Source of the DNA: Lama glama
Taxonomy: Eukaryota
Assembly: GCA_028534125.1 (NCBI GenBank)
Contig: CM052816.1
Span: 50,904,001 to 50,968,000, forward strand
Direction of reading: 5' to 3'
DNA: 64,000 nucleotides
The position numbers were made by a program, and so were the translations under genes. The notes under the pieces are model-generated. The model searched no databases. It was given only the letters and a program-made list of their open reading frames with translations, and was not told where the DNA came from. This document shows, one piece after another, positions 1 through 64,000 of the stretch. Positions within the stretch are counted from its first letter, which is position 1. The number at the start of each line of letters is the position of its first letter.

Positions 1-89
1 CCCACTCCTTCGGGGAACTAACAGCAAGCACAGGCTCAGCACGATTATGTCAGTATTTCTTCGGGAGACAGCATGAAAGCAATGCCCTC

Positions 90-92
<3 letters not shown>

Positions 93-128
<36 letters not shown>
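93..128. repeat. (AC)n microsatellite
   Basis: Uninterrupted AC dinucleotide run seen directly. Confidence 0.97.
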
Positions 129-130
<2 letters not shown>

Positions 131-1619
131 CCCTACAGACACACACACTAGATTGGGTAAGCCATAGTGGGTGGACTATGACTATTGACCAGATTCCTCT
201 TCCCTCCTACTCTATCTCCACTCTCCAATTAGTGATCAGAGAGAGAGGATGAACAGCTCTGCCAGCATTTCTACTTTCCCACAATAAGACTGTTTTCCAG
301 GGAGAATAGAGTCCTAAAATTCAACAAGAATAGTGCTTGTTGTCTATTGGTAATTAAAAAGACTAAAAATGACACACCCAGAAGTCAACTGTAGAAAGTG
401 GAATTCAACCCTATGAAACTGAAGGGCAGAGTGCATATTCATTCTACATGTGAGCAAGAACTTTAGGAGATGACAAGGTCCCAAGAGTGTGCTCCACACT
501 TTCACTTTGAAGCCAAACTTTTCCATACCTTTTCTTAGCCCAGAGAGAACTACTAGAAGCTTTAGCAAAACCTATTCACTCCAACATGTCATTTTTCACC
601 AGTGACCTAAGAACCCAACAGGTATAACAGCCAGTTGAGAGAAGGATTTCGATTTGGACTGTTTACTTTGAGCCCATGTAAATTCAAATAAATGCCATCA
701 AATTTGGTTAACTAGAAAGTTTGCTTCCAGGAAAGCTCCATCTAGCTCGAGTCGGTAAAATCGTGCATCTCAAAACAGGGTAACAGAGTGTCACCTTTCT
801 GCATTCCAGTTCAGGGCCATTATGGATATTTTCAACATTTCATGGTTACTAGAGTTTTAAGTTAGTGTAAATTCAGTTTTGATGCATGCTACATTTTTAT
901 TCTGTTTTGTCTAAAATAATTCTATCCATTTATTTTCTACCTAACTCCCCTCTTAAATGTCACTACATGCCAACTGATTTATTGAAAGGAACCTTCCAAA
1001 TTAGATTTCTTTTCATTCAGTAGTAGAGTAGCTGTGCTGGGCCTTTCTTATTAGTAAACAAACCAATAATAAAATTTATTAGCAGAATTGGCACAAGAAT
1101 ATCCAACACTACCAGAGTTCATTAAAGGCCCTTGAATTCATCAAATGCAAAAAAGAAAAAAATTATATAGGTCAATGCAGAAGAAAAGCAGTTATATAAA
1201 AACTAATAAAGGCTTGTTTTGTATATTGGGGGAAATCAATTCGAAAAACAAAATTATCCCCAAAATTCACTTTGACAAATGTATTTTTTTATGGATGAAG
1301 AAGGCTTCTTTTAAGTGCTTATAATAATAGGATTCCAGAAAGGAAGAAGGAGATATCAATGTCTGTATGAGGTATTTAGCCTGTGCATGTGTATGTGTGT
1401 ATCTGTGTGTGTGTGTATCCGCTTTTGTCAGTTTGGGCTTATGATATCCTACACAAATATTGTGAAACAGAGGGGTCTTTTTTCTGTGAGAATTTGGCAA
1501 GATGAGATTGAGATGATGCTCCCAGTTCTGGGATTTGGTGAGCTGTGATGGAAAGTCTCCCACTGGAGAAAAGCAGTTCCGTACTGAAATCTCAGTTATA
1601 CCCTACACAAGACACATAT

Positions 1620-1735
1620 CCTCAGCAAGTTAAACGCCCTGAACTTTAGCATTTTCACCTGCAAAACAGAGGTAATACTTGACTGATGGTGTTGTTCCAG
1701 AGATTGAATAAAATACTGCCTTTACAGTGTTTAGA
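1620..1735 (+). mobile_element. MIR SINE fragment
   Basis: Core-like gcaagttaaacgccctgaactttagcattttcacctgcaaaacagaggtaatac...gttgttccagagattgaat. Confidence 0.65.
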
Positions 1736-1812
1736 TGTTTTGAATAAATTACTGCCTTTATCGTGGTTAACAAGTTTTAAATAAATTACAACTATTAACA
1801 ACTATCATTATT

Positions 1813-2240
1813 TTAGAATCTTAGAGTTGGCATAGAGTTCATTTAGTTCTTCTAGTCCAACTTCGACCCAATGCAGGAATTACTCACATAAAAATTTCCT
1901 AGCGGACAACCCTACAACCTCTGGTGGAGGAGATAGCTGTGTCTCACATGTAGTCATTCCATTTATATAACTATTTCCCTTATAAGAAATTCCCAAATCA
2001 CCTCCCTGTAACTCATATCTACAGCCCTATTTCAATCCTCTTAACATTAAATAGTACATTTAACCCCTCCTTTTAATAGTAGATCTTAAAATACTTGAAG
2101 AGTATCAAATTGAACAAATTATTAGAACATATACTCTTTCCAAGAAAAAGCATTTTCTAACCAAAACTAAGTATTTTTATGCCATTGTTTCAAGGTCTTT
2201 GGATATTTTGGTTGGTATTCCTTAGATGTATTCCAGTTAA
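1813..2240 (-). mobile_element. L3/CR1 LINE 3' fragment
   Basis: ttagaatcttagagttgg...tctagtccaac...gcaggaat...cctccctgtaact...aaatacttgaaga resembles the antisense CR1/L3 3' end (recalled consensus). Confidence 0.6.
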
Positions 2241-2479
2241 TAAAACTATTTTATTTTTGTAATTTCATTATTTTCCTGCAATAGAAGAGTTAAAGTACAT
2301 ATTTCCTTTAGATTGCATTTAAAAAATTTAACCTTCATAATCAATTTAACAGAGTCTAGTGTTGTCCACTTTGAAAAATCACATATAAAGTTTTACTCTA
2401 ATTACCTCCCTCCTAAATTACATGTTTTTGATTATCTCTATTTTAGTTTTATATTTTTAAGTCCACATAGTAGGCATTA

Positions 2480-3600
2480 TTATTTTAGATGGTCAATGTC
2501 TGATAGAGTTTTCTATTTTCACTATTCATTTTGCATGTCAAACACTCCTATGATATTTCCTCATTTCTGAAGTATCTTCATCAGAAATGCCTTTACTGAG
2601 ATTCTATTAAAAATCAGTTTTTGTTTTTCTGAATGTGTTCTTAAAAAGGTAAACAGCTGAGTTATCGATTAAAAGTTAACAACCATTTTCTCAGTACTGT
2701 GAAGAGGTATTCCACCACCCTCTGCCTTCCATTGTTAACACTTGAAATGAGTGCTGTCAGCCTATTTAGATCATTTGTTAAAATCTCTTGTCTCTGACAT
2801 TTTATAGTTTGACTTTGGTATGTGTGAATTTCTCTTTATATTTCCTGTTTGAGATTTGGGGGGATTGCTAAAGCTAATAATTGATAGTTTTTTTTCATCA
2901 ATCCTGGAAAATTATTAGCCATTATATTTTCCACACATTTAATATTCCTCACTTTATCTAATAGGTCTTTCTGATACTCCAAATAGATATATATTAAATA
3001 TTTTGATTTTCCTCTTTTAACCTTTCTTTCAAATCTTTGATCACTTTCCCAGAAAGTAACAGAAAGACAGCTCTATCTTGCAGTTTACTAATTTCTCTAC
3101 TTATATTTTATACCTAATCTTCTGTTTATACTACCAATTGAGTTTTTAACTTCAATTTTTTAGTTTCTAAGTGTTCCATTTCTTTTTCTTATTCTTTCTT
3201 TGCATTTTACATTCCATCATTCATTTCTTTAAACATGGTACATAAGCTCCCAGAATATGAAAAAAAAATGTAGTATAACATAGTTGTTAGGAGCTGGACT
3301 CTGAAGTTAGGCTGTCCAGGTTCAAAAATCAACCCTACACTGATGCTTTATGGGTCTGGTTCTGCTGTTTTGTTATTTCTGCTTATTCTTCCTTATAGTA
3401 CCTCATTTGTAATTTCTGATTGTGATTATTCTTTGGGAATTTATCTATGGCAGTGCTCTATAAAGTTTGAGTAAAGAGTCAGTTCCTCCAGAGGAAATGT
3501 TCATTTCCTTCTGATTGGTGCCTGGTGGTGTTACCAACTTGTGGTTATGTTAAAATACTTCCTCAGATTGGAGTTTCTGATCACAGATTATTTGGCTTTG
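2480..3600 (-). mobile_element. Old L1/HAL1 ORF1-region fragment, interrupted by a MIR head at ~3270-3335
   Basis: T-rich antisense ORF1-type motifs (ttttctcagtactgtgaagaggtattccac, ttcatcaatcctggaaaattattagccattat). Confidence 0.6.
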
Positions 3601-3709
3601 AACCTCAAACTCAGGTAAGGTAAGCTATTAGCCATGAATCAGAGATAATATTTTCCCTACTGCCCAGGTTGTCTTGGCATCTCCCTTTGTGAAACAGAAC
3701 TTTAAGTTT

Positions 3710-3770
3710 ATTCATTCAGTAAGGGTATAGTCTATTGCATTCATTCAGTAAGGGTATAGTCTATTGCATT
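3710..3770. repeat. Perfect 29-bp tandem duplication
   Basis: attcattcagtaagggtatagtctattgc occurs at 3710-3738 and 3739-3767. Confidence 0.95.
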
Positions 3771-4035
3771 ATAGTCTATGAAAGACATTTTAAATTTTAA
3801 TTGTAATATTCAGTGTATCAGCTATTTGTACCAAATTTGCAAGTTTATTAATGTCTTTCTCCAAAGTGTAGGCAAAAATGTTTACACTTCTCTTTTGTTC
3901 TAGTTAAGGCCAATATTACTACCTGTCCACTATACCCCAAAGTTATCCATTCTATAAACCACATTAGTAATTTTCTTTTCTATTGCACCATTCCCAGAAA
4001 GATCAACAGGCCATAATTTGGGGCATCAGTAAAGC

Positions 4036-4071
4036 GAAACGAAACAAAACAAAACAAAACAAAACAAAAAC
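4036..4071. repeat. (AAAAC)n microsatellite
   Basis: gaaac gaaac aaaac aaaac... seen directly. Confidence 0.9.
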
Positions 4072-4074
4072 CTC

Positions 4075-4392
4075 TTATGACCTCATAACTCTCTCCTTTC
4101 CTTTATAACAAAAGTTTGTGAGAATGTTGTTCATGTCGGCAGTTCACAATGTATTTGCTCCCATTCTTTCTTAAATCTATTTCAGTAAAGTTCTTCCCTC
4201 ACCACTCCATTGAGCCTGTTTTTATGACAGTCATCAATAACTTCCACCTTGCTAATGTTTTTGTTTTTATTGACCTATCAACTAAAGTTTATCACTTATC
4301 CTTGGATAGCACTGTGGCCTGGTTCTCTATACCTCTCTGACTTTTCCTGTTTGGTCTTCTTTGCTGGTTCTCTTGCATCTCCCAGACCTCTA
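4075..4392 (+). mobile_element. L2 LINE ORF2 fragment
   Basis: ccctcaccactccattgagcctg...tcatcaataacttccaccttgctaa...gacctatca...cctggttctctatacctctctgac are typical L2 RT-region motifs. Confidence 0.75.
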
Positions 4393-4599
4393 GTGCCAGA
4401 CTTTGTAAGCTAGGGATTTTGGTAGTGATCCTTGATCAAACTATAAGTCAGATTAATGTTATTACTTCTACTACTAGCTAAAGATACTATATAGATATCA
4501 AAGTTTTTCATGCTTTATCCATGTGCTTTTCAGAGAAATCCAGGAAAAGGTATTATCAACCCAATTAACAAATTTTAGCAGATGATTTTGGAGCCCTTT

Positions 4600-4890
4600 T
4601 GTAAGCATATGGTTATCAATTTATCAAGAACAAGTTTTCCAGGCAAATCTGATCTCCTATACAGCTAGGAGTGTTTGATGTGTAGATCAGAGGAAGACCA
4701 CAAACATAATTAATTGTGCTTTCATCAAGTCTTCAGACACTGTCATTCCTGACTTTTTTTGGAGAAGAAACAATAAAATGTCTAGGAAGTTGAAAAATAA
4801 AATGCAATGAATACTGATGAATAGATCCAAATGAAAAACAGGAGGGCCTCAGTACCATTTCGTAGTTATGTCCTTGCTTCCAATTGCTTT
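4600..4890 (+). mobile_element. L3/CR1 RT-region fragment
   Basis: tttatcaagaacaagtt...caaatctgatctcct...gtagatcagaggaa...tttcatcaagtcttcagacactgtc is a decayed version of CR1 RT motifs (KSC.TNLISF / DFSKAFDTV). Confidence 0.6.
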
Positions 4891-4952
4891 ATTCATTCAG
4901 TAATTGATTAGTTAAATAGCCTACTTTCAGCACTGTTTTATGAGCTGGAGAT

Positions 4953-5001
4953 AAATATATATATATATATTTGTGTGTGTGTGTGTATGTGTGTGTGTCT
5001 G

Positions 5002-5047
<46 letters not shown>

Positions 5048-5145
5048 ACATAAATAAATTCCTGGCTTTATGAAGCTTACATTATAGTGGAAGTAAAAAG
5101 GAAATAAAAGCATGGAAGGGTAATAAGTGTGTGTGTGTGTGTGTG
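4953..5145. repeat. Compound (TA)n(TG)n microsatellites within an antisense L2 3' end (~4890-5100)
   Basis: TA/TG runs at 4955-5046 and 5127-5145; flanks ttattcattc...gagctggagata and cctggctttatgaagcttacattatagtgg are L2-like. Confidence 0.85.
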
Positions 5146-7389
5146 AATAATTATAGATAGAGTGGCCAGCATAGGACTTAGTGTTACAACACACACAAGT
5201 AAAGAATTGAAGAGGGGCAGGGAGGAAGTCTAGTACTGCTTTACTCACCACTGCACCATACCACTTAACATAATGGTTAGCACAACCTGGTACTGAGTAA
5301 TTTTAAGTAAATCAACAAATAAATAAAGTTTGATTATCTACAAAGGCCTTCATCCCACTAACCATATCAGTCTTAAGCATTTCCTATAGAACAAAGTCAT
5401 CTGGCTTTGATTTTTCACTTGTACTTTCTGATGACTTAAAAGAGTCACAGAGTGAGGAAAGCAATAATTCTCTGGCCACCACAGCTGCTATGGGAGTGTC
5501 ACCTGTTGTTGTTTCCCTTTGACTCAAAGACGGTTTGAAAAAGGTCCCTGTATACTTTGTTAAGAGCATGTGTTAGCTGGGGGTGAAGGGTATGCTATAC
5601 CAGGGAATATGATTCAGTTTAGTGCTTGTATCCCTTTTGAGAGTCTGTAGTTATAGTCTGGAGTGATTTGAGGTGGAGTCAGCCCTGAGGGGTTTTTCAG
5701 AAGAAGTAGGGGAGGGGAGGATGAGAGAGGTCCTGTTGACTCTACTCATAAAATGGAATCAAGCCAATAAAGTCTTCTGAAAGATGGTAAATATCTCCCA
5801 ACAACTTTCAGAATGTCTGTTAATACTGATAAGCTTTTTCCTCGAGGGTTTCGCTAAAAACTCTCAAGCTCATGTTTTTTTAAAAACAGCCTGAGTTTCC
5901 CAAGGAACTGCCATGTCACTGATGTTCTTTGTCTCACTGCTGGCTTGCTGGCAGTACACTTAGCAGGCCCTCTCTTTCTCTTTTGGGTTGTCTGAAATGG
6001 TGAAAAAATGGAAAATATCAAGAAAGCTGTTACAACTACCTCTATAACAGCAGCAGCCTTTAAGGAATTATCTTCCATTTCTTGTAATTAAATGGCTTGT
6101 GATTGTTTTTTAAAATGCATTTACATCAATCTAACCTGCCATAGCAAATCCATCAGTTAAATTTTCCTAAAGACTGACTAAGGATGAAAGTCAGCAATCT
6201 CCAAACAGGATGAAAGTGATTGGGTAGTTTTCCAGAGCTTTTACCCTGACGAGCAGAGATTAAGTTGATCCTGAACCAGAGAGGAGATGAATCACATGGG
6301 TCCTAAATATCCATCTACAGGGCACTGTTCTTGCTTTTTGACCTATGTCAGATAATGAAAGACCATAAATACACCTACATTCTTTAATGTTACATTCTTA
6401 CATTCTTTAACATACCTATATTCTAATGATAAATATCCCTTGCAATATTTCATTTCTCACTTTTCTATACCAGTTCTTCAAGAATGAAGTGTAAAACAAA
6501 TGGAAACAGCAGGGTGTGGTCTTTTGCCCAAGACAGTCATTAGTCTAAAAATGAGTTTTTCGTGAACACCACCCTTGCCTTTCCCCTTTAGTCTGGAGAT
6601 TCACATTTCCTTCGGTAAAATGTAGTCCATACGTAATATAGTGCTCATCTAATTGTGGTAAAGCATGTTAAGCTCTCAGAGAAATGCAGGATTTTGAAAA
6701 CAAAATATTCAAAACTACACATACTTTTAAGTTCAGGTATACTAAACTAGAATTGGTACTCATTAGAACAAGGTCTGGAATGAAGTTTAGTTTTTTATAA
6801 TGTCCATTTCTAGATAATTTATATATACTCTAGAAGCACCATTTATGAATATAAAAGTTAATATACTAAGTAGTCATCATCGTAGGTCTCCATTAGATAA
6901 ATGTATTTTTGGTCTAGCTACATTTATGCACTTGAAATCAAGGAATGTACTTTTTTGTTCTACAAATTGTTTCTTTTTACTAACTTGTATCTCTCTCTCA
7001 AATAAGAGGTTTTGGTTTAATATTAATATTAATCTCCTCTACACACTTACACAATTCCTCCATGTAGTCAGAGGTATATTACTAATTTCTATAGAGAGAA
7101 GTCAAACAGCCTACACAATGTTAAGAATATTACCAAAATTTGGGTAAAGTTATTTCCATTTCACAAGCTAGATGAAGTTAAACATTTCAAAACCTACCAG
7201 AACACGGGGGTATTTACTGCCTTTTAATTTGATTTTCTAATTATAATTTTAATGTATTTTTTTTCCTGGAAAATTAAACTCTGCTTTTTTACCAAAGAAA
7301 ATGGGGGAGGGGAGGATGTGGGGAGCAAAGTTTTTAGAGATAACTTGCCAGACAAGGTCTTCACTCCTCAAGTAAGTCTACCTGAATTC

Positions 7390-7508
7390 TTCCAGCTCTG
7401 CCTTAACTACCTTTGTGATCCTGGCCAACACATTTGTTCATCAGATTCTAATCTATAAAATGAGAGGGTTCATTTAAGTACTATTTAAGGTTACCTTCAG
7501 CTTCAACA
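7390..7508 (+). mobile_element. MIR3-like SINE fragment
   Basis: tccagctctgcc...tgtgatcctggcc...atctataaaatgagaggg...aaggttaccttcagctt. Confidence 0.65.
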
Positions 7509-10500
7509 GAAGCTAAATTCTTGCATGTTGTTCTTTAAAGAGTTGACATTCAAAGAATTGCAGGAACTGAACAAGCCAGCTTTCTGATTCTACTTTATCC
7601 CAGACATGCCACGGTTCTTAATCACTGCTGTGTGATGGCTTTGTCTGAGGGAAAAGTTCTGTTTAGAGTTCTCCAGGGGCAGCCTCATGGAAGCCAATGC
7701 TGAACCCAGCACCCAGAGTGGTCACTTGGCCCAAGGATAGGAATCTAGATGCTGGCCATGGCCTACTGTAATTAACTGAGCATGACTGAAAAAGAGCCTC
7801 TAAATGCCTGGAAATCTAGAATGAGAATGAGAAAATAAGTCAATTATTCATAAAATTTGGAGATATATAATCATTATAGCAGAAAATCTGGAGAGGCCAT
7901 GGTAGACTATGAGAGCTTAAGAAATTTAGAACAATTTTCTCCAAAGATCAGGGAGGCTTGCTCCTCCTTACTTGTACCACATTAGACTTTTTGTTATTAG
8001 CTAATAATTAATAGTTTGGAACCCTTTGAGACAGACTTCATTTAGAAGATCTCAAAAAGTCCCTTTGGTTTCTACTCAAGGTAACATTAAAAAATGAGTT
8101 ATTAGTCACAAGGCTGTGATTAGTCACAGTCCTCTGTGGTGAGATTTCTCTCCATGACCATCTCAGAAATGTGAATACAGACTAGAGACATCCCTGTCTT
8201 AGGAGGGCCAAGCTCAGACATAACTGTCATGGCTTCTCTTTGTTTCGAAAGATCCACCTTCCTCTTTTAGACTCAAGATGATCCACAAACATTTTTTCAG
8301 TTACTACTTCTCCTCTCTCAGTTGAGGCATGAAGAGATGACCCCCCTCACCCAGAAAGAAATTACAAAGTAACAATGCAAAAATTCCCATGACAAGATGT
8401 AAAATCTGTCTTTACCATAAACCCCCATTTTCTGATCACCAATTGGTGATTTTTCTGATAAGATTCTTTAAACCAAAATAACCTAGTTAAAATGACTTTC
8501 AAATCAATCATCTAGGGGCACTTCAATAAGGGAAAATCAGAGAATCATGGAATTAAATGGTCACTGAAGAACTAACTGAACCCCTTGCCTGCAAATGTTC
8601 ACTATATAAAAGAGACAATTGTTGTTCCTATTTTGCAGGCTCTTTGATGAAGTTGTTTCAAAGTGGATGTAAAAACTCTCCAAATCATGTTAATTGAAGG
8701 TGCTCTGGAAAGTGGTCTCATTTCCCCAGATCAGGCTTCCTCCTGCCTCATCTCCAAATGTAGGCTAAATTGACCTCATAGGGGTTCTACTGATCTATTG
8801 CAACTCTGGGCCTTCAGTTCCAATGTAAAGCCATTCCAGTTAACCCTGGGTCCAAGGCAACCTCCAGAATGACCCATCATGGGCAGGATTTCCTTCACTG
8901 CTTCCTTGATTCACTTTGTCAACATTCATTGGTGAAGGGCTTATAGTAATTCAAACATTGCTCTGGGTACAGGACTTAGAAGATTGTAACAAGCTCTGCT
9001 ATTACAGCTCTTACATTCAATTTGGGGAGAGCAAGAGACAAAAAAAACACAAATGAGTGAGTGAGAATATGCAGAGAATAGCTCTTAGGAGAGCTGGGTG
9101 TCTTCTTCAGATTATGATGCTGACCTCTTAAGAGTTCAGGGGCTGGAATGATGAGAAAGACAATCAAGAAAGTTTAATTAATATGTTTTTTTGAAGCCCT
9201 CTGCCTCGGTGCCTATTTCTAGAGTCCTCCCTGAGAGCTCCAGAACAGGTAGGAGCAGCAGGCCTCCCTCTCTGTAGACACCAATCTGTGTATATCACTA
9301 ACAACCCCTGGTCATTTTAGATCCCAGAGGACGGGGACACGAGGGTGAAGGGTTCCTGTCTGGCTGTACACTCTGCACCCTGAAAGCCTGAATCTAGACT
9401 CTTTACAAAGAGGAAGTAAAACAGCACCTTTGTCCACTGGAGATACAGAAGGGACAGAAAACCTCTCCATTTTCTATTTTGTGCCAAACCACCTCAGAAA
9501 AAGTAAGGGACCTAGGGAATGAAAAGTTGTCCCTTCATTTTCTAGGGCAATCATTTTTAATCCCTCATATTAAGAGGCCTACTTTATTATTCCACAACTA
9601 AGTTAATTTCAAAATCTTTTCTCAACAGGGCTCCTAATAAGAAGCAGATGTGGGAACCACCTCAGAACCAGGAGAACCCCTCTCTCCTATCTCTCCCAAC
9701 CTCTGTCTGTTGCAAGCAAGCCAAATTTAAACCAGCAATCATGCATGTTTCCAATCAGCCCTCCAACTTTCTCCCTGTGGAAGTAACTCCTTGGCTTGCA
9801 CAAGGGAAGGAAATGTTTCCTTCAGAAAGCAATGCCAGGACAGGGAGCAGCTTATTCTCACGATATTTAGCATGCTAACCAGCCAGTGCAGTGAGAAAAA
9901 TTGATGTAAGAGCAGCCAGGGAAAGGCCAGAGAGGACCCAAGCCAGCAGAAACAATGGGAAAGCAGAGAAGGACTGGGGAAAACATTTAGAAAGTTTGAG
10001 CACATGAAGCTTGTCTTCCTAGAAGTCCTCCCTGTTGTGGATCCTTAAGGAAATGTGGTCCCTGGTGAGAAGAGCTGTCTCTCCCGCTGTCTCATACATG
10101 CCTGATCATAACAGGAGACAGAAATGATAGCCTGAAATCCACAGAGGGGGTGGGGTCCAGTTTTTGCAGCATGTGGAAGAGGGGACAGTACACTAGTGTA
10201 GCTGAGAAACAACTGCCCTTCATGTGTTTTATGACAACTCTCGCCAGTAAAAAAAAAGTAAATATCTTGCTGCACCATGAAAAATCAGAAGATGCCACGA
10301 CTGCCCGAAGAGGTTTCCATGAATAAAGTGTGTCTGGGGGGAAAGTCAAATTAAAATGCAAGAAATACTCCTTCTTCACCCCACCCTCCTCCAGCCTCAC
10401 TCATTCTTTTCTCGATCCACCCTACTCCCCACCAAACACTTCTCAGCATCCTTAGAAAATGTGTGAACTCAGTTGTGAAAAACTTAGAGCTATTTGAGGC

Positions 10501-11159
10501 TTCTGGACAGTTTGTGAAAGAAGTAGACTACATGGGAATATTGTTGTTGACATTGGCTTTTGTTTGGAGTTTTCAAATACACATGCAAGGAAAGGTTATT
10601 TGTGAGAATGTTCGTGGCAGTTTCACTGTGTGCATAGTCTTCATCAAAAGTAATCAGTACTAAGCCAGTCTTCCATTCAAAAGACTTTTCATTGGGAAAA
10701 CCACCAGTTCAGTTATGTGTGCCTGTCACTTTCTGACAGCAGTTCTCAAAGCAGAGCAAAGCAGGGGCATCCATAGAAACAATTCAAACACCAAAAGACT
10801 GGTGGTTAACTCAATAAAACTCTTGAGAACACAGAAAGCTGATCATGTCTAACTGACTGAATATACAGTGAGTAGCTGACAGTTCTGGGAATTAAACTGA
10901 ATATTTATTTTAATCTGTTTAATTTAAAACTGGACCAACATTTTATTGTCCTGTAAGTTTATATCAATTTTTTAAATGGTTGCTTAAGTTACACGCTTGT
11001 TTTTAGATGGCAATTTTCAAACACTTATCACATGTAGCTTTGTCAGATATTTTCAATTTTCTCAAAGCACTGCAGAAAACAGTTTAATTTAATAAACATA
11101 AAAAGTCAACAGACCATCACGCTATGTTTAAAAGAGTCTTCCCAGCAATATGCAACCTG

Positions 11160-11326
11160 CGTTCAATTCTTGCCTCTGCCACCTTCTAGCTCTGTGAGCC
11201 CAGGCAAGTTACTCACTAAGCCTCACTACAACCATCTGTTAAATGAGGTCAAAATAATCCTGAATTCATAGGGTTATTGGGAGCATTAATAAAACAAGGT
11301 AGGTAGAGTATTTAGTAGAGTGCCTG
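11160..11326 (+). mobile_element. MIR SINE
   Basis: gttcaattcttgcctctgccacc...gctctgtgagcccaggcaagttact...atctgttaaatgagg...catagggttattg...agagtgcctg. Confidence 0.8.
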
Positions 11327-14300
11327 TCTGTACTCTGTTATTACTCATGCTCTTTGGCAAGTTGGCAACAGCTGGCTTATCGGTACATTCGCCCTGAATT
11401 GTTCACGCACCCCAACCCTGGAGCTGCACTGCTCATCAGAGATCTATTAGAATAGGGATTATTAAAAAGCACATGGATCTTTGTTTACTCAAGTCCAAAA
11501 TACAGTACCACAGTCTGAACAGAGCAACACTCTAGGAAGAGCTGTTAGGTAAAGAACACATGTCGTTTGTATTCTATGCAAAGAGCTGCTCATCACAGAC
11601 CCACAGAACGCTAGTCCAGCAACCCATCTTAGGCTAGTCAATATCCAGCACCCATCATCCCACCCTTTATCAACTTATTTTATAAAGGAAAAAAAAAATC
11701 ACGATGAATTTTTATGGTTCCCTCTCCTCTATTCATCCAAGTTTAGAAGAAATCCAGAATCAAATCCGGGGCCCCTCAATGCATGAGTAAATTTTTTGGT
11801 TTTCCTTATTTAAATTGATATTTGATTTAATATAAATGAAAACATGGGAGTCTTACACATCTTACACAAAACTTGCTCACTAAGTGCTACCAGGTAAGTG
11901 TGAGCCAGAGGCCACATGGCAACCAAGCCATTGATTTGTCAAACAGTCAAAGCTCACTAGAATGTTGTCCCAGGTTTCTTTATCAGAAAAATAGCAATGA
12001 CAACTGGAAAGGGTTTGAATCCCAGTGTGGCTAGTTGCGCAGCCTCATAGACACGCCCTTTGGAGGATGAAGTCTGGAGGACACGAGTCACAATTCATCC
12101 TGCTTCCTCCGCCCATATTATGGCAGAGATGCCCGTGGACAAGACTTCTTTCATTCAAGTCCTATCCAGAAACCAGTAGAAATGTCTCTTCTTGGCAGGT
12201 CAGAGATGCTACTTGAAATGACAATGGCCCAAGGGAAAGTATTAAAAAGAGATTCTACTTGCTACAATAGAAATCATCAAAATTACTTATACTAGCAAAA
12301 TACTCTTTTCAGCGAAAATTTTGCCAATCAACTTTTAAAACTCCAAGAAAGAGTTTTCCAAGCCAGAGTCTGTAACACAGATATTTCTTCCTGCCACTGC
12401 TGCTTTCTGTACAGTAGCCCACTCAGAACTCTGACAGTGGCAATCAAGAGTCTTCCAGCCCTTGGGGTACCCACAGCCCTACCTGAGCTCTCCAGATTTT
12501 AGAAGAGTGTATCCTTGAGTTCATCCTCTGAACTGGCAATTATTAACAGTTCATCCACTTAGACCTTCAGCTGCAATACAGGTAACTAGAGATTCTCTCC
12601 ACAGAGCTTCCCTCTCTCTATACATCTCTGTATGAACAAAGGCTCATTCAGAAAATGGCGTTTTGTCTCCTCACTGAGGACACATTCAATAATCCCTTCT
12701 TTTCAACACTTCTGATGTCCTCAATAGTGACATCCAACAGGACAGACCACAGATCTCTTTCCTCTCTCACAAAACTGGGGGACTGGCAACCTGTCTTCCA
12801 GGAACTACCTTAGTTGTGCTATCACATGTGCAGCCACTCCATTTGTGCATCTAAATTACGCAAGTTTAGGCATCCAAACATGGAGACTGAGTTTGCAATT
12901 GAGGGCAATCTGCCTGCCGTCCCTTTGATGAAAAAATGCCCTGGAGATGTGAGAGGCAAATCTGCTTTTCCTTTAAGTGTGATTTGAGTATTTAAAAATA
13001 CATATTTTTGGAATAGCATGGCCCCAAAAAGCAAGCCAATCTCTTCATCTGGTGCTCATCTGCTTGAAAATCAGAAGGAAAACTGGCTTGATCTTGGTTT
13101 CCAACAAAGCATCTTCCTTAAATCTTTCCAAGAATTATTCTGTCTCTCTGATTTTCACTTACTTACTGCCTATGGAATTTAATCCTTTCTCTAACATGTG
13201 ACTTCACTGTAGTCCATTCTTGACTGGAGTTTAAGAAATCATTGTGGTTCATGACCTATCATGACATGCATGACCATTACTGTCATGAAGCAATAAATAG
13301 AGACAGTCAAAGTCAAATCAGGAAAGCTACCACTTCTTTTCTCAGATTCTCCTTATAAACTCCTTGGTGACTCTGGAGTCTGAGCCATACATACTAACAG
13401 AGGTTCAGAAGCATGGATTAAGAACAGTGAGTAAGTGTTTGGGGGTAACAGTCTCCTCAGTGAAAGGAGGCAAGGCCATCAAGTCAATGCAGCCCCCTAA
13501 GTAGCTAGCTTTTTAATTTTGGTAAGAATTATCGAGTCCCTGCTTTTAAAACACTCCCTCAGTGTCACTGCTGAATAACCCTCAAAAAAGGCAGGATTTA
13601 GATGGTTTTTAGATGGTTCCAAAAGACAGTAACACTATTTCCCAGCTATTCCATTGAACTTGGATACTGAAGTGATCCTGTAATTTTTTTTGTTTTTGAG
13701 ATTTGCTTCTTTTGTCCCTCTCCAAAAACCCAACAGACAGAACCTGAGAGTTCACTCAGTTCAATAGGACGTGGGCAGGATGGAGCCTGTCATGAAGCCA
13801 GAACAGCCACATGTAAGGGAGCTCTATCTGGATCCTGGTGGAGATAAATAAGATGTCAAGAGATTTAACAAGAAGAGACAGCAAACGCTGGTGTAATGAA
13901 CCTCAATGCAAACAAGGCAGAGACTCAAAAGCCGAGTCTGCTGAGATTGCATAGGCCTATGTCAGGGCAGACAAGACATCCCTCGAGAGATGAGGCTAAA
14001 ATTATTCTAGGAAAGAGCCTAAAAGGCCTGAGGGCAAAGATTCTCAAAGCAAAGAGCTCCAACTTGAGAGGAAGAGAGAGCTTTAACCAATAGAAATAAT
14101 TAAGAAGGAACTACATGATGGGAAAGAAAAAAAATATGTTAAGTTGTTTATCATTTTCCCAATATCTTCAACCCAGAAAAATGTGGTTGGTGTATCTGGC
14201 ATTCTTGCCATCTGTGTATCCCTTGGAGCATGACATGGAGGTTGGAGACAGAGAGGCAGGCGGCCTTCTATCAAACACACAGGAATGTCTTGGCCAAGTG

Positions 14301-14854
14301 GCTCAGGGAGGGTTGGGAGCAACACTGTAAGCTTCCTTTATAGTAATCTCATTTTTCAATCTTTCCTTTTGTAAGAATAATGCAGAGAATAGCATCTATT
14401 TTAACCCCAGGAATCACTGAGATAGAAGAGAAGCCAGTGCCAAAGCCAGAACTACCATTATGGACCACAGAGGCATCTCTTGTTAAATTGAAGCTCTATC
14501 ATCCAGGCCATTTTGATATGTGAAAGTGGTGTTTGCAGTGCTGAATCTTATGTAAAAGCTCAGCCTTCAGTGCAGGAGTGGGGAGAACCACAGCATCAAT
14601 AACAGAACTACAGTTATTGCCTACAAGCTATGTCTTCTTTTGTCCCTCAATACTCAATATCCTTAATACTCATTCATCAAAATACTCATATTAATTTGAC
14701 TGCTGTTTGAAGGTTCTCAAAGACTGTCACTAGAAAGCAGAAACAAATTCCCAGTTTGCAGGCAGGACTTTCCTTCAAAGTCTGTTACTGCAAGGTCAGT
14801 TCATAGAGCATATATATCCCAAGAATAAGGAGGACATTTTGCATAAAATCTCCC

Positions 14855-15175
14855 TGTATTCTCCAGAACATGATAGGCTATGCTGCAGTAACAAACTCCA
14901 AAATCTCCCTGGCTTAACAGAACAAAGATTCTTTTCTCTCTCAGGGAAAGTCTGATGTAGGGGGGCAGATTTTCCAGGGCAGGTCTTCCTTTGGTAATTC
15001 AGGGTTGGAAGTTTCTTCCACCTTTCCTTAAGCAGGGGACAAGGAATGGAGGAAGGACATTGACTTTTAACTTGTACTCACAGTCTGTTGTCTTCCGTTA
15101 GTTGCACAGCCTTAACTGCAGGGAGGAGAGGAGACTTAGAAAAGCACAGGACATATTTAGCTGGTCTTTGCCACA
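14855..15175 (-). mobile_element. MLT1 (K/L-like) MaLR solo LTR
   Basis: tgtatt...ggctatgctgcagtaacaaac...tggcttaac...ctgcaggga...ctttgccaca, with TG...CA ends. Confidence 0.7.
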
Positions 15176-15395
15176 TTCACATTCACCCCGTTACTCAACT
15201 GAAGCTGGGGGAGATTAGTTTTGATGGAGTTGTAAGGATAACGCAAGAGCTGGCTCCCTGTGCAGGTGGCACAGGTCATCTCTGTGGGATGAGATGGGAG
15301 GGGAGGAGCTAGGAAACAGTGCTGTCTCCCTTCACTTATGCCTAAAATGTCTAGGCTCTTCTATTATTTGAGTTAAACATTTAAGGCTGCTTTTA

Positions 15396-15641
15396 CTTAA
15401 CTTGTAAAACCACTTTATTCAAGTATGACTGACATATCAAAACACTGTGAATACTTCAAATATACAACCTTTCCAATGCAACTTTTCTCATTTCTGTGCC
15501 CCACCAGTGTGCTGTGATCTCTCACCTGGATTCTGAAACTCTCATAAAGGTGTTTTTGTCCAGGGATGGTTGTTAAACCAGTGTTTCTGTGAGCGGACAA
15601 GGGCTGGGATCTCCTATTCTGCCATCTTGCTGACATCACTC
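15396..15641 (-). mobile_element. Mini L1 retrocopy: L1 5' end (174 nt) joined to L1 3' tip (72 nt), flanked by TSDs
   Basis: Direct repeat aaggctgctttta at 15383-15395 and 15642-15654. Minus strand starts GAGTGATGTCAGCAAGATGGCAGAATAGGAG (L1 5' end with YY1 motif) and ends ...ATGTCAGTCATACTTGAATAAAGTGGTTTT (L1MB-like 3' tip with AATAAA). Confidence 0.8.
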
Positions 15642-16024
15642 AAGGCTGCTTTTAAAATACAAATATTATCTAAGAGGAACACATTTTGAGCTAGACTATG
15701 TACCAAATGAGGACTCTAAAAGGGACAAATGAGAAATAAAATTCCTCCCCAAGTGAAGGGCCACAGGCTCACCTTCTGAGATCAAGGTTTGTGTTATGGT
15801 CACCAGCCTTGATCACCCAAGGGCAGATAGCTACCCTCAGTAAGAAGAGGAAGAACCATTTGCAGATGAATAGTGGCTCTTCTCCACATCCCCACTCATT
15901 TGACCTCAAGCCATCAACAACTTATGTGGACCTGATTCATGAGTTGATTTTATCAAGACATTCCGCTAGCCTCTGAAAAAGTAATCAAAATGAAGTAGTA
16001 AGTTAGACTGGGAAACACCATGCC

Positions 16025-16240
16025 ATGGTAGTAAGCTACATGAGCTGTCAGTCAAATAGACCTTGGCTTGTACCATTAATCCCACTTGTTACTAGTGATG
16101 TGAGTTGGGTGATTTGCTTTATATAAATGAGCCTCATATGTAAAACGAGAATAATATCCTCTAATATTGCTTGGAGGTTGCAGCAGGAGAAAATCACGTC
16201 AAGCTTCTGGCTCAGAAAAGGTACTCAATGGATGTCAATT
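16025..16240 (+). mobile_element. MIR SINE
   Basis: agtcaaatagacctt...actagtgatgtgagttggg...atgtaaaacgagaataata...ctggctcagaaaaggtactcaat. Confidence 0.65.
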
Positions 16241-17217
16241 CCCTTCCAGATTACTCTTGGACAGAAGAAGACAGGGAAAAGTTTAACCTTCATAGACCAG
16301 CATGAGACTTGAAGTGGAGGAATATTGGGCCACATAGGGTGATCAGAAAATTGGTCACAAGGGGAAGGGACTGCAGGAAAAGAGGAAGCAGAGGAAAGGA
16401 ACTCAGGACAAATTTGGGGCAGATCAGTCTACACTTCAGCCTGATTCTCATCCTCATTAATCATGCATGTCATGACAACTGGTTGAAATGATGATAAATT
16501 CACCTTCAGAATGACTGTGAAGTTCACTCAAACATTTACAGAGGCTTTTGGCTCTCTATTTGTATACCTCTGACCTTTAATATCCCACATAGTGTGATGA
16601 CTTTGGGATACACCTCTTAATGTCAACCAATAAGAAAATGAGGAGGGCATTTTGATCATCAAAATAAGACTGGCTCAGGAGAAAAGAATTTACTTCCCAG
16701 ACTTCAAGATCCCATTTTTCTTACAGCATCTTAAATTATGCAAATATAGGGAAATACTGAACTAAACAGTATATTGGCTTAGTTTTCAAATCAAAATTTT
16801 ATAAAGTATTCCAAGAAATATTTCCAGAGCCTCTTAAACATATTTTAAAATATCCTGTTCTATGATACTACTTTTGCTAAATATTATATAAATCAGAATT
16901 GTTGAAGGAAATCCTATTTTTGAAGTAAACCCTTGTTATACAATAATACATTTGCTCTAGAAAAATCATTTAGCCAAAACAGCTGCTCACAATGTAATTA
17001 CAAAATTAATAAAATATTTACTAGGCTTCACATTACCTATATTGAGGCACACTGGATGCTACCTACAATTAAATTATGATAGCATTGTGTTCTGGAGGTG
17101 GAAGTTTTTTAATTGATTAGTTTAAAATTAATCTATGATTGCCTTTCTTACAAGAACCTGCCTTGTTGCAGAATTATACAGGAATCTGTGGAAGGCAAAT
17201 AAAAAGAACCATTCCCT

Positions 17218-17442
17218 AAAACAGTATGGAGGTTTCTCAAACTAAAAATAGATTTATCATATGACCCAGCAATTCCACTCATGGGTGAAGTATCTGAAAA
17301 AAATAAGAACATTTATTTGGAAAGATACACACACCCTAATGTTCATAGCAGCATTATTTATAATTGTAAAGACATGGAAACAACCGAAGTGTCCATTAAT
17401 AGATGACTGGATAAAGAAGATGTGATATATATACGTATATAT

Positions 17443-17495
<53 letters not shown>

Positions 17496-17877
17496 GGAAT
17501 ACTACTCAGCCATAAAAAATGAAAATTTGCCATTTGCAGTAATGCGTATAGACTTGGAGGGCTTTATACTAAGTTAAATAAGTCAGACAGAGAAAGATAA
17601 ATACTATATGATATTGCTTATGTGTGACATCTAAAAAATACAGCAAACTAGTGAATATAACATAAAAGAAGCAAACTCACAGATATAGAGAACAAATTAC
17701 TGGTTACCAGTGGGGAGTGGGGCGGGGCAAAAAGGAGTAGGGGAGTAGGTGGTACAAACTTTGTGTGTAAGATAGGCTCATGGATGTATTGTACAACACG
17801 AGGAATATAGACAATATTTTGTAACAACTGTAAATGCAAAGTAACTTCTAAAAATTATATAAAAATAAACAGTTTTT
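17218..17877 (+). mobile_element. 5'-truncated L1 (ORF2 C-terminus plus 3' UTR)
   Basis: aaaacagtatggagg...atatgacccagcaattccactc...atgttcatagcagcattattt...aatggaatactactcagccataaaa, G-rich 3' UTR tract. Degenerate TSD aaaaagaaNNNNtccctaaaa at 17201-17221 and 17878-17898. Confidence 0.93.
17445..17492. repeat. (AC)n microsatellite inside L1
   Basis: Perfect AC run seen directly. Confidence 0.95.
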
Positions 17878-18109
17878 AAAAAGAATACCTCCCTAAAATG
17901 CAGGTTAAAAGTACCTACAAATTAGACACACCACTAAAAAAAATATTTGCTGTAGTGAATAGTTTTGCATATGCCTCTCACTAGACACAGTGTCGTAGAA
18001 TAATGTAAGTCTTTCAAGTACTGCTTAAAGGTCAGGGTGGAATCTTTTGAGATGCTTGCTGAAAACCAAGATAAAAGCAAAACCACCTGCTTTCTCCATT
18101 AACAGTGAA

Positions 18110-18253
18110 TTCATGGATCAGATTTAATAATTTGGCTCCATCATTAACAAGCTATGTGACACTGGAACAATTACTTAGCTTCTTTGGTTCTCATATTTGT
18201 TATCAATAAAACAAAAACAGTTAAGTCCTTCACAGGATTGTTGTAAAATGAAG
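18110..18253 (+). mobile_element. MIR SINE fragment
   Basis: ggctccatcattaacaagctatgtgacactggaacaattactta...cttcacaggattgttgt. Confidence 0.7.
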
Positions 18254-18256
18254 CAT

Positions 18257-18392
18257 AGTTGTCCCTTGCTATATACAGGAGGTTGGTTCCAGGACCCCCA
18301 CAGCTACCAAAATCCAAGGATGCTCAAGTCCCTTATATAAAATGGCACAGTACTCATGGCCCTCTAGTACTGTGGGTTCTGCCCTTTGGGAT
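18257..18392 (+). mobile_element. MER2-type (TcMar-Tigger) MITE fragment
   Basis: gttgtcccttgcta...ggttccaggaccccc...taccaaaatccaaggatgctcaagtcccttatataaaatgg, homologous to the full copy at 58139. Confidence 0.85.
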
Positions 18393-21300
18393 TAAGGTTA
18401 CCCAAATCAGGACCCTGTTAAAATCCTAAGAGTTAGTAATAGGAACATCCCCCACTTACTAGTCTTTGAAGGAGAGTGCAACGTTCATTATTCAGTAAGC
18501 TTTGCTGGTTTCTCTTGGGTGCCCCATGTAAAGGCACCAGACCTACATGCAGTCAGTCTCAGATTGTGACTGTCCACAATTGAAGCTTTTGACCTAAACA
18601 TCAGGATGATCGTCTTTAATTCTGTGCCATCTAAGGAGCAGCAAGTTAAAACTACTTGTGATTTGTTTTGGCATTGGGTCCTCGTAATAGTACGGCAGTT
18701 ATTTTTTGAGAAACAATACCAGACACATTGCAAGGTAAAATATAAACATATATAGTCTTATTTCATTCTCATATTTATAAGTGTATAAATGTTCTCTTGT
18801 TGTAGATATGTACTTTCTTGCTGATGAAATATAAATGGGAAGTGCACAATTGAGAAACTCATTTATATATGCTATGTTCTTGCCTGTTAACCACACAAAG
18901 AAAATAGGGATCTAGGATCCCCTCATTAATTAATGAGTTAATATAATTGGTAAGTTCACAGAGTAAAGCTTGACTCAAATAATTCTGGAGTTTCAGATTA
19001 AGCACCTTACTGTTCATTTACAAGTAAAAATGCTTGCTTGACTGAGCTTAAGAACTAGGCCTGTTCATTCTGAGACATGTGAGCTTAATGCAGAGTGCTG
19101 TGTTTTACTCACCTCCAAAGTTCATTTATTGGCAAGAGAGATGCTCTAGAAACTGCTGTCTGGTTCTACCTTATACAAACAAGAGTAGTAGTATATAGTT
19201 TAGTGTTAATAAAATTTGGAGAAACTGCACCAGGCAGAAGAAAGTTGTATTCTTCCCCAGCAGTGACACAGGACAGGCTGAAGGGCTCCTCACCATGTCA
19301 CCTTCCTCTTGTCCCCCACTTGGCATCTCATGTTCATCCAGGGGGTCTCCCCAACTTCTCAGTACCCCAAGGACTGGCAGGATATGGAGAACCAAGGAAG
19401 GAGATTTGGTCTGTAGGAGTTAAGAACTCACATGTTTTCTAAGAAATGTTATGGAATATAACATTCCTTCATTTCAAAAAGCACATATATTCCTATCTCT
19501 TGGGTCACATTGGTTCAATGTGATAAATTTCTCTACTGGCACCCTACCATCCTATGATTCATTTTATATAGAAAGCGCTAATTGCTGTTATTTCAATGCT
19601 GCTGGCCCGTATGTTTTGCCAAGGGGTATAGGCCTGGACATTTGTGGTTCAACTTGGTCTTCTGTTTATTTCCACTGTTGGCACTGTTCAAGGGGCTATA
19701 CTAGCATTCCAATTTAGAGGACAGCAAATTAAGTTATCTTCATTGTTAATGACAACTGCTGGGCCTTGTTTCACATACATCGGAATAAGAGGAGTGTGAT
19801 TCTTTCCCAGTTTTCCTCCAGAAAGTGGATACTATAACTGAGAGCCCAGTTAATAGGCACTGTTGGTGTGGAAAGCAGGGTTTTGTGCTGGGTCAGCTTA
19901 TGGTCAACCTTCTGTTCAGCACAGACCCCAGTCTGGGGGCTAGACAGCTCTTGTATCCCCAGACTAGCCATGGATGGAATGCTAAGTTTTCAAGGCATAG
20001 CCTTCCTGAAAGATATTAAAAGAAACTAAATTTAGCTAGAAATTGATCTCAGAATAGCTAGAAACTGACCTTCATTTATTGTCATATAGTACCCTCAAGA
20101 CCGTCCCATAGGTAAGTAAAGCCCCTCATAGATAAGTGAACCCAAGAGTATTTTCATTACCTGTTTTTGACACAGAATCCCTTAAAAAGAATGCTTGAGG
20201 GCTTTCTGCCAGAAGAAAGAGGTTCTTCCCAAGGATAGTGACAAATTTCAGTGAATTACATGGATTGGAGAGGCCAGTGTCCGTAATGAAAAATGCCCTG
20301 CTGTCACTCCACAAGAACTGAGAGAACTTGGAGTTACCCTGCAGAGGGGCAGTACACACTCAAGAGATTTGGGAGGGAGGGACGACAGAAAGACCTGTAT
20401 CATAGGATTATTTGGAAGATTTGATAAACTAACACATGAAGTTGCTTAAAACACTGCATGGAAGAATACGCAGTAAGAGCTAGCTATTATTACTACTATG
20501 ATTTTATAAGGATCAATATAATCAAGGAGGAAATTGAGGCATTAAGAAGGCAAACAACTGGAATTTTAGCTCTTAGATTCTGTCTCCATGATGAACTTGA
20601 GAACTAAGACCCTCAGCTCTGAATCCCCATGCTGAGCCCATCCCCTGTGTCTTGAAGTAGCTACTCAGATGACAGAGAGTAGATCCACACCTGCCCTCAG
20701 CTCTTCCACTTTTGTTGATTAACATACAACCGTGGGTCCTTGGTCTTTTAGGATTTATGGATTTTTCTTCCTGAAATCCAATTGACAGGTTATAAAAGTA
20801 AAAGTCAAAGTGATTGATAAATTAGAGACCTGTTGCTATTACTAAGGTCTTGAGCCTTGTGTTTGAAGATTTGAAATCATACTGCAGGTTGAAAATTAAT
20901 TAGAAAATAAGATTTATGTAAAGTATATAGGAAAAGAGCAATAGCTCTAGAAATCTTCTCTATAAAAATTCAGTTAAAAGAGTTCAAAGGGAAAGTCTGT
21001 GAAGCATTTGAATTGTGCCTTTTTTTTTTCCAATAAAGATAGTAGTAGAGTCCCAGAGCAAGATTTGGTTTCTAGAAGTCCCTAACTAATCAGGGTCCAC
21101 AAAACCGGAATAGCCCTGGTTTACTGAGCAATGATTGTGATTTTTCCCAAAATTTGAACAAACAGTCCCACTCTGACACAATGTGGAAGTCTGTAGGTCT
21201 CCGGCTTCCTTTGGAGAATCATGAGGAAATGTCAACAAATAAGGCAAAGGCTGCCTTTGGCAGAATATTAACGTTCCATTTACATCACAAAAGCCCACGA

Positions 21301-23489
21301 CCTAATCCCAATCCAACAAGCAAACTACTCTCAACCCCAGGAAAGCTAGAAAACAAAAAGCATTTGAAAAAGCCAGCATATAAGCAGCATTTCCTGGAAA
21401 AGCAACAAAGATTAAACGCTCTCAATCCATTGAAAACCAGCCTGTTCCCAGATTTTATCTCCTTGGCTACATTTTTAGAATGGCCCTGTATGTATCTATC
21501 TCCAGGCTGGGGATTTGCTTTAACCTTCCGTAGACTTGGGCTTGATTACAAAGAGAAAGATAAATTGGGATTTTTTTTTAAATGAGAATATTTTTCTTTT
21601 TCCTTCTGGAGTATGGTCTATGGGGCCTTGGGATACTCATCTTTTCAGTTCAAGGAAAGTGAACTTGGTTCATTTAAAAAAAAAAAAAAAGGTACTGGCA
21701 CTCAAATTGGCCACAGCATGGAAATTACAGAGCCTAAAGACCATCTTTGGATTTCTAGGCAGGACACGAACCCACTGGTGATTTACACACAAATAAGGCA
21801 AAGGGATGCTAATCTTGAAACTCTATGCTGATACCAGTAGTTGTTCAGTTACTTGCTCCAGTGCATTGCCAATGTGGTGTAAGTAGAAACTGTGTCCCAC
21901 GATGTCAAAAGCATCAGTGGCACCAAGTTAAAATCAAGTCTCATCCAAGTAGCAGCTTACTCCCTTTTTACTACTTATGTACTTATTTATGTATGGTTCA
22001 TTTCCTTCCACAGGCCAAAGTGCCAAAATCAATTTTCCCAGCTCATCTCCATCAGATCACAAGCTTGCCTTTGTCTCCTTTCTGGCTCCACTGAGCTCAG
22101 TCAGAGAAATTGATTCTCAGATTACTCCAATGATAAAATCTTTTTGCTGCTAGTAATTCTGGTGAAGTCTCACATTTGCTTTCAGTGTTTTTGCATGTGT
22201 CGTTTTGAGTAACCCATTCCTGTGTTTCTTTCCTGGACAGAACATCTATTTTTCTCAGCTTTCATCTCTTTTTCAAGCCTCCCCCCACCATTTTTATCTT
22301 TATATCTGTGATTGTACTTATGTTATATATTCTAAACAAGGGGAATGTAAGAAGGAAGTTTGGTTACTCAGTGAGGAAATAGTTTAGAAGCCGAACAGGG
22401 ATCAGTGAGGCAACCCAGAGATTAGCAACACAGAAAGTACCTCCCCACATACACAACCCTGCATGGATCCGGAAGCCAGTAAACCTGGTTTCCCTCTCCC
22501 ACCTTCTAAACTCCCATCAACCTGTCCTTTGCTGAACTCAGCTGGAAGCTGGAAAATACAACCTAGGTGAGTTAGCCATCCCAACACAGAGTAGGACAAG
22601 GAATGAATGTGACAGCAGAGATGCCAATGACAGTCACAGTCCCTAAGCCACCACCTACGCAGTTCATATAAAGAACAATGCCTCAAATCCCTGCTCACAA
22701 CTTGTTCACTGAGAACGTTTAATGACAGTCATAGATGGACCTTGGAGTTAGACGAGGCCCCTTCCAACTCTAACATCCTGTGGTTATTCATCTCCAAAAC
22801 ATAAGAAGTAGCCCTTCCTGCTCCCATTGGCATTACTCACTTGGCACATTGACGGCCCTGTGCTAATTAAATATTCCTTCAAAAATATTTTGAGAATCTG
22901 CCAACCACTATGCCAGTTACTCTGGGAAATAGATAAGAGGGCACAGCCCTTAAGATGCCCTTGTGGGGATTAGATAGTACAAATAAATGACCAGAGTAGA
23001 ATAGTGGCTCACAGGGTATCAAAAGGCAGATAAAAGACAAATGAGCAGGGAGTAAACCTGAAAGAGCAGTTTTGGGAGAAGAAGGGCTCATGCGGTTGTG
23101 GAGAAAACCTAGAACTTGGTTTGGTTGAGAGCAGCAGCTCAGGAAGGACTGTGGCGACAGATGATACTGACTGACATACATTTTAGAATATTTTTTCCCA
23201 CAGAAACCCATTCCATCTGTTTTTATTATCTCATTTCCCTCTTCTTTAGAATTCAACATGCTTCCAGATATTAACAACTCCACAATACCTCGGGTTGGGC
23301 TAGGCTCCTGGCTGGTGCGAAGTAGCTGACGATACAAGGATGATTTCAGTTCAAGTTTTCCAGAAGAGCATGGCTGGATTAACATCCCATGGGTTTTGTG
23401 GCCCTTCTTTTTTCACACATTTACTTTATCCCTGCCATTCAACATGTAGTCAGTCAAGAATATTTACTGACTAGACTAAATCAAGGTGG

Positions 23490-24105
23490 AAACTGCCAAT
23501 CCAATGGACACGATTCGGTGTGTAGTCTATCTGATAGTTCCACTGCATCTGACACTGTTGAACTTTCTTCTCTAAAGGCATTTCCTCTTGGCTTCCTTGA
23601 CACCATGTCCCCAGGGTTTCTGGCCCACTCTCTAGTGTTCATTCTCAGCCTCCTTCAAGCACTCTTCTCCTTCTACCTGTATTTTAAATGCTGTCCCACA
23701 GATTTGGTCTCAGGATTCCTCTCTTCTTATGTTATTTCATTTTCAAGTGACCTCATTCCCCACCCATGACTTCAGCTACCTCTGTACACACCTATAATCC
23801 CTCAAATTCACAGCTTGAGTCCTAACTTCTCTCCTGAGATCCTGACCCAAATATGCAACTGGTTGTTGGGTGTCTTTCACCAAAGGTAAATGAATGTACC
23901 ACTAAGCCCTGTGGATTGTACATTCTCAACACTTCTCTAACCCACCCTTCCTTTTACTCCCACTGTCATCAGATCAATGACTTATCATTTCTTGTCTGGA
24001 TTTCCTGCTGTTGTTTCCCTTCCTCCAACCTCACCCTTCACTCATCTCATGACTGCTTGATCTTCCTGAAATACAAAGCTGATCACTTTATTCCTCTGCC
24101 AAACT
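23490..24105 (+). mobile_element. L2 LINE fragment
   Basis: aatccaatggacac...ctgcatctgacactgttga...cttggcttccttgacacc...ccatgacttcagctacc...aaatacaaagctgatcac. Confidence 0.8.
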
Positions 24106-26224
24106 GTCCTGTGAAATTTTGCATAGCCAGCCCCCAACCCAGCATTTGCAGGGCCTGGGTAGGAATAGACATGGAGGTCCACCTATCACATGCCTAACTA
24201 TTTGATCTCCATTAATCAGACTAAGTAAGCTGTAAAATATTTTCTATTTTCTTATCTTGACAAATGTGCTTTCATAACTTGGAAAGCCTGATCCAAACAT
24301 ATACAAACATATACTTCTCTGCAGTGTTCCATGCCGGTGCTCAACTGCACAGGAAAAGGCTTCCCCTGACTCAGGGTCATTTTGCCTTCTCCTCTCATCC
24401 CTGGCTCCATCCAGTATGGTGGGTGTCTCATGGAGATACTCCAGCCCACAATCTCAACCTCTCCCCACATTCCCCCAAACAGCTACCTCTTACCTACCCC
24501 TCAGGCCCATCAGATACACACACGTCCTCAGAAGAATAGGCTCAGAGCCGAGGCCGTGCAGATGTGGAATTTCAGGATCTCAGGTGCCTAAAAGGTCACC
24601 TGGTCTAAAAGGGGGAGGGCAACATTCCGTGGATGAGTCTCTCCCCGTGGCTTTAACAAGCTTCCCACCTTGTGTGGAAGAACAGAACTAGGCTCTATAA
24701 CATGATTTGTACCTTATTCTAGTTTTCTACTTACTTATCTGTCTCTCTTATTACACTGCGAGCTATTTAAAGGGACTGTGTCCTTCTTAATACTACGTCT
24801 TTTCACTAATCCTCAAACTAGATTATCCCTATCTCAGAGTATATGAAGATTGTCCAAGAGAAATATAGGCACCTGGATCATCATTTCATGGGAATCAATC
24901 TGAAGGTTTTCAACTTTCCTAAGTATAATTTTCCCTAAAACTGATTTCCTGAGAATTCACTTGTATTATTCATTTTTCCTTCCACAGATGCCATTCTCTC
25001 TTCACCACATGAAAATAAACCTCTCCCTCCATCCCAAGCCTTAGTATCATCCATTACCCCCAAGGAAAGGTGGTGCATTACTCCAGGGAGCAAAGCAGTG
25101 TTCAATTTCTGCAGTATAAATGCTCCCACAATTTCAAGCTACCACCATGTGGGCTGATTACAAGCTCAAATGTGATGTCACTGAGGTCAGATTTGGGAAA
25201 AGATGAGCATAATTAACTCTTCCAAGTTAGCACACCACTGTACTATGACCACAAAAAAGTTTTCATAGTCACTCGAGTACTCCAGGACACAAAATAAGGA
25301 GGGCAGAGATTCTTTGCATCCCTACTCATGAACCCTAAGCAATTTACTTGAACTTTCTGTGTTTCTTCAACAGTATATACATTCTGTTTAATATTTATTT
25401 TGCAGTATGATTTTATAGAATTACAAGGTTAAGTATGTGAAAATGCTTACACAATAGCTGACACAGGGAATTAGTAAACGTCAGTGGCCTTGTACTTCTG
25501 TCTTCTCCCCTTCAGGTGGCTGCCTACAATGCTGGACAAAGTTGATCATGAAAAAGAATGTCCTCCATTCCCTCCCCTTCTCTCCTGTCCTTCCCTCTTC
25601 CTCACTCCCCTGCCCAACTGTCCCACCCTGAGCACAAGTCCCTAGGCCTTTCTGCTGAGTCCTGACAACCTGTGGTATCCATTCCATGGTATTCCCCAAA
25701 GGGCCCAGCCTTCACAAATTCCTACCTTCTTCCCCCCAGCCAAAGGTCTGACATTCTGTCACCATTTCTTCAGTATAACTATGTGGTTATGAGATGTTGT
25801 AAAAGGTAAGATCATTCCTTGTCATTCATTAAGGCATGATGGCATGGGTGCAGACACACAAGTTGGACATGCACACACCCTAATTTCTTTTCTGGCTTTC
25901 AGAAAATGCAATCTTGTTGCATGAGAGGAAAATGCAAGATGAGACACAGGACTTCCCTTAAGTAATGAAACAAGATGTTAATGGCAAAATGCTGTAATAT
26001 AATCTGTGGCACTGATTTACTACTGAGCCACAGATTGGCAAAATTAGAGAGCTATGTGTAAAACAAGTTGATAATAAATTTGGAAATGGGTTATAGATTT
26101 TATAAATCAAAGTTTAAGTTATATCAGTGCCCTGAGATTTTTAACTTTTCTTCTAGATTAGTTGACATTTGGCCCTCTCAAATTGGACACAAACTTTTCC
26201 CCCACAGCACTGTAAACTGGAGAA

Positions 26225-26670
26225 AGACAAATCCTTTCATCACTGCTTACTAGCTATATAAATTTAGGCAAGCTTTTTAATCTCTCTAAAGCCTCAATTT
26301 TCTATTCTAAATCGTAATATGTAAAATAGAGGTAATGATAGTACTTACAATAAAAGCTAATGTTTATCAGCTGTCAGGCACTATTCAAAGGCCTTTACAC
26401 AAATTAAGTCATTTATTCTCATAATAAATTCAGTGCGGTAGGTGACCGTTATTAACCTCATTTTGTAGATGAAGAAATTCAGTCACTGAAAGCTTGGGCA
26501 ACTTTACCAAGATCACACTATTGGTAAGTAACAGAGCCAGAATTTTAACACAAACTTTCTATCTCCAGAAACAACTTTATTATTAAGCCATTACTGCCTC
26601 TCCTAAGCTTACTGAAAGTTTCCAAAGGAGTAAATGAGCTAATCCATAAAAGTATTTAGCCCCATGCCTC
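26225..26670 (+). mobile_element. MIR SINE split by a nested antisense MIR
   Basis: Plus-strand core ends gtaaaatagaggtaatgatagtactta (26347) and resumes ...ggagtaaatgagctaatccataaaagtatttagc (26608-26669). Confidence 0.7.
26348..26602 (-). mobile_element. Near full-length MIR SINE (nested)
   Basis: agctaatgtttat...tgtcaggcact...tcatttattctcataa...cattttgtagatgaagaaat...ccaagatcacac...cagagccagaattt. Confidence 0.85.
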
Positions 26671-27644
26671 TCACCCTATTCTCCAGGGTTTCCACTTTGC
26701 AAAACTCTAAAGGAATATCATTTACAGTGTGTTTTCTGGAGCACCCTACACATAAAAGGGAAATCCAAAATGGTGCTGTACAAAGTGGCTACCCAACTGC
26801 TCTCCCAGACAATGAGTGATGATGATTTCATCAGATAACATACTCTGTCATTGTGTTTGCTGAAGTGTCATCCCTCCTCATAAAGGCATGTTACATGTGT
26901 AAACCACTTGGAAGAGCTTTTAAGGAAATATGCAACCAGGATAGGAAAACTGGGTTCAGGATACCGTTAATAAGTGATATCCAAGAACCAGAGAGTGGCT
27001 TCCCAAGCTTATCAAATAGTATCCTGCCTCAGAGCAACACAATGAACTCATAGGAGCTCTGGGAGATATTTTGCATTATGAGGAAAACCACGATCCTCTC
27101 CACCTAGGGAACACTGCGTGACCTACTAACCCAAGGTAGCCCACACTCAACGTTAGATCATACTCCATTCCTTTCGATGACATTCAATCGATCTGTGTGA
27201 AGATGGATTTTCCACAGATGGATTTTTTTTGATAAAAAGCAAATACTGCAGGAAAAATCAATGTAGAACAGGAAATGAGAGTGGTAATATCTAATCTGAT
27301 TTCAAAGTTTGAGAAATTTAGCAGTGCCCATCATGCACTGGTAAAAAATTTTGGGTTAAAAATGAAAAAATTTTTTCTTTTAATGTGTATGTATTATCTT
27401 TTCAGGCAGCCACTAAATTGTTTGGACACAAATACATATTAAATAATGTGGACTAACTACGTAATAAGTAGAAGGTTCAGTACCCACATTTCCATCATGA
27501 GTCATCCCCAAGGTACACCTGGACATCCTCCCTATGTCAGTGAGTATTTCTTTTGGCTGGAGAATCCCATGAAAAATGACCGAGATGCTGAGGGTTCCGT
27601 GAACTGAGAAAGTTTGGGACTCTCTAGTATAATCCCTTTACCTG

Positions 27645-27836
27645 TCTCATCTTTTATAATCCTTACAGTAACCTAAAGAGTCAAGTGCCATCAACGTTCT
27701 TACTTCACATACATGTGAACCAAGGACCTGAGTAGGACTGGGACTAGACTGAGATCACAAATGTCCAAGCAGCAGATCCAGGGTTCAAACCTAGCCTTCT
27801 GACTCTGAACCATGACACTTAATCACTATACCACAC
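27645..27836 (-). mobile_element. MIR SINE
   Basis: taatccttacagtaaccta...gatcaca...gcagatccagggttcaaacctagccttctgactctgaa...cttaatcactatac. Confidence 0.7.
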
Positions 27837-28689
27837 CTAAGGCCAAATACACAGGTCATTTTGTCCAGACAGACCTCTGGGCCAAGCTGACTACTTCCTC
27901 ATAGTGCTGAACCTGACCCTCAAAGAACAGCCAGCTTATGTTTTCCATGCATCTTGTCACAGGACATACTAGCTTAGGTTCTCAAAGCTATTTGCTCAAA
28001 TAACCATTTTGCTGAAATCGTGGACTGCAAACTCCTGAAAACTGTATGTGTGTGTTTTCCAGATGAAAGTCACCTCGTATCCAAGCAGAAAAAGACAATC
28101 GGAAACTGTCTAAAGTGGCAGCTTGAGTTCATCAACCCTATCAACTTGCTCAACAAACATTCCCTGTCTGAAGAAGTCTATGGAAATCCTAGATAAAAAC
28201 AGTAGAATTGGGTCAACTTTTCCAAAAGAAACATGACTCAGCCATTTTTGACATGTCTTTAAAATATGAAATACAGTCAAGCTACTGCAAGCTAATGTAG
28301 AGTGGGATCTATGGTCTAATAGCTGAAGCAGGGGCAGCAACCTGGGGCATGTGACTTGAAATTGGGCTTCTGCCAAACTTGGAGGATCCTGGAGAGATAG
28401 ACCCAGCTTTAAGGTCCTCTTGTGGTCTTAAGGTAAAAGGGCTCCTTGCTATTCTCTGTCTGGGTCCCTGCAGTAACAGGTAACCTGCTCTAGAGGGTAG
28501 CAAAAGTGGTCCTAACACTAAGGAACTACCATTGATGAGCTGACACCACCCCATTATTTCCACCATCATCATCCCTGTTTAACTCTCCCTATTTAACTGT
28601 TTGCTTCGATCTCAGCCAAACATGCCAGTGTCCTTCTTGGACAGTCTTTAACTGCCGGTGTGCAAGAGCCAAGAGTAGAATGCAAGTGT

Positions 28690-28945
28690 GACAAATTACT
28701 CTCAGAGTGAAACTGCAAAGCTATCTAAAGACCTAAAACTGTATGAAGCCTTTGAAGGTGGTGTTATAGAAACATTCACATACTATTTAAGGCATTGACA
28801 AATGAGGATCTGCTAACCTGGTTAGCAACTGAAGAGAAAAATCAACAAGGGTTAAAGGGAGAAAAGCTTTCAAAAGAGAATTGTTTGAATATAAAAAGAC
28901 TGAGAGGCTCCTAAGAAAACTGATGAAGTGTCAAAGATGTTTTCT
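28690..28945 (+). mobile_element. Possible ancient Tigger transposase C-terminal remnant
   Basis: ttgacaaatgaggatctg (LTNEDL-like) and ttgaatataaaaagactgagag...ctgatgaag resemble decayed Tigger coding sequence. Confidence 0.35.
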
Positions 28946-29391
28946 TTTTCTTTCTCTCTCTCTCTCTCTTTTTTTTTGGCCAAAATGTCTGTACTAGTCA
29001 TTATGCCAAAGTTAACATAAAATGTGTCATTTTTTTCACAAATTTAATCACGTATTATGCAAGAAATTCAACATAATATTTGTCCTAATAGTATACAGTT
29101 GCAGCTATGCCTAAATTTTATTTGATACAATTAAAATTGACTGATTTTCACAATTTTAGGTGGATTTTCTTTAAGGGGAATCCTAATCAAACTTTTTTTT
29201 TTTTACCTTTCCTGTGAAATTTTGGTTCTGTATGAAATGGATCAATATAGGTGTCATTTTCCCACCACTAATTTTCAGATATTAACATTAAGACCACCAG
29301 GTAACACCTTATCCAATCACTTTGAGAACCTTATCCACTAAGCCCTATAAAAAACAACTTTTCCTTTTCTCTCTGAAGCTGTGATGCCCAC

Positions 29392-29834
29392 TGTATTAGT
29401 AGGGTTCTCCAGAGAAAGAGAACCAATAGGATGTGTATATGCAGAAGAGATTTATTTTAAAGAATTGGCTCATGCAATTGTGGAGGCTTGGCAAGTCTAA
29501 AATCTGATAGAGAAGGCTGGCAGGCTGGACACTTAGGAAAAGCTGCAGTTTGTGACCAGGAAAGGCAGGTGGTGCACATGAAATCTGTACAGCAGCTGCC
29601 AGAGTGCTCCCTCTTGCTCAGGGAAGAACTCAAGTCAGTGTTTGTTCTATTCAGGTGTTTCACTGGGTGGATGAGGCCCACCCACATTAAGGACAACCTG
29701 CTTTACTCAAATCCCACTGATTTAAATGCAAATTTCACCTAAAGACCTCCTCGCAGAAAAATCCAGAATAACGTTTGATCAAATATCTGGATACTGTGAT
29801 CCAGACAACTTGACACATAGAATTAACCGTCACA
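29392..29834 (-). mobile_element. MLT2 (ERVL) solo LTR
   Basis: tgtattagtagggttctccagagaaa...gaattggctcatgcaattgtggaggc...atgaggcccacccacatt...ttgacacatagaattaaccgtcaca, with intact TG/CA termini. Confidence 0.92.
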
Positions 29835-30064
29835 TCTGCTATGAACTAGACATGACTAGGAGACAAGACCAAATTGAGAGAGGGTCCTAAGTAGAGAGGG
29901 GCATGCAAAGAAGTTCTGAGAACCAGATCCAGGAATAGTGCCTTCCCCATGATGATGCTTCCCGGCCAACACACGATGGTAGGTAGAAGAGCAAGAGATT
30001 GTTAACAATGTCATGAGGCAGGCTATTGTTGGCTAAAAATAGAAAAGTGCAGAGCAGTAGACAG

Positions 30065-30985
30065 CCAGTGCATCACACATCTCTCGAGCACCACTTCAAA
30101 GTCCTCCCCGTCCACCCTACCTCTTATTCCAGCTGCTACTATGGTGATGTAAAATAGTTTGTTTTATGGCAAGGAAAGGAAAATTTAAAGACAAACTTTC
30201 TCTGCCCTTTGGCCTCCTCTTCACCCGCCTCTCCTGTGCATCATATATCTGCATTATTTATCCACCAAACCTCCCCTATCAACAGAAATACCTGCTCAAC
30301 CTTAAAGAGCGACATTCTCCCAGCATCAACAAGACAACTTCTTAAAAGATAACACACCTTCTTGATCTTGTAAGAGGTCACGATGACACTTAGATATGGG
30401 TTGTATAAACTGTCAATAATGTGTCATTTAATGTACAGCCCTCTGTCTCAAAAAAACTTAACTGTCTTGACTTCTAGTGGATGGAACAGTTCTCAGAGCT
30501 TTCTGAGATGCTCTTCCCAGGTTATAATCCTGAAGTTTGGCTCAAATAAAATTTCCCATTTCTTTCTTAGGTTGACTAATTTTTCATCACCAGTGACCAG
30601 GGCAGCAGAGTCTTTGATCAGCTCTGACAGGGACAACTGGACTTCTCAAGCCTGCACAGCATACATCTCCTTCCTGCCTGGGATTTCTGTGACATCCCAG
30701 GTGGGCTACCCAAGAAAACCTCCTGAAAACTCAGCATGTGCACATCAGAAATGAGGGAAAACTCATGCTCCTGGGACCAGCCTTGGTCAGTGGAGAATGA
30801 GTTCCTAGACATGTTTCCTAAGGGTCCCTAGAAGGAAGAGCCACCTGTGGCAGTAGTCAACTTCATTAAAAATTTCCTTCTTTGTGATTTCACTCCCCCT
30901 TCCCTGCACTCTTGCTCCTTATGATGGCATTCCCAGGTAAACCACCTGCCCTGTAGTTCTGCATCTCAGGCTCTGTTCTTGTATC
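30065..30985 (+). mobile_element. LTR16-like ERVL LTR, split by a nested LTR
   Basis: ttccagctgctactatggtga | ccag...cagctctg...ggattt...ctcagcatgtgcac...cccaggtaaaccacctgcc...tctcaggctctgtt. Confidence 0.6.
30148..30592 (+). mobile_element. ERV1-class solo LTR (MER34-like), 445 bp
   Basis: TGT...CA termini, perfect 4-bp TSD gtga (30144-30147 and 30593-30596), AATAAA at 30545-30550, ggaacagttctcagagctttctgagatgct motif. Confidence 0.82.
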
Positions 30986-32539
30986 TAAATCAGAAGGTGA
31001 AAATCTTTCCTCTGCATTTGTAAAAGGATTTAAGTTAAGCATTAGGGTCTACTGATTACCAAATACTAGATTGTATGTTATTTTAACCTATGCCACAAAA
31101 AACCATAATTGAACAAGGAGTATGTGGAGAAGCTGGTAAAACTGAAATATGAGTAAGTTCAAAAGTCTATGAAAAACAGCAGATACAGTTCATTTCCTAA
31201 GTTTCTCAGTTCTCCTAGCCTGAATAGCTGATCTCACAGTCCCCATTTAATTGCTCATGTTTACCCTGCTACACTCTTGCCATTATTTCTGAACTACATT
31301 GGTCCCTTCTGGCTTTTTATCTGACCAAATAGCTCCTTTGACTTAAGAGATTCCCAGCAACCCAATGATGCTCCTAATTATTAACTGGTTGTTGTAAGCC
31401 TTATCAGAAACAGCTTACTTTTTATTTCTACAATCCCTTAAGAGATATTATTTATTAAGGACTCAGAAAAATATATTTTAAAACACGTTTAAGGCTTGGA
31501 AGATAAAGAATAGTCTAAAAATAGCATAACTAGCTAAAGAACCAAAGATCATTCCAAGTTCATGCATTCATTTGATACCGTGCCAGCCACCATGCAAGCA
31601 AACAGGAGAGGACCTGGAATCCTCTCAGGAACCCAGGAAAAACTGAAAGGCCTTCCATTCTAACATGTTTGTTTCTGAAGTGCCAAGCATAAAACCCAAT
31701 TGCCTGACCACAGGGGACAGTAGTTGCCTCTGCCTGACCGTTCCCTAGGCCAAGGAACTGGCTCTGAGGCAGGCATGTGACATGCTGACCGATCAGAGCA
31801 TCTCCTCAGGGTTTTTAGTTTGAAGGGAAAGGAGAGGGGTCTTGACTTTTGTGTCACAGGGTTGGGAGAGTGAGGCAGGGCCTGACAGTGGCCTTCTTCC
31901 CTGCCACGTGGAGAAAATTTGTACACAGTGAGAGAACATGAACCTACAGAGTCAGGCAGGAGTGAGAGATGGACAGGTAGGCAGCTGTCATATTTCCAAA
32001 TATCTGCACCTTTCATGCCTGAGGCCTATTCTACTCATTTCAGGAACATCAGTTTAAAATTCCATTTAATCATTCTGCTAAAACGGGCTTTTTGTCACTG
32101 TCGGTTGGAAGCGCCCTTGCGGTGTCCTATGAGAAAGGTCAATTGAGGAACATCTTTTCTCTGCTCTTCCGTTTTTTGTGAGGGGGTTGTTTTTATCCTA
32201 AACACTCCTGGCCCCTGCCTGTGCCTTTATTCACTTCATCTTGGAGAATGTTTATTAATTCATCCAACTGGTAAATTTGAGAAGAGTGAACAGGCCCCAC
32301 TTAGCTCAGCTGCTTTCTTTGGTCTTCCTGGAGGCAAGCTAACTGCAGTGAGGGGAGTTCTCTCTCACCTCCTGGCTGCAAGTTTTCCCAAAAATGAACT
32401 CTATGGTGAGGCCCGATTGGTCCAGGCCTGCCAGGAATTGCAGGAGATAGGGGTAAAATATTCTGAATTCTAGAGATTAGTAACAGCAGGCCCACTTTCC
32501 TACCAAGAGAACCATGTTCTTTAGCCTGCTCTTTGAAGT

Positions 32540-32772
32540 AATAATAGCAGTAGTAATACCAGGCCCTTGTTTTTCCCTCAGTACTTTAAGTATTTAATCC
32601 TCACAGCAACCTTTTGTGGCAGGTATACTCTTGTTATCCTGGTTTGATGTTTAAGTATATGAGACATCAACAGTGTAAGCGACTTTCCCTAGATGACACC
32701 ATTAGAAAGTAGCAGACCTGGGACTCAAATGCAGATCCTGGGATCTAGAGTCCATGATCTAACCACTATTCC
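32540..32772 (-). mobile_element. MIR SINE
   Basis: atttaatcctcacagcaacc...gcaggta...gactttccctagatgacac...gacctgggactcaaa...tctaaccactat. Confidence 0.7.
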
Positions 32773-34343
32773 ACGGATCACATGAGATGTACTAACAGAG
32801 ATGCATTTGCCGTACTCTTTTTGCCTTTATCTGCCTTCTTCTTTTGTCTTAATTCTCAGTTTATCCAAAGGAAACTCTTAATGGGGTCCCTTTAAAAAAA
32901 AAAAAAACCTGAACACTGATTTAATCACGTTTTGGGATGATTTCTACATGCAAGCTATACCTAAAGAGCTATGCCCAATACTGTGCCCAATACTAAAGTT
33001 CGGTGAATACTGATCAGCCATCAATTTAATGTTGATCCTATTTATAGCAGAGTAAACCTACATGAGCCAGGAAAATTCAACTTCACAGGCCACAAACTCT
33101 TTTCTCTTGGTCAACAACAACAATAAAAATCAACTCTGCAATTTTCTTTAGTGGGCTTTATGTTTCACTACTGATTTTTATGATGCCTATCATAAAGTTT
33201 TGATGATTTCAACATACACGGTGTGATATTACACACGTACCAGTTAGGTGAGCTTCATTCTGAAAGAGTCAGTTGCTCTAATGGAGGATGAACAGTCCAG
33301 AAAGGGCCAGTTAGGAAAACATGAAAACGCCTAACTCCAGAGGCAGCTACCACAAGGGCTTCACCAGCTAATCGAACCTCCATCCACACCACAGGAGATG
33401 ATAATGAACATAGCAAACATTAAAAAACAAGTTCCACCTGGTGGAAAGAGTAGCCTGTTTTCTAGTATGACTATTAGAAATGACCTTCTCTTGAAGAAAG
33501 TAAAGATGTATCAATTGGCTACAACAGTTTAAAACAGGATATGAGAAACAAGCACCAGCCTATAGCCTCTATCTTTAGAGACGGATCCTGGGGCTTCATC
33601 TCTTAACAATCTGACATCCCAACATTTTATTAGGAGGATTTCTGTCTGACTGATGGCAATGGTAAGAATGCTGCCTCTGGAATGCTGTTATAGCCATTAC
33701 ACTGTATGGTTTTGGTCAGGACATTTAGAAGAACATGGACCTGGAAATTAATCAAGCCTTCAGAACAGGTTTACAAAATGGTTTATGTCAGCTTGTTAAA
33801 GAATGTTGACTTAATATCTTACATGTGGCAAAACCTAGTTTGCCTTAATTATAACCTGGTAACAAGGTTTTAGGGATATAGCTAACCTATACCCATAGCT
33901 GGCTACCATCATCTACCAAAACGAACTTAAGAACTGTGTACCATCAAATTGATTTAGGTCAGCTGTAATACAGATAATGGAAGAAAATGGGAATTTTCTA
34001 TGTTCCTCAAATGAATCTAATTTGTAAAGTATCTGTAAATCTCTGAAAGCACAAACACCAATATGAAGTGGCTACAGTAGATTTCCCTCCCTCACCTGAG
34101 AAAGATGTATGACCCAGTACATAAGTTTGTCTTCTTCCCTTAGAGACTTTACTGAACCTCTGTTAAAAACAATTGTCCTAAAATGTAGTCTTTTGCCAAG
34201 GCCTCTAGAACATAAGACATCCTAAAATATCTTGAAGAGTTCCAATAAAGGAATAGTTGATAAACTCTCTAATTCAAAACTGTGTTCAAATGGAATCCTT
34301 GTAGACCTGTGACAGTATATACTCCAGTAGTAACAACTCCATG

Positions 34344-34595
34344 ATATTGCTGACTTTGAAGATGGAGGAAGAAGTCATGAGCCAAGAAATATAGGCAGAT
34401 TTTAGAAGCTAGAAAAGACTTGGAAATGGATTCTCTGCTAGAATTTCCAAAAGGAATGTAGACTCACTGTGATTTTAGCCGTAGGAGACCTATTTTAAGG
34501 TTTTGACCTCCAGAACTATAAATTAATGCATTTATGTTGTTCTAAGCCACTAAGTTTTTGGTAACTTGTTATAGCAGCAATAGCAAACTAATACA
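34344..34595 (+). mobile_element. MLT1D-like MaLR LTR, 3' part
   Basis: ttgctgactttgaagatggaggaag...gagccaagaaat...ggattctctgctagaa...tgacctccagaactata...ttgttatagcagcaatagcaaactaataca. Confidence 0.88.
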
Positions 34596-34669
34596 CATAA
34601 GTGGAAAGAAATAAGGAAATTTAAGACCACCCACTCCCAATAGCTATGCCCTACATTTTCTTTACAGCT

Positions 34670-34895
34670 TTGTGACCACCAAAACTGACATCACCCTGGC
34701 TCCATTGCCTCTGGCTTCTGGGCTATCAGACACTAAGAAGAGAAAGGTGTCGGGATATTTCTTCCCTTACTCTTTCTGCTTCAGTGCCATGATCCTTGCA
34801 GTAGCTGTACCCGCCTAGACCCTAGTTAATGTGAGGAGCTCTCATCCACAGTGAAGCCAACCAAGCTCTGGTTACACTATTTTCTCTCTGTGTCA
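34670..34895. mobile_element. LTR33-like ERVL LTR fragment
   Basis: ggctccattgcctctggcttctgg...gggatatttcttccc...gcagtagctgt...gctctggttacactatt. Confidence 0.45.
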
Positions 34896-35619
34896 CCTGG
34901 TAAATTTTACCTCGTAATATTTGAAACATCTGAAGTCATTTGAAGGGTCAGTGATGAATCTGTAGGTGATCTCAAATTCTGAAGCCCTGCCCTATTTCTA
35001 GCATTACCTAAGATCCTTTCTCCAAAGAAAAATTGAGCCCTTTCTGGAAAAGGCTACAACCTTATATCAATTTGGGGCAATTCCCAGCTGTCTGGTTAGG
35101 TTTAGGGCACCACAACAGTTAATATTAGATCTCTTCTCTTGTTTCTGTCTTTTAAAAAGTTAGCTTAACACTCCCACTAGTAAAACTTCACATGCCGCAG
35201 AAATAAAAATAAGAGGGATCATGCCTTCTTTATTGCCAACAGAATACCAGAGGAGGTTTTGCTTAAGAGCAACTAATGTGAACGTGAGAATTATCAAAAA
35301 AAGCCCTACTGCTTTAAAAATTCTTTTTAAAAGTATTTTCTTGCTGTTCTGAAACTGTTAAGTTTTTTTGGCATAAAATGCAATGTTTTGGTTAATCTTC
35401 ACTACATAAGTGTTCACAATGGAACTAACAGAAAAGGCACTTAGTTGTGTATTTTATTAAACCAATTAAAGGATTTATGGAGAGAAGAAATCAAGTTAAC
35501 TACCCTAGAAAAGAAAAAGAAAAACAGTCTTTTGTACTTGAGCCAGCGCCTGCATAGTTTCACAGGTGCCCCACACACGTGATGTCATTTTGTTTGGGGC
35601 AAACTCTCTCCCACAAAGA

Positions 35620-35967
35620 CAAATGAAAGAACTTCTTTTAAAATAACCCTTGCACCTCACACAGATGGTCACATCTAAAATAAACCTCCAGACTGCACCT
35701 CAGAGTTTTCTCAAGAAACGTTCTTTTAGGGCTGCCAAAGGGCAAGAAAGTGATGCTGAATGTGCTGACTGCTCTATTGAAGAAAAATGAAAAATACAGT
35801 TTTTCTGTTCTGATTAGAATAAAAGTCATGGTCCCTGACTAGTACTTTTATCTACACGAAGATGTCTTTTCTTGGAGTTCAGGTCTTTTGAGCATGAGCC
35901 ATCCCCCAACCCTACCTTACCCCATTTTTCTTGCTTGACTCTTGTGATAAACTTTTCTCTGCTCAAA
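35620..35967 (+). mobile_element. Possible ERV1-like LTR fragment
   Basis: ttggagttcaggtcttttgagcatgagc...cttcttgcttga-like segment, then gataaacttttct; LTR R/U5-like layout, but no termini or TSD identified. Confidence 0.3.
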
Positions 35968-36039
35968 GAAGAAAAAAGCCTTTTTTGGCTTTTTAAAAAT
36001 TAGTCTTTGATAGTACAGATTCAGTAATGTTCTTTTCTT

Positions 36040-36709
36040 TGCTGCCCTTTGATTTAGTCTTCAGGGTCATCATATCCTATAGCTATCTCCAAAACTCTGT
36101 GGATCAGTGTCCTGTAATTACTTCTCTAGTCTTGCCACTCATCACAACACTTGGGTCCCCCCAAAGTTTCCCCCTACCCTGCCTCTGGCTTTGAGGCCCT
36201 ACCATAGCAGATCTGCCTTCTGCTCTGGCTGGGCACCTAACCCACCCTGGAGCTCTACTACTGTCATGGCTGGGTGGGGCATTCTCAGTATTTCTCCTGT
36301 AGGGGGCAAGCACTGCTTTACAGGATACCAAGGAGGCACCCCCAGCTTTCCTACTTAACTTTTAATTGTCAACTAAATCTTCTAAGCTTTTTGTTATTTT
36401 TTCCCCAGCGCATCAATTGAGGCTAACAATGGCCATCCAATTCCATTTTCCTTATAGTTAGGATTTTCCCACATTTCTCAAATGCTAGAAACACCTCATG
36501 AACTAATACATTTTCTTCCAGTGGTATACCATTCCAGTTTGTCTCTAGAGAAAATTCTAACAATTGCACTGTTTGCTATCATATTCCAGGCACTATTTGT
36601 GCTTCGACTTCCATCAGTTTTGGAGTCTCCAGGACCAACTGAAGATGGGTGAAATAGCTTCAAAAATCCCATCCCCACACTTGCTTTCTTGGGCCACTCT
36701 GGGACCATC
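36040..36709 (-). mobile_element. ERVL (ERV3-16A3-like) internal fragment: PBS plus decayed gag N-terminus
   Basis: Minus strand reads TGGTCCCAGAGTGG (36707-36694) right after the LTR, then ATG at 36672 giving MGFLKLFH...STNSAW, like an ERVL gag start. Confidence 0.65.
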
Positions 36710-37105
36710 TGCCACTGGTTGGGTTTCTCAGGAAGCCAATTCTGAGACAGAAATTGGCAAGTAGGAGGTTTATTAGGGACTGCTCTTGCATCAACACCTG
36801 TGGAAGGGAAGGGATGAAAGCAGGATTGGCCAGAGAGAGAAGTAAAGATGTAATGTGGTCTCAAGACAATGCCTCAGCTGACCACATGAGACATTTCAAA
36901 GATGGATTGACCCTTCAGAGCACCCTCATGTTGGTCTATCAGTCATTTGTTTTGATCTGCCCTAGGAAAAGGATGTAAACTTGGTTAAGGAGGCTGTAAT
37001 CACTTTATGGGATTGATAGCTGAGAGCTAATTGCAGGTGACACTCCCAGCAGCTGAACTGATAAATCCTTTACTCTTAGAGAAGGCTGTGGATAGCAAAT
37101 CACAA
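36710..37105 (-). mobile_element. LTR16A/C-like 5' LTR
   Basis: tttgggtttctcaggaagccaattctgagacagaaatt...ggaggtttattaggga...atcaacacctgtggaaggga...gcctcagctgacc...cactcccagcagctg. Confidence 0.82.
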
Positions 37106-39829
37106 TCCTCCTCCTTGTGATTTAAAACTTTAGCCCATAATCTCAGTGAAAGTGGGAAACAAGTTTATTCCCCACTAGACATCTAGTCCTTGAGTTTTGA
37201 CATTTTTGGGTTGAATGAACAAAAAAGAAAAAAGATTACAAGAGATTTTGAGTTTGAAGAAAAAGAAGACACAAGAAATGCTGACTTAGAAAGGTGGAGT
37301 GTTAACTGGGACAGCCTCAACAAAATAAACTGAGAATGGAGGGGGAGGGGGGCACAGATAGCATCTAGGATGAAGCAGCAAGAGAAAGTGAAAATATTTA
37401 GAAAGTCCTCAGATAAGCAGAACAATTGATTTTTATAGCGGTTAAAGAAGGTATCAGTCACCTGATTTTTTTTTTTTAAACAATGAAGGCAAGGAGAATA
37501 TGTGGTACTCAGATCCCAAGTGAAATCTGGAAACTATCTAATGTTCATCGCTTCCTCAAAAAGAAAAGTCTACAATAGGACACATCAAGATAATGACAAA
37601 TCTCCACATGGGCCAGACTGCTGACAGCAGAGCAGACCAGCCTGGCACCATTATCCTGACTCATGTACCTCACATACTTGGCAGAGGCAACTGGAATCCT
37701 TAATCAGAGACATAGTCCCCACCTGCCACCTCCAACCAGCTCAGAGCTGTCCAAACTGCAATCTCAGGTGGTTCCAGCCAATCAGCATCTCTCACAGGCC
37801 TTGCTTTTCTAAAGTGGGAGAGGTATGACGGTCCTTGGTTTGAAAGTCCTGCCTACCACTTCCCCTACTCCACCTCACTTTCAGGGGCCAGGCTCTGACC
37901 GGACTGCATCAGACTCCCTGCTTGGCAGAACTTCCCCATTCAGAACCTGACTTTGGTCTCTCATCTTTATTATTTTTCTTTAACAATAATATTCTTTAAA
38001 AAGTACTGAAATACAGTTCCACCCTGTCTCCTCATTCACATATTCTTTCTCAGTCTCCTTTTAAACTGTTTTTTCTCAGTTTCTATAAAAATCATTAATT
38101 TTGAACAATACAAATATTTTATTTCAGATAAGTGACTCAATAATAAAAGTGATGTAAAATGTACTAATCAAGCCTTTGAAAGCTTAAGTGCTTTTATTCA
38201 CATCTATGTTTTAATTTAATCTAATTTAGTTGAGTTTTTGTTTTATTGGGATTTTTTTTTGGCTTAGGTTTAATTATCTACAATTAACTGCTCCATGTAA
38301 AGTTTATTTAAAACCAGAATTAGTTCACTGAGATTTTCCTTGTTTTAGTCTGTGACGATCAGAAATATAACAGTCACAACAACTTACTTTGGTTTTCTTT
38401 TTGCATTGGCAAATTTTCTGTAATCCACATGCATCAAAATGATACAAAAACCAAGGAAATATTCATTTCCCCATAAAAATCTGACTCTTATTCTTTAATT
38501 CATATAGTAGGTATTGGAAGAGCCGAACTAAAATGATGCCATACTCTAAGGATCTGTTAAAGATATTTCTAAATTGATGTCATTGAAATTTTTAAATATT
38601 TTAACAGCAGTATAATATATTGACAAAGATACTTCTGTATTATACACTAATTTTCAGTTTCCTATGATTCATACTCCATGAAATACTTTTATTTTAGTAT
38701 GTACTATCAACATTTAGTAATACTTTAGTATTTAGTATAATTTAGTTTAAGTTTTTTTTTAAATAATCAACTGTGAGCTAGCATTTTAGAAGATGAGCTT
38801 TTATATACGCTTTAAATGAAATCCAGTTCAAAAGAAATCTTGGAATAAAAAGCTTAATCAATTAAAAGGCATTTACTAAGTAGGCGGCATGATGTTAATT
38901 TGGCACTAAGGAACACAAAGCACAAAAGGACAGGTGTCTGATGGGAACACAATCCCTGTTTTGCTGTCTCCCCCGCCAGGGCCTGCATCTAAGCCTTCAT
39001 TCCCTCGCATCTGCATAACTGAAATATCTGTCTGGTCCTTCTCCCTCCCAGTCCCCACTGTCACCTCCAGCCACACCCCATGTGGCAGCCTGCACAGATC
39101 GCCAAGTTCCTCTTCCTAAACTATTCTTTTTATTATATTTTACTTCCTCCTAAAAAATATTTAAGATAAAGTCCAAGATCTTCAGTCATATATAGAGTGA
39201 AAAACAATTTTAGACTCAGATCCCAACCCACACCCTGGTTTGGACACTTCTTATCTGACTGACTTGAGTAAGTTGCTTGATGTTGTGAGTGAAATGGATA
39301 CAATTATCATTACCTCTCCAGGGTGAGCAGAGGAACAAATGAATAGTGTACGTAAAACCTGCCAACTTTACTCAATTTGTTCTCTTCCCTAAACTCACTG
39401 GCTTTGGGTATCTTTTGTTTTATCTGACCTTGTTTTCCTTTCTAATTAATTCATCTCTTTAAAAGACTTTTCTGCATCAACACTCTTTGCCATATTATGT
39501 TAACTACACGCAACCTTTGCACATGCCTTTAGTTTTCCCACCCCCAAGCTTTGGTTTATGACTTTTAAAAAGTAACATCTATTTATGAGCTGATATTGTG
39601 TTGTACTGATATATTAGCTTATTTAATCTTAATACATAATATATTATTACAGATTAGGAAACTGAGGTTTCAAAAGGTTGAGAAACTTTAAATGCATTAG
39701 CATCTATCACTGTGAGGATGGTACTCTTATTTTTCCCTTTTACAGATAAAAAAATCTTAAAGAGGTTAAAAAAGTTATGAGTAGTGGTTTCAAACAATTT
39801 AGGTCGGCTTGCTTCAAAAATGATAGAAT

Positions 39830-39951
39830 GGGGTAGGGGTGGGTATAGCTCAGTGGTAGACTGCATGCCTAGCATGCACAAGGTCCTTGATTCAAATCCC
39901 AGAACCTCCATTAAAAATAAGTAAGTTTTAAAAAAGTACCTCCCCTCCTAA
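39830..39951 (+). mobile_element. tRNA-derived SINE (camelid Vic-1-like)
   Basis: A box tagctcagtgg, B-box-like gattcaaatcc, tail tacctcccc. Perfect 14-bp TSD aaaaatgatagaat (39816-39829 and 39952-39965). Confidence 0.9.
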
Positions 39952-40029
39952 AAAAATGATAGAATAATTGTCCCTTAATTTCCTAGGGGGAAAAAGTAAA
40001 AGATAATAGTAACAGTTTATAAACAAAAC

Positions 40030-40500
40030 AGACAAGACAATTTTGACGACAAAGAACATGAGGGGTCCTATGATAAAGACAAAGAAATGAGGGCCTTATC
40101 CTACCAAATACGAAGATAGTATATAGCTATATCAATTTGGATGGCGTGTTACTGGCAGAGATACAGGAAATGAACCAACGGGAACAGATTACAGAATCCA
40201 GAAAATGGACCCATTCATACAGAGGAATGGATTCTATGGTTGATATATATCTGAATCACTGGGGAAAGGGGGAGAGGGATGGACCCTACAATAAGTGGAA
40301 AATGAAATTAGAGCCTTACTTCATTCCACAAGCAAAATACAAAAATAAATTTCAAGTGGATCAAAGACCTAAATGTGGAAAACCAAAACTGTGGAGAAGA
40401 AAGCACAGACTATCTTTTTGACCTTAGAGAAGAAAATGATTTCTTAATGCCAAAAAGCACAAATGATTTAGGAAAAACAGTGATAAATTTGTCCACGTTG
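40030..40500 (+). mobile_element. Old L1 (L1ME-like) ORF2 fragment
   Basis: cctaccaaatacgaaga...tactggcag...acagaatccagaaa...aaataaatttcaagtggatcaaagacctaaatgt. Confidence 0.75.
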
Positions 40501-40963
40501 GCACCCAAACCTGCAGAAGTGCCCACTTAAAATAAAATATTAAACACAATTTTTCACCTATCATAAAATCACTCAAGCAAGCTTTCTTATAGTGGTTTTT
40601 GGGAGTTTTCACAAATCACTTAATTTAAGCATTATAAAACTTTCATATTCACTTCTTTTACATTCATCATACTTTGTAATAGGTATACTAGGAGCCCATC
40701 AATATTCCTTTCAAAAGAAGGAAGATATAGAGGAAGACAAACAGTAAGATGATTCTTTGATGCCCATGACCCGGATATTTTTCTCTTTTTCCTGTGAAGT
40801 GAACTTGTGAGAGAGCATTATTTTCAAGAGACCATCTCTTTTCACAAAAATCTTCTGAACTTACAGAAAGAGCTGACAGGCACAGAATCAGTTCAATCCC
40901 AAATCTAAGGCTGAGAAAACAAGTGGTCTTCCTGAATCTCTAGAGCTTTTAATGGCCACTCTT

Positions 40964-42609
40964 TAAAAAAAAAATATATTGAAGTATAGTTGCTTTATGA
41001 TATTGCATTAGTTTCAGGTATATAGTGTAGTGATGCCATATTTTTTGCAAATTATATTCCGTAATAGGTTAGCACAAGATAATGGGCATAGTTCCCTATG
41101 CTATACAGTAAATTCTTGTCATTTATCTATTTTATATTTAGTAGTTTGTATCTGTTAATACCATATTCCTAATTTGTTCCTCCCCTAACCTTGTCCCATG
41201 TGGTAACCACAAGGTTGTTTTCCATATCTGTGAGTCTGTTTCTATTTTGTAAATATATTTATTTATATTATTTTTTAGATTCTACATATAAGTGATATCA
41301 TATTTGTCTTTCTCTGTCTGACTTACTTCACCAAGCATAATATTAGAGGTCCATCCACACTGCTGCAAATGACAGTATTTCATTCTTTTGCATGGCAGAG
41401 TGATATTCCATTATATATGTATGTATATGTATATTTACTTATATTTATATACATATAAAACATCTTCTTAATCCAATCATCTGTTGATGGGCACTTCGAC
41501 AGCTTCCATGTCTTGGTTATTATAAACAGCACTGCTACGAACATTGGGGTGCATGTATCTATCATATGGTAGCTCTATTTTCAGTTTTTTAAGGAACTTT
41601 CATACTGTTTTCCATAGGGGCTACAGCAACTTACATTCCAACCAACAGTGTAGAAGGGTTCCCTTTTCTCTACATCCTCTCCACGACTTGTTATTTGTAG
41701 ACTTTTTGATGACAGCCATTCTAATCAGTGTGAGGTGATACCTCATTGTGGTTTTGATTTGCCTTCCTCTAATAATTAGCAATGTTGAGCATCTTTTCAT
41801 GTGCCTGTTGTCCATCTGTATGTTTTCTTTGAAAAAATGTCTGTTCAAGTCTTCTCCCTATTTTTTGATTGGGTTGTTTGTTTTTCTGATATGGAGTTAT
41901 ATGAGCTGTTTGCATATTTTGGATACTAACCCCTTGTAGGTCACATCATTTGAAAATATTTTCTTCCATTCAGTCAGTTGTCTTTTTGCTTTGTTGGTGG
42001 TTTCCTTTGCTGTGCAAAAGCTTTTAAGTATAATCACGTTCCATTTGTTTATTTTTGCTTTTATTTCTTTTGCCTTGGGGGACTGATCCAAGAAAATATT
42101 GCTACAATTTACATCAATGGATGTTTAGCTTATGTGCTTTTCTAGGAGTTTCATTTCTTACATTTAGGTCTTTAAACCATTTTGAGTTTATTTTTATATA
42201 TGCTGAGAGGAAGTGTTCTAATTTTATTATTTTATATGTGGCTGTCCAGTTTTCCCAGCACCACTTGTTGAAGAGACTGTCTTTTCTCCATTATATATTC
42301 TTGCCTCCTTTGTTACAGATTAATTGACTATCAGTGCATGGGTTTATTTCTGGGCTCTCTATTCTGTTCCATTGATCCATGTGTCTGTTTTTGTGCCAAT
42401 ACCACACTGTTGATTTCTGTAGCTTTATAGCATAGCCTAGGAGGGTTATACCTCCAGCTCTGTTCTTTATTCTCAGGATTGCTTTGGCAGTTCGGGGTCT
42501 TTGGTGGTTTCATATAAATATTAGGATTACTTATTCTAGTTCTGTGAAAATAGGCATTTTGATAGGGATTGCATTAAATCAGTAGATTGCTTTTGGTAGT
42601 ATGGACATG
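40964..42609 (-). mobile_element. 5'-truncated L1 (~1.65 kb, ORF2 3' part plus 3' UTR), frameshifted
   Basis: Minus-strand ORF fragments are L1 ORF2 ([32 protein letters not shown]). TSD taatggc(c/a)actctt at 40950-40963 and 42610-42623. Confidence 0.95.
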
Positions 42610-43349
42610 TAATGGCAACTCTTGAATCCCACATTTTGACTCTTTTTAACCCTCTTCAGAAGTGCTTTTTTTCCCTTATTTACACTAGATAAGATCCACC
42701 TTCACTTTCTGGCCTCCACTTCCAGCCACCACTATTAACAGTTACAGTGACTTGTTATGAACTTATCTCCTATGTCATCTTGGTTTGCAATATTCTTAAT
42801 AAAATCAAATAGAAATGTCTCAATATAAAAAAATAGACATAAATAACAGAATCCATGAGACATCTGGTTTTAACCTTTAGCCAACTCGGGGTCCTCGTCT
42901 CTCTTCTAAGAAGTGTTGATCTCAGTCTCACTTCACTCGTCATCAACCAACACTGCTAAATATTTATTTTGCAATGTCTAACCAAATGCTTTAAAGAAAT
43001 TTTCTTGGCCTGCAGGATTAAGAAAACATCTTCAGCCCAGAACTAAAGGTTCTCCATGATACTACTGTCTCTACCTATCAGCTTAATCCTTTTCTTGTCC
43101 ATAACCTGCCTTCTCAAGTTCCATATCTTCTATGATGCTCTACCTACCATCTAACATACACAGATCTTCCATCCCTTCCAAATGCCATGTATCTGTCCAA
43201 TAATCTTCCCTCTAGCAGCATCCACAGTTAACTTCTAACACGTCCTTGACATTGTGGCCTCCACCAAAGGTGAAAATTGGCTTGTAACTTTTACCATGAT
43301 TATCACAAACTGAAATGCTTAACACTAGGTGAATTTAAGTCAAATCAGA

Positions 43350-45215
43350 TCAGAGGATTCTAGCAAAGTGGCATCCTGGACACAACTCACTTTCCCCTAT
43401 CACCAGATTCAATCTGTCTACCTCTTTGAGTCGGAAGACTGCCTAGAGACTCAACAAGCAGGGAGAAAAGCCAGTCAGAACAGATGGAATTTCCACTTAG
43501 GGAAGTGGCTGAAGTACAGCAAAGGTGAACAGAAATTAAAAGATCTCCTTGTGGAGTCTTAAGTTCAAATACAATGCAAAGAAACATTTTTGAGAGAGAA
43601 AATTATCCTAAAAATTACTCTGTGAATGAGCTGAAATAGAAGTCAGCCATTTTTAAGATCCATACTAATGGTTTGGAAGAGTATGTGGAAGCTGCATTTT
43701 AAAGCATGGCACAAAAATATAAAAAGAAGGAAACTGAAAAGAAAAAAAGACAAAGTATAAATCTCAGAAATTTGTGCTTTTTCTAATTTCTTATTGTGTA
43801 AATTATGTTGTTTTATCTCTTTAAAAATGAAAGCACATAAAGCCATAAACTTTCCTTCACCATGTCCCACAGATTTTTTTGTATCTTTTCCTTTGCTTCA
43901 TACAGAGTTTATAATTTGATCTAAAGCTGCTACAAGGCTTATCTGGGAGTGTGCTTATTTTTCAAATACATAATTTTTAAATCAAATTTAATTATTCATT
44001 TTAATTTAATGAGTGCATAAAGTAAAAATGTTGCCTGTAAAATACTTTTTTGAAATTTGTAGTCAGATACACAATCAATTTTTGTAAATGTTCATAGGTT
44101 ATATTTGTGAAAATGTATATTATATTTGAGGATTATAAGTTTCTATATGAGTGTATATTCAATATAGTTTATGGAACATATTTTAAATTTTTAAATATAA
44201 AATTTCTTCATGTCAGTATTTTTTATTTTCATTGATGTCCTTATTCACATTTGTTAAGTTTGACTTCTGCTATACATAATGCTTAACACAATATTAACAA
44301 ATAAGATTTAGCAATATATCAAAATATTAATACACTGTCACCAAGAAATTCTTACTTTAGGAAAGTAAGGAATTTTATCAATATTATCTATATATCAACA
44401 TAATCAGGAATTGTGTCCACATAATCTATTATATCAACAAAATGAAGAAATGTCATATCATAAATGCTGAAACTGTATTTAATAAAATTTAACAACCATT
44501 CTTGATAAAAATCCTCAGTAAAATAAAATGTATTAGAATCAGGACATTTACTAAAAACCAAGAACATTTTCCTTAATGGTGAAACACTAAAATGAGCTAT
44601 CAGCATTATTATTTAGCATTGTTTCAAAAGTTCTAATAAATACAAGAAAGTTAAATGACTAGTATAAACATTAGAACAGAAGAGATTCTTAAAAGCCTCT
44701 TTTGTTGATATAACTGAATGACTAAAAAACAATCTATTCAAGGAAAAATCTAATAGCAATAACAAGAAACTCTGTGTGGAATACAATACAAATTACCAGG
44801 GGGAAAAAAGTAATAGTTTTGCTCTCTTTCAGCTATAAAACACCTAAAGAAAGAAAATGGTATTCAGAAAAAATTCAACATAGCAATAAATGTAAAAATA
44901 CTTGGGAATAAATTTAATAAGACAAACTCAAATCCTATATGAAGAAAATCATAAAATTTTACTAACATATGGAATAATACACCATGTTCATGAATGGGAA
45001 GACAACATATGAAAAAGATTAAATTTCCCCAAATTAATAAATAATCCCAATGTCATTCTAATTAGATTTTCAATGGAGGTTGTTTGTCATTTTATGTTGG
45101 TGGGGGATTGAGATGGTAAGGGGTGTTTGGAGAAAATGATTTCAAAATTTTGAAGTTTACAGGAAGGATAAAACATCTGATGACAGCCAATAAATTTAAA
45201 TTATTTAAAAAGCAA
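43350..45215. mobile_element. Degenerate old L1 segments in mixed orientation
   Basis: ORF1-like plus ~43600-43760; ORF2 5'-region-like minus ~43770-44270 (aaagccataaactttcct...tcccacagatttt); RT region plus 44285-45215 (aaccattcttgataaaaa, cttaatggtgaaacact, aatacttgggaataaattt, ccatgttcatgaatgggaagac). Confidence 0.6.
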
Positions 45216-45329
45216 GAGTAGTTATTAGTTAGTACTGATCAATTTTAAAAATGAAAGTTCAAGACTTTAAAATGTCAAAATTTAGGGCAGGAAATAGAGA
45301 GGAATATTTTCTGTAAAGGAAAACATAAA

Positions 45330-46083
45330 TCCTGATTTCCACTCCCTGCCTCTGTTCTCTCTAAACCTGTCCCTCTTTCTGACTTCTCCAGTTTAGTTAA
45401 AGATACTGCCATGCACCCAAACATAACTCAAATCTATGATCTTCCTTCAATCCTCAATACTACCACTCCAGTCTAAACCATTCTCATCTCCATCCTAGAC
45501 TGATGAAAAAACCTATATGTCTTGCAGCTTTCACTCTTGCCGATCTAATCCAGTCTTCTCACAGCAAACAAAGTAGTATTTCAAAAACCTTGATTGTCTT
45601 CCCAGGGTACTTAGACCAAAACCTGAGCTCTCCACTTCTCCAGAGTCCTACAAAGCTTGGTTCCAACTGTATCACTAAACATCTCATCTTATACCACTCT
45701 CTCCTCTCGCCCACTGTGCTCCAGCAATAATGCCCTTCCTTCAGTTCTTTAAATACACCAAGCTTGTTTCAGCTGTGGGGACTTCCCTGCTGGCCTTTTG
45801 TCTTGCTATGACTTTGCCCTGGTCAGCGTATAGCTGGTGCCTTAAGCATTTCCTCCTCAGATATCCCTTGACCACCTTTCAGAGCACCCTATGTTAATTA
45901 TCTGCATAGCACTAACTATTGTTGGATCTTTTGTGTATTTATTTGCTTATTCAGTGTTTATGCCCACATGAAAATGTAAGCTCCAAGATAAGCAACTTGT
46001 CTACCTGGTCTCTTCAGCACCAGATATAGTGCCTGACAAACAGCAGGCACTTGATAAATATTTGTTAAATCAAAGAACAAATG
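45330..46083 (+). mobile_element. L2 LINE 3' portion
   Basis: Ends aatgtaagctccaag...cagcaccagatatagtgcctgacaaacagcaggcacttgataaatatttgttaaat, the canonical L2 tail. Confidence 0.85.
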
Positions 46084-46934
46084 CTTGACCAAAGTTTTAT
46101 TTCTGAGAGTGTTTTCCTAAGAAAATTCTGAGCCTCCAGAAATGGGTTTGCTTTGAAAGGTCATTGAAGAAGTGTGCTGTATGTGTCATATACACAGGGC
46201 TTTATTATTTCAAAGGAAGGCATTTTTATAGCCTAATTTCTGGAATATTTTTTAAATCTAACAAAAACACAAAGCATTGCCTTATACCTGAAGTAATCAT
46301 TATCAAATATAGATTGACTGCCTTCATCTCTCAAACATCAAGAGACTGATTAGCAACATCCAACATCTTGACTGTAGGAGACCTTGACGTATATACTCAG
46401 TGTGTTATAATGAGTCATATAAATTAGCTGCCACATATTTCAAGGGAGACATTAATTTCCCACCACCTATTTCTAAATCCTAAATTCACCCGCAATGAGG
46501 TGATCAGTCACCCACAAAGCTTGGTGTCAACGAAAAGGCCTCATTTGATATTAACATATGTCCTAGCTTGGGGCAAACAGGGGAGAAGCAGCATGATGGA
46601 CCGGATAAATGATGGACCACACTCTGCGTAATTACTCTGAAGTGCTCTTCTCCACCAACGTGCTCGCCTCATAAGGTTCACTGTCTTCTTCCTTACTTGT
46701 AGGTGTCAGAAAATGAGTAAGGATTTCTGATTTAAACTAAGTTTCTCCAGCTCTAAAGATTTCCCTGAACTTTTCTGAGACTGCTTGGCCTCAGTTTCTC
46801 CCATAGTTAAGATTATCCTTCAGGCTTATTTTTTCAACACAACATGCAAGTCTGATTGTTACTCCTGAACCAGCTAACAACTATTTGACAAAGCCATGGC
46901 AACTATTGGTAAAACTATAAGGAAATGTTGGCCC

Positions 46935-47320
46935 TGTTATGGACTGAATTGTGTGTCCCCCCAAATCCACATGATGAAGCCCTAATCCCCAGTGTGATTG
47001 TATTTAAAGATAGAACCTTTAAAGAGTAATTATCTCTTTACTAGTAATTACGCTTTACTAACTTACTAACTAGTAAGTTAGATGAGGTCATAAGGGTGGC
47101 ACTCTAATCCAATAGGATTAGTGTCCTTAAAAGAAGAGAAAGAGACACCAGGGGTGTGTATGCATTGGACATCTGTTTGAAAGCCAGGAAGAGAGGACGT
47201 ACCAGGAATCAACCATGCCAACACCCTGATCTTGAAGTTTCAGTCTCCAGAATTGTGAGAAAATAAATGTCTGTTGTTTAAGCCACCCAGTTTGTGGTAT
47301 TTTTGTTATGATAGCTCTAG
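46935..47320 (+). mobile_element. MLT1A/B-like MaLR LTR
   Basis: tgttatggactgaattgtgtgtcccc...gaggtcataagggtgg...aagccaggaagagagg...tccagaattgtgagaaaataaatgtctgttgtttaagccacccag. Confidence 0.9.
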
Positions 47321-50114
47321 ATGTCCTCCTGATCCATTCTAGTCCTGAGACTCCAACATTTACCCCATCACCTTCCCATATCTCTCTTCTCCCAGTCCCT
47401 TACCTTGTCTCATACTTAGGGCACACTGACTTTATTTGGACTGCCATTATCTGGGCATATGCCAGCTGCAGGCAGGAAAGCTCAAGTAGATTACATGGAG
47501 ACTCTTTTTAATGCAGTCCTGGATATGAAACCTCAAGGGCAGAATATACTCAGTAGCTGAACAAAGCTGTTTTCTTCCAGGAACATCTGCTTTAGAGGAA
47601 AGCTATAGTTTCTACATATAGAACCTAAAATAAAAGTTGTAGAATAGCTTTCCAGTGCCTTTCCTAGATTAAAAACAAAATCTGTCCTAATTAGCTGCTA
47701 ACAATATGCTATAAAACCATCTCCTTTCTCCATGTATCAGTGATAGCTGCTCAAGTTCTTCAAACAATATGAAGTGTGGATACAGGGGGGTGAGGACCAA
47801 GTTTATCTCTATCTAATACACCAAACCTGGAAAAGGAAGAGGCTAAAAGAATGAGAGACTTTAGCTATGGGAAAACAATGAAAGGAAGTATAAAACACAA
47901 TTTGAAGGGGAAAAAAAGAGCATGTTCTTCCCTGAAATTCCACTTTAAATTTTGTCTTTGAGGATAATGTAAAACACTAATCAGCAACTCTGGGGAACAG
48001 GAAATCATGTTCAACTTAGATTTCCATCTCCATCATGTAACTCAGTGATTAAGCCAAGGAAGAAGATGTAGTCATTCTTTTGGGACATGAGGGGAAAAAG
48101 ATAATGACAGCTTCCAGTGCTTTGGCATCTTAAGGACCAGATATTGACATATAAGAGAAAACCATTATCCAAAGGACCAGCAGAATCAGAATATTCTCCC
48201 TCCCTATGAGGCCCAGGAAATGAGGAGGCCAGCCATTCACAGGCTACTATATGCCAGGATTTACAGTCAGAGCATCCATGTGTTTGGGGTCCAGGCACTG
48301 AGCACCTGCCTGCCTCAAATAAGCTGGGTCTTCCAATAGGTCAGAGATCCCTGCAATATCAGTATTCACATCCTACTAAACTGACGGAAAATGTGTACGT
48401 GTTAGACAGGAGGCAGAATGAGGGCTTGTGTCCCAGGCCACCACTCCCTCTCTTCCAGGTACCCCAGACCACCTCAAACACTGCCAGAAAGGGAGGCTGA
48501 AAACCATCAGTAAATCTATTAAAAACCAGTTCTCTTGTTCATGTATTCAATCTTTATTTCAAAAAGAATAATCTCCAACATCGACACTGGAAACAAATAG
48601 AGAAAATAATATATACAGCTACTAGATCTGATGGAAAACTCTCTTAAAAGGCCAAATACACTCTCATCTATTTTGGTTTCTTCTACCTGGTTGATTCGTA
48701 ATCTACCCAATTATTCTATATGCTGATTTGAAAGCTGAGAGGAAGCCAATATCATAGAAAGGTAAAAAGTCCAGTCATCCAGTTTTGAGAAAGAATACCC
48801 AGCAGATCAGTCTCTCTGAGTGACCATCATTTGTTCCACTCTTCTATAACTCAGAGGAATAAATGAATATTCTATAAATGCTCATCCAACTTGTAAAAAG
48901 CTTATAAATTATTATTCAAAGTAAAGTTTATTGAATACTGACTTTTCAATTAAGGTTATAAATTATGAAGCAACAGTGCATGGCCATTTGTGTTTTACAA
49001 GCTATTAGCAGCAACTTTATCTGCCTCATGAGATACACGACAAAGGTCAAGTGACCCCAGGGATCCTCTACACGCATTAATAACCTGGCATGATAAATGG
49101 CCTTGAGGTCTTCCTAGCATTCACAGTAGCTGGAACATTTTTAACAAAGAGGTATTGATGGATTTTTAAATTGCTTCCCATTGACTATACATTCTTTATT
49201 GTGAAACAAGAAATTGTTTTAAAAATGGAAAACAATATAATGTGTTTAAAAAAAATTTATATGGAAGACAGGCAACTTGTATCCTACATTATTTCTGCCC
49301 TTCTCACCAACTGTATGGTCTATGTCAAACCACTTTACCTCGCTGAGTCTTAAACTCCTCAACTGTTCTGTAAGAGACTGGAGTGGGTGAGCTCAGGCTT
49401 CACAAGCCAAGATTCTTCCAGTTGCTTCTTATAACTTGACTTTTTCCCTTTGCTAAGACCTCCAGGTGAGGTCTTTGTAGTTTTCCCCTCTGTGCTCTTT
49501 GTAGGGAAACTATAAATGACAGGATATATTATAAACTATAGGATGTACTAATAGGAAGTTTTTACATGAATAAAGTTGATTTTGATCAGTTTCAGGAAAT
49601 TTTTATTGTTGAAGATGTGCTGAGTCCTTTTTACAAATTGGTCTTTGAAATTCAGAAGTCAAAAGCTATGCTTAAAATGCTCCATTTTCATTCACTTGAA
49701 TTTCTTGTCAATTCCCTTCTACGCTCTCCTTCCTTTTCTAGTTCCACTCTTGGGAAAATGAAGATCATCCTTCTAGGTGACCCCATATGTGAGGGGAACA
49801 ACGTGGAGTATTGGGGAAGTCCCTTCTGAACAATTTTTTAAAGAGCTCCCAACAGCGTCAAAGAAACCAGCAAGTGATCATAAAGTATCAATCACATTAT
49901 ATGTGCTCAGTCCTGCGGACAGTAGGAAGGAGGATGTGAGAAACATAATCACCATTTCAGTGCCATCGAAGTGCCCACAATCTAATTTGAGAGATATAAG
50001 TAACGTGAAATCCAAGTAGACAACAATGTCTAGCACAATGCCTAGCAGAGAAAGTGTTTAACAAATGCTCATTAGGCTGTCCTGAGCGCCACAATTTTTA
50101 GGAAGAATAGTAAT

Positions 50115-50520
50115 AATGTTGTGGTCTGTTCTGCACCAACTGTGATGAGAATACTTTCCTCAGTTTGGGGTACCACTTTTCAATGATGTCCTTTAAATAA
50201 GAGAGAGGACATCCAGAGGAAGAAGGTAGGGAGGGCAAAGACCCTGGAAATCATGACCAACAAAGATTAGTAGAAGATAATCTTAAAAAAAAAAATTAAA
50301 TCACTATGCTACACAGCTGACACTAGTTGAGTATGATAAATCAACTACACTTCAGTAAAAGTAAATAAATAAACATAAAAACAGATTTTAGTACTAAAGA
50401 AGAGGGGGAAAGATGAGCTGAAAAAACTGTAGCTATTGAACCTGAAAAAGGGTCTTGGAAATAGAACACTGATCACTGTATTCAAATATCTGAAGGGCTC
50501 ATTGATAGGCTGAAACAGAA
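50115..50520 (+). mobile_element. L3/CR1 3' fragment interrupted by an L1 3' tip (~50285-50382)
   Basis: tcagtttggggtaccacttt...tccagaggaag...ctggaaatcatgac | ...ttgaacctgaaaaag...gtattcaaatatctgaagggct. Confidence 0.65.
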
Positions 50521-50611
50521 ATTCAGGTAGTATCCAGTAAGAGTAGAGTGGTAACAAAAGGATATAACTCCATATATCAATACTGGCTCCCCACAATGGT
50601 CCAGTGAAATA

Positions 50612-50795
50612 CAGCTGACCCTTGAACAAGGATGGGGTTAATCTACATATAATTTGTAGTCAGCCCTCCACATCTGAGGTTCCTCCAAGTCCATGGATTC
50701 AACCAACAATGCAATATTATTGTATTATTATTGAAAAATATGCACATGTAAGTGGACCTGTGCAGTTTCAACTCACATTGTTCAAGGGTCATCTC
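50612..50795. mobile_element. Tigger2/MER8-type MITE
   Basis: TIRs cagctgacccttgaacaa and ttgttcaagggtcatctc, flanked by TA at 50610-50611 and 50796-50797. Confidence 0.88.
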
Positions 50796-51504
50796 TATAT
50801 TCATTTGCCAGAAGAGAAAAATTCTGCTTTACCTATTTAAAATAGGATGTTACTGCATTAAATGAATTGTTCAAATTGTGAAAGAGATCACAAATCTATT
50901 TGTTCTGAGACAGCAGGTAAATAACATGTAAAGATAACAATTCAAAACAACAAAAATCTACGTGCACCGTTGCATAGATCACATTTGACCTATCTCGCTG
51001 ACTACACACTCTTACCCATGTACCCTAGGGCTCTGGGAGAAAAGTTATGGATGAGCCACTATTAAAACAGGTTTAAAGCAGAAAGTAGGACTGTTATCAA
51101 TTAAGGTTATGCATCTCTTTTTTAGTGATCCTCTAAGTCCCAAATTTAGCATTTTATCAGTGCAAATACTGTCTTGCTCTAGGTGAATATAAGGGAAGAG
51201 AGGAAATCAGAAGAATGAGGTTAGGGAAGACTTCATTCTCTGGGACTTTGTGGGTATAAAAGGACTTAGAACCTAGAAGGGAAAAAATTTACTTCACATA
51301 AATCAAATAAAACAAGACTGCTGAAGGCAGAGCATTAAGAATCAACATCAAGCTGCCCATCACCCAGGCAATTCCACAAAGCTGATCTGATCTGCTGCTG
51401 CAGTGCAGTAGTCATGGGGCTGAGCGGTGAGGTGAGGCCATTATGGAAAAGACAGAAGTAGACCAATATGGAAAAAATTGAGTTCAAGCAAGAGTTAATA
51501 TAAA

Positions 51505-52270
51505 TATAAAACACCAAGGCCTCAATTAATAAATGGTCAAAAGGCATGAACAGTGAGTTCACACAAGGGAACTACAAATAAGAATCAAACATATGGAAAC
51601 ACATTCAATCTTATAATTTGCAGTTAAAAAAAACTGCAAATGAAAACAGTAATAAAACAGTTAACCAAAATTTTACAAAAGAATAAACATAATCTGGGCA
51701 AATTTCAGAAAAAATAAGAGTGTTCATACATGGTTTATAGCCTTGAAAATTTGTATGAGCTTTTTGGAGGGGGACTTAGTAATACATTCACACACACACA
51801 CTGTATGTACATGTGCACACATATATGTACACACACATATATACATAAATTGATCATAACCTTTGGCCCATTATGACCCGAATTTCTCCAAAAGAAATAA
51901 CTGAGAAGAAAAAAGTCATTTGTACAGCAGCATTTATAACCATTATATTAGTGAAAAACTGGAAATGGTCCAATCATTCTTCTGTTATTGGGCATGTAAT
52001 TATGGTGCATAATCAATAAAACATTATGTGCTCATTATAAACAAAATAGAAAGACTATGGAATAACATGAAACTGTTTAGGAAATATTAGGTAAAAACAT
52101 AGGTCACAGAATTGTATAGACACTTATTACAGCCATGTAAAAAATATACCATATGTGGATAAATTGGAACATAAATACTAGGAAAGGAAAAACAATCCTA
52201 TCAGGATATTGGTTACATGTGATTTCTTTTCCTTGTTCTTTTTAATGTTGTTTTTAACATTTTTAATGAT
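51505..52270 (+). mobile_element. Old L1 (L1ME-like) 3' fragment
   Basis: aaatggtcaaaaggcatgaacagtgagttcaca...tgcaaatgaaaaca...tttttggagggg...gtgaaaaactggaaa. Confidence 0.75.
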
Positions 52271-52587
52271 ATTTTAACAAATTCTTTTTTGTTAAGGAAC
52301 TGGGGGATGTTAAAGCTTTTTTACATTGGGAATGTACATGGTGAAAGCAGGATTGACTGAAGGATTAAGAGCCCAAGAGATACAGTCCAAGGAGTAGGCT
52401 GGTGACATCCACACTCTAGAATGACAAGGGGTTGGGTCAGATTACAGAGTGAGAATAGAAAATAAAGGGTGATAACAGATTTTTTTTTTCTTAAAGCAAC
52501 AACAGAATTGTTTCTGACAGAAAAATGGGTGACCCCATCTTCTCTAGTGTTGATGACTAATGACTAGATTAGATGTTACAAGTTTAA

Positions 52588-52865
52588 TCATTTATTCCAC
52601 AAACATTTATTGAGTACCAAGTTCTGAGGCTTAAAGACAGTTTCATACTCTTGTGGAGATTATAATCCATCCCAGCGGAGGAAGAAGAACAATAGATTCA
52701 TGACAGATTACAAAGAGAAAGATAGACAAAAATATTATATGGTGTTAATTGCTATGAAAAAATGATGCCTGAACAAGGGTGTGGATGGTGGAAATAGAGA
52801 TAAGTTAACTGGTCAGAATCTGTACTGAAGGCAGAGTCTATAGAACTTCTGACTCATTGGATAGC
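52588..52865 (-). mobile_element. L2 3' fragment
   Basis: tcatttattccacaaacatttattgagtacc is the antisense L2 tail; ...gaaggcagagtctatagaactt...ttggat. Confidence 0.65.
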
Positions 52866-53824
52866 AAGGCCACTGGAGGGGAACGAGTCCTGAAGAGGAA
52901 GCAAAGTGAAAAAAGAAGACTCAAGGACTCCAATTGAATGGAAAGCTGCCCCAAAGGACACGCAGCCAGAACTGATGCTGTAAGCAAGCACTGGTAGCAG
53001 CAAGTAAAGACCAGAGTGGGAAGACTTTACTGTTCAGTCTATCTACCCAAGCCAGTCATTCCAGAGTGCTTTCTCACTGAGAAAAGGAAGAGCACCATGT
53101 TGCACCAGAAAGACTGCTGGGTCATGAGTTAATTAGAGATCTTGAATTGTAACCAGCTTACAGCTTCTGGAGAAAGATATGGCCTGGTTTACATAATGTT
53201 TAAAGCAACAAGGTCTAGGAATCCAACAGCCTTTTATGTACGACCTCATTGATCCCCACAAAAATCAATCAAGCTTCTGATATCTATATTGACAAGCCAT
53301 AAAAAAATAAGCCTTCTTGCGTTTGCTTTTGTTTTATTCTCACGGGAAATGCTCAGACCAAAGGGAAAATACCTAAAGACCACCATCACACTATTTTTCT
53401 CTTATTTCCATTTTTAGAAGGACATTGAGATTTCACAGTGGCCTGAAATTCTGAGTAAATTTCATTGTTTAGAGCTACTCCATGCTTCATTTGGGAATCT
53501 TAGTTCCCCAAACTATAAACTTTTAATTGTTTCTGGAGAACAAACAGCACTTGGATAAAATATCTAGACTAAAATAACCTATCCCTCCTACTAAGTAAAA
53601 GGCATTCTACACAACATTTGGAAAGTCATACTTGCCAGCTTCTTGACTCCAACCCTAAAACTTGCTCTTAAAAAAAATGTTCTAAAACATCAGGAGCAAA
53701 AAGACACTTTTAGCAAAGTTTCTCTATAAATTAATTTTATATTTGGACACACAATTGGATGATCAAGACAACCCACAGAAGTACTTTTAAGATATTTTTT
53801 CAACTGTGAGATTTTAACCAGACG

Positions 53825-54050
53825 AAAGGATCAGGAGACTGAAAAAAGAGCTTTCACCACATAGGTCATTGGTTCAAACCCAACCCAACTCAGTGGGAAA
53901 GCAATTACCATCTGCTGATCTTTATGAAATGGACTAGTGGGCTAAATTCAATTTCTAACAAGGAAAATAAACAGCTACAATTGTTGGGAGCCTAGATGAG
54001 GGGCCAGGGATTCATCAAGTTGTTTCATGTCAGGATTGATACACATCAGA
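53825..54050 (+). mobile_element. LF-SINE relic (ancient tRNA-derived SINE)
   Basis: Colinear blocks matching the recalled LF-SINE consensus: ctttcacc, ggtcattggttcaaaccca, gaaagcaattaccatctg, tgaaatg..tagtgggct..ttcaatttcta, ttgttgggagcct, ggccagggatt, gtcaggattgatacacat. Confidence 0.72.
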
Positions 54051-54140
54051 AATGCTACATTGCAGAACTGAGAATTTTCATCAACAATACACAAGAATAC
54101 AAAAAAAAAAATCAAGGAAATTCATGAGCATTTACTTATC

Positions 54141-54230
54141 TATATATATGTACATCTATGAGTGTGTGTGTATATATACATACATACACATATATACATG
54201 AATATGTATGTAAATATGGATATACACACA
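54141..54230. repeat. TA/CA/TG-rich low-complexity tract
   Basis: Alternating purine-pyrimidine run seen directly. Confidence 0.8.
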
Positions 54231-54369
54231 TTTCTTTTGAAATAACTACAAATATTAAGACTTGTAAGCAAACTTAAAGATTCATGACAGATAGTTCTAT
54301 ACCCCTCACCACTCACAGAGAATACATCCCTAGACATTCAAGAATCCCATATTCACAAATGCACCTCTT

Positions 54370-54523
54370 GAGGGAGGGTATAACTCAGTGGTTGAGCGTG
54401 TGCATAGCATGCATTGAGGTCCTGGGTTCAATCCCTAGTACCTCCATTTAAATAAAAAAATAAGCCTAATTACCCCCCCCAAACAAACAAAAAATTTAAA
54501 AAATAATTTAAAAAACAAAAAAT
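54370..54523 (+). mobile_element. tRNA-derived SINE (camelid Vic-1-like)
   Basis: gggagggtataactcagtgg...gcatgcattgaggtcctgggttcaatccctagtacctcc...cctaattacccc, then A-rich tail. TSD ca(a/g)atgcacctctt at 54356-54369 and 54524-54537. Confidence 0.92.
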
Positions 54524-55229
54524 CAGATGCACCTCTTGCATGTATTACCTCCCTTAAAAGCACTATGATATAAATGAAAAAACTGAAGCAACTCCATTAG
54601 GCCCTTCACTGAAATGTTTCTATGTGCTCCTAGCTTTTTCCACATTCCATTTCCATTAAGAGTCATATGTTTCCTGCCCATAGCCTCACACCACAAGTTA
54701 ACTGCCTTTTCCACTTTCCCTGAAGTTTAATTCCCTCTTTGTTGAACAATTCTTGAGCTGGCTGGAACACTGGCTAGAGTTGTTTTATGAAATGCTGTTG
54801 TCTTGTTATCCTAGCAAAATTAATAAACTTCAGGGCCACAGGACTTAGCCAAGCCCACAAAGTTAAATTAGTAAGGGTTCCCTGTAATGTACCATTTTGC
54901 TAAGTTGGTAACTTAACTCAGGCACATTATGTAGGGAGGAGTCCTTAGTCAGTGAGTGAGACCAGCTGATTACTCAATCTTTTCCCCCTCGGTGCAGCTT
55001 TTTATTTTCTTTATTTGTCTTTAGTAGCACGCACTTAAATTTTGCTGCATGCTATGGCACAAAAATATTTATAGTACTATTGAAGACCTACAGGTTCTGG
55101 AAGTCTTAGGAATCTATTCCTAATGAATGTCAAAGACCTGCAGATTCAAGTACTTCCTCCTCTCCTAATAACTGGCTGAAAGGTGGTTAAGGAAATGGAC
55201 AGACCAATGCCTAAATGGGACTATTGGAA

Positions 55230-55415
55230 GAATGAAGGTGCTGTTACTAAGAAGAGAGAAATTTTTAGGAGGAAATGAAAATTTCAGTTTTAGACATCTT
55301 GATTTTTAAAGTTTGTTGTGACAGCTAGAAAAAAAGATATGCAATAGGAAGATTAATCTTTAGAGAAATACTGGAAAACAACCTAGAAATTTGCATATCT
55401 TCAGGATAGAGGTAA
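55230..55415 (-). mobile_element. L2 fragment
   Basis: ggtgctgttactaagaa...tttcagttttagacat...aagtttg...tagaaatttgcatatcttcaggatagagg. Confidence 0.6.
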
Positions 55416-56550
55416 AGGCTGAGGTTGGGATCAAGGATGTAGAAAATGGCTCTTCTGAAGTCCAGGCAAACCCAGTTCTTCATGAACTTCCTGTGTGTTG
55501 AGGGTTCAGGATTCAAAGGCTCGGTCACAGTTTAAGATGTCAAATTTGCATTCACTGTTTTTCTTTGTATTTACATCTTTTTTCCTGAGGACATTTGAAC
55601 TTCATTTTTACACCCTGAAGTGACCACTCAATTCATTAAAAAAAAAAAAAAAAGATAAGCCTTCACCTGACCATTTTAACCATATGACAGCTAAGTCTGC
55701 GAGAATGTTTCTAGGAAGGTGCCACAGTCGATGTCTCTCATTTAATTACGTGTCCACTCCTCCATTTAGCCACCACTACATGGACCTTCAATTTGTCCCA
55801 AAGTTGAGCAGAATTTGATTTAACTGCCAAAATACACAAACCAGTTTCTAAAAGCAAAATGTTAATTAGTCAAGTCATGTCCTGTTTCCTTTTCTTTATG
55901 GGAAGGTTTTTCATTACAAATTCAATTTCTTTAATAGATATAGGGCTATTTAGATTTTTTATTCTGTTTTCTTTTTATTAAGGGTGGTAGTACAATGATA
56001 CCAACTTGAGGAAAAGCTTATATTTTTATAATATCTAACAATAAAGGAGAAAAGGGCTCTCCTTACAAGAAGTCTTTTGTTTAAATCTTCCCTTTCTGTT
56101 GAAAATTAAGCCACCATGAAAGCGAAGCCAAAAAATGTTGGTCTTTCCTTCTAATGCAACACAGATGGACGATGTGCCACTCTGAGGCCATGCAGGGGAG
56201 CAGCATTTCAGCACTGGAAAGGTCACATCAGAATTAAGTTGGTTTCAGTAAAATAAAACCAAATGAAAAACTTTGTGTCCACCCCCTCCAAACCCAATTT
56301 TTTAGGTTCTTCCATAAAGACACAGTCAGGCGCAGAACTGCTGCAGTATTACCTACCACAGGCTCTGCTATTCATAATCTGGAAAGATGCACTGGTTCAC
56401 TGCCCAGAAAATTTCATCACTAAGCACCTTTAGTACTTTCATGAGACACTCTGTGCCTCACCCTCCAGAAAGTGCTCCATGAATGTTGATGGAACAAATT
56501 AACAAACTGAATTACTATTATGCCTTTTCCTCTTGCTGATTCTCCTAAAA

Positions 56551-56657
56551 AGGTGTGAAGAAGCTTAGTTTCAAAGTTTTAGTAATTAATAAGAGTTCTT
56601 TGGTCTGCATCTAATATAGCATAAAACACGTCAGGTGTGAATGAGCCTTCACACCTG
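56551..56657. promoter_or_regulatory. Candidate T-box motif cluster
   Basis: AGGTGTGAA at 56551-56559 and 56633-56641, TTCACACCT at 56648-56656. Motif match only; no functional evidence. Confidence 0.45.
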
Positions 56658-57039
56658 TGTAAGGGTTGGAAGTGCCAACTTTCTTTTTTTTTTTTTATCC
56701 CCACCCCCAAGCACCAACTTTTGCTGTAAGAAATTGTAGTGAATCTGACCTCATGTTACAGCTGTCAAACAAAAGATTTAGAGAGAATTAATTTTGCCCT
56801 TGAAGTGTTTTGATGTGAAGCCATGTCATTTTTACGGGATTTCTTCAGGAATTTATCCTTTGGGGAATTTATTTATAAACTCAACATCTTCCACTTTTAT
56901 AGGTAAATAGGTAGTAAAACTCCTTAATATTTATCCTAAAATTACCTCTCCTTTTTATTCAATTATTCAACAGTTTGTGTAAATCCATTCATATTCAGCT
57001 TATCTATAGTCAGATTCTATATTGTCATCAACTGTTACA

Positions 57040-57248
57040 GTAAAAGAGAGAGGACTTGAAGTCAAGACCTAGATTACTTACTGTGGACTCTTGTTCAGTC
57101 ACTTCACGACTCTAAGCCTCAGTTTCCTTATCTGTCAAATAGACCTAATCTGACCTACACCTCACACAGGGATGATGTGGAGGGGATGGAGTACTAAAAT
57201 CAAAAGACTGTGTAAACTGTAAAACACCCACAAATGCAAGAATATTAT
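57040..57248 (+). mobile_element. MIR SINE
   Basis: agtcaagacctag...agtcacttcacgactctaagcctcagtttccttatctgtcaaat...cctcacacagggatgatgtg...taaactgtaaa. Confidence 0.8.
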
Positions 57249-58138
57249 ACTCCACTGGCCAGCTACCTTATCTCCATCCCTTCTTATTTGAAAGGTGCCC
57301 TCTGTACTTTCCACAGCTCTCCTATGCCCTTCTTGGGTATCTCTCCCTTACATCCCCCCAACTCCACCCCACCCCACCCCTGCAGACACAGCCAGGAGCT
57401 CTTGGAGGGCCATATCAATGACTAGTGCCTCGCATAGTCTGTGGTACGTGGAACGCACTCAATAGATATTTGTTGAATAAATAAATGAAAGAAAGCAAAA
57501 TATGTTAAGTATGGGAGAGCACTTTGAGAAATGCAATTTCTTACATTTGAACAGGGCTTCACAGTTTATAAAGTATATCAAAAAGATTAAATGATTTGCC
57601 GAAACCACCAGTGAGTAACCTCCCATGCTTCACAAATGTAAAGTATTTCCACTTTCTGCACGTGAACAATATTTTCCTTTCTCGACTTTCCACCTCATTG
57701 TTTTCCAAAGCAAATTGAGGAAATGAGAGGACCCCTCCTTCACAATTCACAAAGTGCATTTACCCAGTGTGATCTTCTACATGAATTCCCCCACATCCCC
57801 AATTTTCTTTCTGGAAACCTGGGATTTCTAAAGTCTGTCTGGGAGAGAGGAAGGTGTGAGCCATCCCTTGCCTTCCAGTAAAATGGTCCTCTTCACTTCT
57901 GGATGCTGTCAGTCCCAAGAAGAAAGCCTCCAGAGCCTCTCACTAACCTCCTACATGGTTCTTAATAACTATAGGTCATATGGCTGAAGGAATCGAGCGT
58001 TTAAAGAAGTGAAAGTTCAAAGTGCCAGAATATACAGCTGGCACTTAAGGGCCACAATGAGTGAAAGATTTTATTTGCCAGCCTAGCTGTAGGAAGTAAT
58101 CTTTGTCTTTTATCCGCAAAATTGAACTCGGGGAAATA

Positions 58139-58485
58139 GAGCCATCCCTCGGTATCTGCAGGGGACTGGTTCCAGGACCTTCTTGGATTCCAAAATCTGC
58201 TGATGCTCAAGTCCCTTATATAAAACAGTGTAGTATTTGCATACAACCTAGCATATCCTCCATTATACTTTAAATCATCTCTGGATTAATTTATAATACT
58301 TAATACAATGTAAATGCTATTTAAACAGTTGTAAACACAATGTAAATGCTATGTAAATAGTTGCTTGTGTGTGGTAAATTCAAGTTTTGCTTTTGGGAAC
58401 TTTCTGGAATTTTTTAAAAGATATTTTCAATACATGTTTGGTTGACTCTATGGATGCAGAACTCACAGATATGAAAGGTGAACTG
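58139..58485 (+). mobile_element. Full-length MER2B-like Tigger MITE
   Basis: TA at 58137-58138 and 58486-58487; ccctcggtatc...ggttccaggacc...gatgctcaagtcccttatataaa...ttcaagttttgctttt...ggatgcagaactcacagatatgaaaggtgaactg. Confidence 0.92.
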
Positions 58486-58984
58486 TATTGGTGGGGCTGC
58501 CTCTCAAGCCCCTTTATCAGGGGAGACATTGTAAAGATAAAAATAGACAGGGAGAGAGAGAAAGGGAAGGATGGAGGCAGGGAGAGAAGGATGAAAAAAA
58601 AATACATCTCAAAAATGTATGGCTTCATAAGTGAACAGAGTTTATGGCCTACAAGCTTAGAGAGGAACATTGAAGGATGGCTGCTCCATGATTCTGGAAA
58701 GGAAGGCCACTGCCAATCACCTGCAGAAGAGATGAGGTCATTCAAACACAAGATGCAGTGATCAGGAGCAAAGGATGGAGGAAATTCATGACTGAGCTGG
58801 TGGAAATTCTGAGCAAATGGAGGCCTTTGGGGAATGGCCATTGCAACCCAACTGAGCAAGAGATGCCAAACCTATCTGTTTAATAGTAATTCTATTAGCT
58901 ATTCTGTATTGAACACTCCTGTGTGAAAACCATTTTATAACAACAGCCAACTCTTCTTATGAGTCAGGTTTCTAAGTCCATTGA

Positions 58985-59325
58985 TTATCTCACTTATTCC
59001 TGGTAACAACTCTATGAGGTAGGTACTATTGTCACCATTTTACAGATGAGAAAGGGAGGCAGGAGAGGATTAGGTGATCCCCGAGGTCACCCTGCTTGCA
59101 AATAACAGGGTCAGGACAGGAACCCAGGCAGTTTCACTCCACAGCCCATGTTTCTAATCCTCCATGATGCAGCCTCACTCTCACTATCTCATTTAATCCT
59201 CACAAAGACACAGCCAAGAAGGTATCGTGAGCAAGCTGAGACTGAGAGGTTAGTACCTGCTCAATGTCAGACATAAATGGTGGGGCCAGGATTCAGACCA
59301 GGCCTACTGTAATCCACAGCCCATA
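58985..59325 (-). mobile_element. Two tandem antisense MIR copies (~58985-59175 and ~59187-59325)
   Basis: aacaactctatgaggtaggtactatt...ttttacagatgagaaa...gaacccaggcagt, then tctcatttaatcctcacaa...gagaggtt...ggggccaggattc. Confidence 0.8.
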
Positions 59326-61947
59326 AAGTTGCCCTCCAACACATAATCTGCCCAGGGAAGAAGTATCCATTCCAGAACTATAGATCCCATAAAGGAAATG
59401 GGATTGTTTCTACATTTTTATGTCTCCGACTTCTGAGAGCCAGGTTTGATGTGATGCTTTGGATGAAAAAGGTGTCCACATCCCCAAGTCTCCACTCAGA
59501 AATTACACATTTTCCATGTGGAATGTCCATTAAGATTTTCAGGACTACTCAGGAATCAAAGGCAACATAACAACCTTCCCCTAATTAAAGAAAAGTCTAA
59601 GGAAGGGGCAGCTAACAGACTTCTAATCGAAGAACAGATCCTGTTTTCCATAAAGGCAAACAGGGTTGGATTTATTTCAACAGAACAATATTCTCAGAAG
59701 TCCCCTTTTCAGTAGGTTGCAAAACTAGTGTTCCCCAAGCTCACTCTTGGATATTTCCGATTTCATCTTCCCTTTTATCTCAACTCGGAAGAATTTAGTT
59801 GGTGAATTGCAAGAGTAAAATCTGAAAATGAATAAAGACCCACTTGGGGAAAAGAAAAGTCTTTAACAATACAGGCATATTTGCCTCAGGACTTTACTAT
59901 CTCATTCAGGAAGCACTGACTGTCAATGGTCAGGGCCAGTGATAAAACTGTAAATTAGGAAGACTCTATCCTTTTGTTATCCTTCCCTTCCCCAGCCCTC
60001 ACCCCAGTACACTCAGTACAGCCCAGTACACACACAGCTTCCTTCCAGTGTCCTCAGATTTTAGGTATCCTCATGCTGCTTGGAGGTCTTGCAAGCTCTC
60101 TGCAGACTGCTAACTCAGCTATCCCTACCTACACACACACACACACACAGAACACGCACACCCCCACACCCATACCCCAACAAAGAAGCCATAACACAGA
60201 TAAGTGAGGAATATACTTTTAATTACATGAAATCACTTGGTACATTGCCTAGATGATGGACACCTTATCACCTAGTCACCCACTTGTACTGAGACCAGTC
60301 CTGAAGAGCCCACAGCTCGCAGGAGGCCAATGACTAGCTCAGCCTTTAGCCATACAGAGTGGTGGGTTCAGGCTGCATACAGAAGCATCAGCAAACCTAC
60401 AGTCTAAACATATCGAGACTCTGACAGTGACTGGCAATCCAGTCCACCCCTATCCCACCCTCCCAAGGATCTTTTCTTCTTCATGTCCACTCTCCCCATG
60501 CCTTCTTGCTTTCAAGCAGCCAGAGGACATGATCCTCTGGACTTTGAAGATGAGCAAGAAAAAACTCTCCCCTTTATCTGTGATAGTGCCCGGAATACTG
60601 TCAGCAGTAACCTCTATTCTCCTGTCTCAGAAAAGAGCCCTGTATCACGCTCTTCTGCCACCCATCTCCCCATTCCAAGTGGCTCGCTAGACCCCTTGTG
60701 TGTGTGACCCAGTCAGTGGACAGTGGGGGAAGCCCTGGAGTGATTCATGTTTCCCGGACAGGACAACTCTGCATGGATTCATTCACATACAGTAAACCTC
60801 CCTGTCCCAATAGTGCTAAGATGTCATCTTGGAAAGCTTAGAGTATAACAGACACGGGAAGCCAAGGGTAAGTTCATGAGGAGCAAATGCTTTATTTCAC
60901 ATGGAAACTCCTCAAGCATTATTCCAGAGCATCAAATTCATGGCATTTAAAGCCAAAACTGTTCTAATTAGCTCCATCTTGTACAAAACCACTGGCTACA
61001 AAGAAGATATTTTTGACCTACTTAATTCAAGGGGCTCTGCCTTCATGGGGGAGGATAATTATTTTAATGCTTTGGGCTTTTATGGATATAAATTTTTTTA
61101 AAAAATCCTTCTCCAATTTCAATTTTGTGTTTCATCTCTACCAAACCATAGCCTTAAGAAACATCAGTAAATCTGAATTGAGGACTCTCTTGGTGCAAGT
61201 CTCCATATTAAGGACCAGGAAGATGGGAAAGTGTTTACCTAATATAAGTAGTCAAGGAAAGAATTCAGGCAAGTGTTGATAATTCTGATTCAAAACTAAA
61301 ACTTCCAGACAATTGAAGGAAGAGTAGGGAACTGCTTAATGTTCGAATAAAAAAAAAATTCAGATAAAAATGCCAGTTCTATATCTACAAAGCCAAAATT
61401 CAAGTGTTAGTTATTCAATTGTTTTGGCCCATGCAGATAATAAATCCAGGCTCCAGGAAACCATACAAGAAGAATGGACCAAAATAAGTAGAAATAAATG
61501 GAAAAGCTGAAAAAAGCAGCCCCACCCTATCCACACCCTACCTCCTCTCCCCAACACATGCACATTCATCAGTCTATTTTTTCCCCTAGAAAACCTCCCT
61601 CCTTCTTCCGAATAGAAATAGCTTAGTGTGGTTTATCTAAATAATTCCTTCTCAAAGTCATTTCACTTCAACTTCGTCTACCCAAACTAGATGAGGAGGA
61701 AAAATAATTAAACTGCATAACCATCTGTCTAGGCAGCCACACGAAGGCCGCATTTTCTGTTTGTGTGCATGTGCGGTGAAGGCCTCATTTTTGTACTGCA
61801 GCCCATCTGGTAAGAAAACTGCCATCAGGCAAGGGGGACCTCCCATCAACGCTGAAGTGGATCTCTATCAAAAACATGCAGAGGGAGTCAGAACGTCGAC
61901 ATGCCAACGCCACAACCCCCAGGGACTTTTGGTGTGAGCTACTTTTC

Positions 61948-62045
61948 TATCTACACTCACTCCCAGATGATCTCATCTAATTCCATGACTTTTAATGACA
62001 AACTCTTTCCAAATCTGCACCTCCAGCCAGGGCCACCCCTAGAGC
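61948..62045 (+). mobile_element. L2 fragment
   Basis: tctacactcactcccagatgatctcatctaattccatgacttt...ccaaatctgcacctccagcc. Confidence 0.7.
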
Positions 62046-63693
62046 ATTTGAGACCTGGGCAAATGTTGTTTGCCAATCTCTGTCTCTATAAACAATTTGA
62101 GTCACCCGTAATCTGCCTGTCAGCACCATTCTGGTGGCCCAATTTCACTCAATCATGAAAAAGAAAGACCCTGCCAGACAATGGAGTGATCCTCGTGAGA
62201 TGACCCCATCCATGGTGTGCTGACATTTCCAGCTGTCCCAGGCACCAGAGGGCACTTTAAAAAGCTGGAGAAAGTCAATCCAAAGCCTGGGACCCCTGAG
62301 GCACAGGGCTGGGCCAGTGGCCTGCTTTTCTTGGATGAAGAGGACACTGCCTCCAGCCTCAACCTCTGTTTCAAATTTCAAACTTGTCCGAAGTCTCCCA
62401 TTTCCCCATATAACCATCCACCATCCAACCACTGGCACACTTCTACATATTCATTTCTCAATGATATACATCCACACATATGTGCATATTGTGTGTTTGT
62501 CTCTGTCCTATCTCCAGGAGGTCACACTGCCCAAATGCTATGGAAGCCCTCCTGATGCCCAGACCACCACTATCACAATAGGGGAATGGAGGAAGGGCCT
62601 ATCAAGTGCCACTTGATCAGCAATCCCATCTAAAAAAACAAACTTTGCTAACTTAATTTTGCCCAAAATTGTTGCTGGAAGGAGGAGGAGAGGAAGCCAT
62701 GAGCTCAAAAGAAGAAGCTGGGTTGTAGAAAAACGATGTCCTTTCCTCTATGCCCAGAATTGGGACACAGCTAAGGCTCTCCCAAACCAAATGAGAAAAT
62801 CAACCCTCTCACCCAAGATGGGCATAGAAAAGAGTTAAAAAGAACATAAGATTGAAGGGTTGTCTTCTCTCCCTCACTCCCCTTGTTCCCCAACTTTACC
62901 CCATTTACCAGGAATGCTACTGATGGGAATGATTCATTGCTGAGAGCTGCCCCTGAGACATCTGGGGGACATGCCTACTGGTTCCCAGCGTTAAAGAAGG
63001 TCACCCCAGGGCTCAATAGGGCATCTTGGGTTGCAGCACTCACCCTGGGGACTGGCGTTAAGCTCTTCCAGGAAACTCTGAGTACTTGGAAGCCTCAAAA
63101 GAGGAAAGCAGTTGCCACAATCAATCAACAGAACTGCAAAGCACATATTCAGTTAAAACCTCAACATAAAGACCCCTAATGTTTTACTTCTTAAACCAAC
63201 ATTGTGACCTCGCTGCAATCTTCCATTTTGCACTCCCCATTTCTGTTTGCTAGGCAACAACTGGGCTCCTTTTGTTTTACTAGATAAATACTATGACCTT
63301 TTCCAAATACATATGATCACTTTCCCCTTTCTAATGGCTTTTGAAGCTTGCCATCTTGTGACTTCAGGCCTAGCTTACACGCCCCTGTTAAATGTCGTAA
63401 GTTTGTCCTACCTAAATGTCACAAGGTCCCTCCTCTTCTGCTGACTTCAAAACAATTTTGGGGGGGGGAGCATTCTTAGGTTGTCCACATGTACAGAAAT
63501 AGCCTGTGACTGAATATGTGAAGAATAGAGGGGTGATCACTCAATCTACCTTCCTCCTGAGTGCAGATGTTCCAAAAGCAACCAAAGCCATGTTCAAAAT
63601 TCTGAATCTAAGGACTTTTTTCCTGAAGAAAAATTCAGTGGTGTTTTCTTACTTAACGCCAGCTAACACGCACCCAAAATGTGGTTGACTCAC

Positions 63694-63752
63694 CTTGTAT
63701 TTCTACCATGGACGTATCACAGGTAGAGTGTTCCCTGAGCATATGCGCAGAT
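63694..63752 (-). other. Candidate 59-nt spliced exon of an unidentified transcript
   Basis: Minus strand: ...ttttggtcactggtcatgcAG|ATCTGCG...TACAAG|GTGAGT. Near-consensus donor, weaker acceptor, no repeat similarity noticed. Confidence 0.35.
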
Positions 63753-64000
63753 CTGCATGACCAGTGACCAAAATTAAACACACTCCCATTGCTTATGCTG
63801 ACATTCTACATCCTTGTTCATTGCTCTTCTTATTAACCACAAAAGGTGATTTGACAATAGCTCAGGTTATGAATGCCTAACAGAGTTCTTCACTCCCTTA
63901 CAGAATTCTGACATTCAATAAATGAGAGCAATATCACTGTTCACGAAACACCAAGTGATATCCCAAAAAGTACCCAACTTCATACCCTCAAAGTCTTTGG

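Follow-up and report, generated by a model that had tools for sequence, protein, structure and literature searches.

A single-copy 246-bp element joining the two ends of an old L1, probably the retrotransposed copy of a spliced RNA

The minus strand of the window (the whole 64-kb stretch of DNA analysed here, C1:50904001-50968000 of the 2.35-Gb assembly in which all genome searches were run) carries a 246-bp element at 15396-15641, with a perfect 13-bp duplication on each side. In the element's sense, its parts are as follows; in this and later sequence readings a slash marks the join or splice site, except in the endonuclease motifs.

15642..15654, minus strand: duplication (TSD), upstream copy in the element's sense (TAAAAGCAGCCTT), with TTT before it; matches 15383-15395 at 13/13 positions and adjoins the first L1 base.
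15468..15641, minus strand: putative exon 1, the first 174 nt of an L1 5'UTR, running from the 5' terminus shared by the family up to the splice donor and ending ...GGAAAGG; assigned from homologous loci and an alignment with 19 copies.
15621..15629, minus strand: CAAGATGGC box close to the element's 5' end; a motif read in the sequence.
15467..15468, minus strand: putative exon-exon junction ...AAAGG/TTGTATA...; unspliced copies read GG/GTAAGA on the donor side and ...AG/TTGTATA on the acceptor side.
15407..15467, minus strand: putative exon 2, made up of the final 61 nt of the L1 3' end and containing AATAAA (15414-15419); assigned from an 81% match and an alignment with 26 L1 3' ends.
15396..15406, minus strand: degenerate A-rich stretch (TACAAGTTAAG) at the place of the A-tail of other copies, whose 3' ends read ...GTGGTTT(T)AAAAA there.
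15383..15395, minus strand: duplication (TSD), downstream copy; a perfect match to the upstream copy.

On the plus strand, the repeat at 15383-15395 and 15642-15654 reads aaggctgctttta; in the element's sense the upstream flank runs ...ATTT and then TAAAAGCAGCCTT, which gives an L1 endonuclease site of the TT/AAAA type (TTT(T)/AAAA) and a duplication of 13 bp, or of 12 bp if its first T is coincidental. The element itself opens with GAGTGATGTCAGCAAGATGGCAGAATAGG and closes with ...AATAAAGTGGTTTTACAAGTTAAG (minus strand). Its 3' part occupies 15396-15467 in total, 72 nt made up of the 61 nt of exon 2 and 11 A-rich bases, and it lacks a clean poly(A) tail: ...AATAAAGTGGTTT is followed by the 11 A-rich bases, which are degenerate, and these by the duplication, beginning TAAAA. 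Both 300-bp flanks are single-copy in the genome. These readings agree with an earlier note on this DNA, whose positions for the duplications, the join (15468/15467), the CAAGATGGC box and AATAAA all proved right on re-reading, as did its description of an intact 13-bp TSD at an L1 endonuclease target. The CAAGATGGC box is presumably a YY1 motif, at which YY1 binding would be putative here; work by Athanikar in 2004 reportedly concerns YY1 and human L1 initiation.

How much weight the direct repeat can bear was assessed by counting non-simple 13-mer direct repeats at 50-400 bp spacing, of which there are three events in the 64-kb window, the element's TSD being one. Since block shuffles lead one to expect ~1 such pair per window, the 13-bp repeat is unremarkable by itself; its exact abutment on both ends of the L1-homologous stretch is far beyond chance. 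When the 272-bp stretch of element and duplications is used as a query, the L1 homology of other loci begins at query positions 11-24, and the first base past the repeat is position 14. Two more non-simple perfect direct repeats were noted in the window, at 9487-9499 / 9655-9667 (13 bp, 168 bp apart) and at 39816-39829 / 39952-39965 (14 bp, 136 bp apart), and these may be the TSDs of other small insertions. A (TG)n microsatellite, lying in several blocks at ~4970-5140, is the source of almost every raw 13-mer repeat pair in the window. A Pfam search with 17 of the window's 18 long open frames (the frame at 4889-5302, on the (TG)n run, was omitted) returned no family.

Of 79 candidates for the 272-bp query in the genome, 40 were scored; these comprise the window itself and 39 other loci, which match at 72-85% identity. 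All 39 matches, within that scored set, are confined to query positions 11-192, and the join lies at position 187; the homology therefore begins at the duplication boundary and ends at the join. For alignment, 19 of 29 fetched non-self loci were kept, the 10 with the shortest matches having been dropped; most of these end before position 145, and L023 (reaching 181) and L030 (reaching 173) are among them. The best-kept portion of the 19-copy alignment is the AGCAAGATGGCAGAATAGG block around the CAAGATGGC box. Because mutual similarity among many of the 19 copies breaks off upstream of the bases with which the element starts, the alignment indicates that the element carries the 5' terminus of its L1 family. 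Three loci, L012, L016 and L018 (C1019688, C220631 and C36:62951179), share common sequence upstream of the usual terminus; they are duplicated loci or else a variant extended at its 5' end. Contig C37 was found to be rich in this L1 5'UTR, with 9/39 of the matches to the 272-bp query (among 40 scored of 79 candidates) and 8/27 of the matches to the donor pattern described below.

That this 5' sequence belongs to an L1 is indicated by what lies downstream of it. An open frame of L076, a locus chosen by the donor pattern and to which the 174-nt 5' part itself has no match at E 1e-4, contains Pfam Tnp_22_dsRBD (E 2.3e-11) and Transposase_22 (24.1 bits against a cut-off of 22.4). When the L076 ORF1 fragment was used in tblastn, 5/10 other fetched stretches (L070, L072, L071, L067 and L075) showed an ORF1 region on the strand of the 5' part and 0.7-2.3 kb downstream of it. 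Pfam searches with 13 frame pieces of L072 gave sub-threshold ORF1 matches and no reverse transcriptase, and RVT_1 in L074 fell under its cut-off (24.8 against 29.6 bits), so that the L1 identity of the long copies rests on ORF1 together with collinear homology.

The 72-nt 3' part, used alone as a genome query, matched one other locus, L032 (81% identity, E 3.6e-6); against the window it gave chance 10-11-mers only. A longer query taken from L032 recovered 39 other L1 3' ends (among 40 scored of 604 candidates), and from the fetched loci an alignment of 26 distinct 3' ends was built (30 loci minus 4 exact duplicates). The element's tip has a mean identity of 0.76 to these 26 ends and keeps the blocks TTGTATA, ATATGTCAGTCATAC and AATAAAGTGGTTT. 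Among the 3' ends recovered, L038-L046 and L051-L052 are identical or near-identical and lie on tiny unplaced contigs (C844784, C843781, C224315, C844113, C843232, C223486, C363683 and C363628); these are likely to be redundant assembly pieces, and they raise the apparent copy number if they are not collapsed.

The 5' type and the 3' type of sequence occur on one strand, 2.6-6.3 kb apart, in 4/11 fetched 10-kb stretches. In L072 the 5' end lies at ~65 and the 3' end at ~6326-6376, ~6.3 kb apart. This arrangement in longer copies indicates that the element's halves are the two ends of one L1 lineage; taking the length from the one decayed copy L072, we infer a missing interior of ~6 kb. The earlier note's claim that both halves are L1 is thus borne out by the 5' loci, by the 3' ends, by the collinear longer copies and by the ORF1 domains downstream.

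The same note had supposed, on the strength of old L1M consensus sequences, that the join is an exact GT-AG splice. We examined the donor and the acceptor in the genome's own unspliced L1 copies, not in consensus sequences. On the donor side, GT stands right past the aligned last exon base in 11/19 copies, typically as GTAAGA; among the remaining 8/19, L009 has GTAAG one column off and 7 have decayed forms such as ATAAG or TAG. A 30-letter unspliced-donor pattern matched 27 places in the genome with <=3 mismatches and 0 in reversed controls. Most of the 27 read GGGTAAGA and 25 read GT, a count that is not independent evidence, since the pattern presupposes GT. On the acceptor side, AG directly precedes TTGTATA in 19/26 3' ends, or in 15/22 when five near-identical small-contig rows are taken as one; the other ends have AA (4), AT, GA or a 3-base insertion.

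From these alignments the ancestral reading is reconstructed as ...AAAAGG/GTAAGA...(~6 kb)...CATTGAG/TTGTATAC..., and the element reads ...AAAGG/TTGTATA... One G at the join can be assigned to either side, and one of the two assignments is the canonical GT-AG. With this 1-base ambiguity allowed, and using the GT and AG frequencies of three long copies, random breakpoints would fit GT...AG in ~0.5-0.7% of cases. GTRAG occurs 4-11 times per long copy, and GGTAAG once in the 6.3-kb copy; the chance with GTRAG is ~1e-4. Graded against the textbook consensus, the predicted donor is strong. The acceptor is weak, because the stretch upstream of it (...CTTATCCCCAAACTCATTGAG) is merely moderately pyrimidine-rich. 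Since GT and AG are found at the homologous places of unspliced copies, and given the low probability of such a fit by chance, we conclude that the element is very probably a retrotransposed copy of a spliced L1 RNA, similar to the human SpIREs considered below. The splice supposed in the earlier note thus gains support from the genome itself.

In the most probable course of events, an old L1 family would first have produced a full-length RNA whose transcription began at the L1's own start. Splicing from the 5'UTR donor GG/GTAAGA past nt 174 to a cryptic acceptor ..AG/TTGTATA, 61 nt short of the point where the 3' UTR ends, would have removed ~6 kb with ORF1 and ORF2 and left a polyadenylated product of ~235 nt with no coding capacity. 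Because such an RNA encodes no protein, its mobilisation would have occurred in trans: proteins supplied by another L1 would have copied it through target-primed reverse transcription, with TTT(T)/AAAA as the target site, to give the 246-bp element between its 13-bp duplications. The removal of both ORFs as one intron and mobilisation in trans, which had been proposed for this locus before, would follow from the GT-AG join.

The age of the insertion bears on which L1 gave rise to that RNA. Over the 5' part, the element is 0.725 identical to the other copies, which are 0.676 identical among themselves; over the 3' part, the corresponding values are 0.764 and 0.841. With pairwise identities of 0.68 among 5' copies and 0.84 among 3' ends, the L1 family is judged to be old. 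On a star tree, the distance from the element to the ancestors of the compared copies is ~12% for the 5' part and ~17% for the 3' part; both values are rough, the first being biased low by a 5' set picked by likeness to the query and the second coming from a 3' set that is seemingly a younger subfamily. By simple arithmetic, all 26 duplicated bases would be intact in ~1-4% of cases at 12-17% divergence. An intact TSD is therefore unlikely at that divergence; the insertion may be younger than it appears, its source being a decayed L1 copy or another subfamily, or the repeat may have survived by luck.

This discrepancy raises a variant of the splice reading, in which an old L1 copy that had already decayed supplied the RNA and a younger L1 mobilised it in the manner of a processed pseudogene, the insertion being much younger than its divergence suggests. 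Beyond the poor fit between the perfect 13-bp duplication and 12-17% divergence, the 11 degenerate A-rich bases past GTGGTTT look like a transcribed, decayed A-tail, and they would end 18 nt past AATAAA, a usual cleavage distance; A-tails, however, decay fast anyway. The sampled words of the 1251-bp stretch at 14900-16150 are all present in runs labelled as three organisms; the insertion is therefore shared beyond a single assembly, which sets only a lower bound on its age. Against a decayed source stand the genome searches, in which no near-identical source copy was found and the best matches were 78% (5') and 81% (3'), and the roughness of divergence estimates made on 60-170 nt. On balance a decayed source seems to us rather unlikely. 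As a separate observation, contigs of two RNA-seq runs from one study hold 0.52-0.55 of the sampled words of 14900-16150, the stretch being taken as a whole, and part of this neighbourhood may be transcribed.

It could also be argued that splicing played no part, and that a longer or full-length L1 was inserted whose interior was lost through a later deletion, or through a jump during integration in which the reverse transcriptase left the 3' tip and resumed at nt 174, on its own template or on a different L1 RNA, the GT-AG fit being coincidental. End joining or template switching would be in keeping with the 1-base microhomology (G) at the join, and internally deleted old L1 copies do exist in the genome, L068 among them. 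Both breakpoints nevertheless fall exactly on GT and AG, against the chances of ~0.5-0.7% and, with GTRAG, ~1e-4 given above, and the donor is present in its extended form GG/GTAAGA, when the 6.3-kb copy has but a single GGTAAG; we therefore hold a deletion or template jump to be very unlikely. L068 (G000:C4:67362700-67372650) is an old L1 of the same family, ~2.6 kb long, in which ORF1 is joined to ORF2 at ~870-897 and ~4 kb are missing relative to L072. It was considered as a second spliced form and rejected, because the ORF1-ORF2 join shows no clear splice and holds ~27 unassigned bases.

Whether the spliced RNA gave rise to more than one copy was addressed by searching for the join. With the whole 272-bp stretch no second copy of the junction was recovered, no match extending past position 192 (among 40 scored of 79 candidates), and an 80-mer across the join returned the window's copy only from the whole genome (1 candidate). 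A 30-letter degenerate junction pattern with <=3 mismatches likewise found the window's copy alone in the whole genome, and 0 in reversed controls; the equally long unspliced-donor pattern, serving as a control at the same threshold, found its 27 places. We estimate that copies ~15% diverged pass 3 mismatches ~1 time in 3, and short diverged queries perform poorly, the 72-nt tip having recovered a single one of the hundreds of 3' ends. The searches exclude a large family with the same junction; a handful of old copies may exist.

These results tell against the earlier note's suggestion that the element belongs to an unrecognised SINE-sized family of L1 derivatives, for which that note had itself named a junction-spanning search for independent copies as the check. 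The element does retain the family's 5' terminus, the CAAGATGGC box and AATAAA, and ORF-less bipartite derivatives are described for RTE, Ingi, Vingi and R2 in the account of Kojima 2018 (PMC5786205); but with the join present once in the genome and the unspliced control in 27 places, it is highly improbable that the element is a member of a self-propagating, SINE-sized, ORF-less 'mini-L1' family with an L1 promoter start and a poly(A) signal. A weaker form of the idea, which we offer as a highly improbable speculation, is that the nt-174 donor is conserved and functional, perhaps kept through overlap with promoter elements as has been argued for the human nt-98 donor, and that the element is a survivor of rare ORF-less, promoter-bearing mini-L1 RNAs mobilised in trans, further members lying below the sensitivity of our searches. 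If true, such a rare RNA class would give the L1 clade an equivalent of the bipartite non-autonomous LINEs of RTE, Ingi, Vingi and R2.

Under the favoured reading, a retrotransposed spliced L1 RNA, the element is probably a single, old, apparently inert copy and an evolutionary dead end. As a single fossil copy with no sign of function it carries small weight. It would imply that, on at least one occasion, a tiny transcript derived from L1 and keeping both of its termini was open to mobilisation in trans without founding a family, and for annotation it is a warning that a short pair of L1 '5' end' and '3' end' matches is not necessarily two fragments.

The closest known relatives of such an element are the human SpIREs, described by Larson et al. 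2018 (PMC5860796) as L1 RNAs spliced at a 5'UTR donor and retrotransposed, and judged there to be evolutionary dead ends. In that paper's account the donor is nt 98 and the acceptors are 621, 789 and 975, giving the classes 97/622 and 97/790 within the 5'UTR and 97/976 into ORF1; ORF2 is kept, the copies measure ~5-5.5 kb, and the 131 described belong to L1PA1-L1PA6 only, with none found in older subfamilies (PMC5860796). Spliced forms without a working ORF1p are stated to need trans-complementation (Larson et al. 2018, PMC5860796). SpIREs are recognised by collinear L1 sequence on both sides of a gap, on one strand, by GT and AG at the limits of that gap in unspliced L1, and by the hallmarks of L1 integration. 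The element has such collinear sequence on both sides of its gap, together with a TSD of 13/13, a TTT(T)/AAAA site and, in place of a clean tail, 11 degenerate A-rich bases followed by the duplication's A run. Like SpIREs, it combines a 5'UTR donor with a downstream cryptic acceptor and appears to have been retrotransposed with a duplication, an endonuclease site and a full 5' end. Unlike them, it derives from an older, different L1 lineage in a non-human genome, its donor lies past nt 174 and its acceptor 61 nt before the end, and it is a single copy of 246 bp without either ORF, whereas the human classes recur. The literature we covered, outside of which lie Belancio 2006, Belancio 2008 and supplements, yielded no L1 retrotransposed with its 5'UTR joined to its 3' end, a result that does not establish absence from print; the two Belancio papers reportedly contain lists of genomic spliced L1s.

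Long-range joins are known at the RNA level: in the SpORF2 RNAs, as Belancio et al. 2010 (PMC2896524) present them, human L1 5'UTR donors are joined to far-downstream acceptors and ORF2 is kept. SpORF2 is an RNA species and not a genomic insertion, whereas the element is a genomic insertion without ORF2. In its proposed mode of formation the element resembles a processed pseudogene, in which, on the description in PMC5860796, a spliced, polyadenylated RNA that codes for no L1 protein is copied by L1 proteins in trans and duplications arise alongside; it differs in that its template would be L1's own RNA, from L1's own transcription start.

Bipartite ORF-less LINE derivatives offer a further parallel. 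As set out in Kojima 2018 (PMC5786205), these are multi-copy, arise by internal deletion and are reported for RTE, Ingi, Vingi and R2 only, and HAL1, of the L1 clade, retains ORF1 (Kojima 2018, PMC5786205; Kojima 2018, PMC5753468). Like the bipartite LINEs, the element consists of its parent's 5' part and 3' part; unlike them, it is single-copy and its deletion would be a splice, and unlike HAL1 it is without ORF1, possessing the 5'UTR and the 3' tip only. A lone copy agrees both with the view of spliced L1s as dead ends and with that account (PMC5786205), under which no ORF-less bipartite derivative is known for the L1 clade. If the element is indeed the copy of a spliced RNA, it widens the range of SpIREs to include an old L1 lineage outside primates, another donor and an intron that comprises nearly the whole L1, both ORFs being lost.

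Follow-up and report, generated by a model that had tools for sequence, protein, structure and literature searches.

SINEs originate by Pol III transcription followed by LINE-driven retroposition. LF-SINE is an old family of such elements, and its original description is reportedly that of Bejerano and colleagues in 2006. Three papers describe the family (PMC3649676, PMC5753468, PMC2315648), place it under SINE2/tRNA (PMC5753468) and count over 200 human instances that are conserved and non-coding, plus an enhancer of ISL1 (PMC3649676). In other sources, LF-SINE is enriched for DHS in over 30% of epigenomes (PMC6904449), includes copies bound by Lhx2, the motif of which is missing from the consensus (PMC10257727), and displays neuronal gene enrichment (10.1101/2024.03.11.584453; PMC7786948). 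Moreover, the DUMMER preprint reports 401 LF-SINE matches at E≤10 in human chromosome 22, where about 10–20 are expected by chance, and considers the relics about 100-fold more numerous than thought (10.1101/2025.03.14.643233).

The window analyzed here is the whole stretch of 64 kb, and it contains a putative LF-SINE relic (Table 1). The relic shares with LF-SINE (LFSINE_Vert) its tRNA-derived class, age, dispersal, degeneracy and collinearity with a second copy, whereas it is shortened, AT-drifted and about 69% identical to another copy over about 100 nt. Like the LF-SINE enhancer of ISL1, it is a non-coding copy in gene-poor DNA; the ISL1 copy, however, shows conservation across mammals, chicken and frog and was tested in transgenic mice, while the relic of the window is known from sequence alone. 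In comparison with the PCBP2 exon (uc.338), the corresponding region of the window is down to about 18 clearly matching nucleotides and is not ultraconserved-like.

Table 1. Features assigned to the putative LF-SINE relic, in positions of the 64-kb window.
Feature	Position	Strand	Basis
Whole LF-SINE-like relic, ends approximate	53826..54070	+	blocks in order
Presumptive Pol III A-box site, with the box lost or decayed	53826..53850	+	best match with 3 mismatches
tRNA-derived head remnant: anticodon-loop-like block, variable loop, T-arm	53851..53885	+	tRNA-Met match, B box, fold
Pol III B box	53871-53881	+	perfect match; one of two in the window
Best-preserved core, aligned to L090:406-510	53856..53960	+	HOXD alignment
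Block 1	53851-53858	+	pattern match
Block 2, B-box block	53871-53882	+	pattern match
Block 3, family motif	53897-53914	+	pattern match; 16/18 identical to L090
Block 4	53925-53940	+	pattern match
Block 5	53981-53987	+	pattern match; short central remnant
Block 6	54002-54010	+	pattern match; short central remnant
Block 7	54029-54046	matched +; antisense frame MCINPD	pattern match; translation
Candidate cryptic 46-nt cassette	53909..53954	-	pyrimidine-rich acceptor and GT donor

An earlier note had proposed seven blocks in the order of the LF-SINE consensus, and the search of the window with its block patterns recovered the seven in that order on the + strand (53851-54046). The order is thus confirmed, although the self-match is circular because the wildcards of these patterns had been fitted to the window sequence. 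Block 5 carries little weight on its own, as its 7-mer is found at 11 places in the window; in the second copy, a separate locus termed L090, blocks 5 and 6 match in 13 of 15 specified letters with similar spacing. The internal deletions also claimed by the note were measurable against L090 only: from block 3 to block 7 the window relic lacks about 34 nt relative to L090, and from block 3 to block 4 it has 4 nt more. No further copies of the element were found in the 64-kb window at nhmmer E<2.9. The target-site duplication search returned a 6-A run as the sole flanking repeat, the survival of such a duplication being unexpected at this age. The relic (53826-54070) does not contain a single CpG. 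A homeodomain-type hexamer, CAATTA, was observed at 53902 inside block 3, where L090 differs; a single hexamer of this type per 245 nt is unremarkable.

The tRNA-derived head was recognized from several features. Across both strands of the 64 kb, only two perfect Pol III B boxes were found, one in the relic (53871) and one in a young SINE (54425). Positions 53860-53885 are identical in 24 of 26 nucleotides to positions 42-67 (variable loop and T-arm) of an annotated phage tRNA-Met, a match with a blastn E of 0.9 (2.3 Gb searched). The blastn comparison with plasmids and phages gave short matches only, and tRNA-Met made up five of the best 10 phage matches. The predicted fold keeps a T-arm-like stem of 4 bp with a 7-nt loop. 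By contrast, the best A-box match in 53781-53870 had three mismatches, which is chance level, and the best in L090 likewise had three; decay of the A box is expected in a relic.

The second copy was obtained by a motif scan. An exact scan for block 3 gave at least 117 loci in metagenome contigs, and pattern scans gave 27 and 4 loci in viral sequences and 74 loci in prokaryote genomes. L090 was the sole homologue-like locus among the matches listed, and the remaining loci were used as nulls. Since the block 3 motif had selected L090, the identity within this block is not independent evidence; outside the 18-nt selecting motif, the HOXD55 alignment of the core with L090 contained 53 identities, 19 transitions and 10 transversions. 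The motif-anchored HOXD70 score of L090 was 1317; the remaining distinct motif loci listed (109) reached at most 1043, and a null of 2989 random pseudo-anchors in the window at most 1096. Both HOXD70 and HOXD55 ranked L090 above all of the 109 listed loci and all of the 2989 pseudo-anchors. Its flank scores were reached by 10 of the 2989 pseudo-anchors upstream and by 2 of the 2989 downstream. With 110 loci allowed for, these comparisons bound p below about 0.04, or about 2.5e-4 if both sides are independent.

In total, six pairwise scoring set-ups and a block test were tried on L090. It ranked first of the 110 listed loci under a lenient scheme and only 18th of the 144 listed by plain local score. 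When a second motif was also masked in plain schemes, L090 was second of 76 in one of them and outside the top five in two others, and its score was matched by 7 of 400 shuffles; with the motif neutralized it fell outside the top six of 424 tiles. In the block test with the other six blocks it came second of 102 loci (40, against 42 for L075). On our reading, the homology between the window relic and L090 is real but near the edge of detection by these sequence comparisons. Two other loci were considered as homologues and rejected as chance matches: L075, despite its higher block-test score, looks by eye like bacterial coding sequence, and L056, with a downstream score of 939 against 799 for L090, has no upstream match and is CpG-rich. 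Orthology of the window relic and L090, suggested by a short spacer after block 3 in both, appears unlikely, as their flanks do not align, except perhaps at a very great distance.

The CpG observed/expected ratio of L090 is 0.30, a vertebrate-like depletion, and its composition and peptide match point to a vertebrate-like origin. The flanks of L090 are unrelated to those of the window relic. An ORF on a Logan contig, P0003, tracks L090 through the element and both flanks, and none of the best 15 tblastn matches of P0003 in the window fell on the relic or its flanks. L090 is a real separate locus, because P0003 tracks it and not the window relic. P0003 is an ORF of 218 aa on a contig of 1436 bp with no Pfam match, and it looks like an LF-SINE and its flank read spuriously in antisense. 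Over the motif block, residues 52-70 of P0003 are identical to L090:409-465 in 18 of 19 codons, against about 42% identity across the whole match of 185 columns. The core of the L090 copy may be constrained in its own right.

The exonised part of the family was represented by a 32-residue human peptide, which we take to be the LF-SINE exon of PCBP2. This peptide is printed in the key-resources table of PMC6961840, the supplement of which lists a PCBP2 alternative-3'-splice (A3SS) isoform; the available passages of that source leave the gene of the peptide unnamed. Counted by eye and allowing three gaps of one codon each, the antisense reading of L090:596-652 shared 13 of 19 residues with the peptide. 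In the window, the antisense reading of block 7, MCINPD (54029..54046, - strand), is equal to it in 5 of 6 residues, and MC-x-NPD occurs once in the six frames of the window, at block 7. The hand-summed BLOSUM62 score of 38 corresponds to a Karlin-Altschul E of 0.006 when 226 nt are read in their minus frames and of 3.1 over the whole window; the match carries weight solely because it fell on the strand and at the position that had been expected. No match at E≤10 was obtained when the PDB sequences were searched with the two antisense peptides, and no strong donor was seen directly behind the block 7 region. Judged by this alignment, block 7 would be a homologue of that 3' part of the element which was exonised in PCBP2, the gene of the peptide being presumed. 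Head, core and 3' block are collinear over the window, L090 and the human peptide.

The LF-SINE identity proposed in the note is supported indirectly by the tRNA-type head, the dispersed second copy and the antisense peptide similarity, the gene label of the last being presumed. It was reached by indirect comparison rather than through the LF-SINE consensus or profile, and we consider it very likely that the relic is an LF-SINE copy, that is, an additional copy of an already known element family.

The origin and fate of the relic can be outlined in conditional terms. Long before camelids existed, probably in an early tetrapod or amniote ancestor, a partner LINE would have reverse-transcribed a Pol III transcript and inserted the copy here. 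The copy is now dead and immobile, as judged from the lack of a recognizable A box and of any CpG and from a 3' half shortened by about 34 nt relative to L090. The 5' core of about 105 nt (53856-53960) seems to have decayed more slowly than neutral DNA, and it may have served for some time, and perhaps serves still, within a distal cis-regulatory element to which transcription factors bind. The LF-SINE family has a bias to developmental and neural enhancers. This reading of the relic as a partly constrained candidate cis-regulatory element is tentative, and we give it a probability of roughly 0.45.

The evidence for slow decay is the identity of 69% between the cores of the window relic and L090. 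Two neutral copies would be expected to share 32–58% over 310–400 My at 1.0–2.2e-9 per year (rates and ages assumed), and the observed value exceeds most such expectations; at 200 My and 1.0e-9, however, the neutral expectation is likewise 69%. In addition, the observed figure is biased upward, because it comes from the best local segment and includes the selecting motif. It is a live possibility that the relic is neutral LF-SINE junk, now and largely always, one among thousands of barely detectable relics and recognizable because substitutions fall unevenly. The loss of the A box, of the CpGs and of part of the 3' half would agree with this, as would the ordinary RNA structure of the element (z -0.69) and the marginal similarity to L090 under plain scoring, whereas the intact B box and T-arm stem speak against it. 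The note had further argued from the rarity of surviving mammalian copies. That argument is weakened by the 401 chromosome 22 matches at E≤10, which favor a neutral relic, and survival alone proves little given the roughly 100-fold more numerous relics reported in the same preprint (10.1101/2025.03.14.643233). Against neutrality, well-recognizable LF-SINE copies are enriched in open chromatin (PMC6904449). The window copy resembles the borderline relics of DUMMER in being degenerate and near the detection edge in pairwise tests, but it differs from them in its seven ordered blocks and perfect B box; it may score above borderline against the family profile.

Both the cis-regulatory and the neutral reading presuppose LF-SINE membership. 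It is unlikely that the relic is instead another old tRNA-derived SINE, a tRNA pseudogene fragment or a set of chance words. In favor of such an origin, the identity was reached indirectly and without a direct match to an LF-SINE reference, and the peptide match in the window spans just six residues with a presumed gene label. Additionally, neither the relic nor L090 matched the Rfam tRNA model at E≤10, and neither matched uc_338 at this threshold, the presence of the latter model in release 15 being unconfirmed. These points are opposed by the collinearity of head, core and 3' block with L090 and the human peptide, strand and order being as predicted, and by the excess of transitions over transversions (19:10) relative to L090. 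Beyond the B-box region, moreover, the relic is unlike the other repeats of the window. Membership in MIR or vic-1, the names that we presume for these other repeats, was rejected, since the relic aligns with the two young tRNA-like SINEs over only 19–26 columns round the B box.

The surrounding DNA is AT-rich, non-coding mammalian DNA, with a GC content of 0.31–0.45 in 2-kb bins and a CpG observed/expected ratio of 0.13. None of the 288 open frames of at least 55 aa searched against Pfam, out of 549 frames of at least 45 aa, reached the cut-off (one match lay below it), a search that short exons would escape. No target gene for the relic was recognized within the 64-kb window. Repeat fragments that we take to be L1-like were observed at 17200-17900, 40100-40500, 40960-42600, 44300-45200 and 51500-52200; they lie in both orientations and therefore show no strand bias hinting at a host gene. 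A tandem duplication of about 29 nt was noted by eye at 3707-3776. At gathering score, Rfam recognized in the window only a tRNA-like SINE at 54374-54446. This copy (54370-54480) and its sister at 39835-39945 are young, carry A-rich tails and are presumably vic-1. SINEBase lists vic-1 among the simple SINEs, with camels as its hosts (PMC3531059). A mixed TA/CA microsatellite capable of forming hairpins lies at 54120-54240, and Rfam miRNA matches at 54100-54250, which were under gathering scores, were rejected as artefacts of it.

It is very unlikely that the minus strand (53954-53909) provides an antisense, frame-shifting cassette exon of 46 nt in an unrecognized transcript, lowering its output via nonsense-mediated decay. 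The acceptor before 53954 has 12 pyrimidines in 14 positions, and the donor after 53909 reads G|GTAAT; it corresponds to the 5' splice-site-like GT on the antisense strand of block 3 (53897-53914) and sits in the block common to L090. According to a review, 16 of the 19 exons derived from LF-SINE are alternative, and 11 introduce a premature stop (PMC9148063). However, comparable acceptor-donor pairs touch 16 of the 256 bins of 250 nt on the minus strand of the window, so that the cassette is modest evidence, and 14 acceptor-donor sets of this kind were counted on that strand. The cassette also differs from the 3' region used in PCBP2, and it has no host gene among the 288 frames, although shorter exons and lncRNAs would escape such a search. 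If real, it would be a further LF-SINE exonisation, from the 5' half of the element instead of the 3' region of PCBP2, in a long-intron transcript.

The note had also placed the relic near a T-box cluster. The distance of about 2.5 kb was confirmed, with sites at 56551, 56633 and 56649 (about 2.5–2.6 kb away), but nothing beyond distance links them to the relic, and the young SINE and the microsatellite lie between. Two perfect T-box-type half-sites form an inverted pair at about 56631-56658, with 10-bp arms and a 6-nt spacer, for which a first-order Markov model gives 0.0016 expected per 64 kb. The pair is a feature separate from the relic. It could be a T-box element; we also presume that it might be the remnant end of an old DNA transposon. 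That the relic and this pair form one composite enhancer, a notion overlapping the cis-regulatory reading, is highly improbable: the pair is hard to attribute to chance and only 2.6 kb away, but there is no T-box site inside the relic, four sites were observed against 2.56 expected window-wide, and younger repeats intervene.

The putative LF-SINE relic, taken as one more copy, changes little, since LF-SINE and its exaptation have been described in detail and the catalogued mammalian copies number in the hundreds. It would gain in importance if constraint and activity were established, since the few validated cases would then be joined by another exon or by an ancient regulatory element open to testing. 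The relic also illustrates a wider question, namely what share of the faint LF-SINE relics has a function and what share can merely still be detected.
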